In this document: piece after piece, positions 1-64,000 of the stretch
How the letters are laid out: each line of letters begins with the position of its first letter
Position numbering within the stretch: position 1 is the stretch's first letter
NCBI GenBank assembly: GCA_934394585.1
Contig: CAKRQU010000007.1
Location: forward strand, 3,343 to 67,342
Source of the DNA: an uncultured Eubacteriales bacterium
GTDB lineage: Bacteria > Bacillota > Clostridia > Oscillospirales > CAG-272
Reading direction: 5' to 3'
Length of the DNA: 64,000 bases
Notes under the pieces: generated by a model
What the model saw: only the letters and a program-made list of their open reading frames with translations
Databases searched by the model: none
What the model was told of the DNA's origin: nothing
Translations under genes and position numbers: made by a program

Positions 1-1605
1 AGTTTCGTTTTCCGCGGCAAGGCGGGAACGGAAATAACCGTGAGATACTCCGATGTGCTCGGCGAAAACGGAGAAATAGACACGTCGGCGATAGGTTGCT
101 TTGTACGCAGCCACGGCTTTCAGACGGATAAATACATAAAGAAAAGCGACGAAGCCGAAAGCTGGCATCCGATATTTGTTTATCACGGATTTCAGTATGC
201 GGAAATCACCGGAATAGATTACGAGCCGGAGCTTTCCGATGTGAAGGCGCTGACGCTATGCACGGCTGTGGACGATATCGGGAGATTTTCCTGCTCGGAC
301 GAGCTTCTTAATAAAGTTCAGCATATGTGCCGCTGGTCTACGATATCGAATATGCATTCCATACCGACGGACTGCCCGCACAGAGAGAAAAACGGCTGGA
401 CAGGCGACGTGAGCCTTTCGAGCGAGCAGATGCTTACGAATTTCGGCACGCGCGCCTTCCTTTCCAAATGGAATGAAGATATGCTGGAATCTCAGCGCCC
501 CGCGGGTCAGATACCGTGCGTGGTGCCTTCCACGGGCTGGGGCTACTACGGTCTGGTGGGTCCCGATTGGTCGAGTGCGCTGATAAATGTTCCTTACAAT
601 ATCTATATATACAACGGCGACAGGGATATCCTCGCCAAAAGCTACGAGGCGATAAAGCGCAACTGCGATTTCATGGAGAGCATGACATCGGATCTCACGC
701 TTTCTTACGGTACGGGCGACTGGTGCCCGCCTTTTGAAGGTCCCGCAATATCGAAAAACATGGGCTCGTACAAATGCCCGACATGCGTTTCCGATACGGC
801 GTTTTTCTACAATGCGGCAAAAACCGTGGTGAAAATAGCGGATATACTCGGATACGGCGACGATGCGGCATACTACCGCGATCTCGCCGAGAGAATAAGA
901 AAGGTTTTCCGCGAGAAATTTTACGATGCGGAAACGCACATGGTAAAAGGCGATTGTCAGACATCGACCGCGGTGATGCTTTATTTCGGGCTTTGCACCG
1001 AGGAGGAAAGACGTCCGCTCGTGGATAAGCTTATCTCGCAGATAGAAAAATGCGATTGGCATCTCGATTTCGGCGTGCTGGGATGTAAATTTGTAATGCA
1101 TTCGCTCGGCGCGGCGGGCGAGGGCAATGTGGGTCACCGCATGCTCGCGCAGCGCACATTCCCCGGATGCCGCCGATGGATAGAGCTGGGCGCCACAACC
1201 CTCTGGGAATGCTGGAACGGCGGCGGTTCGCACAATCATCACATGTTTTCCGATCTTTCTTCATTCATGTATAAATATGTCGGCGGGATTTCTCCCGATG
1301 AAAACGACCCGGGATTCCGCCATACGATATTCCACCCCGCAGTGGACTGCGGCATGGAAAGCGCCGCCGCTTCGCATGAAAGCATGTACGGCGAAGTGAA
1401 ATGTTACTGGGCTAACCGCGACGGAAAGCTGACTGTGAATATCACCGTGCCTTTCGGCTGCAAGGGAACGCTTTTCCTGCCCGCAAAATATGCCGATACT
1501 ATATGCGAGAGCGGAAAGCCCGCAAAGGATTTCATTCCTTTCTCCGAGGATGACGGAAATGTGAAATTCGAGCTTTGCGGCGGAGAATACAGCTTTGTCG
1601 CATGA
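1..1605 (+). CDS. alpha-L-rhamnosidase (GH78), C-terminal part; 5' end outside window
   Basis: Frame 1 is open from nt 1 (track ORF 40..1605). The motif PTDCPHREKNGWTGD and the overall C-terminal region are typical of bacterial GH78 rhamnosidases. Confidence 0.8.
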   Translation, partial: SFVFRGKAGTEITVRYSDVLGENGEIDTSAIGCFVRSHGFQTDKYIKKSDEAESWHPIFVYHGFQYAEITGIDYEPELSDVKALTLCTAVDDIGRFSCSDELLNKVQHMCRWSTISNMHSIPTDCPHREKNGWTGDVSLSSEQMLTNFGTRAFLSKWNEDMLESQRPAGQIPCVVPSTGWGYYGLVGPDWSSALINVPYNIYIYNGDRDILAKSYEAIKRNCDFMESMTSDLTLSYGTGDWCPPFEGPAISKNMGSYKCPTCVSDTAFFYNAAKTVVKIADILGYGDDAAYYRDLAERIRKVFREKFYDAETHMVKGDCQTSTAVMLYFGLCTEEERRPLVDKLISQIEKCDWHLDFGVLGCKFVMHSLGAAGEGNVGHRMLAQRTFPGCRRWIELGATTLWECWNGGGSHNHHMFSDLSSFMYKYVGGISPDENDPGFRHTIFHPAVDCGMESAAASHESMYGEVKCYWANRDGKLTVNITVPFGCKGTLFLPAKYADTICESGKPAKDFIPFSEDDGNVKFELCGGEYSFVA

Positions 1606-1623
1606 CGACCGAAAGGAGAGCTT

Positions 1624-2748
1624 ATGGCAAAAATACTTCATATAGCGGATGTTCATCTCGATTCTCCGTTTTCACTGCTTGATGTGCAGAAATCGCAGGC
1701 GCGCAGAAATGAGCTTCGCGGAACATTCACTTCCGCCTTGATGTATGCGAAAATGGAAAAATTCGATATGGTCATCATAGCGGGCGATCTTTTCGATTCC
1801 GAATATGTGACAAAGGAAACGATGGATCTGATAGTTTCGCAATTTGCCGCAAATCCCGCATGCAAATTTGTGATAGCGCCGGGAAATCATGATTTTTACT
1901 CATCCGCATCGCCGTATTCCAAAACAAAATTTCCCGAAAACGTGTATATTTTCACTACCGATACGCTCACATGCTTCCGTTTTGACGATATCGGCACGGA
2001 TGTTTACGGTTATGCCTTCACGGGCGAGAAAATGGAAAAAAATCCTCTCGCATCCGCGGTATACGTCGATCGCGACAGGATAAATATCCTCGCCGCGCAT
2101 GCCGATATCTATGCCAGAACATATTGCCCCGCGGGAGTCGAGGATATAGCGCGCGGCTGCTACGACTATGCGGCGCTCGGTCATATTCATCAGGGCGGGC
2201 AGATAGAAAAAAAGGGGAATACCTACTATGCCTACAGCGGTTGCCTTGAAGGCGGTTCTTTCGGCGAATGCGGACCGAAAGGCGCGATTATATGCGAGGC
2301 TTCTTTTGAAGGCGGCAAAAAGCAGTTAAAATTCAAAACAAGGCGGTTTTCACTTCGCAGATACGAAAAGCTGGAGGTGGATATATCCGGCGCCGTTTCG
2401 CAGAAGGAAGCGACAGCATCGATAAGACGCGCCGTCACCGAAAACGGATTCGGAAACGATACGCTGCTGCGCGTGAAACTTTACGGCAATATTCCCGTGG
2501 ATGCGGATCTGCGCACCGACAGGATAACGGAAGAAGACATAGGCGTATATTATCTGGAAATAAAGGATTTTACGGCGCCTCTGCTCGATTACGAGGAGCT
2601 GAAAAACGATATATCCATACGCGGCGCATTTTTCCGCGAGCTGCTCCCGCAGCTGGAAAGCGAAGATGACGAGGTACGTGCGAGGGCTTCGAGAGCGCTC
2701 CGCTATGGGTTCGCAGCGCTTTCCGGAAACGATGTCGTGGATTTTTAA
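1624..2748 (+). CDS. metallophosphoesterase, SbcD/YhaO-like DNA repair exonuclease
   Basis: N-terminus ILHIADVHLDSPF plus GDLFD and GNHD motifs of calcineurin-like nucleases. GGAG RBS upstream. Confidence 0.8.
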   Translation: MAKILHIADVHLDSPFSLLDVQKSQARRNELRGTFTSALMYAKMEKFDMVIIAGDLFDSEYVTKETMDLIVSQFAANPACKFVIAPGNHDFYSSASPYSKTKFPENVYIFTTDTLTCFRFDDIGTDVYGYAFTGEKMEKNPLASAVYVDRDRINILAAHADIYARTYCPAGVEDIARGCYDYAALGHIHQGGQIEKKGNTYYAYSGCLEGGSFGECGPKGAIICEASFEGGKKQLKFKTRRFSLRRYEKLEVDISGAVSQKEATASIRRAVTENGFGNDTLLRVKLYGNIPVDADLRTDRITEEDIGVYYLEIKDFTAPLLDYEELKNDISIRGAFFRELLPQLESEDDEVRARASRALRYGFAALSGNDVVDF

Positions 2749-2775
2749 GAAAAAATTATTTAACGGAGGTTAATT

Positions 2776-3831
2776 ATGAATAATATCGAAAGAGTAAGAG
2801 CGCAGCTTTTTGACATAGCCGACGCGCTGATAGTGACAGATGAAAAAACGGAAACTTATCTCACGGGATTTCCCGCATCGGACAGCACTGTTTTCGTGAC
2901 GAGAAACAGCGCCGTGCTTTTCACAGACCCGAGATATATCGAGGCGGCTGAAAAAGAAGTTTGCGGATGCACGGCAAAGCTCCCCGAAATTTCCGTTTCC
3001 GCCGATATAAAAAAGATAATCGCGGATGAGGGTATAAAAACGGTCGCTTTTGAAGACAGAAAAATGACCGTTTCGGCTCTCGCGAGATTCGAGCGCATTT
3101 TCGAGGGCGTGAAATTCGTGCCCGCCGGCGGTCTTATAGAAGATCTCTGCGAATGCAAAACGGAAGAAGAGCTCGCCGCAATACGCGCGGCGCAGGATAT
3201 CACCGATAGAGCTTTTGCGGAGGTTCTCTCTGTCCTGAATTACAATATGACAGAGCAGGAAGTGGCTGCCGAAATAGAATACAGAATGAAGCGCCTCGGC
3301 GCGCAGGGACCGAGCTTTGAAACGATAGCCGTTTCGGGCACGCAGTCCAGCCGCCCGCACGGCGTACCGCGCAATGTAAAGCTGGAACGCGGATTTCTCA
3401 CGATGGATTTCGGATGCGTGCTGAACGGTTATTGCTCGGATATGACGCGCACCGTGGTGATAGGAAAAGCGGATGAAGAGATGAAAAAGGTTTACAATAC
3501 GGTGCTTCGCGCACAGCTCGCCGCAATAGATTTTGTAAACGAAGGTGTGCTTTGCTCCGATGCGGACAAGGTAGCCCGCGATATAATCGACGAAAATTAC
3601 AAAGGATATTTTTCTCATTCGCTCGGTCACGGCGTGGGCATGTATATTCACGAGGAGCCGCGCCTTTCGCCGAAATGCAATAAAATCCTGAAAGCAGGCA
3701 ATGTGGTGACTGTGGAACCCGGCATTTATATCCCCGGAAAATACGGTGTGAGAATAGAAGATATGATGGAAATAACGTCTTCCGGCGCAGTGGATATCAC
3801 AAAAAGTCCGAAAAATCTCATAGAAATATGA
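2776..3831 (+). CDS. Xaa-Pro aminopeptidase / M24B family peptidase
   Basis: Creatinase-like N domain plus M24 pita-bread motifs (DFGCVLNGYCSDMTRT, HSLGHGVGMYIHEEP, VTVEPGIY, RIED). GGAGG RBS. Confidence 0.88.
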   Translation: MNNIERVRAQLFDIADALIVTDEKTETYLTGFPASDSTVFVTRNSAVLFTDPRYIEAAEKEVCGCTAKLPEISVSADIKKIIADEGIKTVAFEDRKMTVSALARFERIFEGVKFVPAGGLIEDLCECKTEEELAAIRAAQDITDRAFAEVLSVLNYNMTEQEVAAEIEYRMKRLGAQGPSFETIAVSGTQSSRPHGVPRNVKLERGFLTMDFGCVLNGYCSDMTRTVVIGKADEEMKKVYNTVLRAQLAAIDFVNEGVLCSDADKVARDIIDENYKGYFSHSLGHGVGMYIHEEPRLSPKCNKILKAGNVVTVEPGIYIPGKYGVRIEDMMEITSSGAVDITKSPKNLIEI

Positions 3832-3870
3832 AAAATATGCGGTTATTAAGATAAAATTATTGAAAAAGAC

Positions 3871-3899
3871 TTGATATTTTCATATTTTTAAGGTACAAT
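3871..3899 (+). promoter_or_regulatory. sigma-A type promoter upstream of efp
   Basis: TTGATA (3871-3876), 17-bp spacer, TACAAT (3894-3899). Confidence 0.5.
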
Positions 3900-3953
3900 A
3901 TAGCGTAAAGAAAATTTTTAGTACAAGATATATCATTCGGAGGTAAACAAAAT

Positions 3954-4520
3954 ATGGTAATCGCAGGCGATTTTAAAAACGGTATTACGTTTGAAATGGA
4001 CGGGAACGTAATGCAGGTCATCGAGTTTCAGCATGTAAAGCCCGGCAAGGGTGCGGCTTTCGTCCGCACAAAGCTGAGAAACGTAATTTCCGGAGCTGTT
4101 GTGGAAAAGACATTCAGCCCCACGGATAAATTCCCGCCCGCTATAGTTGACAGAAGAGATATGCAGTATTCTTATAACGACGGCGATCTTTATTATTTCA
4201 TGGATATGGAATCCTACGATATGATACCCGTATCCAAAAATCTGCTTCCCGACAACTTCAAGTTTGTAAAGGAAGAAATGATGTGCAAAATCGTTTCCTA
4301 CAAGGGAAATGTATTCAGCGTAGAGCCGCCTATGTTCGTAGAGCTTCAGGTTACGGGCGTTGAACCCGGATTCAAGGGCGATACGGCTCAGGGCGCAAAG
4401 AAACCCGCCACACTCGAAACAGGCGCGACCATTCAGGTTCCTCTCTTTATCGAAAACGGCGAAATGCTTCGCATCGATACGAGAACAGGCGAATATCTCG
4501 AAAGAGTAAAAACAAAATAA
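3954..4520 (+). CDS. efp: translation elongation factor P
   Basis: The N-terminus [40 protein letters not shown] is a canonical EF-P sequence. 188 aa. Confidence 0.97.
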
Positions 4521-4552
4521 TTGCAGATAATACGAAAAAAGGAGTTTTTATC

Positions 4553-5050
4553 ATGACACTTACCGAAAAAGTTGCTTATATCAAAGGTCTTGTTGCCGCT
4601 CTCGAAACAGACAAAAACGATAAGGTTTTTGCCGCTGTTCTCGATCTTCTTTCCGATCTCGCGGCTACTGTTTCCGATCTGGACGACAAAACAGATTATC
4701 TCGAAAAATACATCGAAGAGGTAGACGAGGATCTCGGCGCTCTCGAAGATGAATTTTACGGCGACGAATGCGACGATTGCGAATGCAAGGACTGCGACGA
4801 AGAGGATTGCGACTGCCGTTGCGACGATTGCCTCGACGACGATGATTCCTGCGACTGCTGCGATGATGACTGCGTAGAGGTAGAATGCCCTTACTGCGGC
4901 GAAACAGTATGCCTCGACGATACAGTTGATTTCGACAATGTAAAATGCCCCGCATGCGGCGAAACTTTCAGCTGCGTATGCGATGATGATTGCGATTGCT
5001 GCGGAGACGATGACGAAGGTTGCGATTGCGGTTGCGGTCACGAGCACTGA
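4553..5050 (+). CDS. acidic Cys/Asp-rich zinc-ribbon protein (resembles the clostridial CD1247 N-terminal-domain family found next to efp)
   Basis: Helical acidic N-terminal ~70 aa, then ~25 Cys in the last ~97 aa. Includes a CPYC...CPAC ribbon and runs of CDC/CDD encoded by TGCGAC-like repeats. GGAG RBS. Confidence 0.75.
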   Translation: MTLTEKVAYIKGLVAALETDKNDKVFAAVLDLLSDLAATVSDLDDKTDYLEKYIEEVDEDLGALEDEFYGDECDDCECKDCDEEDCDCRCDDCLDDDDSCDCCDDDCVEVECPYCGETVCLDDTVDFDNVKCPACGETFSCVCDDDCDCCGDDDEGCDCGCGHEH

Positions 5051-5144
5051 GTTTTCAGAAAAATAAAATAAGCATTGGAGCCGTTCGCAAAAAAGAGCGG
5101 CTTCTTTGGCAATTTTAAAAAGAAATTCCTGAAAGGAAAAGGAT

Positions 5145-6362
5145 ATGAAAAATATCACGAGAATTTTCGCATTTATACTTGCGTTGACAATGATTTGTCT
5201 TGCGATAGCGGCTTGCGGAAAAAAGAAAGAAGAAGGGCATGCCGTCGCCGTAATCGACGGAGAAGTGATTTACGACAATGATCCCGAAATAGTGGATTAC
5301 ATGGTTTATTACATGGTGATAAACGAAATCAATATTCCCGAGGGCGACGAGCTGACTTACGAATATGTTACTGCGGCAAGTATCTGCACAGATACTGTTA
5401 TCTGGAATAAGATATATGAAAAAGAGCTTGCTTCCAGAGGCATAACATATAAAAAATCCGATCTGAAGGATGAAATCGAATCCGTAAAGGATGTTTTTTC
5501 CAATTACGAAGGCGGATATGAAAAATTCAGAAAAGATCTGGGTCTTTCCAAAGATTTCATTTACAATATGGCAAAATATGCGGCAATATCCGCTGATATC
5601 GCGAATATCCTGACAAAGGAATGCGAAATCACCGATGAGGAAGCCATAGAATATTTCAATCTGCATATAGAAGAATATTCCAGACCGAAGGGCATAATAT
5701 ACGATGCCATACTGCTGGAAGTTCTCGATTTGCAGGACGATGAAGAAGTAGCCGCCAAAAAGGCGGAAGCGCAGGAATGCATAGCAAGACTTTCGGGCGG
5801 TGAGGATTTTGACACCGTAAGAAAAGAAATAATGAAAAAATATGATTCCGACAAGTATGTTTATACTTCGTTCGTATCGGGCGAAGCCATTCTCAAGGAC
5901 GGCGACTATTATACAGTGACAGATCTCGCGGCAGAAAAGAAGCTTATCGATGAAACATACGAAAAAGAAGGCATAAAATACGACGCTAAAGCGGACGCAA
6001 AATCGGATGAATTTATCAATTATCAGCAGTATCTGAACAGCATGTACCGCGCAGAGCTGATGTATGCGCTGACCACAGCCACAAAGACGGGCGAGATATA
6101 TTCCGAACCGATATATTCTCCCGTGGGTTATGTCGTGGTGAAGCATGTGGGCTACAACGAAACCGTTGTATTCGGCAATTTCAACGATTCCAAGGATGAA
6201 ATAAAGAGCAAACTTTTCAATGAAAAGTTCAGCACCATTCTCGAAGATTTCCAGAATGACCTTATAAAGAAATATTCCGTAAAGTTCAATAAAATGGAGC
6301 TGGAATGGGAAACAAAGACCACGGAAACATCGGCTACCACAGCCACTACCGCCGGAAACTGA
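5145..6362 (+). CDS. lipoprotein, SurA/PrsA-like foldase-type (parvulin region degenerate)
   Basis: Lipobox signal peptide LAIAAC-GKK. VAVIDGEVI start typical of PrsA/SurA N-terminal domains. The antisense 420-aa ORF is a shadow. Confidence 0.7.
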   Translation: MKNITRIFAFILALTMICLAIAACGKKKEEGHAVAVIDGEVIYDNDPEIVDYMVYYMVINEINIPEGDELTYEYVTAASICTDTVIWNKIYEKELASRGITYKKSDLKDEIESVKDVFSNYEGGYEKFRKDLGLSKDFIYNMAKYAAISADIANILTKECEITDEEAIEYFNLHIEEYSRPKGIIYDAILLEVLDLQDDEEVAAKKAEAQECIARLSGGEDFDTVRKEIMKKYDSDKYVYTSFVSGEAILKDGDYYTVTDLAAEKKLIDETYEKEGIKYDAKADAKSDEFINYQQYLNSMYRAELMYALTTATKTGEIYSEPIYSPVGYVVVKHVGYNETVVFGNFNDSKDEIKSKLFNEKFSTILEDFQNDLIKKYSVKFNKMELEWETKTTETSATTATTAGN

Positions 6363-6391
6363 TAATATCTTGCGCATTTTTTAAAAGAAAA

Positions 6392-6434
6392 AGGCGGCAG
6401 GAGCAAAATGCTTTTGCCGCCTGTTTGATTATTT
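6392..6434 (+). terminator. intrinsic terminator after the lipoprotein gene
   Basis: 8-bp stem AGGCGGCA/TGCCGCCT followed by a T-rich tract. Confidence 0.55.
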
Positions 6435-6452
6435 TTAGCGGAGTTTTTAGAA

Positions 6453-7379
6453 ATGGTTAAATTAAGCAAAAAATTTCCGATAATCGCTGGCATTGCGGGC
6501 GTTTTGCTTTTCTTTATAGTGCAGATCGTTACGTCACTCGCGGTTTACGGAATAAAAAAGCCGGAGTATCTTTCCACGCTCATAATAGATCTCGCCTGCA
6601 CTGTGCTGGGAGTGGTGCTGATACTTGTCTGCGGGCTGGGCGATATTTTCAAAAATCATCGTGAAAGCTTTTTGCGCGGGCTCGGCACGGGCGGATTTTT
6701 TATATTTGTTTCGGCGTCGTCGCTTGTCATTCTGATAAGCAGCGCAGAAAGCCGAACGCCGCTTTCCTCTACGGAAATAGCGGTTTTCGTGCTTGCTATG
6801 GTGGCTATCGGTTTCGCGGAGGAACTTATTTTCCGCGGATTTGTTTCGGAAATAATATTCCGCAAATACGGAAATGATTTCTGCGGAGTGTGGTTTTCGA
6901 CGATTGTTTCGAGCCTGATTTTCGGCGCCGCGCATCTCGTGAATGCGTTTTCCTCGGATTTCGGCGGTGTCGTGATACAGTCGGCAGGCGCTTTTGCCAT
7001 GGGCTTGGGCTTTACGGCGGTTTATTACAGGACGCGTAACGTGTATGTCACGGCGGCGCTGCATGCGTTTATGGATTTTGCGGCGCTTTTTACCACGGGT
7101 GTATTCGGCGACGGAACTATTTCGACCACTGTTTCGTCTTATGACGCCTCAAAGCTGCTGGCAGTGCCGATATATGTGCTTGTCGCCGTCGTATTGCTGC
7201 GCAAACTGAAAATGGCGCGCATACTCGGCAAACCAGGAGATACGCCGCTGACGATGCTGGCAAAGCTTTCGTCTTCGGAAAAGTCGAAAAAGCGCCTGAA
7301 ATGGCTGCTCGTCGGCATTGCGCTCACGGCGATAGCCGTCTATGCTTTTTACATTATAAAAGCAGCGTTGAATTTCTGA
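6453..7379 (+). CDS. CPBP family intramembrane glutamic endopeptidase (CAAX protease-like)
   Basis: Multi-TM protein with the EELIFRGF motif, FGAAHL and a later HAFMDF motif. Confidence 0.85.
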   Translation: MVKLSKKFPIIAGIAGVLLFFIVQIVTSLAVYGIKKPEYLSTLIIDLACTVLGVVLILVCGLGDIFKNHRESFLRGLGTGGFFIFVSASSLVILISSAESRTPLSSTEIAVFVLAMVAIGFAEELIFRGFVSEIIFRKYGNDFCGVWFSTIVSSLIFGAAHLVNAFSSDFGGVVIQSAGAFAMGLGFTAVYYRTRNVYVTAALHAFMDFAALFTTGVFGDGTISTTVSSYDASKLLAVPIYVLVAVVLLRKLKMARILGKPGDTPLTMLAKLSSSEKSKKRLKWLLVGIALTAIAVYAFYIIKAALNF

Positions 7380-7395
7380 TATAGAAAAAAGAAGA

Positions 7396-7425
7396 AGCCA
7401 TCGGGTTTGCCCGACGGCTTTTTTC
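7396..7425 (+). terminator. intrinsic terminator of the CPBP gene
   Basis: GCCATCGGG-TTTG-CCCGACGGC stem-loop followed by TTTTTT. Confidence 0.8.
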
Positions 7426-7578
7426 TCTTGCCCAAAATGTTTCTTTTCCTTACGAAGGAAACGCGGGTGTACTTTTCTGTGAAGAAAAGTACCAAAAGAA
7501 ATGTTCCTCTTTGCCAAGAGGGGGCGGGCGACTGCGGTCGCCCGAGGTACGATCGCGCTTTTTACTGACAAAAAGCGC

Positions 7579-7998
7579 GGCAAAAGTCATCAAAGGAAGG
7601 CTCCTCGCCCTCCTTTGCAAACTACCTCGCACCCCGTCGAGTTAGCCGCGGAAAGCAATGCGCGGCAAGTATGTGCTATATATAGCAAATCTAAAAATCT
7701 CATGTCTATCTCTTATCACATCATCAGCCATACCGCGCGTGCGAACAAAGTATGCCGCAAAAAGCGAGCAGATTCGACGGGGTGGGTGGCTTCCGCCATG
7801 GCTTTTGATACGTTTCCCACTATAGTCAAAACTCCACCCATTGCGAGCATGACTTGATGGACATCAAGTTGGGGCGGCTAAAGCCAAAATCTGCACAGAC
7901 AAAAGTCCGTGTTAAGCGTGGATTTGAACTGCACTTCCGGTTTAGTCTATGGTTGGACTGTCGGGGCAGTATGTTCGCACGAGTCGCCGCGAGGCGAC
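7579..7998 (+). ncRNA. candidate structured ncRNA core, copy A (family unrecognised)
   Basis: Roughly 80-90% identical by eye to the cores at 13711-14131 and 60338-60757. Frame-breaking indels, conserved stems, terminal GTCGCC-GCGA-GGCGAC GNRA hairpin, long-range complementarities. Confidence 0.45.
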
Positions 7999-8165
7999 AA
8001 AGAAAGAGTTTAAAAGAGGAATTGACACATACGCGCAGCGTGTGTGTCGGCGTCGCCGAGACAGGAGTTAATTCTTTTCTCTTTTTGACTTTTGGTACTT
8101 TTCGTCAGTGAAAAGTACACCTTCGTCCCCTCGCGGGGGACAAAGTAACTTTTGTTTCTTTGCCC

Positions 8166-8199
8166 CAAAAAACGAACACGGGCGGCAAGTGCCGCCCGC
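8166..8199 (-). terminator. intrinsic terminator of the fused ABC gene (lies inside repeat copy A)
   Basis: On the - strand, GCGGGCGGCACTTGCCGCCCGT is followed by GTTCGTTTTTT. It is nearly the same hairpin as the surE terminator at 60888-60918. Confidence 0.75.
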
Positions 8200-8211
8200 T
8201 TCCTTTTCTTT

Positions 8212-11200
8212 TTATTCTGTTCTCAATGCCACTACAGGGTCCTTTTTCGCGGCACTGCGCGACGGGATTATTCCCGATATGAGCGTGAGAAGCATGCTGA
8301 TGCATACAAGTATCACCGCTACCTCGGGTGCAAGGAAGGCATTCAGATTGCCTATCCCCGTGAGCGAATGGAGAATGAGATTTATCGGTATGCAGAGCAG
8401 ATATGTGATAAGCACGCCGAACATACCCGAAGTGAAACCGATTATCACCGTTTCGGCATTGAACATGCCGGAAACATTCTTTTTCGATGCGCCTATAGCG
8501 CGCAGGATACCGATTTCCTTTGTCCTTTCCTGTACGGAAATGAGCGTGATAACACCTATCATTATTGATGAAACCACGAGCGAAACAGCGACAAAAGCTA
8601 TCAGCACATAAGTTATGGCATTTATAATCGTTGTGACGGAAGACATCATCAGTCCGACATAATCGGTATATGTTATTTTGCCCGATTCGTCCTTTCCCGC
8701 ATTGTAGGAATCTATGATGCTTTCAAGCGTTTCTTTATCCGCAAAGGAAGCGGCATAGAGATTTACCGTGGCGGGTTCTTCTTTCTCGGCATAACCGAGC
8801 ATGAGCATTACATCGTCATAGCTCATATCGGAAAATTCCGTTACTTCGGAATAATACTCCGCGCATACCGCATCGGAATATCCCGCACATTCCGCATCGA
8901 GAGCCGCGGCGAGCTGTTCCGCGGGAACAGCGGAAAGACTTGCCTTTACCTGCTGTGCGTATTGCTCCTTTACCCGCTCCGATATTATCTCGCGAAAGAG
9001 CGCTTCCAACTTTTCGCTGCCCATTTCATTTATATATTCGCGGATTTCGTCTTCACCCATGCCTGTTTCCGCGCTCATGGCGGAAACAAGACTTTCCGTC
9101 ATCTGCTCTATGGTCATGGCTGACATGGCTTTTTCCGTGGCGTCATTTACAAATTCCGCTGTCGGAATTGATTTTATTTTTATATAAGCCTCCGCTTTTT
9201 CGCTTGCGGAAAGGGAAGCGATATAATTTCTGAATTTCTCGGCTTTCTGCGCTTCGGAAAGCGAAGATGCGCTTTCCGCAAAGGGAAGCCCCGTGAATAT
9301 ATCCGTATTCGGCGAGGCTTTCTGAGCCTTTACCGCATCGGATTCCGCCGTTTTTTCTATGATATATTCGGTGAGCGCGTGCGTATAGCCTATAGAGCCG
9401 GTTATCATCGGCGAAAGCGCATCTTCCTTCGGGCGGATAATGCCTACTACTTTCAGATCCGTTCCGTTATCGTAGAGATAACGCATGCCCGCATCCGTGG
9501 TACTGATATCATTGTAAAGTCCGCTCGTGCCGCTTTTTGCGTATTTCTGAGCGTCGGTCACCATGCGGAAAGTCATGCCGCAAAGCTCTTCGTAAGACCA
9601 TTTGTATGTTTCTACGGGAAGCTCGGTCTTATTTACGGCGGCTTCCATGATTTTATTTATTTCCTCTTCGGATTTCAGCCCGAGAGCATAAAGCGTGATA
9701 TCATCGATTTCGTTGTTTTTGTCCGCCACGAGGACTATCTGATCATAGCTTGCAGGCCATGAGCCGTATACCAGATCATATTGCTTTTCGAGTAGCGGAT
9801 TTATCATTTTGCCGTTGCTTCCGGAGAGCAATTCCTGCCACGTGCCGAAGGACGACGCGGGCGTGAGGGACGAGAATATTCCCGCATCGGACGACGCGGA
9901 TGTGCCTGCGTTCATCATTGCACTGCCGAAATATTTGGCGAGCAGTTTTCTTGTCAGTTCTTCGGAATCGGAACGGATTATTTTGCCGTCCACATTTTCG
10001 GTATAGACATTCAGAGAGAAATTGTATGTGTACTGCACGCCGGAAAGCGCGGCGTAAAGCTCGCTTTCGGGATCCGCCATCTCTTTTTCTATAAACGAGC
10101 GGAAATCGCGCAGATTGTTGTCGCGCTGACCGATATTGCTCATGGCATTTACAAATTCATACATGGACGGTTTCTGATAAATGCCGTCTTTTTCATGCAA
10201 AACGGATGAGGCGGCAGGCGACATGAAAGTTTTCATCAGATCGCCGAAATCGGTATGCTTTGCCTCTATCGTGAGGGGATAGGAGGAAAGCGTTTCCTCC
10301 TGCACAGCATTTATATAGCTTGTCATGCCTTGTGATACGGCGCATACGAGCGCTATTCCTATTATGCCGATGCTGCCCGCAAATGATGTGAGCACGGTTC
10401 TGCCTTTTTTGGTGAACAGATTTTTGAGCGAAAGCATGAAAGCCGTGGAAAAAGACATGGACGGCTTTTTCTTTTGCTTTTTGCCCTTTGCGCTCTGAAT
10501 ATCCGCGCTGTCCTTTTCGTGCTCGGCAACGGTTTCCGCCTCGGAAAGCGGTTTTGTATCTCCGATGATTTCGCCGTCGAGCATGCGGATTATGCGCGAG
10601 GAATATTTTTCGGCAAGCTCGGGATTGTGAGTTACCATTATTATAAGGCGGCTCTCGGAAATTTTTTTCAGGATTTCCATCACCTGTATGCTCGTTTCCG
10701 TATCGAGCGCGCCCGTAGGCTCGTCGGCGAGGATTATTTCGGGATCGTTTACTAGGGCGCGCGCTATGGCTACGCGCTGCATCTGACCGCCCGACATTTC
10801 CGCGGGCTTTTTGTGAAGCTGATTTCCCAGTCCCACTTCCTCGAGCGCTTTTATCGCGCGGGATTTGCGCTCCGCTTTCGGTATTCCGGAAAGAGCGAGC
10901 GAAAGCTCCACGTTTTGCAGTACGCTCTGATGCGGGATCAGATTATAGCTCTGAAAAACGAAGCCTATGGAATGATTGCGATAGGCGTCCCAGTCGCGAT
11001 CGCGGAAATCCTTTGTTGATCTGCCGTTTATTGTGAGATCGCCCGAGGTATAATGATCGAGCCCGCCTATGATATTCAGCAGGGTGGTTTTTCCGCATCC
11101 TGACGGACCGAGAACCGAAACAAATTCGCTTTTGCGGAAAGCGAGATTTATACCGCGCAGCGCTTTTACCGTCATATCTCCCGCACAGTAATTTTTTTTG

Positions 11201-11220
11201 ATATTTTTGAGTTCGAGCAT
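8212..11220 (-). CDS. fused ABC transporter ATP-binding protein / FtsX-family permease (MacB-like) with a very large extracytoplasmic domain
   Basis: N-terminal Walker A GPSGCGKTT, LSGGQ signature and Walker [11 protein letters not shown]. One TM, ~550 aa of non-membrane region, then a C-terminal FtsX 3-TM bundle. 1002 aa. Confidence 0.9.
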   Translation of the reverse strand: MLELKNIKKNYCAGDMTVKALRGINLAFRKSEFVSVLGPSGCGKTTLLNIIGGLDHYTSGDLTINGRSTKDFRDRDWDAYRNHSIGFVFQSYNLIPHQSVLQNVELSLALSGIPKAERKSRAIKALEEVGLGNQLHKKPAEMSGGQMQRVAIARALVNDPEIILADEPTGALDTETSIQVMEILKKISESRLIIMVTHNPELAEKYSSRIIRMLDGEIIGDTKPLSEAETVAEHEKDSADIQSAKGKKQKKKPSMSFSTAFMLSLKNLFTKKGRTVLTSFAGSIGIIGIALVCAVSQGMTSYINAVQEETLSSYPLTIEAKHTDFGDLMKTFMSPAASSVLHEKDGIYQKPSMYEFVNAMSNIGQRDNNLRDFRSFIEKEMADPESELYAALSGVQYTYNFSLNVYTENVDGKIIRSDSEELTRKLLAKYFGSAMMNAGTSASSDAGIFSSLTPASSFGTWQELLSGSNGKMINPLLEKQYDLVYGSWPASYDQIVLVADKNNEIDDITLYALGLKSEEEINKIMEAAVNKTELPVETYKWSYEELCGMTFRMVTDAQKYAKSGTSGLYNDISTTDAGMRYLYDNGTDLKVVGIIRPKEDALSPMITGSIGYTHALTEYIIEKTAESDAVKAQKASPNTDIFTGLPFAESASSLSEAQKAEKFRNYIASLSASEKAEAYIKIKSIPTAEFVNDATEKAMSAMTIEQMTESLVSAMSAETGMGEDEIREYINEMGSEKLEALFREIISERVKEQYAQQVKASLSAVPAEQLAAALDAECAGYSDAVCAEYYSEVTEFSDMSYDDVMLMLGYAEKEEPATVNLYAASFADKETLESIIDSYNAGKDESGKITYTDYVGLMMSSVTTIINAITYVLIAFVAVSLVVSSIMIGVITLISVQERTKEIGILRAIGASKKNVSGMFNAETVIIGFTSGMFGVLITYLLCIPINLILHSLTGIGNLNAFLAPEVAVILVCISMLLTLISGIIPSRSAAKKDPVVALRTE

Positions 11221-11368
11221 TTTCTACCTCTCCATATTTATTTAAACAAAAATTATTATACATTATAAAAGGAATAATTCAATGAACACAATTTTAATTT
11301 TTTGTATACAAACGTCGCGTGGCATAAGTATGCGTGCTTTTTGCATATAATTTCACGAGGTGATTATA

Positions 11369-11659
11369 ATGGAAAGATTCAGCGTAAACGATATGCGTGA
11401 CAAAGAGGTGATAAACGTATGCGACGGGAAACGGCTCGGATACATTTACGATGTGGAAATAAATGTGGTATCCGGCTGTGTGGTGGCGATAGTCGTGCTT
11501 TTCGATTGCCGTGTTTTCGGTTTCGGAAAATGCGAGGAGCTTGTCATCCCGTGGGACAGAATATCGTGTTTCGGCGCGGATGCCGTGCTCGTGAATGTGG
11601 GAACAGATATTTACGACAGGCTGAAATGCTGTGACAAAGGCGGCAAAAAGGGAAAATAA
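11369..11659 (+). CDS. ylmC: YlmC/YmxH family sporulation protein (PRC-barrel)
   Basis: MERFSVNDMRDKEVINVCDGKRLGYIYDVEI is typical of YlmC/YmxH. I prefer ATG 11369 (GAGGTG RBS 7 nt upstream) over the track GTG at 11360. Confidence 0.85.
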   Translation: MERFSVNDMRDKEVINVCDGKRLGYIYDVEINVVSGCVVAIVVLFDCRVFGFGKCEELVIPWDRISCFGADAVLVNVGTDIYDRLKCCDKGGKKGK

Positions 11660-11711
11660 AATGAAATTCCGATTTGAATTGTAAACTTTTTGTGAACAAA
11701 ACGCTTTTTTC

Positions 11712-11740
11712 TTGCAATAATATATACTGTATGATAAAAT
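11712..11740 (+). promoter_or_regulatory. sigma-A type promoter of rpsB-tsf
   Basis: TTGCAA, 17-bp spacer ending in TGA, then TAAAAT. Confidence 0.5.
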
Positions 11741-11882
11741 AAATCGGATTTGCGGAAAACGCCGCAAATACTAATATTTTATAAAATTCTCACATCCGGC
11801 AGGCGGCGTGCTTCGGTTCCGGTTTATTTACGGTTGGCGCGCGTGGGCACGGGTGGCGGAAGAAACCAAAAAGGAGTAAAAA

Positions 11883-12623
11883 ATGGCAGTTATCACACTC
11901 AAACAGTTGCTTGAAGCGGGCGTTCATTTCGGACACCCCAAGAGAAGATGGAACCCGAAAATGGCGGAATACATCTTCACGCAGAGAAACGACACCTACA
12001 TTCTCGACCTTTCCAAGACAATAGTAAAGGTTGAGGAAGCTTATGCTTTCGTTCGCGAGCTCGCATCCGAGGGCGGCACGGTGCTTTTCGTAGGCACAAA
12101 GAAGCAGGCTGCTGAAGCTATCAAAGAAGAAGCAGAGCGCTGCGGTATGTACTATGTAAACGTTCGTTGGCTCGGCGGTATGCTCACAAACTACAATACA
12201 ATCAAAAAGAGCATAGCTCGTCTTGAAAGTCTCGAAAAGATGCAGGAAGACGGCACATTCAATCTGCTTCCCAAGAAGGAAGTGGCAAACCTCGTAAAGG
12301 AAATGACAGCCCTCGAGAAAAACCTCGGCGGTATCAAGACAATGCCCGGTCTGCCTTCCGCTATTTTCGTAGTTGATACGAGAAAAGAGCACAATGCTAT
12401 ACTTGAAGCAAAGAAGCTCGGTATTCCGGTTATCGCAATAGTTGATACAAACTGCGATCCCGATGACGCCGATTATATCATCCCCGGAAACGACGATGCT
12501 ATCCGTTCCATCAGACTCATTTCCTCTGTTCTTGCCGATGCAGTAATCGAAGGCAAGCAGGGTGAAGATGCCGCTTCCAAGACAGAAGAGGCAGCAGAAG
12601 AAACCGCGGAAGCTGCCGAATAA
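11883..12623 (+). CDS. rpsB: 30S ribosomal protein S2
   Basis: [27 protein letters not shown] is a canonical S2 N-terminus. Confidence 0.97.
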
Positions 12624-12663
12624 TCGGTTTCCCGTAATTTTTAAAAAACAGGAGGACAATAAT

Positions 12664-13593
12664 ATGGCTAATATTTCCGCACAGATGGTTGGCGATCTCA
12701 AGAAAAAGACAGGCGCAGGTCTTATGGACTGCAAAAAGGCGCTCGTAGAAACAAACGGCGATGTTGACGCCGCTATAAAGCTTCTCCGTGAAAAGGGTCT
12801 TTCCGTTGCCGCTAAAAAGGCAGACAGAATCGCCGCAGAGGGCGTTGTCGATATTATGAAAGAGGGCAATGTCACAGCTATGGTAGAGGTTAACTCCGAA
12901 ACCGACTTTGTTGCAAAGAACGCTACATTCGGCGAATTTGTAAAGGGCATTCTCCGCACGATAATCGCTTTCAAGCCCGCTACCGTAGAGGAGCTTTTCA
13001 CACTCAAATTCGACGGTACGGATTTCACAGTGGAAGAAGCTCTCAAGGATAAAATCTACACCATAGGCGAGAACATCTCCATCAGACGTTTTGTAATCGT
13101 TGAAGGCATCACGAGCACATATATCCACGGCGCAGGCGTTACGGGCGTTATCATCAAATTCGAAGCTGACGACGCAGCCGTAAACAATCCCGGCTTTGCC
13201 GCATTTGCAAAGAATATAGCTCTCCAGCTCGGCGCTTATGCCACACCTTATCTCGATCCCGCATCCGTTCCCGCAAACGTTATCGCAGAGGAAACGGCTA
13301 TCATCAAGGAGCAGATAAAGAACGATCCCAAGAATGCTTCCAAGCCCGATGCAATCATCGAAAAGATGGCTGCCGGTAAGCTCGGCAAGTTCTATGAGCA
13401 GAACTGCCTCACAGAGCAGACTTACGTAAAGGACGAGTCCCTTACTGTAAACAAGTATGTTGCGGCTTGCGCAAAGGAATTCGGCGGCAGCATCAAGATT
13501 GCAGGATTTGAGCGTTTTGAGCGCGGCGAAGGCATCCAGAAGCGCGAGGACAACCTCGGCGACGAAGTTGCCAAGATGATCGGCAAGAAATAA
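12664..13593 (+). CDS. tsf: translation elongation factor Ts
   Basis: MANISAQMVGDLKKKTGAGLMDCKKAL is a canonical EF-Ts N-terminus. ATG 12664 is preceded by AGGAGG. The track start at 12562 would overlap rpsB. Confidence 0.96.
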   Translation: MANISAQMVGDLKKKTGAGLMDCKKALVETNGDVDAAIKLLREKGLSVAAKKADRIAAEGVVDIMKEGNVTAMVEVNSETDFVAKNATFGEFVKGILRTIIAFKPATVEELFTLKFDGTDFTVEEALKDKIYTIGENISIRRFVIVEGITSTYIHGAGVTGVIIKFEADDAAVNNPGFAAFAKNIALQLGAYATPYLDPASVPANVIAEETAIIKEQIKNDPKNASKPDAIIEKMAAGKLGKFYEQNCLTEQTYVKDESLTVNKYVAACAKEFGGSIKIAGFERFERGEGIQKREDNLGDEVAKMIGKK

Positions 13594-13612
13594 TTTGCAT
13601 TTTATGCATAAT

Positions 13613-13640
13613 AGGGCGGCTTTTGCCGCCCTTATTTTTT
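13613..13640 (+). terminator. intrinsic terminator of tsf
   Basis: AGGGCGGC-TTTT-GCCGCCCT followed by TATTTTTT. It shares the GGGCGGC/GCCGCCC stem with the terminators at 8166-8199 and 60888-60918. Confidence 0.85.
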
Positions 13641-14442
13641 ATTTTTGCGGGAGGGTGGGTACTTTGTCCCCTATGGGGAAGCGATCGCGCTTTTGAGTGA
13701 CCAAAAGCGCGGCAAAAGTCATCAAAGGAAGGCTCCTCGCCCTCCTTTGCAAACTACCTCGCACCCCGTCGAGTTAGCCGCGGGAAGTAATGCGCGGCAA
13801 GTATGTGCTACATATAGCAAAACGAAAAAGCTTTTGTCTATCTCTCCGCGTATCATCAGCCATATCGCGCGTGCGAACAAAGTATCCCGCAAAAAGCGAG
13901 CAGATTCGACTGGGGTGGGTGGCTCCACGCCGAAAGTTTAGCTACACTTCTCACTGTAGGCTAAACTCCGACTGCGCGAGCATGGCTTGATGGACATCGA
14001 AACGGAGCAACTATAGTTCTGATTTGAGCAGGCAAAAGTCCGTGTTAAGCGTGGGTTTGAACCGCGCTTCCGGTTTAGTCTACGATGGGACTGTCGGGGC
14101 AGTATGTTCGCACGAGTCGCCGTGAGGCGACAGAAGGAGATGAAAAGAGGAATTGACACATACGCGCAGCGTGTGTGTCGGCGTCGCCGAGACAGGAGTT
14201 GCCTTCCTCTTTTTGACTTTTGGTATACTCCGTCTCGGCGACGCCGTTCAGAGGTGGCTCCGCCACCCTGAACCCTCCTCTTGGTCACGCAAAAGTACAC
14301 CTTCGTCCCCTCGCGGGGGACAAAGTAACTTTTTGATACTTTTTTACAAAAAAGTATGCCTGCCGCCACTCCCCGCAGTGGAGATTCTTTTCCCGCTTTT
14401 CTGCGGGAAGAAAAGCACACCCTCACGCAGGGACAAAAAATC
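13641..14442 (+). repeat. composite non-coding repeat element, copy B; ends approximate
   Basis: Same core and flank modules as copies A and C. Adds a perfect 15-bp stem (14179-14193 / 14232-14246) and a GGTGGC-TCC-GCCACC module. Confidence 0.85.
13711..14131 (+). ncRNA. candidate structured ncRNA core, copy B
   Basis: Aligns end to end with 7579-7998. The terminal hairpin loop is GTGA (still GNRA). The variable domain is replaced by the 8-bp hairpin AGTTTAGC/GCTAAACT (13935-13967). Confidence 0.45.
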
Positions 14443-14508
14443 CAGTATTCTATATAATATAAGTGCGGAAAAACATTCTGCACTTATTTTTATATTGGAG
14501 TGATTGAG

Positions 14509-15513
14509 ATGAAAAACAAAAAGATAGCCGTGATGGGCGCGACGGGAGCCGTGGGCAGAGAAATGCTCACGATTCTGGAGGAATACGGCATACCTGCAAA
14601 AAATATAATCCCGCTTTCGAGCAGCAGAAGCGCGGGAAAGCATTTGCCATACAGCGGCGGCGAGCTTACCGTGCGCGAATGTACAGAGAAAAGCTTTGAC
14701 GGCGCGGATATTGTTCTCGGCGCGACGGGTGCCGATACTGCAAGACACTTTGCGCCGTCGATAAAGGAAAGCGGCGCGGTATTTATCGATAATTCCAGTG
14801 CATTCCGCATGCGCGACGATGTGCCGCTCGTCATTCCCGAGATAAACGGAGATGATGCACTGCGGCACAATGGGATAATATCAAATCCGAACTGCTCCAC
14901 GATAATAACGCTGATGGCGGTTTACCCGCTGCACAGGCTTTCACCTATCGAACGTATGGTGGTTTCCACATATCAGGCAGTGAGCGGCGCAGGTCGTGAC
15001 GGCATGGAAGAGCTTATCGCGCAGAACAGGGCGGCAGCAGAGGGCAGAGAAGCCGAAAGCCGTGTCTTTGCCCACAGAATAGCGGAAAATCTGATACCGA
15101 AAATAGGCGGCATCACCGAAGAGGGATATACGAGCGAGGAAATGAAAATGCAAAACGAGGGGCGCAAAATATTGCATACGCCGACGCTTGCCGTCACCTG
15201 CACATGCGTGCGCGTCCCCGTGATGCGTTCTCATTCGATTTCGGCGGCGATATATACGAGAGAAGCGATATCCGTTTCCGCGGCGAGAAAAGCGATAGAC
15301 GATTTTGGCGGCGATGTGCTTTACGATGTGCCGGAGGAAGAAATATATCCAATGCCGATAACTGCCGAGGGCAAAAACGATGTTTATGTGGGCAGAATAC
15401 GCCGTGCGCTTGACAGTCCGCATGGCATAGCGCTGTGGTGCTCTGGCGACCAGATACGCAAAGGAGCGGCGGCAAATGCCGTGCAGATAGCGGAATATAT
15501 CTGCAGAAAATAA
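14509..15513 (+). CDS. asd: aspartate-semialdehyde dehydrogenase
   Basis: KIAVMGATGAVG NAD-binding start, NPNCSTI active-site Cys motif and SGDQIRKGAA C-terminus. ATG 14509 lies 8 nt after GGAG. Confidence 0.95.
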   Translation: MKNKKIAVMGATGAVGREMLTILEEYGIPAKNIIPLSSSRSAGKHLPYSGGELTVRECTEKSFDGADIVLGATGADTARHFAPSIKESGAVFIDNSSAFRMRDDVPLVIPEINGDDALRHNGIISNPNCSTIITLMAVYPLHRLSPIERMVVSTYQAVSGAGRDGMEELIAQNRAAAEGREAESRVFAHRIAENLIPKIGGITEEGYTSEEMKMQNEGRKILHTPTLAVTCTCVRVPVMRSHSISAAIYTREAISVSAARKAIDDFGGDVLYDVPEEEIYPMPITAEGKNDVYVGRIRRALDSPHGIALWCSGDQIRKGAAANAVQIAEYICRK

Positions 15514-15542
15514 AACTTTTTTGTAAACAAAGCGTGTGCGTA

Positions 15543-15571
15543 TTGACTTCGCGCCTTTTGTCAATTATAAT
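15543..15571 (+). promoter_or_regulatory. sigma-A type promoter upstream of the 15632 lipoprotein gene
   Basis: TTGACT, 17-bp spacer, TATAAT. Confidence 0.55.
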
Positions 15572-15631
15572 TATAAAAGAAATATAAAACGCGATATGCG
15601 GAGAAAATAAAAAGAAAAGGAATTTTCAGGC

Positions 15632-16495
15632 ATGAAAAAGCTTTTTTGCCTTGTTACAGCGCTTGTTTTCGTATTTGCTTTTGTGTCATGCTCGGCGGGC
15701 GTTTCCGTTCCGTACAGGACCATACAGCTGGCAAACAGATACAGTGAAATATTTTCCGAAAAAAGCGATATCGCGGCTTTTCGCGAAACTCTGGATTACG
15801 GCGACTATTCGTATTCCGTTTATTATGAAAAGGTGTATAACGGAAAACTTTTGACATACAATATAGCCGAAACCGCGCCGGACTATGCTTTATATGCGCG
15901 CAACGGCAGAATTTTTATAGAAAAGAACGGCAAAAAATACGCGCTTTTGCAGATAAGCGGAACTTATTCCGATTTTGTAGGGAAGTATGCGGAGTATGAT
16001 CATCCGCTGGATGCGGGAAGTCACTATCAGGTGCGCTCGGAGAAGAGAGCGGAGGGCGGCTATGATGTGATATACAAGGCGCAGATTACGCCGCAGACGG
16101 AAGGAGAGCTTGCCGACTATAAAGTTAAGCTGGGAGAATATATTTTCTCCCGCCATATAATAGACGGAAACAACATTTGCGAAAGCGTGGAATATTCCAC
16201 GGGAAAAAGCGAGGGCGAGCGTTTTCTTCTGAAGCGCACTTTTGAATATTATACCGAGCCGCAGAATATTTTCGGCGATGTGCCCGAGAGCGATGTCAAA
16301 GTAAAAATAATATATTCAGGCACGAGAAGCGCGGAATTTTCCGTGCCGGCGGGTTATTTTATCGGATTTGACATGCCCGATGTAAGCTATGATTTTTTCC
16401 GCGATGCCGACTTTACGGAAGCTTTTGACGCAGAAGATGTTCCGATTACAGAAAATATCACCTTGTATGCGAGAGCGCGCGGAAAAAACGGATAA
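15632..16495 (+). CDS. hypothetical lipoprotein
   Basis: Signal peptide with lipobox FVSC-SAG. No family recognised. Confidence 0.7.
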   Translation: MKKLFCLVTALVFVFAFVSCSAGVSVPYRTIQLANRYSEIFSEKSDIAAFRETLDYGDYSYSVYYEKVYNGKLLTYNIAETAPDYALYARNGRIFIEKNGKKYALLQISGTYSDFVGKYAEYDHPLDAGSHYQVRSEKRAEGGYDVIYKAQITPQTEGELADYKVKLGEYIFSRHIIDGNNICESVEYSTGKSEGERFLLKRTFEYYTEPQNIFGDVPESDVKVKIIYSGTRSAEFSVPAGYFIGFDMPDVSYDFFRDADFTEAFDAEDVPITENITLYARARGKNG

Positions 16496-16532
16496 AAAAG
16501 CGAAAAAAAGATAAAAAAATCTCAAAAATGTA

Positions 16533-16561
16533 TTGACAAGCAGGATTACTTGTGATATAAT
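16533..16561 (+). promoter_or_regulatory. consensus sigma-A promoter of the tRNA-Thr/tRNA-Tyr pair
   Basis: TTGACA, 17-bp spacer ending in TGTGA, then TATAAT. Perfect hexamers. Confidence 0.7.
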
Positions 16562-16598
16562 ATCAACCGTCGCCGAGAGAAATACGACGACGGAAAAT

Positions 16599-16673
16599 GC
16601 TGGTGTGGCTCAATGGCAGAGCAGCTGATTTGTAATCAGCAGGTTGATGGTTCGACTCCGTTCACCAGCTCCA
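16599..16673 (+). tRNA. tRNA-Thr (anticodon UGU), CCA encoded
   Basis: Cloverleaf folded by hand: acceptor GCTGGTG/CACCAGC, anticodon loop TT-TGT-AA, T loop TTCGACT. Confidence 0.9.
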
Positions 16674-16676
16674 TAC

Positions 16677-16761
16677 GGGAGCGTTCCCGAGCGGCCAAAG
16701 GGGGCAGACTGTAAATCTGTTGTCACTGACTTCGGTGGTCCGAATCCACCCGCTCCCACCA
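16677..16761 (+). tRNA. tRNA-Tyr (anticodon GUA), long variable arm, CCA encoded
   Basis: Acceptor GGGAGCG/CGCTCCC, anticodon loop CT-GTA-AA, T loop TCCGAATCC region. Confidence 0.9.
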
Positions 16762-16763
16762 AA

Positions 16764-16797
16764 AATGCGAAAGCTTGTGCTTTCGCATTTTTCTTTT
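16764..16797 (+). terminator. intrinsic terminator after the tRNA pair
   Basis: AATGCGAAAGC-TTGT-GCTTTCGCATT followed by a T run. Confidence 0.8.
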
Positions 16798-16811
16798 GCC
16801 CTAATGGGATT

Positions 16812-16897
16812 TGGTGCGCTTTTTGTCAGTAAAAAGCGCGATCGTACCGCGGGCGACCGCAGTCGCCCGCCCTTTCTCTCGGCAGAGAAAGAAACAT
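16812..16897 (-). repeat. solo fragment of the repeat-element flank (hairpin modules only, no core)
   Basis: The reverse complement matches 7497-7578 of copy A: TCTC..GAGA hairpin, GGGCGGGCGACTGCGGTCGCCCG hairpin, and CGCGCTTTTT-ACTGAC-AAAAAGCGCG hairpin. Confidence 0.8.
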
Positions 16898-16901
16898 TGC
16901 A

Positions 16902-16930
16902 TTGAAATCCGGCGGGATATGTGATATAAT
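16902..16930 (+). promoter_or_regulatory. sigma-A type promoter of the LytTR regulator / kinase genes
   Basis: TTGAAA, 17-bp spacer ending in TGTGA, then TATAAT. It lies directly next to the solo repeat fragment. Confidence 0.6.
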
Positions 16931-16958
16931 GAAAAAAACACAAAAAAGGAGCACCGAT

Positions 16959-17660
16959 ATGAAATTTCGATTTGCCGTATGCGATGATGAACAAAACCAG
17001 ACAGAATATCTGAAAGCCGAAGTGACAAAATGGGCGTCGCAGAGCGGAAATCTTTGCGAAATTCATACTTTCCCGTCTGCGGAGGCTTTTCTTTTCGAAT
17101 ACAGCGAAAACAAAGCTTTTGATATCCTTCTGCTTGATATTGAAATGAAAGAAATGAACGGCGTGGAGCTGGCAAAGCTGGTGCGTTCGGAAAATGAGGA
17201 TATAAATATAGTTTTTATCACGGGATATCCCGATTTTATTTCTTTTGGCTATGATGTCGGCGCTCTGCATTACCTTTTGAAACCCGTATCGGAAGAAAAG
17301 CTTTTTTGTGTGCTGGACCGCGCGGCAAAAAACTTCGGAAAAAGAGAAAAACGCCTCACCGTGAATGCAAACAGGCAGACGGAATGCATTCCTTTTTCCG
17401 AAATAGTCTATCTGGAAGCACAGATGAATTATACCGTGATTCATACGCGCACGGCGGAATATAAAACGAAAATGTCGCTTTCCGATATTGAAAAGCAGCT
17501 CGACGACGGTTTTTTCCGCTGTCAGCGCTCATTTATAGTGAGTCTGGCGGAGGTTCATACCATAAAAAGCGATTCCGTAATAATGAAAAACGGCAGAGCG
17601 GTACCCATCAGCCGCGGCATGGGCGAACGCATAGGAAAAGCAATAATCAGACATTTTTAA
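16959..17660 (+). CDS. LytR/AlgR (LytTR) family response regulator
   Basis: Receiver domain (FAVCDDE, LLLDIEM) plus a C-terminal LytTR DNA-binding domain. ATG 16959 follows AAGGAG. Confidence 0.9.
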   Translation: MKFRFAVCDDEQNQTEYLKAEVTKWASQSGNLCEIHTFPSAEAFLFEYSENKAFDILLLDIEMKEMNGVELAKLVRSENEDINIVFITGYPDFISFGYDVGALHYLLKPVSEEKLFCVLDRAAKNFGKREKRLTVNANRQTECIPFSEIVYLEAQMNYTVIHTRTAEYKTKMSLSDIEKQLDDGFFRCQRSFIVSLAEVHTIKSDSVIMKNGRAVPISRGMGERIGKAIIRHF

Positions 17661-17669
17661 GGAGCAAAT

Positions 17670-18326
17670 ATGTTTTTTCGCAGACTGATAGATAAAAGAA
17701 TAGAGGAATATCAAAGCGATCTCCTCGCCAAATACTGCTCGGAAGTAGAGGAAATGTATACCAAAATGCGAGGATGGCGCCATGATTATCACAATCACAT
17801 TCAGGCATTGCAGGCGAGCATGGCTCTCGGGAAATATGACGATGTAAACGAATATCTGCGCAGTCTGAATGATGATCTGACGCAGGTGGATACTGTTATA
17901 AAAACGGGGCGCGTGATGGTGGATGCTATTCTGAACGGGAAAATTTCCATCGCCGGCAAAAACAATATACCTGTGAATGCCAAAGCAAAATTGCCCGAGG
18001 GCATGCCTTGCTCCGATATCGACGCGTGCGTCATAATAGGAAATCTGCTCGACAATGCCATAGAGGAATGTGAAAAGCTTCCGGCAGAAAACCGCTTTAT
18101 CCGCATTTACATCGGCAAAAAGGATACGCATTTCTATCTTTCCGTGACAAATGCGGCGGGAAAGAAGCAAACGAAAAAAGATTTCGGCTTTCTTTCTTCA
18201 AAAGGCGGCGGACACGGCTTCGGACTTGCCCGCGTGCGCTCTCTTGTAAACAAATACAACGGTATTTTCATGAGCGACAGCGAGGACGGCGGCTTTACCA
18301 GCGAAATTCTCATTCCGCTTTTGTAA
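17670..18326 (+). CDS. GHKL ATPase / AgrC-type (HPK10-like) histidine kinase core without any transmembrane sensor region
   Basis: H-box RHDYHNH, N-box GNLLDNAIEE and G-box GGGHGFGL. Only 218 aa with no hydrophobic segments. Confidence 0.8.
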   Translation: MFFRRLIDKRIEEYQSDLLAKYCSEVEEMYTKMRGWRHDYHNHIQALQASMALGKYDDVNEYLRSLNDDLTQVDTVIKTGRVMVDAILNGKISIAGKNNIPVNAKAKLPEGMPCSDIDACVIIGNLLDNAIEECEKLPAENRFIRIYIGKKDTHFYLSVTNAAGKKQTKKDFGFLSSKGGGHGFGLARVRSLVNKYNGIFMSDSEDGGFTSEILIPLL

Positions 18327-18344
18327 CGTATTTTCGAAAAAAGT

Positions 18345-18412
18345 GCATTTCAAACACCGAAAAACGCATTTGGTGTACAAAATACGCTTTTTTATTCCCC
18401 GCATGATACAAT
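18345..18412 (+). promoter_or_regulatory. putative LytTR-box (two 9-bp direct repeats 21 bp apart) plus extended -10
   Basis: GCATTTCAA (18345-18353), 12 bp, GCATTTGGT (18366-18374), then TGATACAAT (18404-12). Geometry and sequence resemble ComE/AgrA-type sites. Confidence 0.45.
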
Positions 18413-18445
18413 AGAGCCATCATATCGCAAGGGAGGTTGCCCGTT

Positions 18446-20302
18446 TTGGCGAAAGACAAAACAAATAAAGAAAAAGAGAAAAAAGAACCGAAGCGAAAAC
18501 CGAAATACGGATTTTTCTCCTGCGTTCACTACATATATTCCTATATGTGGAAGTATGAGCGGGGCGTCGCATTTACGGCTGTTTTGACGGTTCCCATATC
18601 GCTTATCGCATCGGCATTCGGACTTTATATGCCGAGCGTGATCATCCGCACACTCGAAAGGGGAGAAGTATTTTCGTATGTTGCTCTGGTAATCTGCGGA
18701 CTCGTGCTGGCAAATCTCATCGTGGGAATAGCAAATGCCGCAATCGGCGCCAAAGGTCAGGTGGCGGAGCATTTTGTGCTTCTCAGACTTATGTACGACA
18801 GGCAAAGCTATTTGCGGAGCCGCGACGAGTATCTCGGCAATTACAAAGACGTGCAGGAAAAAGATTCGCGCGCGGCAAATGCCATTATGAATAATCACAC
18901 AGCCGGCGTGCATTTTCCGATGGACGTAGCCAATATGCTCGCGACGATACTGAAATTTTTCCTTTTCGGTACGGTAGTATCGTTTCTGAATAAGTGGATA
19001 TTTGTTTTGATTGTTGTCGGATGCGCGGTAAACTATTTTATGTCCGCGTGGGAAAGAAAAGCCAACTACAAAACAAGAGATAAAAGAAACGCCGTTACCA
19101 AAAAAATTCAGTATCTGGCATACAATGTTTCCAGAGATCTGAAATACGGAAAAGATATCCGCCTTTACAATCTGCGCGATTATTTTTCGCTATTGATGAA
19201 AAAACTGCTCGGCGAGGCGAAAAACGAGCAGGAAAAAGTGGAGCGCAGAAGCTTCCTCGTGGCTTTTATCAGCTTTCTCGTGGTGCTCGTGCGTGACGGC
19301 GCGGCGTATGCTTTTCTTATATACAAGGCGCTTGCGGGAGAGGTGGATGCGGCTTCGTTTGTGCTGTATTTTTCCGCTATCACGTCGCTTTCCGGCTTTA
19401 TGGCAAATATTCTGAATTCCGTGAGCCGTCTGCAAAGCGGTGCGATGCAGATTTCCGATTACCGTGAGGATTTTGATATCCGCGGCAAGCTAAATGAAGG
19501 CAGAGGCATCCCGCTGCCGAAGGGTCCTTTTTCCGTGGAATTCAAAAACGTATCTTTCAAATATCCGCAGGGAGAAAATCAGATACTGGAAAATATCAGT
19601 TTCCGCATAGAAGCGGGCGAGAAAATCGCCATAGTCGGGCTGAACGGCGCGGGCAAAACCACGCTTACAAAGCTCGTATGCGGGCTTCTCATCCCTGATG
19701 AGGGCGAAGTACTCATCGACGGACATTCCGTTTTCGAATACAATAAAGACGAGCTTTATTCGCTTTACGGGCTTGTTCCGCAGGAATATGCCGTGCTTCC
19801 TCTTTCCATAGCGCGAAATATTGCGCTGAACGGAGAAGGAGAGGAGATAGACGGGGCACGGCTGGAATACTGCATAGAAGCAGCGGGACTTTCAGAAAAA
19901 ATATCATCGCTCCCGCTGGGAAAGGAAACGCCGCTCGTGCGGCAGGTAAATCCGCAGGGCGTGGATCTCTCGGGCGGCGAAATGCAGAAACTGCTGCTTG
20001 CACGCGCCATGTACCGCGACCCGAAATGTCTTATTCTCGACGAGCCCACGGCGGCGCTCGACCCGATAGCCGAGGACAGAATGTATCGCAGATACAACGA
20101 AATCACGGCTCACGCGACGTCGCTTTTCATTTCCCACCGCCTTGCCTCCACGCGCTTCTGCGACAGGATATTTTTCATCGACGGCGCGCATATCACGGAA
20201 GAGGGAAGTCATGACGCGCTGATGGCAAAGGGAGGAAAATACAGGGAGCTTTTTGATATTCAGAGCAAATATTATCAGTCGGAGGTGGCGGAAAATGAGT
20301 AA
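18446..20302 (+). CDS. ABC exporter, fused permease/ATPase (type I exporter, half-transporter 1)
   Basis: Six-TM N domain, Walker A GLNGAGKTT, LSGGEMQ signature and Walker B ILDEPTAALD. I prefer TTG 18446 (9 nt after GGAGG). The track start is 18437. Confidence 0.88.
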   Translation: MAKDKTNKEKEKKEPKRKPKYGFFSCVHYIYSYMWKYERGVAFTAVLTVPISLIASAFGLYMPSVIIRTLERGEVFSYVALVICGLVLANLIVGIANAAIGAKGQVAEHFVLLRLMYDRQSYLRSRDEYLGNYKDVQEKDSRAANAIMNNHTAGVHFPMDVANMLATILKFFLFGTVVSFLNKWIFVLIVVGCAVNYFMSAWERKANYKTRDKRNAVTKKIQYLAYNVSRDLKYGKDIRLYNLRDYFSLLMKKLLGEAKNEQEKVERRSFLVAFISFLVVLVRDGAAYAFLIYKALAGEVDAASFVLYFSAITSLSGFMANILNSVSRLQSGAMQISDYREDFDIRGKLNEGRGIPLPKGPFSVEFKNVSFKYPQGENQILENISFRIEAGEKIAIVGLNGAGKTTLTKLVCGLLIPDEGEVLIDGHSVFEYNKDELYSLYGLVPQEYAVLPLSIARNIALNGEGEEIDGARLEYCIEAAGLSEKISSLPLGKETPLVRQVNPQGVDLSGGEMQKLLLARAMYRDPKCLILDEPTAALDPIAEDRMYRRYNEITAHATSLFISHRLASTRFCDRIFFIDGAHITEEGSHDALMAKGGKYRELFDIQSKYYQSEVAENE

Positions 20303-22145
20303 AAGCAAGGAAAAACGGACCTTCGGCGAAGATTTCGCTCTTTTCAGACGGGCGCTGAAGATACTCCTGAAAATATGCCCGCAGTATATTTTGTGGCAGA
20401 TAATAAACAGCATAGTCACCGCCGTCACTCCTTATTTCGGCATATATATGTCGGCGGCTTTTGTAAACGAGCTTGCCGGCGCGTGCGACAAAGACAGGCT
20501 TATCATGCTCGCCGTGATCACCGTTGCGGGCGGATTTGCAATAAATATCATTTCGCGCGTCGTGCGCGGCAGGCTGGGCGTATGGGCAAATAACAGCTGG
20601 CTGCGCGATGAGCTTTTCTTTCTCGACACGCAGAACAGAATGCAATACAATCATCTCGAAAATCCCGATGTGGTGCTGCTTCGCGAACGTATATTCGCGC
20701 ACAAAAACGCAAACGGCGGCGGACTTCTCCAGGTGCAGTGGGCTATACCGAATCTTTTCAGCAGTATCGCATGCATCATAGCATCGCTCGCTCTTTCCGT
20801 CACGGTTTTTACGGCTTTGCCAAAAGAACCGCAGACAGGCTTTCTTGCCTTTGCAAATTCGCCTTGGGCTGTGGTTTCTCTCGTCGTAATGGTAGTGGCG
20901 GAAAGCATCATACTTACGAAAATCACAAATTCGGCTTCCGAAAAATCGGCAAAGGAATGGGAAAATCTTTCGGGAAACAATACACGCGTCGGAGTCTACT
21001 TCAATCTCTGGTCGAGCGATACTCTCATTTTCGGCATGAAGCGCATCATTCTTCCCGAATTTGCCAAACTCACCATACGACCGCGATTTGTTGCAAACAG
21101 CAATAAAATTGTTGTGAAAAGCAGTATTTTAAAAGGCGTCATTTCCGCTCTCGCAGAGCTATGGCTTTTTATTATCGTAGCGGCGAAAGCTTTTGCCGGC
21201 GCTTTCGGAATAGGCAATTATATCCTTTATCGTGCGACGATAGGAAGGCTGACAGGCGCCGTATGCGATATCGGTGCTCAGATAGGAGCGCTCCGCTACA
21301 ACAGCAGATATCTCATCGATCTTTACAGATATCTGGATCTGCCCGACGATATGTATCACGGCACGCTCGCCGTGGAAAAACGGGATGATATAGATTACGA
21401 GATAGAATTCCGGAATGTAAGCTTCCGTTACCCGAAAACAGAGATTTTTGCGCTGAAAAACGTAAATATGAAATTCCGCATCGGCGATAAGCTCGCTATA
21501 GTGGGCGAAAACGGCTCGGGCAAGACCACTTTCATAAAGCTTCTTTGCCGCCTGTACGATCCGACGGAGGGAACAATACTTCTCAACGGTATAGATATCA
21601 GCCGATATCGCTATGATGAATATCTCGCTCTTTTTTCCGTGGTTTTTCAGGATTACAAGCTGTTTTCCTTTACGATAGCGGAAAATGTCGCCTGCACGCA
21701 CGGCTATGATGCGGAAAAGGTGCGCGATTGCCTTATCCGCGCGGGGCTGGAAGAAAAGCTGAAATCGCTTGACAAAGGCATAGAAACGGCGCTTTACCGC
21801 GATTATGAAAACGACGGCATCAATCTTTCGGGAGGCGAATCGCAGCGTATGGCGCTCGCACGCGCGCTGTATAAGGACGCCCCTTTTGCAGTGCTTGATG
21901 AGCCTACCGCTGCTCTTGATCCGATAGGCGAGGCGGAAGTGTATGAAAATTTCAACAAGCTTGTGAAAAACAAAACCTCCGTATTTATTTCGCATCGGCT
22001 TTCTTCCTGCCGTTTCTGTGATGACATAATGGTATTTGACCACGGCGAGATAATCCAGCGCGGCTCGCATGACGCGCTCATTTCCGACGAAGGCGGCAAA
22101 TATTTTGCCCTGTGGAATGCGCAGGCGCAGTATTATACCAAATAA
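20295..22145 (+). CDS. ABC exporter, fused permease/ATPase (half-transporter 2)
   Basis: Walker A GENGSGKTT, LSGGESQ signature and Walker B VLDEPTAALD. ATG 20295 after GGAGG overlaps the upstream stop by 8 nt. Confidence 0.9.
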   Translation: MSKSKEKRTFGEDFALFRRALKILLKICPQYILWQIINSIVTAVTPYFGIYMSAAFVNELAGACDKDRLIMLAVITVAGGFAINIISRVVRGRLGVWANNSWLRDELFFLDTQNRMQYNHLENPDVVLLRERIFAHKNANGGGLLQVQWAIPNLFSSIACIIASLALSVTVFTALPKEPQTGFLAFANSPWAVVSLVVMVVAESIILTKITNSASEKSAKEWENLSGNNTRVGVYFNLWSSDTLIFGMKRIILPEFAKLTIRPRFVANSNKIVVKSSILKGVISALAELWLFIIVAAKAFAGAFGIGNYILYRATIGRLTGAVCDIGAQIGALRYNSRYLIDLYRYLDLPDDMYHGTLAVEKRDDIDYEIEFRNVSFRYPKTEIFALKNVNMKFRIGDKLAIVGENGSGKTTFIKLLCRLYDPTEGTILLNGIDISRYRYDEYLALFSVVFQDYKLFSFTIAENVACTHGYDAEKVRDCLIRAGLEEKLKSLDKGIETALYRDYENDGINLSGGESQRMALARALYKDAPFAVLDEPTAALDPIGEAEVYENFNKLVKNKTSVFISHRLSSCRFCDDIMVFDHGEIIQRGSHDALISDEGGKYFALWNAQAQYYTK

Positions 22146-22160
22146 AACGCGATATAAACG

Positions 22161-22195
22161 AAAAAAGCAGTGGTTGTGCAACCACTGCTTTTTTC
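22161..22195. terminator. bidirectional intrinsic terminator (ABC operon / tRNA genes)
   Basis: AGCAGTGGTT-GTGC-AACCACTGCT flanked by an A run and a T run. Confidence 0.8.
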
Positions 22196-22269
22196 TGGAG
22201 CAGGCGACGGGAATCGAACCCGCGTATTCGGCTTGGGAAGCGGACACTCTGCCATTGAGTTACGCCTGC
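22196..22269 (-). tRNA. tRNA-Gly (anticodon CCC), CCA encoded
   Basis: The reverse complement folds as a cloverleaf: acceptor GCAGGCG/CGCCTGC, anticodon loop TT-CCC-AA, T loop TTCGATT. There is one C.C mismatch in the anticodon stem. Confidence 0.8.
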
Positions 22270-22301
22270 AAAAAAAGCTCCGCTTTTTGCAGAGCTTTTC
22301 A

Positions 22302-22377
22302 TGGAGCTGGTGATGTGACTCGAACACACGACCTGCTGATTACGAATCAGCTGCACTACCGACTGTGCTACACCAGC
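22302..22377 (-). tRNA. tRNA-Thr (anticodon CGU), CCA encoded
   Basis: Reverse complement: acceptor GCTGGTG/CACCAGC, anticodon stem-loop GCTGA-TTCGTAA-TCAGC, T loop TTCGAGT. Confidence 0.9.
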
Positions 22378-22419
22378 AATAATGTAAATCGCCGAGAACT
22401 CAAGCAAAATTACTGAATT

Positions 22420-22448
22420 ATTTTACCATACCTATTGCAATTTGTCAA
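22420..22448 (-). promoter_or_regulatory. sigma-A type promoter of the minus-strand tRNA pair
   Basis: On the - strand: TTGACA, 17 bp, TAAAAT. Confidence 0.6.
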
Positions 22449-22514
22449 GTAAAATTGTAAAATAAATAGAGAAAAATATTTTGGTGCTTCGACGGCAGCC
22501 CGAAAGGAAATTAA

Positions 22515-23363
22515 ATGAATCTGACAAACTTATCCTGCATAAGAGAAATAATGGCGAGGCACGGCATAGCACCGCAAAAAAGGTACGGGCAGAATTTCCT
22601 GATAAATTCCTCCGTGGTGGAGCGCATAGCCGAAACCTGCGCGGACTGCGATGCGGGAGTGATAGAAATAGGTCCGGGCATCGGCACGCTTACGCGCGAG
22701 CTTGCGCCGCGTTTCAAAAAAGTAGTGGCTCTGGAAATAGACGAAAATCTGATACCCGTGCTTGAGGAGACGCTTTCCGATTTCGACAATGTGAAGGTTA
22801 TAAACACGGATGCGATGAAAACCGATCTTGCGGCGCTGATAAAAGAAGAATTTGCGGGAATGAAGGTTTATGTATGCGCAAATCTGCCTTATTACATAAC
22901 ATCGCCCGTGGTGATGAAACTGCTGGAATCGGGCGGTATATTTGAAGCCGTCACCGTGATGATACAAAAGGAAGTGGCGGACAGATTTTGCGCGGAGCCG
23001 GGAAGTGCCGATTACGGCGCAATAACGCTCGCCGTGAATTATTATTCCGACGCGGAAAAATGCTTTTGCGTGGCGCCCGGAAATTTCATGCCGCCGCCAA
23101 AGGTCACTTCTTCCGTAATAAAAATGAAAATAAGAAAAGAACCGCCCGTGTGCGTGCGTGATGCCGACGCGATGTTTTCGCTGATACGCGCCGCATTTGC
23201 CTGCCGCAGAAAAACTCTGGTAAATGCCGTTTGTACATCCGGTCTGTGCGGCAAGGAAGAACTGACGGGCATACTCGAAACGCTCGGATACGATGCGAAT
23301 ATACGCGGCGAGCGCCTTTCGCTCGCGGATTTCGCCCGCATTTCCGATGAACTGACAAAATAA
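22515..23363 (+). CDS. rsmA: 16S rRNA (adenine1518/1519-N6)-dimethyltransferase
   Basis: KRYGQNFLIN start and the VIEIGPGIGTLT SAM motif, typical of KsgA/RsmA. Confidence 0.95.
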   Translation: MNLTNLSCIREIMARHGIAPQKRYGQNFLINSSVVERIAETCADCDAGVIEIGPGIGTLTRELAPRFKKVVALEIDENLIPVLEETLSDFDNVKVINTDAMKTDLAALIKEEFAGMKVYVCANLPYYITSPVVMKLLESGGIFEAVTVMIQKEVADRFCAEPGSADYGAITLAVNYYSDAEKCFCVAPGNFMPPPKVTSSVIKMKIRKEPPVCVRDADAMFSLIRAAFACRRKTLVNAVCTSGLCGKEELTGILETLGYDANIRGERLSLADFARISDELTK

Positions 23364-23405
23364 AACCGCATAAAATATTATGACAACATTTTTGCGGAGG
23401 GACAA

Positions 23406-24806
23406 ATGAACGAAAAACTCGAAAAATTCAAAAAATACATAAAAGGAAAAAGCGCGGCGCTTCTCGGATTCGGGATAAGCAATTCGTCCATAGCGGATTT
23501 TCTCGTTTCCGCCGGTGCGCGCGTTACAGTACGCGATAAAAACGAAAATATCGCGGAAAAAGAAAAATACGAGGCGCGCGGCATAAAATTTATCACGGGC
23601 GCGGATTATCTTTGCGATATAAGCGAGGATGTGCTTTTCCGCTCGCCGGGGATGCGCGCCGATACGACCGAAATCGCGGCGGCTGTTTCACGCGGAGCGC
23701 TTCTGACCGGAGAAACAGAGCTTTTCTGCCTGCTTTTCCCGGGGAAAATATACGCCGTGACGGGCAGCGACGGCAAAACCACCACGACCACGATAATACA
23801 TAAAATCCTGTCGGAGGAATACAAAAATACCGATAAAAAGATTTATCTCGGCGGAAATATCGGATATCCGCTGCTTTCGCATATAGAGGAAGCAGATGAA
23901 AACGATATCGCCGTGATGGAACTTTCGAGCTTTCAGCTTTCGACGATGAATTTCGCTCCTCATTGCGCCGTGATAACGAATATCACGCCAAATCACCTGA
24001 ATTGGCACAGAGATATGGCGGAGTACACCGAATGCAAGAAAAACATTTTCCGCGGGATGACGGGCGGCAGGCTCACCGTAAACGACGTAAACGCCATAAC
24101 GCGCGATTTTGAAAATCCGTGCGGCGAAACATGGCGCTTTTCATCGAAAGGAAAGCCGCGCGGTAAAGCCGTATACTGCGAGGGCAGGGATATATTTTTC
24201 ACCGACGGCGAAAAAACATCGCGCATAATGGGTTTTGACGATATAAAGCTGCGCGGCATGCACAATGTGGAAAATTATATGGCGGCGACAGCGGCGCTTT
24301 TCGGCGAGGTTTCCATGGAAAGCGTGCTTGCCGTTTCGCGCACGTTCGGCGGTGTGAAGCACCGCATAGAGCTTATCTGCGAAAACGACGGCGTGAAGTT
24401 TTACAACAGCTCCATTGATACCAGCCCGACGCGGAGCATGGCGGCGCTTTCCTCTTTCGAAGAGAAAATGATAGTGGTATGCGGCGGATATGACAAGCAT
24501 ATACCGACAGATCCGCTAATTCCCGTGCTCGCCGGACGGGCAAAGGCTGTTTTTGCCACGGGGCAGACGGGCGTGGAACTGTGCGAAAAGCTCGCGCTTT
24601 ACTGCGAAAAATCCGCGCAAAAGCCAGAGAAAATAAGCTACAGTGCAAATTTCGACGACGCCGTGAACGCGGCATTTTGCTATGCGAAACCGGGCGACAC
24701 GGTGATACTCTCGCCTGCGGCGGCAAGCTTTGACGCATTTGCAAATTTCGAGGAACGCGGAGAACATTTCCGCTCCCTTGTGGAAAAATACATACGAAAA
24801 AAATAA
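23406..24806 (+). CDS. murD: UDP-N-acetylmuramoyl-L-alanine--D-glutamate ligase
   Basis: Mur ligase P-loop VTGSDGKTTTT with N- and C-terminal domains matching the MurD layout. Confidence 0.92.
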   Translation: MNEKLEKFKKYIKGKSAALLGFGISNSSIADFLVSAGARVTVRDKNENIAEKEKYEARGIKFITGADYLCDISEDVLFRSPGMRADTTEIAAAVSRGALLTGETELFCLLFPGKIYAVTGSDGKTTTTTIIHKILSEEYKNTDKKIYLGGNIGYPLLSHIEEADENDIAVMELSSFQLSTMNFAPHCAVITNITPNHLNWHRDMAEYTECKKNIFRGMTGGRLTVNDVNAITRDFENPCGETWRFSSKGKPRGKAVYCEGRDIFFTDGEKTSRIMGFDDIKLRGMHNVENYMAATAALFGEVSMESVLAVSRTFGGVKHRIELICENDGVKFYNSSIDTSPTRSMAALSSFEEKMIVVCGGYDKHIPTDPLIPVLAGRAKAVFATGQTGVELCEKLALYCEKSAQKPEKISYSANFDDAVNAAFCYAKPGDTVILSPAAASFDAFANFEERGEHFRSLVEKYIRKK

Positions 24807-24818
24807 ACGGAGGTAAAA

Positions 24819-25859
24819 ATGGATACGAAAAAACTGCTTTTCGATTTGTGCTCGTGCATGAGCATATCGGGTTTTGAGTACAGGAGCGCGGAAAAACTGC
24901 GCTCACTTGTAATGCCGTATTTCGACGAATATATCGGCGACAAAGTGGGAAATCACATTTTTGTGAAAAAATCGAAATCGGAAAAAGCCCCGAAACTGCT
25001 CATAGACACACATTTCGACGAGGTCGGACTGATGGTGAAGGACGTGACGAAGGAAGGCTTTCTGCGCGTATGCTCCATAGGCGGCGTTGATGCGAGAATT
25101 TTCCCCGCGAGCGAAGTGACGGTTTACGCGGGAGAAAAGGAAATAAGCGGCGTGGTGGTGAAAAAAGCTCCGCACGCGCGCACGCCCGATGAAGCGGGCA
25201 AGCTTACCGCGGTGACAAATCTGCTCGTGGATACGGGATATTCCAAGGCGGAGCTTGAAGAACAGGGCGTAGGCATCGGCACGCCCGTCGGCATGGCGAA
25301 AAGCTATATTTCGCTTTCCGATGATGTGGTGAGCGGTCCGAGCTTTGATAATAAATCATGCTGCGCTGCCGCCGTATACGCCGTTTCCATGCTCGGCGAC
25401 TGCGGATGCGATATTTATCTTTCCATGTCGGCAAAGGAAGAAGTCGGTCACAGAGCGGCTTCGAGCGCGGCGTACACTGTAAATCCCGATTTCGCCATAG
25501 CGATAGATGTGGGGCTCGGACTCGCACCGGGCGGCGACAAAAAGAGCAATCCGAAGCTCGGAGGCGGCGCGTGCATTTCCGTTTCCGCCATACTGGACAG
25601 GGCTATCACCGATAGGATAATCGAAACGGCAAAGAAAAACGAAATTCCGCTTCAGGTGATAGTGGAAGCCTGCGGCACGGGAACCCATGCGGACGAGATA
25701 GGCGCGGTGCGCGAGGGAATTCCCACGGCACTGCTCAGTCTGCCGATAAATTTCATGCACACGGGTGCGGAAACGCTTTATATGAGCGATTTTGAAGCCA
25801 CGGCAAAGCTTATCTGCGCCGTGATAAACGATTGTTTTGCGGGAGGTGAAAAGGCATGA
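24819..25859 (+). CDS. M42 family metallopeptidase (TET/FrvX/CelM-like), paralog 1
   Basis: Metal and catalytic motifs intact: THFDEVG, FDNKS, KEEVG, FMHTG. Confidence 0.9.
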   Translation: MDTKKLLFDLCSCMSISGFEYRSAEKLRSLVMPYFDEYIGDKVGNHIFVKKSKSEKAPKLLIDTHFDEVGLMVKDVTKEGFLRVCSIGGVDARIFPASEVTVYAGEKEISGVVVKKAPHARTPDEAGKLTAVTNLLVDTGYSKAELEEQGVGIGTPVGMAKSYISLSDDVVSGPSFDNKSCCAAAVYAVSMLGDCGCDIYLSMSAKEEVGHRAASSAAYTVNPDFAIAIDVGLGLAPGGDKKSNPKLGGGACISVSAILDRAITDRIIETAKKNEIPLQVIVEACGTGTHADEIGAVREGIPTALLSLPINFMHTGAETLYMSDFEATAKLICAVINDCFAGGEKA

Positions 25860-26884
25860 CGGAATATTCTTGCAATCTGCTCGGAAAGCTTTCGGGTGCT
25901 TTCGGTCCGTCCGGATGCGAGGGCGCTGTAATTTCCGATATAGAAAAAAATATAGCGCCGTATTGCGACGAGATACGTCGCGACAGGGCGGGAAATCTGA
26001 TAGCGGTGATAAAGGCGGAAAAGCCCTGCGGCAAATTGCTTTTTGCGGCAAACGCCGATGAAGTGGGCTTTATGATAACGGATACGAATGACGACGGCAG
26101 GCTTTATGTGACGCCGCTCGGTCCCATAGAAACGGATACGCTTTCCGGCAGGCGCGTGCTTGTTGGAAACGCAAAAAAAGCTTCCGTAGCAGTGGCGGCT
26201 TCCAAGCCGATACACGAGCAGTCGGGCGATGAGCGGAGCAAGCCCACGCCGTGGGACAAGCTGTATATTCAGACAGGCACGAAAAAAAGCGAAGAGCAGA
26301 GCATAAAAGCGGGCGATTTCGGCACTTTCCTCGGAAATTTCGGCGAACTCGGTCACAATATAAAGGGCAAAGCGCTCGATTCGAGAGCACCCTGCGCCAT
26401 ACTTTGCGAAATGATAAAGCGCATAAAGGAAGAGAAAATACATCATGAAACCGATCTGTATTTTGCTTTCACAGTGCGCGGCAAGCTGAACCGCTCCGGC
26501 GCGGTAAACGCGGCACGCGGGATTTCTCCCGATAGAGCCGTGGTGATAAGCTACGCGCCGGCCGCTGATATAAGCGATATACCCGAAAATCTCGTCTGCA
26601 CGAAACTCGGCGGCGGTGTCGCGCTTTCTTTTGCCGACGCAAAAACCATACTGCGCCCGTGCGACGCGGAAGCGCTGAGAAAAACGGCTGAGGAAAACGG
26701 AATAAAATATCAGATAAAAGGCATGATCACGGGAGCAGGCGACGCCGCGTATTATCAGCGCGACGGCGGCGCTGCTACGGTATGCGCGGATATCCCGTGC
26801 CGCTATCCGAATACGGCTTCATGCGTGATAAGCAAAGAAGATTACGATGCAGTGCTGGCGCTTTCGCTCGCACTCGTGAAATGA
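25856..26884 (+). CDS. M42 family paralog 2 with substituted metal-ligand/catalytic positions (probable pseudo-peptidase)
   Basis: Same fold-level similarity, but ANADEVG (His to Asn), VRGKLN in place of EE, and RYPNT in place of the C-terminal His motif. The start overlaps the upstream stop (ATGA). Confidence 0.85.
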   Translation: MTEYSCNLLGKLSGAFGPSGCEGAVISDIEKNIAPYCDEIRRDRAGNLIAVIKAEKPCGKLLFAANADEVGFMITDTNDDGRLYVTPLGPIETDTLSGRRVLVGNAKKASVAVAASKPIHEQSGDERSKPTPWDKLYIQTGTKKSEEQSIKAGDFGTFLGNFGELGHNIKGKALDSRAPCAILCEMIKRIKEEKIHHETDLYFAFTVRGKLNRSGAVNAARGISPDRAVVISYAPAADISDIPENLVCTKLGGGVALSFADAKTILRPCDAEALRKTAEENGIKYQIKGMITGAGDAAYYQRDGGAATVCADIPCRYPNTASCVISKEDYDAVLALSLALVK

Positions 26885-26894
26885 GGAGGAATAT

Positions 26895-27893
26895 ATGTTT
26901 GCTCAACTGAAAAAGTTCATACTTGCTTCCGGCGTTTCCGGAAACGAAAAGAATATCAGCTCCGTAATAGCCGCTGATATAGCGCCCTATGTGGACGAGG
27001 TATATACCGATGCCATGGGTAATCTGATAGCGCACAAAAAGGGAAGAAGCGAAAATGCGAAAAAGCTGATGTTTGCCGCACATGCGGACGAGATAGGATT
27101 TATGGTCACGTTCATAGACGAAAAAGGATTTATCCGCGTGACGAAAATGGGCGGCATAAATTATGCGGCTGCGGCTTTTTCCTCTGTGGTATTCGATAAC
27201 GGCACGCTCGGCGCCATGGTCCCCGACGGCAGGACTGCACCAAAGGATTACCGCCCCGAGGTTTTCTATGTGGATATCGGCGCAAAGGATAAAAAGGACG
27301 CGGAGCGTCATGTGAAAACAGGCGATTTCTGCCGCGTTGTGCCGAGCCTGAATAAGCTTTGCGGCACGCGCGTATGCGGCAGACCTCTCGACGACAGAAT
27401 AGGCTGCTACATGCTTTTTGAAACGGCAAAGGCGATGAAAACCTGCGAAAACGATACGTATTTTGTTTTCACCGTGCAGGAGGAAGTCGGCGTGCGCGGC
27501 GCAAAAACTTCGGCTTTTGAAATACATCCCGATTATGCCGTGGCTGTGGATATAGGCGGATGCGGCGATACGCCGAACTGCGCGCCCATGGCGATAACGA
27601 TGGGCAAAGGCGCGGCGATAAAGCTGAAGGACGGCATGGTTATATGCCATGAAAAGATGATTTCGCTGATGAAAAATATCGCAAAGGAAAGAAATATCCC
27701 TTATCAGCTGGAAATACTGGAGAGCGGCGGCACGGATACCTGTATGCTCCAGCAGGCGGCGGGCGGATGTATCGCGGGAGCTGTTTCCATGCCCACGAGA
27801 TACGGCCACAGCGGAGTGGAGATAATAGATATGAAAGACGCGAAATCCGGCATAGACATAATGACGGGACTTTGCGAAACGTCACTTGACTGA
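26895..27893 (+). CDS. M42 family metallopeptidase, paralog 3
   Basis: Motifs intact: AHADEIG, LDDRIG, QEEVG, YGHSG. Confidence 0.9.
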   Translation: MFAQLKKFILASGVSGNEKNISSVIAADIAPYVDEVYTDAMGNLIAHKKGRSENAKKLMFAAHADEIGFMVTFIDEKGFIRVTKMGGINYAAAAFSSVVFDNGTLGAMVPDGRTAPKDYRPEVFYVDIGAKDKKDAERHVKTGDFCRVVPSLNKLCGTRVCGRPLDDRIGCYMLFETAKAMKTCENDTYFVFTVQEEVGVRGAKTSAFEIHPDYAVAVDIGGCGDTPNCAPMAITMGKGAAIKLKDGMVICHEKMISLMKNIAKERNIPYQLEILESGGTDTCMLQQAAGGCIAGAVSMPTRYGHSGVEIIDMKDAKSGIDIMTGLCETSLD

Positions 27894-27903
27894 GGAGAGA
27901 AAA

Positions 27904-29157
27904 ATGCAGTTTTCGGATAAGATAATAAAACTGACAGCCGAGGCGGAAAAAGAGCTTCGCCCGCAATTTGACGAATTTGACCGCATAGCATATGTAAATA
28001 CGGCACGTGTGCTGGAAGCTTTTGCGGCGCACAGAGTATCGGAAGCGATGTTTGCGCCGTCCACGGGCTACGGCTACGGCGATATCGGCAGAGATGCTCT
28101 GGATGCGATATATGCCGATGTTTTCGGTGCGGAGGCGGCTTTTGTCCGTCACAATATAGTGAACGGCACGCAGGCGATAGCAATAGGACTTTTCGGTTTG
28201 CTCCGTCCTGGCGATATCATGCTTTCCGTCACGGGAAAACCGTATGATACGCTGAATGAAGTGATCGGCGCGGATATAAAAAACGGCGACGGGTCGCTTG
28301 CCGATTTCGGAATAAAATACGATGATGTAAATCTGCTCCCCGACGGCGGCGTGGATTACGCGGGCATAGAAAAGAAAATAGCCGGATACGGTGAAAAAAT
28401 AAAGGTTATTTTCATACAGCGTTCCAAAGGATATATGAACCGCCCCACGCTTTCCGCCGCAGAAATAGGCGAGATAATAAAATTTGTAAAGGCAAAATGC
28501 GGCGCTTATGTCGCCGTGGATAACTGCTACGGCGAATTCTGCGACGAAGCCGAGCCTACGGCTTTCGGCGCGGATCTGATAATGGGATCTCTCATAAAAA
28601 ATCCCGGCGGCGGCATGGCGGAATGCGGCGGCTATATAGCGGGAACAAAACGCGCAGTGGAGCTTGCTTCCTACAGGCAGACGACTGTGGGCATAGGCAC
28701 GGAATGCGGCGCTACGATAGGGCAGAACAGAAATATGTTCAAGGGATTTTTCTATGCGCCGCATACGGTGGCTCAGGCAAAGAAAACGGCGGCGCTCGCG
28801 GCATATGTTTTCGACAGGCTGGGATATCCCGTAGAGCCCTCGTGGAAAGACGCGCGCCATGATATAATCCAGACGGTGCGCCTCGGCACGCCGGAGGGAC
28901 TTTGCGCTTTCTGCCGCGGCATACAGTCCGGTTCGCCGGTTGACGCTTATGTCACGCCCGAACCGTGGGATATGCCCGGATATGCCGATAAGGTGATAAT
29001 GGCGGCGGGCACATTTGTTTCCGGCGCGTCCATAGAGCTTTCGGCAGACGGTCCGCTCCGTGCGCCGTATACGGCTTTTTTCCAGGGCGGACTTACTTAC
29101 GAGAGCGGAAAATACGCCATAATGACAGCGGCGGAAATGATTCTCTCTGAAAAATAA
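27904..29157 (+). CDS. PLP-dependent YnbB / methionine gamma-lyase family protein (aluminium-resistance protein family)
   Basis: The N-terminus FDEFDRIAYVNTARVLEAFAAHRVSE and overall length are typical of YnbB. I prefer ATG 27904 after GAGGAG. The track start is 27886. Confidence 0.85.
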   Translation: MQFSDKIIKLTAEAEKELRPQFDEFDRIAYVNTARVLEAFAAHRVSEAMFAPSTGYGYGDIGRDALDAIYADVFGAEAAFVRHNIVNGTQAIAIGLFGLLRPGDIMLSVTGKPYDTLNEVIGADIKNGDGSLADFGIKYDDVNLLPDGGVDYAGIEKKIAGYGEKIKVIFIQRSKGYMNRPTLSAAEIGEIIKFVKAKCGAYVAVDNCYGEFCDEAEPTAFGADLIMGSLIKNPGGGMAECGGYIAGTKRAVELASYRQTTVGIGTECGATIGQNRNMFKGFFYAPHTVAQAKKTAALAAYVFDRLGYPVEPSWKDARHDIIQTVRLGTPEGLCAFCRGIQSGSPVDAYVTPEPWDMPGYADKVIMAAGTFVSGASIELSADGPLRAPYTAFFQGGLTYESGKYAIMTAAEMILSEK

Positions 29158-29233
29158 GCGAAATTTTTCAAAAATTCCTGATGTGCGCAACTTCTCACCG
29201 AGAAGTTGCGCAGTTTTATTCTCCCGAGGCGAG

Positions 29234-29290
29234 TTGCGCATTGTATCAAACAGAAACTCCGACAGATTTTAAACGCTGTCGGAGCTTTTG
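29234..29290 (+). repeat. 57-nt hairpin repeat (copy 1), inverted copy at 40871-40927
   Basis: TTGCGCATTGTATCAAACAGAAACTCCGACAG-loop-CTGTCGGAGCTTTTG. The stems are identical to the reverse complement of 40871-40927 and the loops differ. Confidence 0.75.
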
Positions 29291-29364
29291 CTTTCTTATG
29301 GAAACTGCAACTTTTTTGCAGCCGTCTTTTTGCGTGCGAAAAAATTTTTTCTCTGCGATTTATT

Positions 29365-29397
29365 TTGACAAAAAAGTACGCCCGCCGTGTGTATAAT
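29365..29397 (+). promoter_or_regulatory. putative spoIIG-type promoter with an over-long spacer
   Basis: TTGACA (29365-70), 21-bp spacer, TATAAT (29392-97), directly upstream of spoIIGA-sigE. Confidence 0.5.
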
Positions 29398-29431
29398 AAA
29401 GGCATGGAACAGGGAACGGAGGCGGTGCGTT

Positions 29432-30295
29432 TTGGAATATATCTACGGCGATGTGCTTTTTGTGATAAATTTCAGCATGGATTTTCTCGCGCTGTATATC
29501 GCGGGAAAGCTGATGAATATGAAAATGAGCCGCCTGCGGCTGATAACGGCTGCCACATTGGGCGGGATATACGGCGTGGTCGCCGTGGCATATCTTTCGG
29601 GCTTTGCGGAAAAGGCGCTTTCCGTTTTATCCGGCATAGCCGTGTGCGCGACGGCTCATTATCATAAAAATATAAAAAGATTTGTTTCCGTTTTCGCGCT
29701 TTTTTTCGGAGTCAGCCTTTTTATGGGCGGCGCCATGACTTTCATATACTCAAATCTCGGCAAATACAAAAATTATATTCAGGCAGGAGGGGCAATCTAT
29801 ACCGTGCTGGACGATATACCGATATACGTTTTTGCGGCGATAGCCGCCGTATCAGTTTTGCTTTCGTGGATAACGGGAAAGCTGTTTTCACGGAAAAAGC
29901 TTTCCGCGGCTTGCGAAGCGATAGTTGATTTCGACGGGAGAAAAAGCGAAATACGTTGCCTTGTCGACAGCGGAAATCTGCTTTGCGACCCGATAAGCGG
30001 AACACCCGTGATATTCATATCCGAAGAAGAAGCGAAAATAATACCAAACGAGCTGCGCGAAGCCGCAAACGGTAAAACAGACGGGCTGGATTTCGATGTG
30101 ATACGCAAAATCCGTTTTATTCCGGCTTCCACCGTGGCGGGGAGGAAAATGATAGTGGCTGTCGTACCGGACAGCGTTTATATAAAATGTTCCGACGGGG
30201 AATATGCGGAAAAGAAAGCATACATCTGCATCGACAGCGAAAAAAACGATTTCGGCGGATACGGCGCGATAGTGCCGCTTTCGCTTTGTACATAG
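29432..30295 (+). CDS. spoIIGA: sigma-E processing peptidase SpoIIGA
   Basis: [23 protein letters not shown] start, multi-TM N half and a C-terminal aspartic protease region (LVDSGN). TTG 29432 lies 8 nt after GGAGG. The track start at 29387 would overlap the -10 box. Confidence 0.85.
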
Positions 30296-30305
30296 GAGGC
30301 TGAAA

Positions 30306-31010
30306 ATGCTTTTATACAGGATAAGGATGTTTTTTGCGCGCATTTTACTGAAGCTGAAATTCCGTTTTGAAACGCATTATATCGGCGGCACGGAAACTCT
30401 GCCGCCTCCGCTTTCACCCGAAGAGGAAGAGGAAATTCTTTCCCGGCTCGATGAAAACCGCGAAAACCGACGCAAACTGGTAGAGCGCAATCTGCGTCTT
30501 GTCGTATACATAGCGAAAAAATTCGAAAATACGGGCGTAGGGCTGGAGGATCTTATTTCCATAGGCACGATAGGGCTTATAAAGGCGGCAAATACATTCC
30601 GTCCGGATAAAAATATAAAGCTCGCCACTTATGCGTCGCGCTGTATAGAAAATGAGATACTCATGTACATACGCAAAAGCGGTAATACGAAATCGGAGCT
30701 TTCCTTTGACGAGCCGCTCAGCACCGATTGGGACGGAAACGAGCTGCTGCTATCCGATGTTCTCGGCGATGACGAGGGAGTGGGAAAAAAACTGGAGGAC
30801 GAAGAGGAAAAGCATATCATAGCAAAGGCGATATCGGAGCTGGACGGACGCGAAAGGGAAATAATAGAGCTGCGTTTCGGGCTGAACGGCAAAAAGGAAA
30901 GAACACAGAAAGAAGTGGCTGATATGCTGGGAATATCGCAATCGTACATATCGCGCCTCGAAAAAAAGATAATAGAGCGTCTGCGAAGCGAAATAGAGGG
31001 CAAAATCTGA
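30306..31010 (+). CDS. sigE: sporulation sigma factor SigE (pro-sigma-E)
   Basis: Pro-sequence followed by [17 protein letters not shown], with sigma-70 regions 2 and 4. Confidence 0.93.
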
Positions 31011-31040
31011 AAAAAATATCAAAAAAATCAGAAAAAGGTA

Positions 31041-31069
31041 TTGCATTATTTTGAATTATGTGATAAAAT
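31041..31069 (+). promoter_or_regulatory. sigma-A type promoter of rpmE
   Basis: TTGCAT, 17 bp ending in TGTGA, then TAAAAT. Confidence 0.55.
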
Positions 31070-31108
31070 GACTACTACGTGATTATATTATATTGTGAGG
31101 TGTAAACG

Positions 31109-31312
31109 ATGAAAGAAGGAATCCATCCTAACTATGTTGACGCTACTGTAAGATGTGCGTGCGGCGAAGTTATAAATACAAAATCCACAAAAGGCGATTT
31201 CCGTGTTGAAATCTGCTCAAAGTGCCATCCCTTCTTTACCGGCAAGCAGAAATTCGTAGATGCCGGCGGACGTGTTGACAAGTTCAGAAAGCGTCTGGAA
31301 GGTAAAAAATAA
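31109..31312 (+). CDS. rpmE: 50S ribosomal protein L31
   Basis: MKEGIHPNY start and the CxC...[10 protein letters not shown] zinc motif. Confidence 0.95.
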
Positions 31313-31333
31313 TTTTATATTATTTGCCGAAAT

Positions 31334-31378
31334 GAGCGAGAGAAAACGCCGACAGCGTTTTTCTTTCGCTCTTTTTCT
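31334..31378 (+). terminator. intrinsic terminator after rpmE
   Basis: Long GAGCGAGAGAAAACGC / GCGTTTTTCTTTCGCTC hairpin followed by TTTTT. Confidence 0.8.
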
Positions 31379-31396
31379 CTGAAAGGAAGAGGCTTT

Positions 31397-32668
31397 ATGA
31401 CGGAAAATACTGTTTTAAAAGAGAAAAACAAAACAAGAGCCGCGCTCGTTTCGCTCGTGACAAAGGATATGAGCGAGCATGAGGCGGAAATATCGCTTTG
31501 CGAGCTGGAAAGGCTCTGCGAAACGGCGGGCGCCGAGGTTATATTTCGGACGGTGCAGAACAAAGAAACGCCAGACGCGCGCACTTATATAGGAAAAGGC
31601 AAGGTGGCGGAGCTTTCGGAGCTTTGCAAAAAGAATGAAATAGACAGCGTCGTTTTCGACTGCGAGCTTTCGCCATCGCAGATACGCAATCTGGAGGACG
31701 ATATCGGAGGAGATGTGACCGTCATAGACAGGAGCATGCTGATACTCGATATTTTTGCCTTACATGCGGTGACAGGCGAAGGAAAATTGCAGGTGGAGCT
31801 GGCACAGCTGAAATATACCGTGCCGCGCCTCGTCGGCAAAGGCGCGGAGCTTTCGCGGCTGGGCGGCGGCGTGGGTACGCGCGGACCAGGAGAAAGCAAG
31901 CTGGAAACCGACAGGCGCCACGTAAAGCGGAGAATCGACGCGCTGGAAGCGCAGATAGCCGAGATGGCGAAAAACCGCGAGATTCAGCGTGCGCAGAGGG
32001 ACAGGAGCGGTATTTTCAAATTTGCCGTGGCGGGGTATACGAATGCGGGGAAATCGACCCTGCTGAACAGGCTCACCGATGCGGGGATACTTTCCGAGGA
32101 CAAGCTTTTTGCCACGCTTGACCCAACCACGCGAAAATTCACGCTGCCCTCGGGCGATGATGTGCTGCTCACGGATACCGTAGGATTCATACGCAATCTG
32201 CCGCACCATCTGATAAAGGCTTTCAGGAGCACTTTCGAAGAAGTCTGCCATGCGGATGCCGTGATAATAATGGCGGATGCCTCCGACCCTGAGGCGGATT
32301 CCCAGCTGGATGTGACAAACAGGCTGGTCGAAGAGCTGGGCGCGGGGGAAAAACCGATAATATACGTTTACAACAAATGCGACAAAGGCATAGCATGTCA
32401 TCCCGTGACACCGACGGAAAGCAGCGTTTACATTTCCGCGCTGACGGGTGCCGGAACGGACGAGCTGGTGGCAAAGCTGGAAAAAATCGCGTCGGAAGGC
32501 AAAAAGCTCTGTGTTTTTGAAATACCGATGGCTAATCTCGGCGTGATAAATTCCATTTATTCAAATGCCGCCGTGCAGAATGTCGAATACGGCGAAAACG
32601 GTGCTGCAGTGACAGCCGTGGCTGACAAAAAGGCACGCGGAATGTTTGAAAAATACATGAAAAAATAA
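31397..32668 (+). CDS. hflX: GTPase HflX
   Basis: HflX N domain followed by G motifs GYTNAGKST and DTVGF. Confidence 0.93.
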   Translation: MTENTVLKEKNKTRAALVSLVTKDMSEHEAEISLCELERLCETAGAEVIFRTVQNKETPDARTYIGKGKVAELSELCKKNEIDSVVFDCELSPSQIRNLEDDIGGDVTVIDRSMLILDIFALHAVTGEGKLQVELAQLKYTVPRLVGKGAELSRLGGGVGTRGPGESKLETDRRHVKRRIDALEAQIAEMAKNREIQRAQRDRSGIFKFAVAGYTNAGKSTLLNRLTDAGILSEDKLFATLDPTTRKFTLPSGDDVLLTDTVGFIRNLPHHLIKAFRSTFEEVCHADAVIIMADASDPEADSQLDVTNRLVEELGAGEKPIIYVYNKCDKGIACHPVTPTESSVYISALTGAGTDELVAKLEKIASEGKKLCVFEIPMANLGVINSIYSNAAVQNVEYGENGAAVTAVADKKARGMFEKYMKK

Positions 32669-32683
32669 AAGAAAAGGGCGGAA

Positions 32684-33322
32684 ATGGCGATGAGTGGAGA
32701 GCTTATTACCGTGGCGCGCGAAGCCGACGCGGAATTTACCGAAAAACGAAGTGTTTTTATAGGTCATGTGCGCAGTGTGGCAAGCGCGGAGGAAGCCGAG
32801 AGCTATATAGCTTCGGTAAAAAAGAAATATGCCGATGCGCGTCACAATGTATGGGCTTATCTTCTGCGCTCGGGCGCGATGCGCTACAGCGATGACGGGG
32901 AACCGCAGGGTACAGGCGGCATACCCGTGCTGGAAGTGCTGAAAAAAAGCGGCATCGCCGACGCGGTTATCGTGGTGACGCGGTATTTCGGCGGGATACT
33001 TCTCGGCGCGGGCGGACTTTCGCGCGCGTATTCAAAAGCCGCCGTGATGGCGATAGAAGAGGCGGGAACGGTGAAATTCACGCCTTTTACCGAATGTCTT
33101 ATCGTCTGCGACTACGGCGAATACCGCAAATTGCTGTATGAAATCGAGAAATTTGATATAATAATAGAAAATACCGTATTTGAAAACGATGTAAAAATAT
33201 ACTTTTCCGTTTGCAGGGAAGAAACGGAAAGGCTTTCGTCTGCCGTATGCGCACAGACAAATGCAAAACGAAGCGTAAAGATTCTCGGCGAAAAGCTCGC
33301 CGTATCGGGAAAACATGCATAA
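32684..33322 (+). CDS. YigZ / IMPACT family protein
   Basis: KRSVFIGHV..., HNVWAY and DDGEPQGTGG motifs of the UPF0029/IMPACT family. Confidence 0.85.
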   Translation: MAMSGELITVAREADAEFTEKRSVFIGHVRSVASAEEAESYIASVKKKYADARHNVWAYLLRSGAMRYSDDGEPQGTGGIPVLEVLKKSGIADAVIVVTRYFGGILLGAGGLSRAYSKAAVMAIEEAGTVKFTPFTECLIVCDYGEYRKLLYEIEKFDIIIENTVFENDVKIYFSVCREETERLSSAVCAQTNAKRSVKILGEKLAVSGKHA

Positions 33323-33417
33323 AAACAGGACTTTTTTGCGAAAAAAGCAGGATTTTTTACTGTATGCGCGTATATTACCGATACATAACGAATCTTTGGA
33401 AAAGAAGGTGCGCGATT

Positions 33418-34431
33418 TTGACCATAGCGGAACAGAATATGGAAACGGAAGAGAAAATGCTTTCTCCTTTTGCCTGTCTTGCAAAAAATTCACGCGGCAG
33501 AGAAATACCGATACCACCGTGCGAGGTTAGGACGGTTTTTCAGCGCGACAGAGACAGGATAGTACATGCAAAATCTTTTCGGCGACTGATGCACAAAACG
33601 CAGGTTTTCCTTTCGCCGGAGGACGATCATTACAGAACAAGACTGACACATACGCTGGAGGTTACGCAGATAGCGAAAACAATAGCGCGCGGTCTGCGCC
33701 TGAACGAGGATCTCTGCGAGGCGGCGGCTCTCGGGCACGATCTGGGGCATACGCCTTTCGGACATGCGGGGGAAAAGGTTTTGCAGGAAAATTTCTCGCC
33801 GGATTTCACTCATTACAGGCAGAGCCTGCGCGTGGTGGAAAAGCTGGAAAACGGCGGCAAGGGGCTGAATCTCACTTTTGAAGTGCGCGACGGGATAGTC
33901 CACCATTCCGGTTCCATACGCAAACCGTCCGGCGCTGCCACGCTGGAGGGCTCGGTGGTGAAATTTTCCGACAAGATAGCGTATATCAATCACGATATAG
34001 ACGACGCCATACGCGGAAAAATCCTTTCCGAGGACGATATCCCGCGCGAGCTTTCCGATATACTCGGATATACCCATTCCGAGAGGATAGCCACCATGGT
34101 AAAGGATCTGATATACACGAGCGAGGGAAAGCCCGTGATAGCCATGTCGCCCGAAATACTGGACGCCACAGACAGGCTGCGCGCCTTTCTGCACGAGAAT
34201 GTCTATATAAATCCCGCGGCAAAGGCAGAGGAAATACATGCCATGGATATGCTGGCGAAGCTCTATGAATATCTCGTGAAAAATCCCGAGAAGATGCCCG
34301 AGGAATTTCTGCATGACGACGGAGACAGCATCGAGCGAAAAGCGGCGGACTATATAGCGGGCATGACGGACAGATATGCAATAAATCTTTTTGAAGATCT
34401 TTTCATACCAAAGCTCTGGAAACTGAAATAA
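33418..34431 (+). CDS. dGTPase-like deoxyguanosinetriphosphate triphosphohydrolase (HD domain)
   Basis: FQRDRDRIVHAKSFRRL, RTRLTHTLEV and LGHDLGHTPFGH motifs. I prefer TTG 33418 (after GAAGGTG) or ATG 33439. The track start at 33211 overlaps yigZ. Confidence 0.85.
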   Translation: MTIAEQNMETEEKMLSPFACLAKNSRGREIPIPPCEVRTVFQRDRDRIVHAKSFRRLMHKTQVFLSPEDDHYRTRLTHTLEVTQIAKTIARGLRLNEDLCEAAALGHDLGHTPFGHAGEKVLQENFSPDFTHYRQSLRVVEKLENGGKGLNLTFEVRDGIVHHSGSIRKPSGAATLEGSVVKFSDKIAYINHDIDDAIRGKILSEDDIPRELSDILGYTHSERIATMVKDLIYTSEGKPVIAMSPEILDATDRLRAFLHENVYINPAAKAEEIHAMDMLAKLYEYLVKNPEKMPEEFLHDDGDSIERKAADYIAGMTDRYAINLFEDLFIPKLWKLK

Positions 34432-34465
34432 AAAGGCGCGGATACGCCCGAAGGGAGGCGGAATT

Positions 34466-36232
34466 TTGAAATTCACACCGGGCTTTATAGAAGAAGTAAA
34501 ATACAGAAATCCGATAGAGTCGGTGATTTCATCTTATGTGAATCTCAAAAGAGCCGGCTCCAATATGACGGGTCTGTGCCCGTTTCACAATGAAAAAACG
34601 CCGTCGTTTTTCGTTTTCGGAAATACGGAAACATATCATTGCTTCGGATGCGGAGCGGGCGGCGATGTGATAACATTTATAATGAGCGCGGAAAATCTCG
34701 ATTATCCCTCCGCTGTGGAGTTTCTTTGCAAGCGCGCGGGAATGGAAATGCCTGCGGAAAGCGCCTCCGACAAAAGCGAGCTGGCGCTGCGTTCGCGCAT
34801 ATATGCGCTAAATAAAGAGGCGGCGAGATTTTTTCACAAAACCCTTTTTGAAAAGGGCAGCGAGCAGGCGCGCGCTTATCTGGAAAAAAGAAAGGTCAGC
34901 GCGGCGGCGATAAAGGCTTTCGGTCTGGGTTACGCGCCGAAAACATTTGATACGCTGCGAAAGCACATGCTTTCGCAGGGCTTTACCGATGAGGAACTGC
35001 GGATAGCATTTCTCTGCGGAAAAAGCGAGAAAAACGGCAGGACATATTATTTCGACTATTTCCGCGGGAGGATAATTTTCCCGATAATAGATAATTTCCA
35101 TAATGTGATAGCTTTCGGCGGCAGAGCGATGGACGATGACGGACCGAAATATCTGAATACATCGGATACGCCTGTTTTCAAAAAGAGCAGAAATCTTTTT
35201 GCGCTGAATATAGCGCGTTCGTATTGCTCGGATTATATGATATTGTGCGAGGGATATATGGATGTGATATCCATGCATTCGGCGGGATTTTCTTCTGCTG
35301 TGGCTACTCTCGGAACGGCGCTGACGCCCGAGCAGGCGCGCATAATGGCGAAATATACAAAAACCGTGGTCGTTTCCTACGACAATGACGATGCCGGTAT
35401 GGCGGCGGCAAAGCGTGCCATTCCCATACTGACAAAAGCGGGGCTGGAGGTTCGCGTGCTTCAGATGAGCGGCGCAAAGGACCCCGACGAATACATAAAG
35501 AAATTCGGCGCGGACAAATTCCGTCGCCTCGTGGATGGAAGCACGGGAAAGCTGGAATATCTCTGCGACAGCGTGCTGAAAAAATACAACATACTCATAC
35601 CCGAGGAAAAAGTGCGCGCGGCAAATGAACTTTGCCGGATAGCGGCCGATATCTATTCCGATGTGGAGCGCGATGTCTATGTTTCGCGCATAGCGGAAAA
35701 GCTTTCGCTCCCCGTGGATACCGTGCGAAACGATGTGCGCCGCATACGTTACAGCAAGGAAAAGCAGGAAAAAAACGAGGAAAAACGGAAAATAATCGAG
35801 CAGTCGCTCGGATACGGCGACAGGGTAAACAAAGATTACATAAAAAATGCAAGAGCGGCAAAGGCGGAGGAAACCATACTCGGAATACTGCTTCTCATGC
35901 CGGAATATATCTCCGATATCAAGCGGGGAAAAATTTCGCTTTCGCCAGATGATTTTGTCACGGAATTCAACAGGCGCGTTTTCACGGAGCTTATTTCCGG
36001 AGAGGAGCCGCCGGGACTGGGAATACTCGGCGAAAGCTTCACGGCGGAGGAAATGGCGCGCATAGTGAGAATGCAGACGGCACGCGCCCAGCTTTCGCAG
36101 AATGACGCATCAGTCATAAACGAAAATATAAAAACTCTGCAAACGGAAAAGGAAGACAAAAGATCCGAAGCGGATATAGACGACACACTGAATATACTGA
36201 AACGCAAAAAGCAAACGGAGGAAACCAAATGA
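34466..36232 (+). CDS. dnaG: DNA primase
   Basis: Zinc-ribbon [11 protein letters not shown]...CFGCGAGG followed by a TOPRIM domain. Confidence 0.95.
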
Positions 36233-37437
36233 ACAATTTTACGGAAATCGAAGGCGTAAAGGAAAAGGACGCCGAAAAGGACGTTGCGGCGGAGGCTGAG
36301 ACCGAAATAAAAGCGCAAAACGAAGGCGGCACGGAAGCGAAGCAGCATAAAAACGAAATGCAGGAGCTGATAGAGCGCGCAAAGGCGAAGGGCTCTGTTT
36401 CAAGCAGCGAAATAATGTCCGTCATCGGCGACACGGATTATGATATCGACGCAGTGGACAAGCTTTACGAAACGCTTGAAAATATGGGCATAGATATCAC
36501 AGAATGTTTTGATGATATAGATGATATAGCCGACGACGATATAGAAAATGATATCGAAAGCTACGAAAGCGCGGAAAATATGGAGCAGATTCTCGCGCAG
36601 GAGGGGCTGGCGATAGACGACCCCGTAAAAATGTATCTGAAGGAAATAGGCAAAGTGCCGCTGCTCGCTCCGGAACGAGAACAGGAGCTTTCCAAAAGAA
36701 TGTCCGAGGGCGATGAAGCCGCAAAGCAGGAGCTGGTAGAGGCAAACCTCCGTCTTGTCGTAAGCATAGCAAAGCGCTATCTCGGAAAAGGGCTTTTCTT
36801 CCTCGATCTCATTCAGGAAGGAAACCTCGGTCTGATGAAGGCTGTTTCGAAATTTGACTATACAAAGGGATATAAATTTTCCACCTACGCGACATGGTGG
36901 ATACGTCAGGCGATAACCCGCGCCATAGCCGACCAGGCGAGAACAATCCGTATACCCGTGCACATGGTGGAAACCATTCATAAAGTGACAAAGGTTTCGC
37001 GCCAGATGCTTCAGGAGGAGGGCAGAGAATGCTCGCCCGACGAAATAGCAAAGAAAATGGGCATGAGCCCCGAAAAGGTGCGCGAAATAATAAAAATCGC
37101 GCAGGATCCCATTTCGCTCGAAACGCCCGTCGGCGAAGAAGAGGACAGCCATATAGGCGATTTCATAGAGGACAACACATCTCCCGCGCCTGCGGAGGCG
37201 ACATCGTATACGCTCCTGCGCGAGCAGCTCAGCGAGGTGCTTCATACGCTTACTCCGAGAGAGGAAAGCGTGCTTCGCCTGCGTTTCGGTCTGGAGGACG
37301 GAAGAACACGCACGCTCGAGGAAGTAGGTCAGCAGTTCAATATCACGAGAGAGCGCATAAGACAGATAGAAGCCAAGGCTCTGCGCAAGCTGCGCCACCC
37401 CAGCCGCTCCAAAAAGCTCAGAGATTATCTGGATTGA
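36229..37437 (+). CDS. rpoD: RNA polymerase primary sigma factor
   Basis: Acidic region 1, region 2.4 [27 protein letters not shown], and region 4. ATGA overlap with dnaG. Confidence 0.97.
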
Positions 37438-37504
37438 CGGTAAAAACAAGCTCTTTTAGGGAATATATATAATAATTGCGTACTTGTTTTGGATGATTTA
37501 CACA

Positions 37505-37533
37505 TTGACAGATTTGTGTATTTGATGTAAAAT
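37505..37533 (+). promoter_or_regulatory. sigma-A type promoter of the 1083-aa lipoprotein gene
   Basis: TTGACA, 17 bp, TAAAAT. Confidence 0.6.
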
Positions 37534-37602
37534 AAAATAGATAAATATTGGGGAAGTGTTCCCACACGAAATTTTGCAGGAAATCATACCCGGAGGTATA
37601 CC

Positions 37603-40600
37603 ATGCTTAAAAAAATCATAAGCCTTGCACTTTGTGTTGTCATGCTCGCCTGTGCCGTGCTTTTTACAGCCTGCGGTGAATACGAAGAAAAAAAGGAAAC
37701 CGGCACTGTACCGACGACCATAAGCATCGTCGGCATAACGGAAAAATCCACAAAGCAGGAGGATGTTGCCGCAGTAGAGGCGGCTCTGAACGAGATAACA
37801 AAGGCAAGATACAAAATAGCCATAAATCTCACTCTCGTCACAATGGATGAATACTACGACCTCGTGGACGAAAGAATCAAGACTGCCGAGTATTACAAAA
37901 ACGTAGACGCGGCTATACTTAATTACAACAATTACATGACGCAGAAAGCGAAAAGCAGCGCCGATGCCATCCAGAGCAGCAAGAACTCCAAAAAGAAATG
38001 GGTAAAAACCATTCAGACGGTAGCCGCTTCCACGCTCAGCACCAGACCCGTTTATACGGCTGAGGAAACCACCGTTTATGAGGACGGCACTATAGAAACC
38101 GTTTATCCCGAGGCTTCGTCGCCCATAGACATAGTTATGATTTCCGGAAGAGAAATGTACGATAAATTCGATTCCATGGATCTTCTCAACTCCGTGAAAA
38201 CATCGCTCAGCACAAATCCGAAGCTGAAGCAGTATATTTATCCCACATTTTTCGAGGAGCTGGAAAATATCACGGGCGACGTGAAAGCCGTACCGAATAA
38301 TAACCTGCTCGCAAATTACAAATATCTTATCGTAAACAAAAAGCTCGCCGACAAATACGACTACAATGTCACTTCTTTCTCCGATTATAACGACCTCGGC
38401 GAATTTCTCGCAAAGGTTAAAGAGGGCGAAGAGAATGTAAAGCCTTTTGCCGAGAAGCCCGATGCACTCGGTATTTACTATGCTTTTTCCGAGGATATAG
38501 CGATAGGCACTTATTTCAATCCCATTTACGGTTACGACACGGAAGAGGGAACGAGCTTTACCGTATCCAATCTTTTTGAGGTTCCGCAGTATACGAGATA
38601 TCTCCGCACGATGGAGGATTATACAAACAAGGGATACTTCGACGGCGATTCCGACGATTTTGCCGTAAAGGTTGTCACGGGCGACGCCTCCGTGGAAGCA
38701 ATGTACGGCGGCGACGACGGCGATTATTATGTAAAGGTTATACAGAATCCTTTTGTTACCGAAGAAGTTATTTTCAGAGGCATGCTCGCCATAACAAACT
38801 ATACTTCCAACTATGAAAGAGCGCTTTCCATAGTGGAAATGATGAATACCGACTCTCAGGTGAAAAACCTGCTCCAGTACGGTATCCAGGGCAAAAACTA
38901 CAAAGTGAATGCCGACGGCACGATAACAAGACTCAATCATGACTACATGATGGACAACAATCTCACGGGTAACGTTTACATGGGTTATCCCGAGGAGGGC
39001 ATGTCCGCCGACGCATGGAGCTATGTAAAGCAGACAAACCTTGAATCCGCCGCTTCTCCGTTCCTGATTTATGATATAACCGATGCGAAGATAGACTCTC
39101 TGATGGACGATATAATAAAGAGAGCGATAATGAACGAGGCGCTCGCTCCGCAGGGAATAAGCTACGACACTTATGTGGACGCACAGGGTACTGCCGACGG
39201 TGAAAAATATCACTCCAAGTTCCGTAAAAACAACGAAACTTTCTTTAAAGAAAAACTCGCACAAGCAGGCGTTGTTTCCAGCTCGATAAACAGCGTTTTC
39301 AATAACCTCACCCACAAAATTTATAATGTGGAATGGTATGAAAAAACTTATGTCAACTATGTAAAAGAGCAGAAATTCAGCAATATAAGCACCGAAAGCG
39401 GTATAGACGCGCTCATAAAGAAAGAAATCGCTTCCGTTGTAGGCGTGGTATACGGCAAAGACGAAAGCAAGAGCAACTCTTTCGAAGCATTCCGTGAAAA
39501 CGCTCAGGATTATTATTCCAATATCGAGCATCTGAGAATAATGACAAAGCTCACGATATTCAAGGATATGAGCGAAGAGGATCTCGCAAAATACGACAAT
39601 CTCTCAAATACGGATTTCGAGCAGGCTGTATTCGAATACGTAAAGCAGAACTATATAGAAGAAAACAACATCACCGATGAAGCTTATGACAAGCTGATAA
39701 AGGACTTCATCGCAAGCACTATCACCCAGATAGACAATCTCACAAAGAAAACCTACAGCATCTCATGGGATGTATATCAGGAAACAAAATCCTCCGCTAT
39801 GGTATTCCAGAATGCCGCAGAAAAGCTGAAATCCGCTTACGGCGAGCTTCTTCTCACGAAGAACAGCCAGAGCGATATAGACGCGATGGACGCGCTGGAG
39901 CTTTGCGATGCAGTTCACGAGGTTCTGTATGCAAAATATCTTTCCGAAAACGGAACGACAAAGAAATATTTCGAAGATGAGCTGAAAGATATCATAGCCG
40001 CTCCCACGGGTCTTACCTACATGGATATGATAGCAAAGAGGGCGGACAGCATAACCTACGGCGGATATATGTCCAAAGTAAGAAGCAAATACAAATCCGT
40101 GATAGTTGCCGCTTATTCTCTCGAAGAATACAAGGCGGGAACAGATGCGATTTCCAATGACGATGTAATAAATACCATACTTGACCACCTGATAGAAGAG
40201 CGCACGGGCATTTACAAAGAAATGCGCGGCGTGATGGGCATGAGCGAATCCGAGTATAAAGAAGCATCCGAGGATATGCAGAATTTCAAATCCTTCGCAC
40301 GCAAAATGCGCGATGATGCTTACTATACGCTCGCTACCGAATATACGGCAGCACAGATAGATTCCTTCAATCTCAATGATGTGGACAGCATAGTTTACGA
40401 CATAATGTCGAGAACAGGTTTCTATACAAACGTAATGGCTCAGTATGTCGGCAAGGAACTCGGCGGCAGAAGCGGCTACATGAATGCGAAGAGTAAATCC
40501 GTAAAATATACGGAAGCGATGAATAAGCTCATTGCCAGATACGAATCCGATTTTGTGGCTGCCGGCTATACGATGACCGAAATCAGAAGCATGAACCCCG

Positions 40601-40854
40601 AGGATGTCGAAACAATCATCTACGATCTGCTTCATGACAAATACACGGCTCAGTTCAGCCAGATAAACGATCTTCTCAAGGATGCATGCAAAAAGTATAT
40701 AAGCGGCATTGATACGACAGAAGACGTAGGCACGCTTTGCGACGAAGCCGCAAAGGCACTGAATGACGACGGTCTTTTCAGATCCGTAGTGGAAACGCTC
40801 GCAAGACAGGTAAAAGAAAAACTCGCTGCACTTGAATCGGCAAACAGCAAATAA
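37603..40854 (+). CDS. very large (1083 aa) lipoprotein of unknown function; the N-terminal part loosely resembles extracellular solute-binding proteins
   Basis: Lipobox LFTAC-GEYE, GGAGG RBS and coding-like composition throughout. The antisense 677-aa and 365-aa ORFs are shadows. Confidence 0.85.
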   Translation: MLKKIISLALCVVMLACAVLFTACGEYEEKKETGTVPTTISIVGITEKSTKQEDVAAVEAALNEITKARYKIAINLTLVTMDEYYDLVDERIKTAEYYKNVDAAILNYNNYMTQKAKSSADAIQSSKNSKKKWVKTIQTVAASTLSTRPVYTAEETTVYEDGTIETVYPEASSPIDIVMISGREMYDKFDSMDLLNSVKTSLSTNPKLKQYIYPTFFEELENITGDVKAVPNNNLLANYKYLIVNKKLADKYDYNVTSFSDYNDLGEFLAKVKEGEENVKPFAEKPDALGIYYAFSEDIAIGTYFNPIYGYDTEEGTSFTVSNLFEVPQYTRYLRTMEDYTNKGYFDGDSDDFAVKVVTGDASVEAMYGGDDGDYYVKVIQNPFVTEEVIFRGMLAITNYTSNYERALSIVEMMNTDSQVKNLLQYGIQGKNYKVNADGTITRLNHDYMMDNNLTGNVYMGYPEEGMSADAWSYVKQTNLESAASPFLIYDITDAKIDSLMDDIIKRAIMNEALAPQGISYDTYVDAQGTADGEKYHSKFRKNNETFFKEKLAQAGVVSSSINSVFNNLTHKIYNVEWYEKTYVNYVKEQKFSNISTESGIDALIKKEIASVVGVVYGKDESKSNSFEAFRENAQDYYSNIEHLRIMTKLTIFKDMSEEDLAKYDNLSNTDFEQAVFEYVKQNYIEENNITDEAYDKLIKDFIASTITQIDNLTKKTYSISWDVYQETKSSAMVFQNAAEKLKSAYGELLLTKNSQSDIDAMDALELCDAVHEVLYAKYLSENGTTKKYFEDELKDIIAAPTGLTYMDMIAKRADSITYGGYMSKVRSKYKSVIVAAYSLEEYKAGTDAISNDDVINTILDHLIEERTGIYKEMRGVMGMSESEYKEASEDMQNFKSFARKMRDDAYYTLATEYTAAQIDSFNLNDVDSIVYDIMSRTGFYTNVMAQYVGKELGGRSGYMNAKSKSVKYTEAMNKLIARYESDFVAAGYTMTEIRSMNPEDVETIIYDLLHDKYTAQFSQINDLLKDACKKYISGIDTTEDVGTLCDEAAKALNDDGLFRSVVETLARQVKEKLAALESANSK

Positions 40855-40870
40855 AAGCAATCATAAGAAA

Positions 40871-40927
40871 TCAAAACTCCGACAGCGCTCAAAGGCTGTC
40901 GGAGTTTTTGTTTGATACAAAGCGCAA
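40871..40927 (-). repeat. 57-nt hairpin repeat (copy 2), acting as a bidirectional terminator between convergent genes
   Basis: AAAACTCCGACAG-loop-CTGTCGGAGTTTTTG. The reverse complement aligns with 29234-29290. Confidence 0.75.
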
Positions 40928-40957
40928 AAAACCGCCATGGGCGAATAAAACTCGCAC

Positions 40958-41185
40958 TTATCGTGCTTTTTTGTGTTTTGAAGCTTGATTGAGCGCTGTC
41001 ACGGGTATATCGTAAATATCCGTATAAGCCTCTGCTTCGGCACCGTTTTCCGGTATATGCTGGGTTATGCCCGTGCATTCGTTTGCGCATGCTATGGGAT
41101 TTGATGTGAGTGCATCCCGCGAATAGCGGCAGGGATCATTCATTTTTATTGTTCTTTTTGCTTTTGCTTCTTTTCCGGGTATCAT
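40958..41185 (-). CDS. hypothetical small protein (75 aa)
   Basis: Strong RBS GGAGG 8 nt before the ATG and a terminator hairpin downstream. No family recognised. Confidence 0.55.
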   Translation of the reverse strand: MIPGKEAKAKRTIKMNDPCRYSRDALTSNPIACANECTGITQHIPENGAEAEAYTDIYDIPVTALNQASKHKKAR

Positions 41186-41254
41186 ATTATCATCCTCCGT
41201 TCATGATTATTTTTATCAATCGGGTGTTTTTTATACCGTATTTTCAAAATAGAC

Positions 41255-41283
41255 TTGAATTTGAACGGCTTTTGTTATATAAT
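41255..41283 (+). promoter_or_regulatory. sigma-A type promoter of prfA
   Basis: TTGAAT, 17 bp, TATAAT. Confidence 0.6.
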
Positions 41284-41327
41284 GTAAATTGATAAGATAG
41301 GCGAATTCATTAGAAGGAAAAATTTTC

Positions 41328-42422
41328 ATGCTTGAAAAACTGAAAGAAATAGAAGAAAAATTTGTAGGGATAGAAGCCGAGCTGGCAAAGCCGGAGATTG
41401 TTTCGGACAAAGATAAATTCCGCGCGCTGATGAAGGAGCACAAAACACTCCTGCCGATAGTGGAAAAATACAGAAGTTACTGCGCGGAAAAGAAAAACGA
41501 AACGGACGCCGAGGAGATTTTGACCGAAACGCACGATCCCGAAATGAAGAAAATGGCACAGGAGGAAAGAGCGGCATCAAAAGAAAAATGCAGGGAGTAT
41601 CTCGACGAGCTCCAGCTTTTGCTTTTGCCGCACGACCCGAATGACGACAAAAACGTAATAATAGAGATACGCGGGGGCGCAGGCGGCGACGAAGCGGCGC
41701 TTTTTGCCTATAATCTCTACCGCATGTATACGATGTATGCCGCTTCCGTCGGCTGGAAAACCGAAATAATAGAGCTGAACGAAACTGAGCTGGGCGGTTT
41801 TAAAGAGGTTTCGTTCCTCGTGGAGGGAGAGGGCGCATATTCAAAGCTGAAATTCGAAAGCGGAGTGCACAGAGTGCAGCGCGTCCCCGAAACGGAGGCG
41901 AGCGGCAGAATACACACATCCACCGTGACGGTGGCTGTGCTTCCCGAAGCGGAGGATATAGAAATAGAGATAAATCCTGCGGATATAAAACTGGAATCAT
42001 GCAAAAGCAGCGGCGCCGGCGGTCAGCACGTAAACAAAACGGAAAGCGCCGTGCGTCTGACGCACAAGCCCACCGGCATAGTAATAGAATGTCAGGAGGA
42101 GCGCAGCCAGTTTAAAAACAGAGACAAGGCAATGAAATTGCTCCGCACCAAGCTTTACGACATGGAGAGGACAAAGCGCGACAGCGAGCTTGCTTCTGCG
42201 CGCAAAAGTCAGGTCGGCACAGGCGATCGGAGCGAGAGAATAAGGACATACAACTATCCGCAGGGGCGCATCACCGACCACAGGATAGGACTGACGGTAT
42301 ATAATTTCGAAAACTTTCTCGCGGGCGACATCGGCGCTATGATAAACGCATTGACAGCCGCCGATACGGCGGAAAAGCTGAAGGGCAACGGCAATGAAAA
42401 CAGAGATAATAAAAATAAATGA
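41328..42422 (+). CDS. prfA: peptide chain release factor 1
   Basis: The RVPETE tripeptide-anticodon region (PxT) and the SGAGGQHVNKTESAVR GGQ motif. Confidence 0.97.
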   Translation: MLEKLKEIEEKFVGIEAELAKPEIVSDKDKFRALMKEHKTLLPIVEKYRSYCAEKKNETDAEEILTETHDPEMKKMAQEERAASKEKCREYLDELQLLLLPHDPNDDKNVIIEIRGGAGGDEAALFAYNLYRMYTMYAASVGWKTEIIELNETELGGFKEVSFLVEGEGAYSKLKFESGVHRVQRVPETEASGRIHTSTVTVAVLPEAEDIEIEINPADIKLESCKSSGAGGQHVNKTESAVRLTHKPTGIVIECQEERSQFKNRDKAMKLLRTKLYDMERTKRDSELASARKSQVGTGDRSERIRTYNYPQGRITDHRIGLTVYNFENFLAGDIGAMINALTAADTAEKLKGNGNENRDNKNK

Positions 42423-43446
42423 CGGCGAGCCGAGCGCGGAGCTGCTGGAACGCGCGGCAGAGGTAATACGCGGCGGAGGACTGGTGGCTTTTCCGACGGA
42501 AACGGTTTACGGACTGGGCGCAAACGGGCTGGATGCCGCGGCGAGCTCTAAAATTTATGCGGCAAAGGGTAGACCGAGCGACAATCCTCTTATTCTGCAT
42601 ATAGACGAGCCTTCAAAAGCGGAACTGTATGCATACACATGTGAGGAATACTACGCTCTGGCAAGAAAATTCATGCCGGGTCCGCTCACGGTGATATTGC
42701 CAAAGCGCGATATCGTGCCGAAAACCACTACGGGCGGACTTTGCAGCGTGGCTTTGCGATGCCCCGTAAACAAAACGGCGCGTGAATTTATTGAAATATG
42801 CGATCTGCCCATAGCGGCGCCGAGCGCAAATATATCGGGAAAACCGAGCCCGACATGTGCGGCGCATGTTTTGCATGATATGGACGGGCGCATAGATATG
42901 ATAATAGACGGCGGAGAATGCGATATCGGCGTGGAATCCACTATAGTGGAGCTGAAAAACGGGAAAGCGACGCTTCTTCGTCCCGGCGCGATAACGCTCG
43001 AAATGTTGCGCGGGGTTCTCGGCGATGTCGCTGTGGATCCCACAGTCACGCACATACCGGAGGCGGGCATGGTGCCGAAAGCCCCGGGAATGAAATACCG
43101 GCATTATGCGCCGAGTGCGCCGACGTTTCTTCTTTGCGACGATAAAAGCAGTGATTTTGATATGCGCGCCGTGCGTTTTCTGGACGCGAAAAAGCGCGAG
43201 GACGACAAAACAGGCATACTTTGCTTTGAGGAATACATGCCGGAGCTGGCGGGAAAATACACCGTAAGCCTCGGCGCCAAGAATAACGAGAGGGAACACG
43301 CAAAAAGGCTTTTTGCCGCATTGCGCAGATTTGACGAAATGGGAGTTTCCCGCATATATGCCACCGTTTCGAGCACGGGCGATGAGGGGCTTGCCTTTTA
43401 CAACAGGATGCTGAAGGCTTCCGGCTACAATACGGTGGAAATATGA
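42394..43446 (+). CDS. tsaC: L-threonylcarbamoyladenylate synthase (Sua5/YwlC type)
   Basis: YrdC domain (VAFPTETVYGLGAN, KGRPSDNPLILH) plus a Sua5 C-terminal domain. Confidence 0.9.
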   Translation: MKTEIIKINDGEPSAELLERAAEVIRGGGLVAFPTETVYGLGANGLDAAASSKIYAAKGRPSDNPLILHIDEPSKAELYAYTCEEYYALARKFMPGPLTVILPKRDIVPKTTTGGLCSVALRCPVNKTAREFIEICDLPIAAPSANISGKPSPTCAAHVLHDMDGRIDMIIDGGECDIGVESTIVELKNGKATLLRPGAITLEMLRGVLGDVAVDPTVTHIPEAGMVPKAPGMKYRHYAPSAPTFLLCDDKSSDFDMRAVRFLDAKKREDDKTGILCFEEYMPELAGKYTVSLGAKNNEREHAKRLFAALRRFDEMGVSRIYATVSSTGDEGLAFYNRMLKASGYNTVEI

Positions 43447-43471
43447 AAACGAAAGCGGCACGGTGGTTTAT

Positions 43472-44044
43472 ATGATTATCGGAATAACGGGCGGCAGCGG
43501 CAGCGGAAAAAGCAGACTCGCATCACTTTTTGCCGCGGACGGATTTTATATCATAGATTGCGATGCGCTGGTGCACAGCCTGTATGGGACGGACGAATAT
43601 AAAAAAGCCATACTGCGGGCTTTTCCCGATGCATCAGACGGCGGCGAAATAAGCCGCGCGAGGCTTGCAAAAATCGTTTTTTCCGATCCCGCAATGCTGA
43701 AAAAACTGAATGAAACGGTTTTGCCAATGATACGCGCGGCAGTGCTTTCCGCGGCGGAAAGCGCGCGGGGATATCGCGGCACGGTACTCGATGCGCCGAC
43801 GCTTTTCGAGGCGGGGCTGGAAAAGGAATGCGATTTTGTGATAGGCGTGACCGCAAAAAAAGAGCTGCGCACGGGGCGCATACGTCTGCGCGACGGCATT
43901 TCGGAAGAAGCGGCGCTGGCACGCATAAATTCCCAGAAAAGCGATGATTTTTACATGGCAAACTGCGACTTCACGGTTTCAAATAACGACGACGGGGAAC
44001 TGGAGCGGGAATACACCGATATTATAAAAAAGATTGGAGCCTGA
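43472..44044 (+). CDS. coaE: dephospho-CoA kinase
   Basis: MIIGITGGSGSGKS P-loop start. The track GTG at 43463 is an alternative start. Confidence 0.9.
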   Translation: MIIGITGGSGSGKSRLASLFAADGFYIIDCDALVHSLYGTDEYKKAILRAFPDASDGGEISRARLAKIVFSDPAMLKKLNETVLPMIRAAVLSAAESARGYRGTVLDAPTLFEAGLEKECDFVIGVTAKKELRTGRIRLRDGISEEAALARINSQKSDDFYMANCDFTVSNNDDGELEREYTDIIKKIGA

Positions 44045-45138
44045 TGATGACAAAAAGACGCCCGTTTCTTTTATTTCTGCGGATAATTTTTCTCGCCGTG
44101 CTTATATCGGCGTCGGTTTTTCTGACTTTTTCGGAGGCAAAGCGCCGCGAGAGAATGATAGATTTTGCCGATGTTTATCCCATAGTGCAAAAATATTCCG
44201 CCATGTACGGAATAGAAGAAAATCTGCTGCTCGCCATGATATGCACGGCAAGCAATTTCGACGCAAATGCGACATCCGCTTCCGGTGCGATAGGGCTGAT
44301 GCAGATTTCCCCCGCGACGTACAGCGGCGATATAAAGACGCGCATGGGTATAAACGAAAGTGAAAATATGCTTTACGACGCAGATTTCAATGTGCGTTGC
44401 GGCGCATATTATCTGCGCGTATGGCTGGATTATTACAATTCGCCGATACTGGCGCTCGCGGCATATAATGCGGGCGCGGGAAATGTGCGCGCGTGGATAC
44501 AAAATCCCGAATACGCCGAGGGCGGCGAGCTGAAAACAGACAAAATTCCCTCTGCCGGCACGGCACAATATATAAAATCCGTAATGAAGCATTACGACGA
44601 TTACAACAAAAAATACGGCGAGGCAAAAGCGGTACGCAAGGTAAATACGGATGAAAAAAGATATGTTTCACGCGAGCTTTGCTTTGAATTTGCGAAAAAA
44701 TACGGGGCAATATACGATGTGGACCCCTATCTCATAATATCCGTGGCGGAGGTGGAAAGCGGTTTCAACGCGAATGCGCTTTCAAAATCGAATGCCATGG
44801 GGCTTACTCAGATAAAGCCCGATACATACCGCGTGGATATCGCGGCAAATCTCTGCATAGACGACCCGCCGGAGAGGCTTTACGATCCGGAATTTTCGAT
44901 AAAATGCTGCGCATACTATCTTTCATGGTTGCAAACGCGGCTGAAAAGAGTGGGCACGGGTTCGCCGTGGCAGACGGCGGCGGCATATCACGGCGGCATA
45001 AACAAAGTCCGCGGCTGGCTTTCCGACGGGGAATACAGCGAGTGCGGCGAGCTGATTTATGAAAAGCTCCCCGATGCCGCGACGAAAAGATATGTGGAAA
45101 AAATAAGAGAAGCATACGATTTTTGGAAAAATAAATAA
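44044..45138 (+). CDS. membrane-anchored lytic transglycosylase with two SLT domains
   Basis: N-terminal TM segment and two SLT catalytic regions (GLMQISPATY and GLTQIKPDTY, each followed by AYNAG/AYHGG). Confidence 0.85.
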   Translation: MMTKRRPFLLFLRIIFLAVLISASVFLTFSEAKRRERMIDFADVYPIVQKYSAMYGIEENLLLAMICTASNFDANATSASGAIGLMQISPATYSGDIKTRMGINESENMLYDADFNVRCGAYYLRVWLDYYNSPILALAAYNAGAGNVRAWIQNPEYAEGGELKTDKIPSAGTAQYIKSVMKHYDDYNKKYGEAKAVRKVNTDEKRYVSRELCFEFAKKYGAIYDVDPYLIISVAEVESGFNANALSKSNAMGLTQIKPDTYRVDIAANLCIDDPPERLYDPEFSIKCCAYYLSWLQTRLKRVGTGSPWQTAAAYHGGINKVRGWLSDGEYSECGELIYEKLPDAATKRYVEKIREAYDFWKNK

Positions 45139-45163
45139 TTTTACATAAAGAAAGGAAAAAATC

Positions 45164-46582
45164 ATGGAAGAAACAAATGTAAAAAAAGACGAAAAGTCTG
45201 CAGTTGACTCTCTGAAAGAGGAGCTTTTTTTCAAAAGCCAGAACGCTTTTGAGCAGATGGACGAAGCCGAAACGGAAAAATGCTTTGACTATGCGAAAAA
45301 TTACGCAAAATTTCTTAACAGCGGCAAAACCGAGCGCGAATGCGTAAAGACCGCTGTGGAAATGCTGGAAGAAAAGGGTTTTATCCCCTTTGATTTCGGA
45401 ATGAAGGTAAACGCGGGAGAAAAATACTATTACAACAACCGCGGCAAGAGCCTCGTGGCTTTCATTATGGGCAGCGAAGGACTGGAAAACGGCGTTTATA
45501 TGTCGGCGGCTCATATAGATTCCCCGAGAATAGACCTGAAGCAGCATCCGCTTTATGAAGCAGACGGTTTCGGATTTTTCAAAACACATTACTACGGTGG
45601 CATAAAGAAATATCAGTGGACTACCATTCCGCTCGCAGTTCACGGCGTAGTGGCAAAGAAAGACGGCAGCGTCGTTGAAGTAACAGTGGGCGAAGACGAT
45701 GATGATCCCGTATTTTATATAACAGATCTGCTTCCGCATCTCGCAGGCGGTCAGATGTCCAAAACAGGCGGAAATTTAATCGCAGGCGAACAGCTGAATA
45801 TTCTCATCGGTTCACGCCCCTACAGCGAAAAGACAGGCGAGGGCATAAAGCTGAACATAATGAAAATACTCAATGAGAAATACGGCATAACAGAGGGCGA
45901 TTTCATGAGCGCCGAGCTGGAAATGGTGCCTGCCGCAAAGGCAAGAGATATAGGTTTTGACCGCAGCATGATAGGCGCTTACGGTCATGACGACAGAGTG
46001 TGCGCTTACCCCACGCTGACGGCTCTCATGGAAACGGAAAAGCCGAAGCACACCGTAATGGCTATCCTCGCCGACAAGGAAGAGATAGGCAGCGAAGGCA
46101 ACAGCGGCATGAAGAGCGAAGTTTATTTCGATATTATCGCCGATCTCGCAAATACCATGGGCGTTTCCGACGCAGTGGTGAGAAGAAGCTCGAAATGCCT
46201 TTCTTCCGACGTAAATGCGGCTTATGATCCCAATTTTGCCGAGGTTCACGAGAGAAGAAACACGTGTTTTGCCAACGGCGGCGTGGTAATAACGAAATTT
46301 ACGGGCGCACGCGGCAAATCCGGCTCGAACGATGCTTCCGCCGAATTCATGGGCTTTGTCCGCGGCGTGCTCGATGACGCGGGCGTAGTATGGCAGACCT
46401 CCGAGCTCGGCAAGGTAGATGCAGGCGGCGGCGGTACTGTGGCTATGTATATCGCGCAGAAGAATGTCGATGTGGTAGACCTCGGAGTTCCCGTGCTTTC
46501 CATGCATGCGCCCTACGAAGTTGTCGCAAAGACAGACGTTTATATGACGCACAAAGCTATCGCGGCTTTCTTTGCAAAATAA
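45164..46582 (+). CDS. M18 family aminopeptidase
   Basis: Length and motifs (AHIDSPR, GHDDRVC, EEIGSEG, MHAPYE) are typical of M18 aminopeptidases. Confidence 0.88.
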   Translation: MEETNVKKDEKSAVDSLKEELFFKSQNAFEQMDEAETEKCFDYAKNYAKFLNSGKTERECVKTAVEMLEEKGFIPFDFGMKVNAGEKYYYNNRGKSLVAFIMGSEGLENGVYMSAAHIDSPRIDLKQHPLYEADGFGFFKTHYYGGIKKYQWTTIPLAVHGVVAKKDGSVVEVTVGEDDDDPVFYITDLLPHLAGGQMSKTGGNLIAGEQLNILIGSRPYSEKTGEGIKLNIMKILNEKYGITEGDFMSAELEMVPAAKARDIGFDRSMIGAYGHDDRVCAYPTLTALMETEKPKHTVMAILADKEEIGSEGNSGMKSEVYFDIIADLANTMGVSDAVVRRSSKCLSSDVNAAYDPNFAEVHERRNTCFANGGVVITKFTGARGKSGSNDASAEFMGFVRGVLDDAGVVWQTSELGKVDAGGGGTVAMYIAQKNVDVVDLGVPVLSMHAPYEVVAKTDVYMTHKAIAAFFAK

Positions 46583-46596
46583 GCAAATATGAAAAG

Positions 46597-46628
46597 AACC
46601 CCGTCTGCAATTTGCAGACGGGGTTTTG
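46597..46628. terminator. bidirectional intrinsic terminator
   Basis: AACCCCGTCTGCA-AAT-TGCAGACGGGGTT between convergent genes. Confidence 0.85.
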
Positions 46629-46639
46629 TGATAGATAGA

Positions 46640-48064
46640 TTATTTGTAATATTCGGTATCGTAAAGTTTGCCGTCGGGAGTGTAATACGATTTTTTTGAA
46701 AGCTTTCCGTTTTCGTCGTAATCGTATAAGATGTATTCTTCAAGAGCGCCGTCACTATTGTATCGGCTTTCTTTGATTTTCTTGCCGCTTTCGTCGCATT
46801 CACTTATCGAATATTGATAAATATTTCCGTTTCCATCGTAGGAAATATATTTAATCGCACTTTCAAAGTCGGATTTCCCCGGATATTCGAAGCGATGACT
46901 GGGCTTTCCGGAGGATTTATATTCCGTTATCGCTGTCTTATATCCGTCGGCATTATATTCGTATATTCCGTATCCGGAAAGTTCGCCGTTGCTGTATCGG
47001 CTTTCTTTGATTTTATTATTGTTTTCGTCGTATTCGAAAACAAACCGCGGCTGTCCGTTTAAATACTCGTATTTTTTCACTATGTGCCTGCTGTTTGTTT
47101 TACCGCTGTATTCCAGTTTCAGCGTGATGTTGTCCGCCTTGTCATAATATGTTTCCGATATGGGAAAGCCCGCATCATTATATTCGTATGCCGTGCGTCC
47201 TGTTGCTTTTTTGTCGGAGTCGAGCTTTATTCGCTCCGTGATCTTTCCGTTTTCATTGAAATATTCTTTTGTGCCGCCGGATTCTTCGGAAAAGTCGAAA
47301 TTGTATCTTTTATTTCCGTTTTCGTAATATTCCGTTTCGGATACCGATTTTGTTTTTTCGTTTCGGGTTTCGCTCTTTGCGATTTTCCAGTCGTTTGTAA
47401 AATGAGCGGTACAGATGATTTTCTCGCTGTCTTTTTGACAGACGGATGTTATTTTGCGGTTTTCTTCATCGTAGGAAAAATCGCGCTTTTCGAAAATGTC
47501 GCCGCTTTTCGTATATACACGATAGCCCGTCATTTTCCCGTCGTCATCGTAGGAAAATTCGGTTTTGTCTATTTCGATTTCGCATATATTATCATCGACC
47601 ATTGCATCTATAACAATATTTCCGTACCTTATTTCGGTGATATTTCCATTTTTATCCGTACTGTAGTCGTATGTATGCGTTTGCGTTTCAACCCCGTCCC
47701 TGAAGCTGAAATCGGTATTTACGGTTTCTTTTATCATTCTGCCTTTTTTATCGTATTCGTAGATGTTTTCCGAGTACCATTTTTCCGCGCCCGCATCAAA
47801 ACATGTCACTCTTACGAGATAGCCGTTTTTATTGTATTCTCTTACTGTTTTCACATCATACTCGGTTTCCTCATATATGCCTTTTTCTTTTCTGTCAAAT
47901 TCCGGTATTGCATAATCCGAGATGAAAAGATTTATAAACTCATCCGCCGCGGCATAAATGCCCGTTTTTTCTTTTTTGTCGTTTTTAGCGCTTGCGCAGG
48001 ATACAGCGAAAACAGTGCCGAAAAGGAACAGTGCCGCGAGCAGAAAAGATAAAAATTTTTTCAT
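46640..48064 (-). CDS. lipoprotein built of YD/RHS-like repeats
   Basis: Lipobox AVSC-ASAK followed by many Y-x-Y-D/N-x-x-G-x-x-x-x-E repeats. There is no toxin-like C-terminal domain. Confidence 0.85.
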   Translation of the reverse strand: MKKFLSFLLAALFLFGTVFAVSCASAKNDKKEKTGIYAAADEFINLFISDYAIPEFDRKEKGIYEETEYDVKTVREYNKNGYLVRVTCFDAGAEKWYSENIYEYDKKGRMIKETVNTDFSFRDGVETQTHTYDYSTDKNGNITEIRYGNIVIDAMVDDNICEIEIDKTEFSYDDDGKMTGYRVYTKSGDIFEKRDFSYDEENRKITSVCQKDSEKIICTAHFTNDWKIAKSETRNEKTKSVSETEYYENGNKRYNFDFSEESGGTKEYFNENGKITERIKLDSDKKATGRTAYEYNDAGFPISETYYDKADNITLKLEYSGKTNSRHIVKKYEYLNGQPRFVFEYDENNNKIKESRYSNGELSGYGIYEYNADGYKTAITEYKSSGKPSHRFEYPGKSDFESAIKYISYDGNGNIYQYSISECDESGKKIKESRYNSDGALEEYILYDYDENGKLSKKSYYTPDGKLYDTEYYK

Positions 48065-48237
48065 GGTGTTTTCTCCTTCACAGAAATTGAATTTTGCTGA
48101 TATGATGTGATGCAGTGCGGGTATATATTTATATTATACCGAAAAAGGATGTATTTGTCAATATCGCTTTTGCGTGCTGCAAAAAACACCGAGGGAAGCG
48201 GGCATGCCTTTCACGTTCAAATTTTACAAATACACGC

Positions 48238-48266
48238 TTGAATAATAGGAAAATATGTGATATACT
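48238..48266 (+). promoter_or_regulatory. sigma-A type promoter of the MacB-like ABC operon
   Basis: TTGAAT, 17 bp ending in TGTGA, then TATACT. Confidence 0.5.
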
Positions 48267-48361
48267 TTATTGCGACAGGCGGCGCACGGAAAAAATTACG
48301 AAATCTGCGGTGTCGTGTCTGTTCTCGTGAAAATTACAAACGCAAATCAAGAGGGTACAAA

Positions 48362-49063
48362 ATGGCTTATATCGAATTTGATAACGTATGCAAAAAATAC
48401 AAAAACGGGGAGTCGGAGATATATGCGCTCGATCATATATCATTTACCGTTGAGAAAGGTGAGCTTTGCGTGATAGTCGGTCCGAGCGGAGCGGGAAAAA
48501 CCACATTGCTGAATATACTCGGCGGCATGGACAGCGCGAGCAGCGGTCATGCATATCTGGACGGATGCGAAATAAGCGCGATGAGCGATCGCGCACTTAC
48601 GGATTACCGCCGCACGGATGTGGGCTTCGTTTTCCAGTTTTACAATCTCGTGCCGAACCTCACGGCAAAAGAAAATGTGGAGCTGGCTTCCGAAATATGC
48701 AAAGACAGTCTGGATGCGGAAACCGTGCTGAAAAGCGTGGGACTGGGCGAGCGCATGAACAATTTTCCCGCACAGCTTTCGGGCGGCGAACAGCAGAGAG
48801 TTTCCATAGCGAGAGCCATCGCGAAAAATCCTAAAATAATTCTTTGCGACGAGCCTACCGGCGCGCTCGATTACAATACGGGAAAAGCCGCGCTGAAGCT
48901 ATTGCAGGACACCTGCCGCGATACGGGGAAAACCGTGATAATCATAACTCACAACAGCGCGCTGACCCGGATAGCGGACAGAGTGATCCGCGTGAAAAAC
49001 GGAAAAGCCGTTTCCGAGGAGATAAACAAAACTCCGATGCCCGTGGAAAGGATAGAATGGTAA
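48362..49063 (+). CDS. ABC transporter ATP-binding protein (MacB/LolD-like)
   Basis: Walker [17 protein letters not shown] signature and Walker [14 protein letters not shown] 48362. The track start at 48257 adds an implausible basic leader. Confidence 0.92.
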
Positions 49064-49069
49064 AGCGCG

Positions 49070-51820
49070 GTGAAAAAGACAAGATTTAAAAATATATCGC
49101 GGAATATAAAGGGAAGCATGACGCGCTTTTTATCTATACTTTTCATAGTGGCGCTCGGTTCCGGTTTCATGGCGGGACTGGCAGCCACTTCTCCCGATAT
49201 GTACGATACCGCCGACAAATACATGGATGAAAACAACTGGTTTGATCTGGATATAAAATCCTCGCTGGGTTTCACGGCGGATGACGTGGCGGCGGTCGCT
49301 TCCGATGCCGATGTAAAAGAGGCGGTCGGCACAAATGTTTTCGATATAGTGCTGGTGGGCGGCGATACGGAATATACCTGCCGCGTATATGCCACGCTTT
49401 CCGGCGCGGAAAACCCGATGAACGGCGTAGTGCTGAAAGAGGGCAGAATGCCCGAAAACGACGGTGAATGCCTTGCTCAGATAACGATGGGCAGATATTT
49501 TGACGGAGATATAAAGATAGGCGATGTGCTGACGCTTTCCGGCGACAATAAAAATTACGATATTCTCGACGGCTGCATGAAGAAAAATTCGCTTACCGTG
49601 GTGGGATTTGTCGAAAGCCCGATGTGCATAAGCATAACGGCGGAGCCGAGTACCGTCGGTACGGGACGTATAGCGATGGATATATATACTGCCGCCGACT
49701 TTTTCAAAACCGATTATTTTACGGATATTTTTGTCACGCTGAAAGGCGCCGCAGAGCTTGATGCCTTCGGCGACGAATACGAGGATCTGATAAACGGCAG
49801 ACTTTCATCTATAGAAGCGCTCGGCGACGAGCGTATGAAAATCCGCAGGGATTCCATAAAAGAAACCGCGAGGGAAAGCATGGCTTTCCTGCAAAAAGCG
49901 GCAATGCTCGCGGCGCAGATAAAGAGTGCCGGTACGATGCCCGATACGGCTGCGATAAAGCAGATTTACGAAAACGCCGCCGCGGCTGTGCTCACCGCAT
50001 CGGGGGAGCCTGCGCTCGCGTCGCTTCTTCCGCAGACGGAAAAAGCCGTAGCGGAAGGAATTTCCGGCGCGGGAGGGCTTGAAGCGCTCGCATCCGCGAT
50101 GGCTGCCGATATCAAAGCGGCAGATAACATGACAGGAGAAGTTTCCGAGGTGTCGTGGATTTTGCGTACGAGATACGACAATACGGGATTTTCCGCATAC
50201 GACAGCAATGTGGGCAAAGTGTCCGCGCTTTCCAAAATATTCCCGGCATTCTTTTTCATGGTGGCTTTGCTTGTCGCGTTGACCACTATGACGCGTCTGG
50301 TGGAGGAAAACCGCGCACAGATAGGCACGCTCAAGGCTCTGGGCTTCACAAACGGGCAGATTTTGCGCGAATATATGTTTTACAGCCTGCTTTCGTCCGC
50401 GCTCGGCTGTGCGCTCGGCTTTGCCGTGGGATTCAGATTATTCCCGCGCGCCATCAGCTCCGCCTACAGCATGATGTTTATCCTGCCGGAAACACAGACG
50501 CCTTTCCGCGCGGACATAGCGCTGTGGGTAGCTCCCGTGACGGTGGGAAGCATACTTCTCGCTTCTTTTCTTGCCTGCCATGCGGAATACAAGGCTTCTC
50601 CCGCGGCGCTGATGCAACCGAAAGCGCCTGCCGCAGGCAAGCGTATATTCCTCGAGCACCTGCCGTTTATATGGAAAAAGCTTTCTTTCACGCACAAAGT
50701 GACCTGCCGCAATCTTTTCAGATACAAAAAGCGCTTTTTCATGACGGTGATAGGCGTGGCGGGATGCAGTGCGCTCCTGCTCACGGGATTCGGACTGCGC
50801 GATTCCGTTTCGGATATAGTGGATAAGCAGTTCGGCGAAATTTACAAATACGAGCTGACCCTGATGACGGGCGGCGAGGAAGCCATGCAGAGCGACGATG
50901 CGCTCGCGGCAATGCTTTCCGACAAATCGCTCGTTTCCGATAAAATGGATTTCTTTGAGGAAAACGCAAAGGCCGGCGAAGCCGTGAAAACGGAATCGCT
51001 GAAAATATGCGTCCCCTCGGAGCCTTCGCGCACGGAAAATTTCATAGCTCTGAGAAACCGCAAAAGCGGGGAAGCCATAGCTTTCCCCGAAAACGGCGCC
51101 GTGCTGACGGAAAAACTTTGCGAAAAGCTGGGGCTTTCCGTGGGTGATACGGTAACTCTGGAAAATGCCGACGGCAAAAAAGGCACCGTGACAGTCGCAG
51201 GGATAACGGAAAATTATATATCATCCTACGCATACATGAATGCCGCAACTTACGAGAGCGTTTTCGGCACCTCGCCGGAATTTTCACATGTTATGTGCAG
51301 ACTGGCGGGGAAAGCCGACGCAAATGACGCGACGGGACGTTTCATGAACTGCGAAAGCGTGGTTTTCGCAAATTCATCTGTCAGCCTGAAAAACAGCTTC
51401 AGCGACTCGATAAAAAGTATAAACGGCGTCATTCTCACGCTGATACTTGCTGCGGGACTGCTCTGCATGGTCACACTCTATAATCTGACGAATGTCAATA
51501 TCTGCGAGCGCAGAAAAGAGCTCGCCACGATAAGAGTGCTGGGATTTCACAAGAGGGAAGTGGAAAATTACATTTTCCGCGAAACCAATATACTCAGCTT
51601 TATAGGCGCGGCAGCGGGACTGCTCGTCGGCGTATGGCTGCATTCTTTTGTGGTGCGCACGGTAGAGGTGGACCAGGTTATGTTCGGCAGGAGCATATAT
51701 CCCATGAGCTATATTTACGCGCTCGCCATATCGGTGGCTTTCACGCTGCTCGTGAATATCGTGATGCGCGGAAAAATACGCTCCATAGATATGGTGGAAG
51801 CCATGAAAGCAAATGACTGA
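49070..51820 (+). CDS. FtsX-family ABC permease with duplicated FtsX domains (916 aa)
   Basis: Two FtsX 3-TM bundles, each preceded by a large extracytoplasmic region. Confidence 0.9.
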   Translation: MKKTRFKNISRNIKGSMTRFLSILFIVALGSGFMAGLAATSPDMYDTADKYMDENNWFDLDIKSSLGFTADDVAAVASDADVKEAVGTNVFDIVLVGGDTEYTCRVYATLSGAENPMNGVVLKEGRMPENDGECLAQITMGRYFDGDIKIGDVLTLSGDNKNYDILDGCMKKNSLTVVGFVESPMCISITAEPSTVGTGRIAMDIYTAADFFKTDYFTDIFVTLKGAAELDAFGDEYEDLINGRLSSIEALGDERMKIRRDSIKETARESMAFLQKAAMLAAQIKSAGTMPDTAAIKQIYENAAAAVLTASGEPALASLLPQTEKAVAEGISGAGGLEALASAMAADIKAADNMTGEVSEVSWILRTRYDNTGFSAYDSNVGKVSALSKIFPAFFFMVALLVALTTMTRLVEENRAQIGTLKALGFTNGQILREYMFYSLLSSALGCALGFAVGFRLFPRAISSAYSMMFILPETQTPFRADIALWVAPVTVGSILLASFLACHAEYKASPAALMQPKAPAAGKRIFLEHLPFIWKKLSFTHKVTCRNLFRYKKRFFMTVIGVAGCSALLLTGFGLRDSVSDIVDKQFGEIYKYELTLMTGGEEAMQSDDALAAMLSDKSLVSDKMDFFEENAKAGEAVKTESLKICVPSEPSRTENFIALRNRKSGEAIAFPENGAVLTEKLCEKLGLSVGDTVTLENADGKKGTVTVAGITENYISSYAYMNAATYESVFGTSPEFSHVMCRLAGKADANDATGRFMNCESVVFANSSVSLKNSFSDSIKSINGVILTLILAAGLLCMVTLYNLTNVNICERRKELATIRVLGFHKREVENYIFRETNILSFIGAAAGLLVGVWLHSFVVRTVEVDQVMFGRSIYPMSYIYALAISVAFTLLVNIVMRGKIRSIDMVEAMKAND

Positions 51821-51827
51821 AATAAAA

Positions 51828-51869
51828 ATGTATTGCCGCGTCCTAAAAGATCCGGCAATACATTTTTTT
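51828..51869 (+). terminator. intrinsic terminator
   Basis: ATGTATTGCCG...CGGCAATACAT stem followed by TTTTTTT. Confidence 0.8.
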
Positions 51870-51955
51870 CTATATTAAGTGTAAAATTTATCATGCGGAA
51901 TTTTGGTTATTATGACAAAAATTAATAAAACATGAGCAAAGTTGAGGTAAAGTTG

Positions 51956-51984
51956 TTGACTAAAATCGGTTTGAGTGATATTAT
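51956..51984 (+). promoter_or_regulatory. sigma-A type promoter of the RDD-family gene
   Basis: TTGACT, 17 bp ending in TGA, then TATTAT. Confidence 0.45.
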
Positions 51985-52045
51985 ATTTATAATATAAGAT
52001 ATAATTTGTCATAAACCGATTTTTTGTGCGAAAGAGAGAAGCGGA

Positions 52046-52798
52046 ATGATTTACGATATTCAGAAGGCGAGCCTGTGGAAAAGAATAGCGGCGGCTTTGC
52101 TGGATTTTATTCTTATTTCCATCGTTGCAGTGGGATTTGCCTCTCTGATTTCGCTTATAACGAATTACGACAGGCATAATGACGAGCTGAATGCCATTTA
52201 TGCCGAATATGAAGAAAAATACGATATAGACCGCAGCAAAGATCTGTCCACGCTGACCGACGAGGAGCGCGTGCGGTATGAAAAGGCGGACGAGGCTTTC
52301 CGGAATGATGAAAAAGCCGCGAAAACCGCTTCGCTCGTGCTTAATCTTACTCTGGTGATAACAAGCATGAGCATTTTTGCCGCAGTGATGGCGGGCGAAT
52401 TCATTCTGCCGCTGATACTGAAAAACGGGCAGACCGTGGGCAAAAAGGTATTCGGGCTGGGCGTGATGGCGACAAACGGCGTGAAAATAAAAACCGTGGC
52501 GCTTTTTATCCGCTCTCTGCTCGGCAAATATACCATAGAAACCATGATACCCGCGCTGATACTGATAATGATTTATTTCGGAAGCATAGGACTGACGGGC
52601 GTAATCGTGCTCGGACTGATAATCCTGCTCCAGCTTATACTGATAATATCCACAAGAAACAATTCACTGATACATGATCTCATTTCCGATACCGTTGTGA
52701 TAGATTTGTCGAGCCAGCGGATTTTCGATTCGGAAAGCGAAATGATAGAATATAAAAAGAAAGTTCATGCCGAAGCGGCGGCAAAATCGCCGTATTGA
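52046..52798 (+). CDS. RDD family membrane protein
   Basis: The KRIAAALLDFILISIV start is typical of the RDD domain. Several TM segments. Confidence 0.85.
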   Translation: MIYDIQKASLWKRIAAALLDFILISIVAVGFASLISLITNYDRHNDELNAIYAEYEEKYDIDRSKDLSTLTDEERVRYEKADEAFRNDEKAAKTASLVLNLTLVITSMSIFAAVMAGEFILPLILKNGQTVGKKVFGLGVMATNGVKIKTVALFIRSLLGKYTIETMIPALILIMIYFGSIGLTGVIVLGLIILLQLILIISTRNNSLIHDLISDTVVIDLSSQRIFDSESEMIEYKKKVHAEAAAKSPY

Positions 52799-53008
52799 TG
52801 AGGCGCACTTTTTTCGGATGATGAAAATGTACACTATGGCAGGAGCGGGGCAGAAAATGGATCAGGCGGATAATCTCGGATAGCAACATGCAAAGGCGCA
52901 CGATGTGCGTCCTTTCGTCGCGCAAAAAACCGAATTTTTATCCTGCTGTAAACCGGATGTTAATAATAGCAGAACAAAAAGGCAAATAACTAAAGGAAAG
53001 GGTTTTAT

Positions 53009-54109
53009 ATGAAAGTAGAATTGCAGAATCTCACAAAAATTTTCCCGAGCAGGAACAAAAAGTCAAACGAAGAGGTCGTAGCGGTAAATAATTTTAATTT
53101 TACCATACCGGACGGTAAGCTGATAGGACTTCTCGGACCTTCCGGCTGCGGAAAAAGCACGACTCTCTATATGATTTGCGGACTTCAGAAGCCGACGAGC
53201 GGAAAAATATTTTTCGGTGATGACGATGTTACCGAGCTTTCTCCGGAAAACCGCGGAGTGGGTCTTGTTTTCCAGAACTACGCCCTTTATCCGCACATGA
53301 CTGTAAAGCAGAATATCCTTTTCCCGCTTCAGAATCTGAAAGGCGCAGACAAGCTGGACAAGGAAACGATGCTGGAGCGTGCTTATGAGGCGGCAAAGCT
53401 TGTTCAGATAGACAATCTGATGGAGCGCAAGCCGAGCGAGCTTTCCGGCGGTCAGCAGCAGCGTGTCGCCATAGCGCGTGCGCTTGTGAAAATGCCCAGA
53501 GTTCTTCTTCTCGACGAGCCGCTTTCCAACCTGGATGCACGTCTGCGTCTGCAGACGCGCGAGGAAATCCGCCGTATTCAGCGCGAAACAAAAATAACCA
53601 CCGTTTTTGTAACACACGACCAGGAAGAAGCGATGAGCATTTCCGATATGATAGTGGTAATGAAGCTCGGCGTGGTACAGCAGATAGGCAAGCCGCAGGA
53701 AGTATACGACGATCCCGTAAATCTTTTCGTGGCGAAATTCCTCGGAACACCTCCGATAAACGTATTTGAAGGAAATATTACCGCGGGCAAGCTTTATATA
53801 GGCGAGGACGCAGTCCTTTCCGTGCCCGGTCAGGAGGACAGAGAAGTATATGTGGCTATCCGTCCCGAAGGCTTTATTCCTTCCGAAACCGGTGCGCTCT
53901 GCTGCAAGCTTTCCAATATCGAAGTAATGGGCAGAGATGTCAGCATAGTTTCCACAAATACATTCTCGCAAAATCCCGTAGTGCGTTCCATAATAAATTC
54001 GGATTACAAAATAAACACGGAGTCCGAAATGGTAAGATACGATCTGAAGCCGCACAAGACGTTCATTTTCGATAAAAAGACCGAAGAAAGAATTTATTTT
54101 GAGGTATAA
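53009..54109 (+). CDS. CUT1-type ABC importer ATP-binding protein (MsmK/UgpC/MalK-like)
   Basis: Walker A GPSGCGKST, LSGGQQQRVAIARAL signature, Walker B LLDEPLSNLD and a C-terminal TOBE-like regulatory domain. Confidence 0.93.
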   Translation: MKVELQNLTKIFPSRNKKSNEEVVAVNNFNFTIPDGKLIGLLGPSGCGKSTTLYMICGLQKPTSGKIFFGDDDVTELSPENRGVGLVFQNYALYPHMTVKQNILFPLQNLKGADKLDKETMLERAYEAAKLVQIDNLMERKPSELSGGQQQRVAIARALVKMPRVLLLDEPLSNLDARLRLQTREEIRRIQRETKITTVFVTHDQEEAMSISDMIVVMKLGVVQQIGKPQEVYDDPVNLFVAKFLGTPPINVFEGNITAGKLYIGEDAVLSVPGQEDREVYVAIRPEGFIPSETGALCCKLSNIEVMGRDVSIVSTNTFSQNPVVRSIINSDYKINTESEMVRYDLKPHKTFIFDKKTEERIYFEV

Positions 54110-54111
54110 TT

Positions 54112-55056
54112 ATGGTTGAAAGCAAGCAGCAATGGAAGGCATGGCTTTATCTTGCGCCTGCGATAGCCCTTTTGCTGGTATTTACCGTATGGCCGATTTT
54201 CAATACGGTCCGTATGTCGCTTCTCGAAGGCTACGGCGGACTTGCTGCGGCAGGCGGCGCTACCTTTAAATTCGGTCTTGGAAATTTCAAAAAGGTTATC
54301 GAATACCGCGGATTTCTGAATTGCCTTAAAAACACTACTCTTATCTGTATTCTCACAGTGCCGATATCGTCTTTTCTCGCATTGCTTATAGCGGTATGCC
54401 TGAATTCGATAAAGGCGCTCCAGAAAGTATTGCAGACAATATTTTTCCTGCCTTATGTGACAAACTCCATAGCCATAGGCATGGTTTTTGCCGCTATGTT
54501 CAATATAGTCGGCAATCTCGGCACCGATGGTAATGATATCATTGTCACCGCGGGTATAATAAACAATGTGATAGAATTTTTCGGCGGCACAGCGGTAAAC
54601 TGGATAAACAACGGTTCATCGTATGCGGCTAACATTACCGTAATGGTAATATACATAGTATGGAATGCTCTGCCTTTCAAGATACTAATTCTTCTCGGCG
54701 GACTTCAGAGCATAAACAAGCAATACTATGACGCGGCGCGCGTGGACGGTACATCCCGCAGAAGAATTTTCACCCGCATAACCGTGCCGCTTCTTTCGCC
54801 GATGCTCGCGTATGTAATAATTACCGGATTTATCGGCGGTTTCAAGGAATATACGAGCATAGTCGGTATATTCGGAGAGAAAATGGGTCCCGCACACGAT
54901 CCGGGCAGACTGAATACAATGGTGGGCTTCATTTACGATTCGCTCAAAAACAACAATCAGGGGCGTGCAAGTGCCGCCGCACTGATCCTTTTTGCGATAA
55001 TTCTTGTCGTTACATTGATAAACCTCCGTGTAAGCAAGAAACGAGTTCATTATTAA
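54112..55056 (+). CDS. carbohydrate-type ABC importer permease (MalF/UgpA-like)
   Basis: Six TM segments and the EAA-loop region DAARVDGTSRRRIFTRITVP. Confidence 0.9.
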   Translation: MVESKQQWKAWLYLAPAIALLLVFTVWPIFNTVRMSLLEGYGGLAAAGGATFKFGLGNFKKVIEYRGFLNCLKNTTLICILTVPISSFLALLIAVCLNSIKALQKVLQTIFFLPYVTNSIAIGMVFAAMFNIVGNLGTDGNDIIVTAGIINNVIEFFGGTAVNWINNGSSYAANITVMVIYIVWNALPFKILILLGGLQSINKQYYDAARVDGTSRRRIFTRITVPLLSPMLAYVIITGFIGGFKEYTSIVGIFGEKMGPAHDPGRLNTMVGFIYDSLKNNNQGRASAAALILFAIILVVTLINLRVSKKRVHY

Positions 55057-55068
55057 GGGGGTGCGCAG

Positions 55069-55962
55069 ATGAAAAATCAAAACAGTGTTACGATGCAAGA
55101 AAAAGATCTGCGTCAGGTCACGGTACAGCAGAGAATAATGAAAGTTGTCGTGAAAGCCGCGATATATATTTTCCTTATCGCCGTGGCGGTATGCGTGCTT
55201 TTCCCGTTTTACTGGATGCTGATATCATCGCTGAAAAGCCTTGATGAATACAGACTGAATGTCCCGACGCTTTTTCCGAGAGCCGTGCTCTTTTCCAATT
55301 ATAAAACGGCTTTCGAATCGGCGAGCCTCGGCAGACTTTTCCTGAATACGGCTTATGTAGGAATAGTTTCAACCCTGCTTTCTCTTGTGATAACGGTGCT
55401 TTCCGCTTTCGCATTTGCAAGACTGGAATTCAAAGGCAAAAATGTACTTTTTGCCGGACTGCTGGCGACAATGATGATACCGGGCGAGCTTTTCACCATC
55501 ACAAACTACAGCACGGTAACCACATTCGGCTGGATAGGCACATATACCGTTCTCATCGTGCCTTTTCTCGTCAGTGTTTTCTATATCTATCTGCTCAGGC
55601 AGAATTTCATGCAGATACCGAATGAGCTTTATCTCGCCGCCAAGGTGGACGGCACGAGCGATATCAAATATCTGTGGAAGGTAATGATACCGCTTTCACT
55701 TCCCACGCTGATTTCCATAACGATACTGAAAATGATGGGTGCGTGGAATTCATATATCTGGCCGCGACTTGTTGCAAACGACGAGGCGCACAGAATGATA
55801 ACAAACGGTTTGCGCAATGCTTTCACGGATACGACGGGCGATGTGAACTATCCTGTTCAGATGGCGGCGGTGGCGCTTGTTTCCGCTCCGCTTTTCCTCG
55901 TTTTCATATTCCTGAGAAAGTATATCATGAAGGGCGTAAGCCGCAGCGGAATCAAAGGATGA
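55069..55962 (+). CDS. carbohydrate-type ABC importer permease (MalG/UgpE-like)
   Basis: EAA loop LAAKVDGTSDIKYLWKVMIP. Confidence 0.9.
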   Translation: MKNQNSVTMQEKDLRQVTVQQRIMKVVVKAAIYIFLIAVAVCVLFPFYWMLISSLKSLDEYRLNVPTLFPRAVLFSNYKTAFESASLGRLFLNTAYVGIVSTLLSLVITVLSAFAFARLEFKGKNVLFAGLLATMMIPGELFTITNYSTVTTFGWIGTYTVLIVPFLVSVFYIYLLRQNFMQIPNELYLAAKVDGTSDIKYLWKVMIPLSLPTLISITILKMMGAWNSYIWPRLVANDEAHRMITNGLRNAFTDTTGDVNYPVQMAAVALVSAPLFLVFIFLRKYIMKGVSRSGIKG

Positions 55963-56025
55963 TAAGCTTCCGTGGAGGCTATTATCGGATAAATCAAAAA
56001 AATAAAAACAGGAGGAATCCACACT

Positions 56026-57432
56026 ATGATGAAGAAAATCTTATCTGTTCTGCTTTTGGTAGCTATGATTTTTGTTATGGCATCCTGCGGCGGCGGCAAA
56101 AAGGCTCTCCCCAATTTTGACGTTCCCGAAGGCGGCTATGACGGCAGCGAAGTTACCATCACATTCTACCACACAATGGGTTCAAATCTTTCCGAAGTTC
56201 TCAACCGTTATATCGAGTCCTTCAATAAGCTTTACCCGAATATCCACATTGATGCCAAGCAGGTCGGCAGCTATGACGATGTAAGAGATCAGATCAGCAC
56301 GGAAATCACGGTAGGCAACCAGCCCAATATAGCTTACTGCTATCCCGATCACGTTGCTCTCTATAACCTCGCAGGTGCAGTTGCCACGCTCGACAATCTT
56401 ATCGACAGCAAGATTACAGTTACAAGAGCCGACGGCACAACAGAGGCTCTCGGTCTTACAAAAGATCAGATAAACGATTTTATCGCGGGCTACTATGAGG
56501 AAGGTAAACAGTTCGGCGACGGTCTGATGTACACGCTTCCTTTCTCCAAATCCACGGAAGTTCTCTATTATAACAAGACTTTCTTTGATGCAAACGGTCT
56601 TACAGTTCCCACAACATGGGATGAGCTGGAAGCAACAATGAAGAAAATCAAAGAAATCGATCCCAACTGCATCCCGCTCGGCTACGACAGCGAAGCAAAC
56701 TGGTTTATCACCATGTGCGAGCAGTATGAATCCGATTACACCAGCGCAGAAGGCGATCATTATCTTTTCGATAACGAAACAAACAGAAACTTTGTAAAGA
56801 AATTCCGCGAATGGTATCAGAAAGGTTATCTGACCACTCAGTCGCTTTTCGGCGCATACACATCCGGTCTTTTCGTGGCTCAGACAGGCACGAGAAGCTA
56901 TATGTCCATCGGTTCTTCCGCAGGTGCTACACACCAGCGCCCCGAAAAGATAGACGGTGCTTATCCTTTTGAGGTAGGCATAGCTACAGTACCGCAGGTT
57001 TCCACAACAAACAAGAAAGTTATTTCTCAGGGACCCAGCATATGTATTTTCAAGAAAGACAATGCTCAGGAAGTAGTTGCTTCTTGGCTTTTCGTAAAAT
57101 ATCTTACGACAAGCGTGGAATTCCAGGCTGAATTCTCCATGGCTTCCGGCTATGTTCCCGTTCTCAAGTCCGTTTCCGAAAACGAAGCATACAAGGCATT
57201 TGTTAACCAGGCAGACGGCGGCAACTATATTTCCGCTCTCAGTGCAAAGATTTGTCTTGAGCAGGAAGATGCTTACTACACATCTCCCGCATTCAACGGT
57301 TCCTCCACAGCACGCGATCAGGTAGGCAAGCTTCTTGCAAAGTGCCTCACGGCTGACGACGGCGGAAATGTTGATAACATGATAAAGAAAGCATTTGAGG
57401 ATGCTATAGCAGAGTGCGAGTATAATGGCTGA
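56026..57432 (+). CDS. extracellular solute-binding lipoprotein (SBP family 1)
   Basis: Lipobox VMASC-GGG and family-1 SBP-like sequence. Confidence 0.9.
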   Translation: MMKKILSVLLLVAMIFVMASCGGGKKALPNFDVPEGGYDGSEVTITFYHTMGSNLSEVLNRYIESFNKLYPNIHIDAKQVGSYDDVRDQISTEITVGNQPNIAYCYPDHVALYNLAGAVATLDNLIDSKITVTRADGTTEALGLTKDQINDFIAGYYEEGKQFGDGLMYTLPFSKSTEVLYYNKTFFDANGLTVPTTWDELEATMKKIKEIDPNCIPLGYDSEANWFITMCEQYESDYTSAEGDHYLFDNETNRNFVKKFREWYQKGYLTTQSLFGAYTSGLFVAQTGTRSYMSIGSSAGATHQRPEKIDGAYPFEVGIATVPQVSTTNKKVISQGPSICIFKKDNAQEVVASWLFVKYLTTSVEFQAEFSMASGYVPVLKSVSENEAYKAFVNQADGGNYISALSAKICLEQEDAYYTSPAFNGSSTARDQVGKLLAKCLTADDGGNVDNMIKKAFEDAIAECEYNG

Positions 57433-58783
57433 TAATTCCGGAAAATTTTCCCGCATAGTATCGTTTATTCTTCTTATATGCTTTGTTCTGGCTTTTGCCT
57501 GCGGTTGTTCCGAAGGCAAAAAGCCGGACGAAACAACGGCTTCCGGCACAAAACCGACGGAAATCACATACAGAGATTATGTATCGGAGCTTACGCTCAA
57601 CATGTATTCCGAAACGGTGAAGCAGGAAGTGACCGTAAAAAGCTATGTCGATGGCGATACGACGCATTTTTACGTTCCCGAATCCGTGTCGGAAACCGGT
57701 GTGCTGAAGGCGAGATATCTCGCCATAAATACGCCGGAATCCACAGGAAAAATCGAGGAATACGGTAAAGCGGCTTCTAATTTCACAAAAGAGAAGCTGA
57801 TGAATGCGGATTCCATAATAGTGGAATCCGACAGTGAAAAGTGGAATATAGATTCCACCGGTTCCAGATATCTTGTCTGGGTATGGTATAAGCCGCACGG
57901 CGAAACCAATTACCGCAATTTAAATCTTGAGATATTGCAAAACGGGCTTGCGCTCGCTTCCTCCACCGCGAATAACCGCTACGGCGATGTGTGCATGTCG
58001 GCACTCAATCAGGCAAAAGCCCAAAAGCTGAAGCTTTATTCGGGAGAGAAGGACCCCGATTTCTATTACGGCGAGGCGATAGAGCTCACGCTCAAAGAAA
58101 TACGTCTTGATCCCGCGAAATACGAGGGCAGCAAGGTCGCTTTTGAAGGTGTTGTCACCACGGATAGCAACAACAGCATTTATCTCGAAGATTACGATGC
58201 GGAAACCGATATGTATTACGGCATGACCGTATACTACGGTTTCAATCTCAACGGAGTCGGTCTTGATATAATCTCTGTGGGCAACCGCGCGAGAATAGTC
58301 GGCACGGTTCAGTATTATGAAACGGGCGATATATATCAGGTGGCGGGGCTTTCATACAGCATGATGCATCCGGATGACCCCTCCAATTTACGCAAGATAA
58401 GTGAAGGCAACAGCGCCGCGTATGTCGAAACATCTCCCGAAAAATTTGTTTCGGGTATGGTGTCTTTCGAAAATGACGACGGTGAAACGGCAGTACGACC
58501 GTATTCCGAAATGGCGCTCTATACAACGATTTGCATGAAAGGTCTGAGGGCAGAGAAAGTAATATATTCTTCCGATGACGGAGAGATGACCATTCTCTGC
58601 AAAGCGGATGACGGTACCGAAATACAGGTAAGAACCGAAGTTTTGCGCAAACCCGACGGCAAAATCGCAGAAGAGGCGGATTTCATCGGCAAAAATATGG
58701 ATATAAAGGGAATAGTCGATATATTCGCCGGCAATTATCAGATAAAAGTTTTTTCCTACAGCAATATAACATTCAACAATTAA
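57425..58783 (+). CDS. surface lipoprotein nuclease: SNase (thermonuclease) domain plus OB-fold-like C-terminal region
   Basis: Lipobox AFAC-GCS. SNase motifs VDGDTTHF and ARYLAINTPES. The start overlaps the SBP stop by 8 nt. Confidence 0.85.
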   Translation: MADNSGKFSRIVSFILLICFVLAFACGCSEGKKPDETTASGTKPTEITYRDYVSELTLNMYSETVKQEVTVKSYVDGDTTHFYVPESVSETGVLKARYLAINTPESTGKIEEYGKAASNFTKEKLMNADSIIVESDSEKWNIDSTGSRYLVWVWYKPHGETNYRNLNLEILQNGLALASSTANNRYGDVCMSALNQAKAQKLKLYSGEKDPDFYYGEAIELTLKEIRLDPAKYEGSKVAFEGVVTTDSNNSIYLEDYDAETDMYYGMTVYYGFNLNGVGLDIISVGNRARIVGTVQYYETGDIYQVAGLSYSMMHPDDPSNLRKISEGNSAAYVETSPEKFVSGMVSFENDDGETAVRPYSEMALYTTICMKGLRAEKVIYSSDDGEMTILCKADDGTEIQVRTEVLRKPDGKIAEEADFIGKNMDIKGIVDIFAGNYQIKVFSYSNITFNN

Positions 58784-58802
58784 ATAAACAAGGAGGCAAA
58801 CC

Positions 58803-60131
58803 ATGAAAAGATTAATAACTCTTGTTCTTGCACTTGTTCTTTGCCTGTCCGTGCTTGTAGCCTGCGGAAACGAACCCGCCGACACAACTTCAAAGCTCGA
58901 TCTTGCAAAAGAATATCTTTTTACAATGTATAAAAACTCTTCCGAGAAAGTTCTCAGAGATTTTAACCGCGTAAACAAGCTCAATATCGACGGTCAGTCT
59001 TTTGATGTGGAATGGACCGTGGAAATCACAGCCGGCGCCGCAGACAGCGTTAAAGTAGTTGCGGGCGATGGCAATACAGTAACAATAGACGTTACCGAAA
59101 ATCCCGAAGAAGAAATAAAATTCAATCTCGTCGGCACTCTCAAAGACGGCGACAAGACTGAAAAAGTAAGCTTTTCTCACTATGTTCCCGCAGTGGAAAA
59201 GGCAGGCGGCATAGAGCAGGTTAAGGAAGTTAAGGCAGATACCGCTTACAAATTCGGTCTGAAGCAGGGCAATCTTGAAAAAGATCTGTATTTCACAGGC
59301 GAAATGTCCGGCAATTACCTTGCCACCACAGATGATATAACAAAGGCTGTAAGCATATTTGCGGAAGAAGTTGAAGGCGGCTATCGTCTGTACTTCACAA
59401 AGGACGGCGCAAAGACTTATATCGATATCTATGAATACAAAGAGGGCAAAGCAGGCATCCGCCTCACGGCAGAGCCCACAGCAGTATTCACATGGAATAC
59501 AGAACTGAACCTCTTCACGGCAAATGTTATCGGTTCCGACTACTATCTCGGCACATATAATACCTACAATACGATCAGCGCAAGCGCTACGACGTATATC
59601 ACAGGAGACAATGCTTCCAAGATAGGTGTTTCTCAGTTCCCCGCATATCTTTTCACAGTGAAGCTCACAAATACAACTGTAAAAGAGCCTGCAGCAGATA
59701 CAGCTTACAAATTCATGCTCACACAGGGCAATCTTGAAAAAGATCTGTATTTCACAGGTGAAATGTCCGGAAATTATCTTGCTACATCCGAAGATGTGGC
59801 AGCAGCTGTCGATGTATACCTCGAAACAGTTGAAGGCGGCTACCGTCTGTACTTCACAAAGGAAGATGTAAAGACTTATGTCGACATTTATGAATACAAA
59901 GAGGGCAAAGCAGGCATCCGTATCACAGCAGAACCCACAGCAGTATTCACATGGAATGCAGAACTCGGCATTCTCACGGCAAATGTTATCGGTTCCGATT
60001 ACTACCTCGGCACATACAATACCTACAATACGATCAGCGCAAGCTCTACGACGTATATAACTGGCGACAATGCTTCCAAAATAGGCATTTCTCAGTTCCC
60101 CGCATATCTTGTTACCGTTGGTGTAAACTGA
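58803..60131 (+). CDS. lipoprotein with a tandemly duplicated ~141-aa domain, unknown function
   Basis: Lipobox LVAC-GNE. aa 145-285 and 298-438 are near-identical. Confidence 0.8.
   Translation: MKRLITLVLALVLCLSVLVACGNEPADTTSKLDLAKEYLFTMYKNSSEKVLRDFNRVNKLNIDGQSFDVEWTVEITAGAADSVKVVAGDGNTVTIDVTENPEEEIKFNLVGTLKDGDKTEKVSFSHYVPAVEKAGGIEQVKEVKADTAYKFGLKQGNLEKDLYFTGEMSGNYLATTDDITKAVSIFAEEVEGGYRLYFTKDGAKTYIDIYEYKEGKAGIRLTAEPTAVFTWNTELNLFTANVIGSDYYLGTYNTYNTISASATTYITGDNASKIGVSQFPAYLFTVKLTNTTVKEPAADTAYKFMLTQGNLEKDLYFTGEMSGNYLATSEDVAAAVDVYLETVEGGYRLYFTKEDVKTYVDIYEYKEGKAGIRITAEPTAVFTWNAELGILTANVIGSDYYLGTYNTYNTISASSTTYITGDNASKIGISQFPAYLVTVGVN
59235..60116 (+). repeat. in-frame tandem duplication (period 459 nt) inside the lipoprotein gene
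   Basis: 59235-59657 and 59694-60116 align without gaps at high identity. Confidence 0.9.
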
Positions 60132-60150
60132 TAGAATAAGCACAAAAATA

Positions 60151-60180
60151 AAAGAGGGCTTTTTGCCCTCTTTTATTTTT
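60151..60180 (+). terminator. intrinsic terminator of the importer/nuclease operon
   Basis: AAAGAGGGC-TTTTT-GCCCTCTTT followed by a T run. Confidence 0.85.
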
Positions 60181-60337
60181 GCGTATTGGAGTGCAGTTTT
60201 TTCGTTCCCTTCGAGGGGACGGAGGGGTATACTTTTTGCAAAAAAGTATCAAAAAAAGAAGTTACTTTCTCTACCGAGAAACGAGGTCGCGCTTTTCACT
60301 GACGAAGAGGAGGGCTCAAGGTGGCAGAGCCACTTCT

Positions 60338-60757
60338 GTCGCCTCGCGGCGACTCGTGCGAACATACTGCCACGACAGTCCGACCATAGATTAAACCGGA
60401 AGCGCGGTTCAGACCCCCCACTTAACACGGACTTTTGCCTGTTCAGACTTAGGCTTTAGCCGCCCCGTTTCGATGTTCATCAAGCCATGCTCGCTCCGTC
60501 GGAGTTTAGTCTATAGTGGGAAGTATATCAAAAGCCACGGCAGGAGCCAATCCACCCCGTCGAATCTGCTCGCTTTTTGCGGCATACTATGTTCGCACGC
60601 GCGGTATGGCTGATGATGCGCGGAGAGATAGACAAGGGCCTTTTGATTTGCTATATATAGCACTCACTTGCCGCGCATTACTTTTTGCGGCTAACTCGAC
60701 GGGGTGCGAGGTAGTTTGCAATGGAGGGCGAGGAGCCTTCCTTTGATGACTTTTGCC
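60338..60757 (-). ncRNA. candidate structured ncRNA core, copy C
   Basis: 420 nt. The reverse complement is collinear with 7579-7998. Terminal hairpin GTCGCC-GCGA-GGCGAC. It lacks the ~115-nt X module found 3' of cores A and B. Confidence 0.45.
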
Positions 60758-60887
60758 GCGCTTTTTGTCAGTAAAAAGCGCGACCCCGTCCACGGGCGAA
60801 CGCAGTCGCCCGCCCCTCTCTTGGTAAAGAGAAACTTCTTTTTGGTACTTTTCGTCAGTGAAAAGTACACCTTCGTCCCCACAGGGA

Positions 60888-60918
60888 CAAAAAAACACGG
60901 ACGGCAGATGCCGCCCGC
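60888..60918 (-). terminator. intrinsic terminator of the surE operon (lies inside repeat copy C)
   Basis: On the - strand, GCGGGCGGCATCTGCCGTCCGT (with a G.U pair only in this sense) is followed by GTTTTTTT. Confidence 0.75.
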
Positions 60919-60953
60919 TTCTTTTTTCTGTGCTTTTTATAAAAAAGCAATTC

Positions 60954-61673
60954 TTACAGATTTTTGATTTTTTCAAAAACTTTGTAGTCTGTCCTGTCCA
61001 GAGTGATCGGCGTGATGGAAATATATCCGTTCAACGCGGCGTCGGTATCTATGGAGAAATCCTTTTTGTCACGATGCACGGAATACCCCGACTGCCTGTA
61101 TGAATTTTCCGCCTCGAGCACAAAACGGTCATTATAATATCTGCCGCCCTGATGCGTGATATGAATTTCCTTTCCCGCGCAGGGGATATTTACATTATAA
61201 AGCGGGGAATATTCAAGCAGACGATGCGCCGAAAAATATTCTATCACTCTGTCGAGATGAGCCTCGGCGCCCGAAAAACCGTTTGGCTCGGTGGAAACTG
61301 CCACGGCACACATTCCTTCTGCATTTGCCTCAAAAATCGCGCCGACTGTGCCCGAATAAACCATATCTATGCCTATATTGAAGCCGTTGTTTATACCGGA
61401 AAGCACGAGATCGTATTTTGTCTCCAGTCCGAGCGTGGCAAAACGGACGCAATCCGCGGGAGTGGAATCCACGCTGTATGCCTTTATGCCGTCGAAAAGC
61501 CCGATTTGTTTTACTTCAAAAGCGCTGTGTATATTTATGCCCTGACTTTTGCCGCTTTGCTCGGATTTCGGCGCGGCAACGGTTACTTCTCCGTATTGCA
61601 TCGCTTTTTTTACAAGCACGGCAAGTCCGGGACTCATTATTCCGTCGTCATTTGTGATAAGTATTTTTTTCAT
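60954..61673 (-). CDS. surE: 5'/3'-nucleotidase SurE
   Basis: MKKILITNDDGIMSPGL is a canonical SurE N-terminus. Confidence 0.93.
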   Translation of the reverse strand: MKKILITNDDGIMSPGLAVLVKKAMQYGEVTVAAPKSEQSGKSQGINIHSAFEVKQIGLFDGIKAYSVDSTPADCVRFATLGLETKYDLVLSGINNGFNIGIDMVYSGTVGAIFEANAEGMCAVAVSTEPNGFSGAEAHLDRVIEYFSAHRLLEYSPLYNVNIPCAGKEIHITHQGGRYYNDRFVLEAENSYRQSGYSVHRDKKDFSIDTDAALNGYISITPITLDRTDYKVFEKIKNL

Positions 61674-62650
61674 AGCCAGCCCTCGTTATTTTCTTTGTAA
61701 TCCTTGATCATTTTGTCCGCATCGCAAAGAAGCGCTTTTAATTCGCGGCGGTTTGCCACAGTGCCGCCGGAAGCGCAGGCATGACCGCCACCGCCGTATT
61801 TTTCGGCGAGCTTATTTATTTCGACAAAACGCGAGCGCAGTCTTACGCGGAAAGCGCCTGTTTCTTCCTCGATGAAAGCTATCCATATAATACTGCCTTT
61901 TATGGAATTTATATATGAAACGCAATTGCATGCGCTCTCAAAGCTAAGCCCGTATTTTTCTATTACCGAGCGTGTGACTATGAGATAAGCCACGCCGTTT
62001 TCGGTGAGTTTCACTTTGCTCGTCATATTTGCACGGAAACGGAGCGTATCTATGCTTTCCGTATACAGATTTGAATAAAGCTTCTCTGTATCTATCGCAT
62101 TATCGAGCATGGAAGCGGCGAGACGCAGGGTTTCGCCCGTGGTACTCGAAAAACGAAATCTGCCCGAATCAGTTACCATTCCTGTATAGATATATTCTGC
62201 GGCTTTTTTATCGATTTTCAGTTCATCACGGAAAGCAAGATAAAAAAACGCTATCATTTCGCATGCGGACGAACGATAATCTTCTACCCACGAAAGGTCG
62301 CCGTAGGGTGATAAATCTATATGATGGTCTATTTTTATTATTTCGCTTGCACCGGATATTCCATTGTCGGAAATTCTGTCCGCAGTTGCCGTATCGGTAA
62401 CTATGGCGAGCGCGCCGCGATGCTCATCCTCGGATATGGGTGAGCCGCAATCGCCGAGAAATGCGATATATTCGGAAGCATCTTCCGCCGCCACTCTGAT
62501 ATCCTTTTCGGGAAAAGAGAGAGAGAGTATGCGCGCCAGACCGAGAGAAGAGCCGATGGCATCGCCGTCGGGACGTATATGGCGCGCGATGATTATTTTA
62601 TCATAGCTTTTTATTTTATCGAAAATAAGCTGCATCTGTTCGTTTTTCAT
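61670..62650 (-). CDS. DHH/DHHA1 phosphoesterase, NrnA-like (oligoribonuclease / pAp phosphatase type)
   Basis: Motifs ARHIRPDGDAIGS, DTA, IDHH and GGGGHACASG. Confidence 0.88.
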   Translation of the reverse strand: MKNEQMQLIFDKIKSYDKIIIARHIRPDGDAIGSSLGLARILSLSFPEKDIRVAAEDASEYIAFLGDCGSPISEDEHRGALAIVTDTATADRISDNGISGASEIIKIDHHIDLSPYGDLSWVEDYRSSACEMIAFFYLAFRDELKIDKKAAEYIYTGMVTDSGRFRFSSTTGETLRLAASMLDNAIDTEKLYSNLYTESIDTLRFRANMTSKVKLTENGVAYLIVTRSVIEKYGLSFESACNCVSYINSIKGSIIWIAFIEEETGAFRVRLRSRFVEINKLAEKYGGGGHACASGGTVANRRELKALLCDADKMIKDYKENNEGWL

Positions 62651-63588
62651 TTTTGTTCCTCCGCGAGATTTTCGAGATCATGAAGCATTTTCATTGCCGT
62701 TTCGCGGTCGGGAAGCGTGGCTCCGCTTGCTTTTGCATGGCCGCCTCCGCCGTATTTTACCGCTATCGGATTTATATTGTATTTTGCACTGCGTATCTCG
62801 CAGAGCACGCCTTCGCTTGTTTCCGTGAAATTCACCCAGTTGTCTATCCCGCGGATGTCGGACATGGTGCCTACCATTCCGCGCGATATTGTGAATGTAT
62901 CCATGCCCAGCTCTGCCACTTCGGAAGCGGTGGTATATATGTATGCCGTATTGTTTTTTGCGGGAGTTATTTTCAGCGTGAATTTCGCGCGCAGTTTTAC
63001 CATATCGAGATCATCGGCATACAGTCCGCGATAGATATCGGCGGTAGAAAAAGGCACCTGCATGAGAAAAGAAGCGAGGGAAAAGGTTTTTGCGCTCACA
63101 TTATCATAGCGAAATCTGCCGGAATCCGTCACCATGCCGGTATAAAGAGATTTTGCAGCGGTTTCGTTCAGCAAAAGTCCCGTTTCGCGTGCAAAATCCG
63201 CTATCATACCGCAGCAGCTTTCATAGCTCGGATCCGTTATTTCCGTATCGGCTATTTTTTCGCAGAAAATATGATGGTCTATGCGCAGGGTATGTTCCGC
63301 TGCGACATATCTGCCGTCCGAAATGAGCGAGCGTGCCGACGTATCGAGAATAACGGCGAGCGCGCCGCTATAATATTCATCCGGCACGATATCTGTCGTG
63401 CTGTCGTCCATAAAAGCATAGCGACCTGCCGCATCGCCGACGGTATAAACCTCTTTTTTCGGGAAATTTGCGAGTATTATATGTTTCAGACCGACCTGCG
63501 AGCCTATAGCGTCACCGTCGGGATTATAATGACGATGTATTATTATGCGATCGTATTTTTCGATAAGCTTCAGTGCGCTTTCAAACAT
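62647..63588 (-). CDS. DHH/DHHA1 phosphoesterase, NrnA-like, second paralog
   Basis: Motifs HRHYNPDGDAIGS, DTS, IDHH and GGGGHAKASG. ATGA overlap with the downstream paralog. Confidence 0.88.
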   Translation of the reverse strand: MFESALKLIEKYDRIIIHRHYNPDGDAIGSQVGLKHIILANFPKKEVYTVGDAAGRYAFMDDSTTDIVPDEYYSGALAVILDTSARSLISDGRYVAAEHTLRIDHHIFCEKIADTEITDPSYESCCGMIADFARETGLLLNETAAKSLYTGMVTDSGRFRYDNVSAKTFSLASFLMQVPFSTADIYRGLYADDLDMVKLRAKFTLKITPAKNNTAYIYTTASEVAELGMDTFTISRGMVGTMSDIRGIDNWVNFTETSEGVLCEIRSAKYNINPIAVKYGGGGHAKASGATLPDRETAMKMLHDLENLAEEQK

Positions 63589-63750
63589 ATCATGCTCCTT
63601 GAAAATTTATTTTTTTGTGTCTTTATATTTTAACATAAAATAATCCAAAAGTCAACTGCGATAAAGCAGCTGAAAATATCGGAATATTATTTACAAAACG
63701 GAGAATTTGTGATATCATTATTATGAATGCAAAGGCTTTGGAGGAGAAAA

Positions 63751-64000
63751 ATGGTAACCACAGTATATATAAACAGACCCGAAGATATAATGCAGCTGAT
63801 ACTTGAGCAGAAATTTGAAGAAAAGATAAACAGAAACAGATCGTATTTTCTTTACCGCGGGCTTTCGCGAAGCAAATTTCGCCTGGAAACCAGTCTTTAC
63901 CGCAATTGCCGCGGTATGCAGCAATCGCTGGAGCCGTGTATCCTGAGAAATTTCACCAAGTATGCGGAAATGCTCAATCCGGATCTGAAAACATCCGTCT
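63751..64000 (+). CDS. FRG-domain-like protein, N-terminal part (runs off the window)
   Basis: ATG 63751 lies 5 nt after GGAGGAG and the frame is open to the window end. YFLYRGLSRSKFRLETSLYR resembles the FRG domain signature. Absent from the ORF track because there is no stop codon. Confidence 0.6.
   Translation, partial: MVTTVYINRPEDIMQLILEQKFEEKINRNRSYFLYRGLSRSKFRLETSLYRNCRGMQQSLEPCILRNFTKYAEMLNPDLKTSV

Follow-up and report, generated by a model that had tools for sequence, protein, structure and literature searches.

A composite hairpin-rich repeat in intergenic regions of uncultured gut Clostridia, probably a mobile DNA element

A non-coding sequence of about 420 nt that occurs three times in the 64-kb window (the whole stretch of DNA analyzed here) had been proposed, from the letters alone, to be a structured RNA. 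We find that this core is the interior of a composite repeat of about 0.6-0.7 kb bounded by inverted two-hairpin units (H1, CAAAAGTCA, H2). With modest confidence, we take the whole to be a non-autonomous, hairpin-rich mobile DNA repeat, similar to MITEs and REPINs, that is restricted to a narrow lineage of uncultured spore-forming human-gut Clostridia. Its anatomy and population behavior fit that kind: inverted ends, nesting, truncation, both orientations, local density, narrow host range and exchange between copies. The interior of about 460 nt and its strongly block-wise conservation are unusual for it.

Results

Copies in the window and in metagenomes

The window holds three full copies and one fragment (Table 1). 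MAFFT, blastn and nhmmer recovered the core copies where the sequence-only reading had placed them, A at 7545-8005 (+), B at 13677-14138 (+) and C at 60331-60791 (-). They are 84-88% identical (pairwise 86-88% over 460-550 nt, nhmmer E ~1e-168), with the similarity running past the 420-nt core at both ends to give a shared stretch of about 460 nt. The first 80 nt are near-invariant, with one change across the three copies. Also as described before, each copy has a gene-free gap of 0.8-0.9 kb to itself; the gaps measure 820-910 nt (7380-8211 for A, 13594-14499 for B and 60132-60953 for C). All three lie directly past the intrinsic terminator of the upstream gene and in the same sense as that gene. 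The neighboring genes in the window are ordinary chromosomal housekeeping genes (efp, rpsB, tsf, asd, murD-like, spoIIGA, sigE-like, rpmE, dnaG, rpoD, prfA and surE), and the gene content is that of a spore-forming Firmicute.

A multi-pattern scan of metagenome contigs gave 34 related loci (L numbers below), and look-ups of spurious ORFs called on the element added two more. All 34 scanned loci are from human-gut metagenomes and one of the added loci is from a Hadza gut sample. In all, about 20 distinct further insertions were found, which have unrelated neighbor genes and no recurrent neighboring protein across loci. Two subfamilies can be told apart, a window-like subfamily 1 and subfamily 2, which comprises L018-L027, L029 and L031-L040. 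By nhmmer, the element is found in full-length, truncated (model positions 2-365 and 6-270) and 3'-only (315-460) forms and as a 326-nt deletion derivative; some copies are mosaic. One sample, ERZ1026780, has copies on six contigs, and several loci have two or three copies.

The invariant 17-mer CAAAAGTCCGTGTTAAG had three chance matches only among one genome each of 185,579 species. Phage and plasmid collections contained no similar DNA by blastn, and two viral-contig scans were also empty. Near surE, no copy is present in relatives whose SurE is 87% and 75% identical in amino acid sequence; synteny differs there, so the site is uninformative as an empty site. The closest named SurE homolog (60%) is from a MAG labeled 'Clostridia bacterium'.

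Anatomy of the composite repeat

The 420-nt core had been taken as the unit. It is instead the inner part of a 0.6-0.7 kb repeat with terminal inverted repeats of about 75-130 nt and nested mini-modules. The terminal two-hairpin unit of about 75 nt consists of H1, then CAAAAGTCA, then H2. H1 is made up of GCGC or GTAC, TTTT, a loop NNNTGAC, AAAA and the complementary GCGC or GTAC; the fixed linker GGCAAAAGTCA lies between it and H2, a purine-rich hairpin. In window copies A and B and in at least nine other loci (L019, L023, L024, L026, L027, L028, L031, L035 and L045), the 5' unit (model positions 6-82) is repeated in inverted form right after the 3' terminal hairpin. Within single copies, the arms of this inverted repeat are 18-43 nt long and 78-88% complementary, as in the terminal inverted repeats of a MITE. 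In copy A, 43 nt at 7456-7498 are 84% complementary to 8089-8131, and the terminal units differ, the stem of H1 being GCGC and that of H1' GTAC. Further hairpins extend the inverted symmetry outward: H0 (GGGCGAC..GTCGCCC or GGGCGAAC..GTTCGCCC), GTCCCC..GGGGAC and TTCCTT..AAGGAA. The outer left modules of copy A also flank copy C and recur at the solo fragment 16802-16898, a piece of the 5' flank.

Table 1. Coordinates of the element's features in the window.
Feature	Position	Strand	Basis or remark
Copy A hairpin TTCCTT-ACG-AAGGAA	7446-7460	+	Pattern-matched coordinates
Copy A outer H1-type hairpin GTACTTTTC-TGTGAA-GAAAAGTAC	7469-7492	+	Pattern-matched coordinates
Copy A outer left modules	7446-7543	+	Also contain an H2-type hairpin
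Copy A H0 hairpin GGGCGAC-TGCG-GTCGCCC	7526-7543	+	Pattern-matched coordinates
Copy A H1 GCGCTTTTT-ACTGAC-AAAAAGCGC	7555-7578	+	Near-invariant in A/B/C
Copy A linker GGCAAAAGTCA	7579-7589	+	Near-invariant in A/B/C
Copy A H2 CAAAGGAAGGC-TCCTC-GCCCTCCTTTG	7591-7617	+	Near-invariant in A/B/C; 5' terminal unit is 7555-7617
Copy A core	7618-7998	+	Alignment of copies
Copy A P3 long-range helix	7630-7643 with 7771-7784	+	Covariation
Copy A P5	7658-7665 with 7733-7740	+	Covariation
Copy A invariant GTGCGAACA and complement TGTTCGCAC	7739-7747, 7972-7980	+	Alignment
Copy A variable 3' half	about 7790-7960	+	Alignment
Copy A terminal hairpin GTCGCC-GCGA-GGCGAC	7983-7998	+	Pattern-matched coordinates
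Copy A 3' terminal unit (inverted)	7999-8141	+	Inverted-repeat search
Copy A H2' arms, split by mini-module 8022-8065 (TTGAC-hairpin-GGCGTCGCCGAGACAGG)	about 8009-8021 and 8076-8087	+	
Copy A TGACTTTTG	8086-8094	+	In 3' terminal unit
Copy A H1' GTACTTTTC-GTCAGT-GAAAAGTAC	8095-8118	+	
Copy A outer hairpin GTCCCC-TCGCG-GGGGAC	8125-8141	+	
Copy B with flanks	13666-14321	+	Outer hairpins 13666-13680 and 14305-14321
Copy B 5' unit	H1 13687-13710, linker 13713-13721, H2 13723-13749	+	
Copy B P3	13762-13775 with 13903-13917	+	
Copy B terminal hairpin, loop GTGA	14116-14131	+	
Copy B 3' side	Mini-module 14153-14196, inverted linker 14214-14222, second inverted partial mini-module 14232-14245	+	
Solo terminal fragment (H1, H0 and H2-type hairpin, without core)	16802-16898	-	Just past tRNA pair 16599-16758; sequence comparison
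Copy C with flanks	60204-60888	-	Outer hairpins 60875-60888 and 60204-60220
Copy C outer modules	H1-type hairpin 60845-60868, H0 60794-60811	-	
Copy C 5' unit	H1 60758-60781, linker 60747-60755, H2 60719-60745	-	
Copy C P3	60693-60706 with 60553-60566	-	
Copy C terminal hairpin	60338-60353	-	
Copy C degenerate 3' inverted unit	60281-60320	-	

A 44-nt mini-module, composed of TTGAC, a covarying hairpin and GGCGTCGCCGAGACAGG, sits inside the H2' loop in copies A and B. At other loci it is in the H2 loop (L019, L021 and L022), after the linker (L029 and L034), at the hairpin after P3 (L023 and L035) or mid-core (L036), which makes at least five different positions across copies. Since the mini-module is nested at different sites, the intergenic regions with the element are mosaics of nested hairpin modules. 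A family of short motifs, GCGAAC/GTTCGC and GCGAC/GTCGC, recurs in them.

Three GTAG-tagged palindromes, GTAG-GGGCGAAC..GTTCGCCC and two others, flank subfamily-2 copies. The window copies have the related hairpin GGGCGAC..GTCGCCC without GTAG. Overall, GTAGGGG was found 28 times against about 39 expected and is meaningful only in its recurrent context.

Orientation, probable mobility and possible exchange between copies

When genes were called with the trained codon model, 13 insertions turned out to run in the sense of the gene before them, against 6-7 that do not. Co-orientation, which had been described for all three window copies, is therefore correct for them (3 of 3) but is not a rule of the family, although a 13:7 count leans toward it. 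Both orientations occur even at one locus. In the tsf-asd spacer, copy B of the window runs in the same direction as tsf, on the + strand. In L014-L017 and L046, with Tsf 98% and Asd 84% identical in amino acid sequence, the tsf-asd element is inverted together with its outer hairpin and is truncated at model position ~365, next to the tsf terminator.

These positions bear on whether the element is a cis-acting intergenic device co-opted by the host, like REP/BIME, ERIC, BOX or Correia sequences, acting as a bidirectional terminator or insulator, as a stabilizer of mRNA 3' ends or as a platform for nucleoid proteins. Copies do follow a terminator and precede the next gene, and the genes on the two sides are often convergent. 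Each end could stop outgoing transcription, as the sense H2' with its T-run and the antisense H2 with ATGACTTTTG are both terminator-like, and the recurring GCGAAC/GTTCGC and GCGAC/GTCGC motifs are predicted to be possible protein half-sites. We nevertheless find this explanation quite unlikely, as presence, orientation and completeness differ between close relatives at one locus, the element was not found near surE in the relatives at 75-87% SurE identity, and a 460-nt core is far longer than a terminator requires.

One contig from another sample, k141_976802, is identical to the window over about 56 kb bar one mismatch, plus 43 differences that are all inside copy A. Of the 43, 38 are within 7750-8000. 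About half of the 43 agree with B or C, and the others with none of the copies sampled. Either gene conversion from a copy outside the sample or a chimeric assembly would explain the patch, which suggests exchange between copies. The fetched copies include no donor of the variant 3' half. Targeted mutagenesis as by a DGR was rejected for copy A, as the substitutions are of all types rather than adenine-specific.

Neither a transposase nor an autonomous copy was found in the 64-kb window and about 300 kb of flanks, nor were RT, IscB, TnpB or IS110-type genes found near copies in the window and fetched flanks. The one candidate target duplication is a 9-bp direct repeat, TGTTTCTTT, at 7438-7446 and 8153-8161 around copy A. 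No such repeat was found around B and C, and further modules blur the outer limits of the element. We also looked for a clean empty site at the tsf-asd and surE loci and obtained none. The missing transposase, the missing empty site, the single candidate duplication and the non-identical terminal units within a copy are points against a mobile repeat.

Coding tests and known RNA families

The core had been judged non-coding, and three kinds of evidence agree with this. All its reading frames are broken by indels between copies. The core ORFs scored as non-coding, and the controls rpsB and surE as coding, under a codon model that had been trained with 34 genes from this genome and that also recovered the window genes. 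The variable columns have no period-3 pattern (66/85/82 and 45/51/48). One frame of copy A is open for 118 aa, with only 19 relatives among 5.8 billion proteins; these have no Pfam domains and ragged coverage and lengths, are seen on 1-3 contigs and are spurious gene calls on the same repeat. With no protein family in addition, a protein-coding gene or pseudogene was rejected. At 0.6-0.7 kb, without coding signal and at about 20 distinct loci, the element resembles a MITE.

The core had also been matched to no known RNA, and covariance-model searches with either subfamily came out empty. Searching the whole window with Rfam 15 (4227 families) at the gathering threshold returned only four tRNAs. 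No match was found in the core at E<=10 on both strands of 7300-8300 or in a subfamily-2 copy (L019) at E<=1, and 16 related loci gave tRNAs only. There was no near-threshold match to ROOL, GOLLD, OLE, HEARO, raiA, RNase P, tmRNA, 6S or group I/II introns.

These results largely refute a decayed coding gene, an IS remnant or an ORF-less class C group II intron targeting terminators, an origin that we regard as highly improbable. The 118-aa frame could be read as a trace of a gene, and the site just past terminators resembles that of class C group II introns, which Robart, Seo and Zimmerly reportedly found in 2007 to sit just after terminators. However, group II D1-D4 and D5-D6 and group I models had no match at E<=10, the 5' boundary lacks GUGYG, a 34-nt hairpin resembling domain 5 is missing, and the orientation is not fixed (13:6-7). 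The element has terminal inverted repeats, which to our knowledge are not a feature of introns. Against a gene remnant stand the missing coding signal and protein family.

Helices and covariation

We aligned 36 distinct 5' domains (alignment A4; 38 consensus pairs). The consensus comprises H1, a 15-bp long-range helix P3, P5 (TGCGYGG with CCRCGCG) and small helices. Standard pairs are formed in 99.0% of the cells, compared with 24-56% in controls with partners slid by 1-3 columns. Both sides have changed in 11 of the 38 pairs (0-2 in the slid controls), and the covariation score is 0.278 versus 0.125 for shuffled and <=0.064 for slid alignments. Compensatory substitution as in a structured RNA is thus present, with most double changes belonging to one subfamily split and few independent events.

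The individual helices differ in this respect. Four of the 10 bp of H1 have changed on both sides across the 36 copies, and its loop keeps TGAC while the stem alternates between GCGC and GTAC. The H2 stem variants covary (CAAAGG/CCTTTG, TTAAGAGGG/CCCTCTTAA and ATAAGAGAG/CTCTCTTAT). H1 and H2 both have several independent stem variants. P3 is ACCCCGTCG/CGACGGGGT in subfamily 1 versus GCGTGCACG/CGTGCACGC in subfamily 2, six compensated pairs that are essentially one split; changes within subfamilies are uncompensated, for example C.A in L014, L015, L017 and L046. In P5 one pair has changed on both sides, and the variable hairpin inside it keeps pairing with different stems within subfamily 2. 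Conservation is block-wise, with long invariant blocks beside variable, still-pairing hairpins. The fold of the 3' domain differs between the subfamilies, and in a combined two-subfamily alifold of the full core the 3' half was too noisy.

The RNA-like conservation claimed from the window copies is therefore real in that H1, H2, P3 and P5 are kept by compensatory change, but it comes with no strand asymmetry and with variable orientation. Of three long-range complementarities described as kept, all are present in the window copies. The first is P3 and is compensated, the second (GTGCGAACA/TGTTCGCAC) never varies and hence is uninformative, and the third (CATCAGCCAT/ATGRCTTGATG) is broken in relatives, with uncompensated changes in L007-L017. 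A hairpin reported to begin at 7913 does exist in the window, starting at 7914, but has four mismatches in the L007-L013 locus and is unrecognizable in subfamily 2. A 3-bp mini-hairpin has three compensated variants but broken ones as well. The terminal hairpin GTCGCC-G(C/T)GA-GGCGAC is present in all three window copies and its GNRA loop is almost invariant, but three subfamily-2 copies lack the hairpin. Compensatory change is documented for the hairpins of mobile DNA repeats (REPINs; PMC3116915), and covariation alone therefore does not show an RNA.

Strand symmetry

RNA under selection normally tolerates G.U and avoids A.C. A strand-specific signal of this kind, which had been taken as a sign of RNA, is lacking here. 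RNAalifold energies are about equal on the + and - strands for subfamily 2 at full length (-251.2 and -253.5 kcal/mol), subfamily 1 at full length (-224.3 and -231.0 kcal/mol) and the 5' domain in A4 (-50.7 and -47.1 kcal/mol). Among pairs predicted on both strands, G.T and A.C are similarly frequent (33 vs 30 in subfamily 2; 3 vs 2 in subfamily 1), and the G.U pairs of the plus-strand model are mirrored by equally many in the minus-strand model. For a single copy, the folding z is -4.05 (+) and -3.96 (-), and in single copies the hairpin energies of the minus strand are similar or lower. Two features are sense-specific, the GNRA loop and a pair of invariant G.U pairings that lengthen P3; they weakly favor the sense strand. 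No sigma-70-like promoter was found in 7300-8300.

We consider it rather unlikely, then, that the core is a large structured RNA in the sense first proposed, carried by the repeat and serving its spread or a host use. Such an RNA might be of a guide or ribozyme type and belong to a non-autonomous element whose enzyme is supplied in trans, comparable to ORF-less group II introns, IS110 bridge RNAs and IscB/TnpB omega-RNAs. It would account for the doubly substituted pairs and the pairing frequency in A4, the several stems of the variable hairpin in subfamily 2, and the block-wise conservation with invariant, putatively unpaired motifs. The + strand agrees with the one-sided changes U.G<->C.G and A.U<->G.U and with the GNRA tetraloop, which exists in this sense only, and the window copies and 13 of the ~20 insertions follow a co-oriented gene just past its terminator. 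As none of the 4227 Rfam families matches, the RNA would be new. Against it, neither the energies nor G.T versus A.C prefer a strand, a conserved promoter was not found and the flanks differ between subfamilies. Insertions occur in both orientations, at tsf-asd even at one locus, and many truncated copies persist. The hairpin at 7914 and the third long-range pairing are not conserved, the 3' domain folds differently by subfamily, and none of the genes for RT, IscB, TnpB or IS110-type enzymes was found nearby.

Discussion

In the mobile DNA repeat that we prefer, the element may have spread through intergenic 'safe havens' just beyond intrinsic terminators. Its conserved hairpins would act in cis as sites that an enzyme supplied in trans recognizes as single strands. 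This enzyme, with its gene at another place in the genome, could be a transposase or recombinase, either of the HUH/RAYT class or of some other. A copy that has lost its hairpins would no longer multiply, and for this reason families would keep their pairing through compensatory change, as in REPINs. Copies probably also exchange sequence by gene conversion. Any transcript of the copies would most likely stem from read-through out of the gene before them; H2' at the 3' side, with a T-run behind it, is terminator-like in the sense orientation. The block-wise conservation exceeds that of a decaying MITE and would also fit a functional RNA.

One form of this, which we hold to be unlikely, is that the interior is a functional fold, either as RNA or as a single-stranded DNA intermediate. 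It would be a pseudoknotted, multi-helix structure that directs copying or targeting next to terminators, with one gene per genome supplying the enzyme in trans. The 43-change patch in copy A would in that case reflect active templated exchange between copies.

Of known systems, REPINs and REP-BIMEs, REP doublets mobilized by RAYT tyrosine transposases (PMC3116915, PMC3337134, PMC3733652), are likewise extragenic, multi-copy and built of inverted hairpin units. Their stems covary while short motifs are fixed, and they lie downstream of genes, clustered and in mosaics with small motifs; the GTAG-tagged GC-rich palindromes beside subfamily-2 copies may be a further likeness. In REPINs, the RAYT transposase is presumed to recognize the hairpin as single-stranded DNA (PMC3116915). 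However, a REPIN is about 100 nt long with a short spacer, whereas here the 'spacer' is a conserved multi-helix core of 460 nt and the whole unit exceeds 600 nt. In addition, a RAYT gene was not seen in the window and flanks, and the window copies have no clear GTAG tag.

Bacterial MITEs and modular repeats (Correia/NEMIS, RUP, BOX, ERIC and bcr1; PMC3184786) share with the element the terminal inverted repeats, the lack of an ORF, a length below 1 kb, the intergenic location, the many copies with truncated, composite and nested forms, and transcripts that would form hairpins on read-through. They are usually 100-300 nt long with simple terminal inverted repeats and a defined target duplication; here there is one candidate duplication and the parent IS was not found. 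The terminal inverted repeats here are also hairpin pairs with stems that differ between the ends, and the interior is long, block-wise conserved and has compensated helices. ROOL, GOLLD, OLE, HEARO/omega-RNA and raiA are comparable as multi-helix RNAs of 400-600 nt from Clostridia and gut metagenomes to which no function has been assigned. The element matches them neither in sequence nor in structure. Unlike it, they are typically single-copy or linked to prophages or IscB, with a fixed orientation and a clear G.U excess.

Even if only a repeat family, the element has practical consequences as a mobile repeat of uncultured gut Clostridia that is dense in hairpins and absent from catalogs. It interrupts the assembly of metagenomes (contigs L005 and L006 both stop there), yields spurious gene calls such as the 181-aa 'gene' at 13938-14483, and can mimic a structured RNA in covariation screens. 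Should the interior prove to work as an RNA or a single-stranded DNA fold, it would add a large structured nucleic acid of a new kind, linked to mobility. GTAG REPs were unreported in Firmicutes in a 2013 survey (PMC3733652), and REP-like GTAG-tagged palindromes in this phylum would widen the known range of such systems.

A 44-nt mini-module and GTAG-tagged palindromes

Hairpin loops of the big repeat, the 0.6-0.7 kb composite that encloses each non-coding core (copies A, B and C), carry a mini-module of 44 nt. It consists of constant flanks around a hairpin with a covarying stem, in the order TTGAC, hairpin, GGCGTCGCCGAGACAGG. Beyond the window (table below), it is present in the related gut metagenome loci L019, L021, L022, L023, L029, L034, L035 and L036. 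The host loop varies from copy to copy of the big repeat, and both orientations occur. The mini-module has no match in Rfam and resembles a mobile element in its own right, smaller than the big repeat and with loops as its targets.

REP-type GC-rich palindromes with a GTAG tag were found in L019, L022, L023, L025, L029, L031, L035 and L008. They adjoin copies of subfamily 2, are often preceded by TTATCTT, and take the forms GTAG-GGGCGAAC..GTTCGCCC, GTAG-GGGCGGAT..ATCCGCCC and GTAG-GGGTCG..CGACCC. Firmicutes are absent from the listing of GTAG-class REPs in PMC3733652.

Coordinates of the mini-module, an example palindrome and the variant patch of copy A
Feature	Location	Strand	Source
Mini-module	8022-8065	+	window
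Mini-module	14153-14196	+	window
Mini-module	14232-14245	-	window
GTAG-tagged palindrome (example)	2949-2975		L022
Copy A variant patch	window 7650-8000; L004 7200-7550		comparison of two assemblies

Variation at copy A and surroundings of copy B

Over ~56 kb the window and the L004 assembly are identical save for one mismatch, plus 43 differing positions that all lie within copy A. These substitutions show no adenine specificity. The patch is either a chimera created during assembly or the product of gene conversion, with a copy outside the sampled set as donor. The entire composite of copy A (706 bp) is flanked by a 9-bp direct repeat, TGTTTCTTT (7438-7446 and 8153-8161), which may be a target-site duplication; no counterpart was seen at copies B or C.

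A 181-aa "gene" in public gene calls (13938-14483, minus strand; L041 533-1078) consists entirely of copy B's repeat modules. Lacking a Pfam domain and scoring as non-coding, it is probably a spurious call. Between copy B and asd, additional small hairpin modules (14335-14445; e.g., GATACTTTTTTACAAAAAAGTATG, GCTTTTCTGCGGGAAGAAAAGC and GGTGGCTCCGCCACC) are missing from the corresponding spacer in L014.

Other repeats and tRNA genes in the window

Directly upstream of copy C's gap, within ORF 58803-60131, a tandem duplication (59235-60118; 459-nt period, 82-89% identity) codes for two repeated protein domains. Terminator-like hairpins, AAACTCCGACAG....CTGTCGGAG, form a 55-nt inverted pair (29234-29288 and 40873-40927; 87% complementary, 11.6 kb between). 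This pair is a separate small repeat family with no relation to copies A-C. Two tRNA gene pairs, at 16599-16758 and 22199-22377, are on opposite strands; one member of each has 60 nt in common, inverted, at 82% identity. Directly after the first pair is the solo repeat fragment (16802-16898, minus strand), which comprises terminal modules without a core.

Follow-up and report, generated by a model that had tools for sequence, protein, structure and literature searches.

The stretch 7999-8206 is the right flank, and the right end, of one copy (copy A) of a repeat that encodes no protein, measures 0.6-1.1 kb and occupies more than 100 intergenic gaps in one gut bacterial genome. We read this repeat, with a probability of roughly 0.6, as an undescribed mosaic of the MITE/BIME type: a selfish, non-autonomous element whose flanks are its own structured inverted ends. 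The reading is based on its copy number, its truncated copies, its restriction to one genus with very unequal loads among the species, a species-specific layer, nested inserts, inverted ends, enrichment at the 3' ends of genes, and turnover between strains.

The window (the whole stretch of 64,000 nucleotides that was analyzed) belongs to a 90%-complete metagenome bin of 1.59 Mb in 43 contigs (G000), and the genus of the repeat is the gut Candidatus Apopatosoma (Acutalibacteraceae). BLAST of the core against this genome gave 141 matches, 101 of them longer than 300 nt; there are at least 101 near-full cores in 1.59 Mb, with partial and truncated copies also present. The repeat zones measure 588-1103 nt and sum to at least 4.2% of the genome. 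Pairwise identity between cores falls in a narrow, star-like range of 83.6-89.8% (median 86.6%), and 35 of the 86 contig ends stop inside a core. Three cores lie in the window (Table 1), copy A in an 832-nt gap (7380-8211) between two convergent genes. We also noted a 14-nt perfect palindrome in core A, TGCTATATATAGCA (7676-7689), that resembles an extended -10 box on either strand; it is not kept in the sister species, where the sequence is CGGCAAAGGGC. Separately, an ORF at 58803-60131 (a 442-aa protein with no Pfam match) contains a ~459-nt tandem duplication at 59235-60118, with 82-89% identity, which is a repeated protein domain and has no relation to the repeat element.

Table 1. Positions of neighboring genes, cores, end modules and inserts in the window.
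Feature	Position	Strand	Remarks
Rce1-like membrane protease gene	6453-7379	+	Left neighbor of copy A
Terminator-like hairpin of the Rce1-like gene	7395-7420	both	Outside the repeat; common to filled and short alleles
Outer variable-stem hairpin TTTCCTT-ACG-AAGGAAA	7438-7463		Variant at the P-type position
Outer-layer GTAC hairpin, left type (GGTGTAC..GTACC), GGTGTACTTTTC..GAAAAGTACC	7466-7493	+	No GTCA linker after it
E hairpin CCTCTT-TGCC-AAGAGG	7506-7521		
G hairpin CGGGCGAC-TGCG-GTCGCCCG	7525-7544		GC-rich, specific to G000; the module GGGCGGGCGAC..GTCGCCCG of the original prediction lies at 7522-7544
Core copy A	7550-8000 (451 nt)	+	First ~250 nt conserved across the genus
Left terminal hairpin, GCGC form, loop ACTGAC	7553-7580	+	Contains predicted module CGCGCTTTTT-ACTGAC-AAAAAGCGCG (7554-7579)
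Left linker AAAAGTCA	7582-7589	+	Its GTCA complements TGAC in the terminal-hairpin loop
Inner hairpin hp2	7591-7617	+	Stem covaries across species; terminator-like on the minus strand
S hairpin, AAAAGAGGAA..TTCCTCTTTT type	8004-8093	+	Mirror of hp2; loop widened here by the X insert
X insert	8023-8072	+	~50 nt: two small hairpins and GGCGTCGCCGAGAC
Right linker TGACTTTT	8086-8093	+	Mirror of 7582-7589
Right terminal GTAC hairpin, right type (GGTAC..GTACACC), GGTACTTTTC..GAAAAGTACACC, loop GTCAGT	8094-8121	+	
P hairpin GTCCCC-TCGC-GGGGGAC	8125-8141		Outer position; stem differs between copies
Conserved outer motif AAAGTAACTTTT	8142-8153	+	Orthology of filled and short alleles resumes here
T hairpin CGGGCGGC-AAGT-GCCGCCCG	8178-8199		A and T tracts alongside; part of the repeated G/T family
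ABC/FtsX transporter gene	8212-11220	-	Right neighbor of copy A
Core copy B	13682-14132	+	In the window
W insert	14226-14281	+	~56 nt, GGTGGC..GCCACC and GTCTCGGCGACGCC; splits the right terminal hairpin of copy B
Hairpin GATACTTTTTT..AAAAAAGTAT	14335-14357		In copy B; also in copy C
Core copy C	about 60337-60783	-	In the window

To map the modules, 88 copies were aligned together with their flanks. Every hairpin listed in the original prediction was present, with coordinates correct to within 1 nt (8094-8121 where 8093-8122 had been given), and module order and presence do differ among the 88 copies. The modules had been proposed to be freely reusable. They are mostly fixed layers of one long inverted terminal repeat of ~110 nt around a core of ~450 nt, and only two of them, X and W, are optional. 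Read from the inside out, each end starts with an inner hairpin (hp2 at the left end, S at the right end), followed by a linker (AAAAGTCA or TGACTTTT, respectively), the terminal hairpin, ACCCCCGT, an outer hairpin with a variable stem, and AAGTAACTTT, beyond which extra hairpins are added in a lineage-specific manner. From the outside in, the left end runs AAAGTTACTTT, a variable-stem hairpin (or the GC-rich G hairpin), ACGGGGGT, the terminal hairpin (CTTTT-loop-AAAAG), the linker GCAAAAGTCAT and hp2. The right end, from the inside out, is its mirror: the S hairpin, ATGACTTTTG, the terminal hairpin, ACCCCCGT, the variable-stem P hairpin and AAAGTAACTTT. Terminal inverted repeats of the kind that define MITEs are present, with hairpin-GCAAAAGTCAT-hp2 mirroring S-ATGACTTTTG-hairpin, and the outer layers mirror each other as well (ACGGGGGT with ACCCCCGT, and AAAGTTACTTT with AAAGTAACTTT). 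The flanks fold more stably than dinucleotide shuffles, with z-scores of -5.2 for 7999-8125, -4.7 for 8086-8212, -3.0 for 7425-7560 and -5.0 for 7550-7625; no shuffle folded as well as any of these four pieces.

The GTAC hairpins at the two ends of copy A had been predicted to form a terminal inverted repeat. Those at 7466-7493 and 8094-8121 are indeed inverted copies of one another and differ in their loops alone, but the positional partner of 8094-8121 is a different hairpin, at 7553-7580. This follows from the finding that the GTAC and GCGC hairpins (the latter written CGCGC in the original prediction) are one family with a common inner stem and common loops, and that some copies carry the GTAC form at the core start; the step from GTAC/GTAC to GCGC/GCGC is compensated in two base pairs. 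An additional outer layer, not the positional partner, is what the hairpin at 7466-7493 represents; there are 39 such outer hairpins without a GTCA linker in G000. One core-start hairpin in this genome joins a 5' arm of the GTAC form to a 3' arm of the GCGC form (GTGTACTTTTCACTGACGAAAAGCGCGGG); this chimera has the appearance of an intermediate in recombination or conversion between the two stem forms. At the P position at least ten stems recur (TCCCC/GGGGA, TTCTCCT/AGGAGAA, TCCTT/AAGGA and others). A best-stem search found a mean perfect stem of 4.6 bp within a copy as against 3.5 bp in chimeras made between copies, which gives modest support for pairing. A count of G-T versus A-C mismatches in the flank hairpins, as a test of which strand folds, was discarded, since features fixed in the family, and the mirror-image ends, dominated the outcome.

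X and W are nested inserts and the sole exceptions to the fixed-layer behavior. The S hairpin loop comes in a short and a long form, the long one being the form that contains the 50-nt X. There are 53 copies of X in G000, 44 of them at this S-loop position; in sister species X is found at other positions within the element. A lone X was seen at the 3' end of a gene before a terminator (G000:C5:2480-2700), with a partial duplicate of its first hairpin adjoining, so X is able to exist without the large element. W, whose ~56 nt include the GGTGGC hairpin, splits the terminal hairpin just past the loop and does so at mirrored positions: binned by position, 7 copies fall at the left terminal hairpin and 11 in the main bin at the right one, with a few more in the adjoining positional bins. 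The GGTGGC..GCCACC hairpin is present in copies B and C, and X and W have the motif GGCGTCGCCGAGAC in common. The mosaic comes from X, W and the GC-rich hairpin specific to G000, set on fixed layers.

The hairpins are so numerous, and so closely tied to the cores, that they are extremely unlikely to be ordinary, unrelated intrinsic terminators of the neighboring genes. In G000 there are 154 GTAC hairpins (143 within 400 nt of a core; reversed-pattern control, 1), 43 GTCCC hairpins (37), 82 CGCGCTTTT hairpins (73), 78 GGGCGAC hairpins (64) and 35 GGTGGC hairpins (29), although just 8% of the genome lies within 400 nt of a core. In an unbiased count of all perfect hairpins whose stem reached 8 bp or more, 649 of 1217 were within 500 nt of a core, a zone of 9% of the genome, and each recurrent stem family is 85-95% core-linked (at 400-500 nt). 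The GC-rich G/T hairpin, CGGGCGRC..GYCGCCCG, occurs 114 times in G000 (reversed-pattern control, 0) and 0-3 times per sister-species genome. The original prediction had suggested a genome-wide copy-number check, and this excess (GTAC 154 versus 1, CGGGCGRC 114 versus 0), taken with the linkage to cores, speaks against unrelated terminators. It had also likened the modular composition to that of BOX or BIME/ERIC sequences. Since the modules, X and W excepted, are almost never found away from cores, independent spread of each module in the manner of BOX or REP is unsupported, and the hairpin families of G000 do not show the pattern of short palindromes dispersed alone or in pairs that marks REP or BIME families.

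Some of the hairpins do look like terminators. A GC-rich stem followed by a T tract was found on both strands at 8178-8199 and at 7395-7420, so that copy A adjoins terminator-like hairpins, as had been predicted. The T hairpin at 8178-8199 is a predicted bidirectional terminator that may serve the ABC/FtsX gene, as judged from its sequence. The GTAC hairpin is not among the terminator-like sites, and of the GTCCCC (P) hairpin just the minus strand (8145-8121) is terminator-like, its tail being weak. hp2 on the minus strand and S on the plus strand are each followed by TGACTTTTG and have the look of outward terminators. We then asked where the copies sit with respect to genes. For the 86 copies with both neighboring genes called, the gene pairs were 46 convergent, 33 tandem and 7 divergent, compared with a background of 241, 779 and 235, and about one in five convergent gaps holds a copy. 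In tandem contexts 21 copies had the orientation of the genes and 12 the opposite one, which is no strong bias. The terminator-like scores of 7395-7420 and 8178-8199 on both strands, and the location of most elements at gene 3' ends, are what one would expect of unrelated terminators. However, the same stems recur 35-154 times clustered around cores, they are absent from the element-free sister species, and most flank hairpins have no T tract directly after the stem.

Next, we considered the distribution of the repeat. The core and the GTAC hairpin were found in 5 of 6 species genomes of the genus and in 0 of 35 other genomes of the family and order. GTAC hairpin counts in the six genus genomes are 154, 49, 69, 42, 15 and 0; the hairpin is present exactly in the five genomes that hold the core, and G004 has neither. 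The core motif was also detected in at least 120 human-gut metagenome contigs from many samples, and the architecture recurs in four other species, whose cores do not share a conserved 3' half. No relative was found in phage, plasmid or IMG/VR collections, where eight IMG/VR pattern matches were chance hits without the stem. In the window only tRNAs passed the Rfam gathering score; within 7380-8215 the best scores were at most 21 bits, far under the thresholds, and permissive thresholds returned nothing for the element. Among the papers searched, the genus is mentioned only in a metagenome catalogue (preprint and published versions), and keywords for a comparable repeat brought up nothing beyond general or unrelated work on bacterial repeats.

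The loop of the terminal hairpin complements the neighboring linker, and the complementarity comes in two classes. In loci from other species, 75 combine a TGAC loop with a GTCA linker and 20 combine a TGTCC loop with a GGACA linker; crossed combinations were not seen there, and one locus is intermediate (TGTCC loop, GGTCA linker). As the two classes are subfamilies, these counts represent few independent changes. Across species hp2 has five distinct stems, all fully complementary. Judged from the sequences, the loop-linker pairing fits an H-type pseudoknot in a single-stranded nucleic acid, with an A-rich connecting strand beside a U-A stem. The complementarity would fit a split inverted-repeat binding site for a protein equally well.

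Such features raise the question of whether the repeat is a multi-copy gene for a functional RNA, with the core as the structured RNA and the flank hairpins as processing sites, protective ends, and outward terminators or insulators against convergent transcription. The covarying stems and invariant single-stranded motifs across species, the H-type-pseudoknot-like pairing kept in two classes, and the resemblance of hp2 (minus) and S (plus), each followed by TGACTTTTG, to outward terminators are all in line with an RNA gene. We nevertheless find it doubtful. More than 100 diverged and truncated copies are atypical of RNA genes, and the mirror-image ends mean that a single transcript would have a G-T wobble at one end and an A-C mismatch at the other. 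No sigma-70-like promoter was found, the 3' half is unconserved across species, and one species of the genus lacks the element. Covariation does not separate the readings, because a mobile element that needs its fold would covary too and templated repair can keep palindromes perfect. A further proposal, which we likewise think improbable, is that the terminal hairpin, the loop-complementary linker and the ~250-nt 5' domain with its invariant motifs would together be the working nucleic-acid partner of an unrecognized mobilization system. This partner could be a folded ssDNA or an RNA (guide, substrate or ribozyme), and the enzyme could be one outside the known transposase and recombinase families, or a host enzyme.

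To see how the family differs between strains, we compared the three window loci with contigs from other samples whose flanking DNA is ~98% identical, and core-less alleles were found at all three. At locus A the filled gap is 832 nt and the short one 190 nt, with a third allele that is a core-less array of ~330 nt; at locus B the filled and short alleles are 915 and 336 nt, and at locus C 829 and 158-159 nt. The short allele at locus A still has a hairpin resembling E, a GTAC hairpin of the right type, a variant of P, and the T hairpin. That at locus B retains a GCGC hairpin with a short loop, hairpins E and G, a variant of P and a T hairpin, and its junction GGGTCGCGC/AAAAATACACACC (the solidus marks the join) fuses the outer arms of the two terminal hairpins. 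The short allele at locus C retains T-like and P-like hairpins and the G-type linker GTGGACGGG. The alleles of locus A become orthologous again at AAGTAACTTTT, within element sequence, and just inside this point the hairpin loop and P stem differ far beyond the 2% background. The third allele of locus A (L066:7745-8090) combines one left-type GTAC arm with a hairpin resembling W and two GTAC hairpins of the right type; the terminator that comes next is unlike that of the window.

The original prediction had proposed to look for empty sites and target-site duplications. Strains are polymorphic at all three loci, but no clean empty site was found there, since all short alleles keep element-derived hairpins, and a pattern scan of locus A for a module-free junction returned nothing. 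No target-site duplication could be defined at the three loci, where short direct repeats are masked by the palindromic flanks. Turnover of the family between strains is clear; we saw it as replacement and loss, with no documented new insertion. The predicted non-autonomous mobile unit is therefore borne out as a high-copy, non-coding, inverted-repeat-bounded unit, while its mobility, given that no clean empty site, target-site duplication or mover came to light, is something we infer.

Cores diverge by a median of 13% and strains by ~2%, so most copies predate the separation of the strains, whose differences could consist of loss and conversion only. The family might then be a relic of one past expansion that no longer moves, with differences arising from arm-to-arm deletions and gene conversion. 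The narrow, star-like core identity (83.6-89.8%, against ~2% strain divergence) suits a relic, as do the element-derived modules in all three short alleles, the resumption of orthology inside the element at AAGTAACTTT, the single chimeric GTAC/GCGC hairpin and the failure to find a mover gene. Against it, short and filled alleles have different module sets at one site and locus A has three alleles, for which simple deletion is insufficient. Sister species also have widely different copy numbers, and the G/T layer belongs to G000 specifically, implying that spreading went on after the species had split; W, in addition, occupies either end independently. On balance we consider a relic rather unlikely.

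A second, independent (ENA) assembly of the same strain was compared with the window. Over 6.9 kb the two are identical except for 39 mismatches, all in core A, and about 35 of these cluster in 170 nt of its second half (window 7810-7980 versus L039:4180-4350). Either the interior of the repeat is chimeric there, or the heterogeneity is real. A Logan contig of a different sample ends ~100 nt into the left flank of copy A. The mismatches, together with the 35 contig ends that stop in the repeat, could suggest that the mosaic flanks are chimeras assembled from a repeat-rich metagenome bin. We regard such an artefact as very unlikely, because the copy A flanks are identical in the ENA assembly, four other species share the architecture, as do at least 120 metagenome contigs, and the modules are shorter than assembly k-mers.

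To search for a mover, we ran six-frame, whole-genome Pfam searches on the six genomes of the genus. The absence of transposase, integrase and reverse transcriptase genes, noted for the window, holds across the whole of G000 for the seven Pfam families searched, none of which had a match. Y1_Tnp (PF01797, RAYT/TnpA) is absent from the element holders G000, G001 and G003 and present in the element-free G004. The TnpB zinc ribbon (PF07282), RVT_1 (PF00078), rve and DDE_Tnp_1 have no match in G000, and the IS110 DEDD domain (PF01548) is absent from all six genus genomes. Phage_integrase (PF00589) has no match in G000, not even Xer (XerC/D); the five sister genomes have 2-11 matches each. None of the seven families tracks the element across the genus, and the suggested search for a transposase with matching ends (Y1/HUH, IS200/IS605 or IS110) found none in G000. 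Two large serine recombinases are encoded in G000 outside the window, and they were rejected as movers since no element ends lie nearby. The only multi-copy protein genes in G000 are type IV pilin-like.

Nor did we find an autonomous copy in 2.9 Mb of related loci, and no long end-to-end pair encloses a transposase of a parent element. In 42 of 52 cases a left end was followed by the next right end at 500-600 nt, the peak of the distance distribution. Two long end-to-end pairs were rejected as autonomous copies, as they enclose ordinary genes (G5/M23 peptidase, DUF11, rhamnosidase) between inverted copies, and a 776-aa ORF that seemed to start inside the element turned out to be MnmG with a spurious upstream read-through. 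An ORF-less class C group II intron, of the type that inserts after terminators, was dismissed: there was no intron-domain match even at E up to 10, and no reverse transcriptase. An IS200/IS605 PATE would be expected to have a Y1 or TnpB partner and asymmetric ends; we found no such combination, the ends here being inverted repeats, and no HEARO or IS605-orfB Rfam match for the element. Anchors at 30 kb and 43 kb of the window recovered few other strains and no extra insertion. As G000 is a 90%-complete metagenome bin, a plasmid- or phage-borne mover could be missing from it.

If the repeat is indeed a selfish, non-autonomous element, an enzyme supplied in trans would recognize its structured ends, the best candidate site being the terminal hairpin with its linker. 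The element would accumulate at gene 3' ends, and the small inserts X and W would land within its hairpins. With more than 100 copies available, ectopic recombination or gene conversion among them, and deletions from one repeated hairpin arm to another, would reshuffle the flanks, and the same events would remove cores and leave core-less hairpin arrays behind. The GC-rich G/T hairpin, with its A and T tracts, might double as a bidirectional terminator for the neighboring genes.

Of the known repeat families, the enterobacterial BIME/REP/REPIN group resembles this one: its members are intergenic and mosaic, built from short palindromic hairpins whose orientation alternates, and they are enriched at the 3' ends of genes, differ between strains and have covarying stems; some act as terminators or mRNA stabilizers. 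Here, in contrast, the hairpins layer a structured core of ~450 nt and almost never occur without it. REPINs are mobilized by RAYT, a Y1 HUH transposase, whereas G000, G001 and G003 have no RAYT/Y1 and no GTAG/CGTC-type tag was seen. In Neisseria, NIMEs consist of RS units bounded by dRS3 repeats, and both NIMEs and Correia elements are high-copy, non-coding and intergenic, with inverted ends, mosaic arrays and effects on neighboring transcription; we know of no cognate transposase for either. Our repeat is likewise a high-copy non-coding intergenic mosaic with inverted ends, but it has no sequence relation to them. Correia elements are ~100-150 bp with a TA duplication, while the units here are 0.6-1.1 kb with no detectable duplication and three hairpins per inverted repeat. 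Pneumococcal BOX (boxA-boxB-boxC) and SPRITE/RUP sequences are modular, hairpin-forming and intergenic, with variable module presence, and the mover of BOX is, to our knowledge, not known. Our repeat is also modular, hairpin-forming and intergenic, but BOX consists of 45-60-nt tandem modules without a large core, and here X and W alone are optional and the rest is fixed. The bcr1 element of the Bacillus cereus group is a structured MITE of ~155 bp with a TTTAT target duplication (PMC3184786). It too is non-autonomous, inverted-repeat-bounded, structured and perhaps transcribed; the repeat described here has three to six times its size, and we found neither a duplication nor a parent IS for it. 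IS200/IS605 PATEs with omega-RNA are similar as non-coding derivatives with subterminal hairpins and a structured RNA-like part, yet their ends are not inverted repeats, and G000 has neither TnpA (Y1) nor TnpB.

The family breaks most of the G000 assembly. In practice, it accounts for broken contigs, and for repeat interiors that may be chimeric, in metagenome bins of this genus, and it is a source of closely spaced markers by which strains can be typed. Covariation of loop and linker is a concrete structural feature that can be tested, and if the element did work through a nucleic-acid partner, it would represent a new class of non-autonomous mobile element. The GC-rich hairpin specific to G000 appears to supply the terminators of many genes, and would then be selfish DNA co-opted for gene ends. 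Altogether, a 1.6-Mb gut bacterium gives at least 4% of its genome to one non-coding repeat family, and if that family is mobile without a known transposase, this would point to an unrecognized form of DNA movement in common human-gut Clostridia.

Follow-up and report, generated by a model that had tools for sequence, protein, structure and literature searches.

The window analysed here is a 64,000-nt stretch of DNA from a metagenome-derived assembly, and it holds three copies of one repeat, A and B on the + strand and C on the − strand, each of which proved to be a real copy, as the first-pass annotation had proposed. Copy B is situated between two genes read as tsf and asd. Comparison with two contigs that carry an empty allele at this place (L108 and L109) revealed that a whole composite takes the place of about 47 nt of the empty allele, which shows a single hairpin, GTACCTTGGAGCAAAAGTAC. 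In the window the composite starts with GTAC (13659–13662) and ends with GAAAAGCAC (14410–14418), and its core of about 450 nt lies between mirror-image arms of hairpin modules. The sequences and coordinates quoted in the earlier description were all correct, including the arms of the hairpin in the middle of the core (AGTTTAGC at 13935–13942 and GCTAAACT at 13960–13967) and of the long stem behind it (CGGCGTCGCCGAGAC at 14179–14193 and GTCTCGGCGACGCCG at 14232–14246). The parts of copy B and the positions of the other two copies are as follows.

13659–14418, + strand: whole composite at the tsf–asd intergenic locus (core, mirror-image hairpin arms and extra flanking hairpins), delimited against the empty-site contigs with approximate boundaries.
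13670–14244, + strand: repeat match of copy B.
13687–13710, + strand: outer 5′ hairpin H1, GCGCTTTTG-AGTGAC-CAAAAGCGC, supported by covariation.
[quoted passage not shown]
13761–13917, + strand: 5′ domain, closed by the long-range helix 13761–13781/13896–13917 and supported by covariation in 135 sequences.
13920–13975, + strand: variable domain with the 8-bp hairpin private to B (13935–13942/13960–13967).
13976–14131, + strand: 3′ half of the core, conserved in all copies, with the GNRA-capped hairpin GTCGCC-GTGA-GGCGAC (14116–14131) at its end.
14143–14222, + strand: terminal hairpin with the arms T5, AAAAGAGGAA (14143–14152), and T3, TTCCTCTTTT (14204–14213), followed by TGACTTTTG; mini-repeat unit 1 lies in its loop.
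14150–14201, + strand: mini-repeat unit 1, consisting of GGAATT, an 11-bp hairpin with a GCA triloop (14155–14179), the box GGCGTCGCCGAGAC (14180–14193) and AGGAGTT.
14226–14284, − strand: mini-repeat unit 2, inverted, with its box at 14232–14245 and the hairpin GTTCAGAGGTGGC-TCC-GCCACCCTGAAC at 14246–14273.
14285–14325, + strand: what is left of the outer hairpin's 3′ arm (…GGTCACGCAAAAGTAC), followed by a further arm hairpin, TCCCC-TCGC-GGGGA; supported by repeat family D6 and by the genome-wide consensus.
7535–8142, + strand: copy A, which has unit 1 and an intact outer hairpin and is without unit 2.
60264–60804, − strand: copy C, which has lost the terminal hairpin and both boxes by deletion, its core running straight into the hairpin of unit 2.

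The consensus of 88 copies aligned with their flanks runs from an outer hairpin, G[CT][GA]CTTTT-N6-8-AAAAG[..]C, through CAAAAGTCA and a purine-rich hairpin to the core, after which the mirror-image hairpin AAAAGAGGAA/TTCCTCTTTT, then TGACTTTTG and finally the outer hairpin again follow. The ends of the element are long, hairpin-rich inverted repeats, and each end has the look of an intrinsic terminator facing outward from the core. In copy B, the segments 13713–13749 and 14285–14325 were both terminator-like on the minus strand, and the outer 3′ hairpin has unit 2 inserted in its 5′ arm. The loop-closing pair of H1 shows the strongest covariation found (C-G 33, G-C 29 and T-A 18), its stem alternates between GCGC and GTAC across species, and the stem of the terminal hairpin carries compensatory changes in sister species.

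When the 451-nt core of B was compared with the window's own assembly (1.59 Mb in 43 contigs, 90% complete, with contigs breaking inside the repeat), 95 full-length and about 39 partial matches were found, and the profile of the element covered at least 62 kb, that is, at least 3.9% of the assembly. The 3′ ends of 110 copies could be inspected. The core is present in five of the six genomes of the genus and in none of the 35 other genera searched; the relatives that carry it are human-gut metagenome-assembled genomes of Acutalibacteraceae, including ‘Candidatus Apopatosoma intestinale’. A scan of the collection for the core returned matches in the genus and two outside it, which were rejected as homologues, being chance matches inside a response-regulator-like gene and an ABC-type gene (both identified from the translation). 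Judged from the genomes searched, the repeat family is confined to one Acutalibacteraceae genus. The metagenome assemblies of this genus are broken by the repeat, and many of their contigs end within it.

Neither a known RNA family nor a protein-coding gene was recognizable in the element. At the gathering threshold, Rfam detected only four tRNAs in the window, and even at E ≤ 10 the region 13550–14500 gave only noise lying well under the thresholds, which excluded a known RNA family. Protein coding was excluded by the variability, which lacks a period-3 signal, and by the want of a conserved open frame; the apparent multi-copy ORF families are spurious frames within the repeat. The copies share a mean pairwise identity of 86% (i.e., they are about 14% diverged), and 151 of the 448 core columns, about a third, are invariant. 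The identity to the nearest neighbour had a median of 91% among the 88 copies and reached 98% or more in only four of them, and the best genomic match of B was 89–90% identical.

The 5′ domain of the core has an RNA-like fold. In 135 distinct sequences from five genomes, seven consecutive pairs of the helix 13761–13781/13896–13917 occur in two or three Watson–Crick types each, and mismatches are almost absent. Three helix positions in this domain are fixed or nearly fixed as G.T, and these would become A.C mismatches on the opposite strand; consequently, the fold is strand-specific. This supported the RNA reading of the first-pass annotation in part, as among the core helices compensatory change on one strand was found in the 5′ domain only. 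The 3′ half of the core showed no double compensatory change in the within-genome table, where wobble-keeping and pair-breaking transitions were about equal by hand tally, and the central 200 nt, including the variable domain, are largely replaced between species. No sigma-70-like promoter was found within or before the core of B.

The variable domain had previously been interpreted as a peripheral helix, the sequence of which changes with its hairpin potential retained, and this interpretation failed the refutation criterion given with it when all 88 copies were compared. All eight pairs of the hairpin seen in B are formed in only eight copies. Among the 5′ arms, GCTTTTGA (28 copies) and AGTT[CT]AGC (24 copies) predominate, and among the 3′ arms GCTAAACT (45 copies); the commonest combination, GCTTTTGA with GCTAAACT (16 copies), makes five of the eight pairs. 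On average 5.67 arm pairs were observed, compared with 5.75 when the 3′ arms were dealt randomly among the copies, and the mean folding energy of the domain was −6.4 kcal/mol versus −6.2 kcal/mol for shuffles. Mutual information indicated no long-range partners of the variable blocks. Folded alone, the domain of B (13920–13975) does form the described hairpin (−15.8 kcal/mol, z = −2.6), and the homologous stretches reached z = −1.4 in A and z = −0.9 in C, where the hairpin is absent. The TTTTGA/TCAAAA hairpin of A consists of six A-T-rich pairs and is rare, its arm TCAAAACT being found in three of the 88 copies.

Listing all copies revealed a few alternative short blocks combined in many ways, such as GAAAGTTTAGC, CATGGCTTTTGA and GAAGCCAAAGC at one place and GACGGAG, GACTATG, ACCAAAT and ACCCATG at another. 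At 90 core sites the minor allele reaches 15% or more; r2 between such sites is 0.38 when they are adjacent and has dropped by about 20 nt to 0.012, the value without linkage, and four-gamete combinations occur in essentially every pair of sites more than 12 nt apart. The suggestion that copy C is chimeric was therefore true, yet it is equally true of every copy. The variable domain is made of short blocks of 5–15 nt exchanged among the copies and is not a helix under structural selection, and the clean hairpin of B is a chance pair of complementary blocks. Short-patch gene conversion is the presumable cause of the exchange. In the family of a sister species, a well-kept 9-bp hairpin, CACGCCCGC/GCGGGCGTG, stands at the homologous place, and on this comparison of sequences an ancestral helix may have decayed in the source species.

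The arrangement of the optional 3′ modules was established by sorting the 110 copy ends, which bore out the modular nature of the element. In 51 of them the terminal hairpin is plain, with a 4–6-nt loop, the look of an intrinsic terminator and neither unit. The A-type, with an insert of 46–50 nt in the terminal-hairpin loop and an intact outer hairpin, accounts for 35 ends, and the B-type, in which this insert is accompanied by another of 52 nt that interrupts the outer hairpin in its 5′ arm, for 13 (11, plus 2 at contig ends). Three ends contain the second insert without the first unit, in three others the two inserts are fused by a deletion that removed the 3′ arm of the terminal hairpin, and a few more, including that of copy C, have larger deletions. 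The 3′ module of B consists of two oppositely oriented copies of one 46–52-nt mini-repeat. Since the two boxes are inverted copies of each other, they pair over at least 15 bases, and this pairing is the 15-bp stem that had been described as present in B only; the statement holds within the window, but genome-wide both arms occur in 13 of the 110 copies. Folded alone, the module (14140–14250) reached −61.5 kcal/mol (z = −8.4) with the box–box stem dominant, and the opposite strand was nearly as stable (z = −7.9) because the parts of the module are palindromic.

The same counts decide the direction of change. The first-pass annotation had considered A as a deletion derivative of B, but the outer hairpin GTACTTTTC-N6-GAAAAGTAC is intact in the A-type copies, as it is in the 51 module-free ones, and it is split by the 52-nt unit in the B-type copies. 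As the intact outer hairpin is both the majority state and the state of the 5′ arm, the B-type is derived and A is no deletion product. Thus, the B-type arose from the A-type by the gain of unit 2.

The mini-repeat is an independent repeat. In its own orientation it consists of a GAGGA-type leader, a 25–28-nt hairpin, the box GGCGTCGCCGAGAC and RGGAGT, and the box forms the central part of a near-palindrome of 19 bp, GTSTCGGCGWCGCCGASAC. Unit 1 has 49 copies in the genome, all of them in the terminal-hairpin loop, unit 2 has 34, which occupy mirror positions in the element's two arms, and a third type of hairpin occupies the left arms of 19 copies in the source genome. The box was counted 82 times in the source genome; three sister genomes have 34–93 occurrences, a fourth has one and the core-free genome has none, and 60 other genera of the family gave at most seven. 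The unit is placed differently in sister species, where it is located in the loop of another core hairpin, and head-to-tail arrays of 2–4 units with a 48–49-nt period occur there behind genes and inside cores.

The hairpin of the unit has a sharply defined form. The 10-bp hairpin GACACATACG/CGTGTGTGTC noticed earlier at 14155–14179 is present, although an 11-bp stem that includes one T.G pair and is capped by a GCA triloop describes it better; compensatory changes show this GACACA hairpin to be a real, maintained structure. Among the 56 distinct 25-mers that precede a box, 26 fold in the 11-3-11 register. Covariation was seen at six stem positions of these, T.G occupies position 7 in all 26, and the loop is GNA closed by C-G in 23. 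Such a pattern marks a hairpin that is read on one strand, either as RNA or as single-stranded DNA. A GC-GNA-GC apex is found in nearly every unit hairpin and recalls the d(GCGNAGC) mini-hairpins of Hirao et al., which are reportedly unusually stable DNA triloop hairpins; the likeness is a resemblance of motifs that hints at folding as single-stranded DNA and proves nothing.

The locus of B differs among strains. In seven conspecific metagenome contigs, in which the upstream protein is 98–99% identical, two were empty with one small hairpin, four carried a 3′-truncated copy in the opposite orientation, and one diverged immediately past the terminator of the upstream gene. The opposite-orientation copy is no more similar to B (87–88% identity) than it is to other copies, which indicates a separate arrival; an in-situ inversion of B was rejected for the same reason. 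The four orthologous truncated copies differ from each other by 2–5%, in patches of several bases, and their flanking coding DNA by 0.5–1.5% (about 6% downstream in one contig). Comparison of the empty and filled sites placed the composite within a hairpin, with no clear target-site duplication. Since few copies look recently duplicated, the strain differences could be old alleles spread by recombination rather than fresh insertions. Genome-wide, the flanking genes are convergent for 49% of the copies and divergent for 7%, each of these two classes making up about 19% of the intergenic regions. The copies have no replication-strand or transcription-direction bias: in tandem gene pairs the element is in sense orientation 21 times and in antisense orientation 17 times, and its orientation relative to the GC skew is 33 versus 31.

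Candidate movers were sought among the proteins of the genus. Families for Y1, TnpB, reverse transcriptase, IS110 and rve were absent from the 90%-complete source assembly, in which no multi-copy protein family was detected and no insertion sequence had the matching ends expected of a parent. PF01797 (Y1) was absent from three element-bearing genomes (G000, G001 and G003) and present, with two genes, in G004, the only element-free genome of the genus; the presence of Y1 is thus anticorrelated with that of the element. PF07282 (TnpB) and the IS110 family were absent from all six genomes. A Y2 search of the source genome gave no match, but its control was silent too. Assemblies break at repeats, which makes the absence of mover families weak evidence, and since the source assembly is 90% complete and broken inside the repeat, the mover gene may be missing from it. 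An ORF-less group II intron of class C, the class that targets terminators, was rejected: no match to Intron_gpII or D1–D4 was obtained at E ≤ 10, the genome has no reverse transcriptase, and the GNRA hairpin at 14116–14131 has, by eye, neither the lower stem nor the bulge of domain V. A diversity-generating retroelement was rejected as well, as substitutions away from A make up about 26% against an A content of 25%, and no reverse transcriptase was found.

We regard it as probable that all this is explained by a mosaic, non-coding and probably selfish repeat, the variable domain of which consists of shuffled blocks and the 3′ module of two mini-repeats, the B-type having arisen from the A-type. 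Most likely, the family represents a mobile element that is selfish and non-autonomous. It would settle in hairpin-rich regions downstream of genes and be copied or moved via a single-stranded intermediate, either RNA or single-stranded DNA, whose fold would be read by a putative enzyme. The reading of this fold is the proposed reason for the invariant third of the core and for the strand-specific 5′ fold. The covariation-supported, strand-specific 5′ domain would also suit a family of structured RNA genes, in which the variable region is a drifting peripheral helix with its hairpin kept, the 3′ hairpins are expansion modules and A is truncated from B; the 9-bp hairpin CACGCCCGC/GCGGGCGTG kept at the homologous place in sister species, the z-score of −2.6 for B's own variable domain and the insertion of units in hairpin loops, like expansion segments, point the same way. 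We find that alternative quite improbable, as in the 88 copies the arms of the variable domain lack covariation and the domain is no more stable than shuffles, the orientation is random relative to neighbouring genes (21/17) and replication proxies (33/31), no promoter was found in or before the core of B, and the intact outer hairpin of the A-type makes B derived; moreover, more than 100 copies with terminal inverted repeats are unlike the organization of an RNA gene. Hardly any credence can be given to the idea that the variable domain is a programmable guide in the style of omega-RNA or bridge RNA with a different target in each copy. Its blocks do vary between the copies of an otherwise conserved, structured molecule, but they are a few shared alleles and not unique per copy, TnpB and IS110 genes are absent from all genomes of the genus, and no Rfam omega-RNA or HEARO match was obtained.

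A purely DNA-level repeat of the BIME or BOX type, the hairpins of which act as double-stranded palindromes co-opted by the host as protein-binding sites and bidirectional terminators, and which spreads and reshuffles only by homologous recombination and replication slippage with no dedicated enzyme and no single-stranded intermediate, is a possible, if rather unlikely, explanation. It would account for the inward-facing, terminator-like hairpins at both ends, for the enrichment of copies behind genes and for the 19-bp near-palindromic box, which by analogy is of the type bound by dimeric proteins; the failure to find a transposase, the recombination mosaic of the copies and the tandem unit arrays, which are consistent with slippage, agree with it too. 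Nevertheless, the fixed G.T pairs in the core helices and the invariant T.G of the unit, which would be A.C on the other strand, point to a specific folded single strand, and a tsf–asd locus that is empty, filled on the + strand, or filled on the − strand by a copy only 87% alike is poorly explained by recombination alone. A mobile, probably selfish repeat remains the reading we prefer. A bolder form of it, which we consider unlikely, would make the family a new class of non-autonomous mobile element: the 5′ domain would partner an unrecognized host-encoded enzyme, as RNA or folded single-stranded DNA, the 48-nt unit with its T.G pair, GNA triloop and palindromic box would serve as a recombination or priming site, and the reshuffling would come from the copying itself, for example from template switching, and not from ordinary gene conversion.

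The analysis averted a tempting reading, as the variable helix turned out not to be structural and the 15-bp stem to be two copies of a mini-repeat. The repeat is unusual among bacterial interspersed repeats in occupying about 4% of a small genome, in combining a large, selectively conserved and strand-specifically folded core with mosaic hairpin arms, in having copies that are almost free recombinants of each other, and in hosting a second, smaller repeat with a sharp hairpin signature unexplained by known enzyme families in the genome. Identification of the factor that reads the hairpins could bring to light a novel mechanism by which gut Clostridia move or copy DNA.

Several known systems share part of this organization. 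REP, BIME and REPIN sequences with their RAYT proteins (Y1 HUH) are similar in having hairpin units with a short conserved tail, extragenic mosaic clusters behind genes, compensatory changes in stems and a high copy number. The present element is, however, about 10 times longer than a REPIN, and the absence of Y1 from the source and two other element-bearing genomes excluded its assignment to the REP/REPIN-RAYT group. PATEs and the omega-RNA/HEARO of IS200/IS605 and IscB/TnpB resemble it as structured non-coding nucleic acids with hairpin ends that non-autonomous derivatives of a mobile element carry in many copies. Here, in contrast, the ends are true inverted repeats, no Rfam match was found at E ≤ 10, TnpB and Y1 are absent and Y1 is anticorrelated with the element, so that an IS200/IS605 PATE with omega-RNA was rejected. 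MITEs, such as Correia in Neisseria and RUP in pneumococcus, share with it the terminal inverted repeats, the non-coding and intergenic nature and the presence or absence among strains. Terminal inverted repeats were indeed found, CAAAAGTCA plus hairpin facing hairpin plus TGACTTTTG, flanked by the inverted outer hairpins; however, a target-site duplication could not be defined, no parent insertion sequence matched in the incomplete assembly, and the copies are about 14% diverged and block-reshuffled, whereas a recent MITE burst leaves near-identical copies.

The pneumococcal BOX element is the nearest counterpart in organization. BOX of Streptococcus pneumoniae and S. suis is a composite interspersed repeat of the form boxA-(boxB)n-boxC, in which the end modules are related as inverted repeats and boxB is optional, being absent or tandemly repeated; stem-loops are predicted if it is transcribed, it is enriched downstream of coding sequences and does not encode its own transposase (Croucher et al., 2011; PMC3049150). 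End modules with an internal module of variable number were found here as well, with 0, 1 or 2 units per copy in the source genome and arrays of 2–4 in sister species. The likeness is one of organization only (modules, location behind genes, no own transposase), sequence similarity not being apparent. Unlike BOX, the present element has a core of 450 nt that contains invariant blocks and folds in a strand-specific way supported by covariation, its arms are multi-hairpin mirror images, and its unit combines a palindromic box with a hairpin that has an invariant T.G pair and a GNA triloop.

Many contigs of the window's own assembly (G000) start or stop within the big non-coding mosaic repeat, as in the following examples:

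contig C22, 1-106, contig end in the repeat
contig C23, 1-106, contig end in the repeat
contig C17, 1-206, contig end in the repeat
contig C1, 1-381, contig end in the repeat

The copy count in this assembly is thus a lower bound and the real number is higher; the repeat also ranks among the chief reasons why metagenome assemblies of the genus are fragmented.

Comparison of window 13594-14499 with conspecific metagenome contigs (L105-L110) revealed that within a single species the tsf-asd intergenic locus occurs in three states: empty, occupied by a full copy on the + strand, or by a 3′-truncated copy on the − strand. In L106, the downstream gene is diverged by ~6% versus ~1% upstream, which suggests that DNA was imported. 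A 68-nt solo piece of the big repeat's left arm, lacking the core, was found at 16810-16877, directly after a tRNA-Thr/tRNA-Tyr pair, and is 93% complementary to 7517-7584.

The gene region immediately upstream of copy C (59235-60118) contains two adjoining direct repeats with an equal spacing of 459 nt, and may represent a gene with internal duplication:

direct repeat of 116 nt, 82% identity
direct repeat of 296 nt, 89% identity

An inverted repeat pair (29234-29288/40873-40927, 55 nt, 87%), in each arm of which a separate hairpin, AAACTCCGACAG...CTGTCGGAG, precedes a T-rich stretch, looks like a terminator-type module common to both sites and unrelated to the big repeat.

In the sister genomes G001 and G002, hairpin-plus-box units were arranged in tandem (2-4 units, period 48-49 nt) at the following places:

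L212:411-587, array on G002:C2
L213 and L214, arrays on G002:C18
L215, array on G002:C61
L216, array on G001:C4

One of these arrays begins directly at the stop codon of a gene and one is contained in a core element. The units of one array are near-identical, while the hairpin stems are wholly unlike from array to array.
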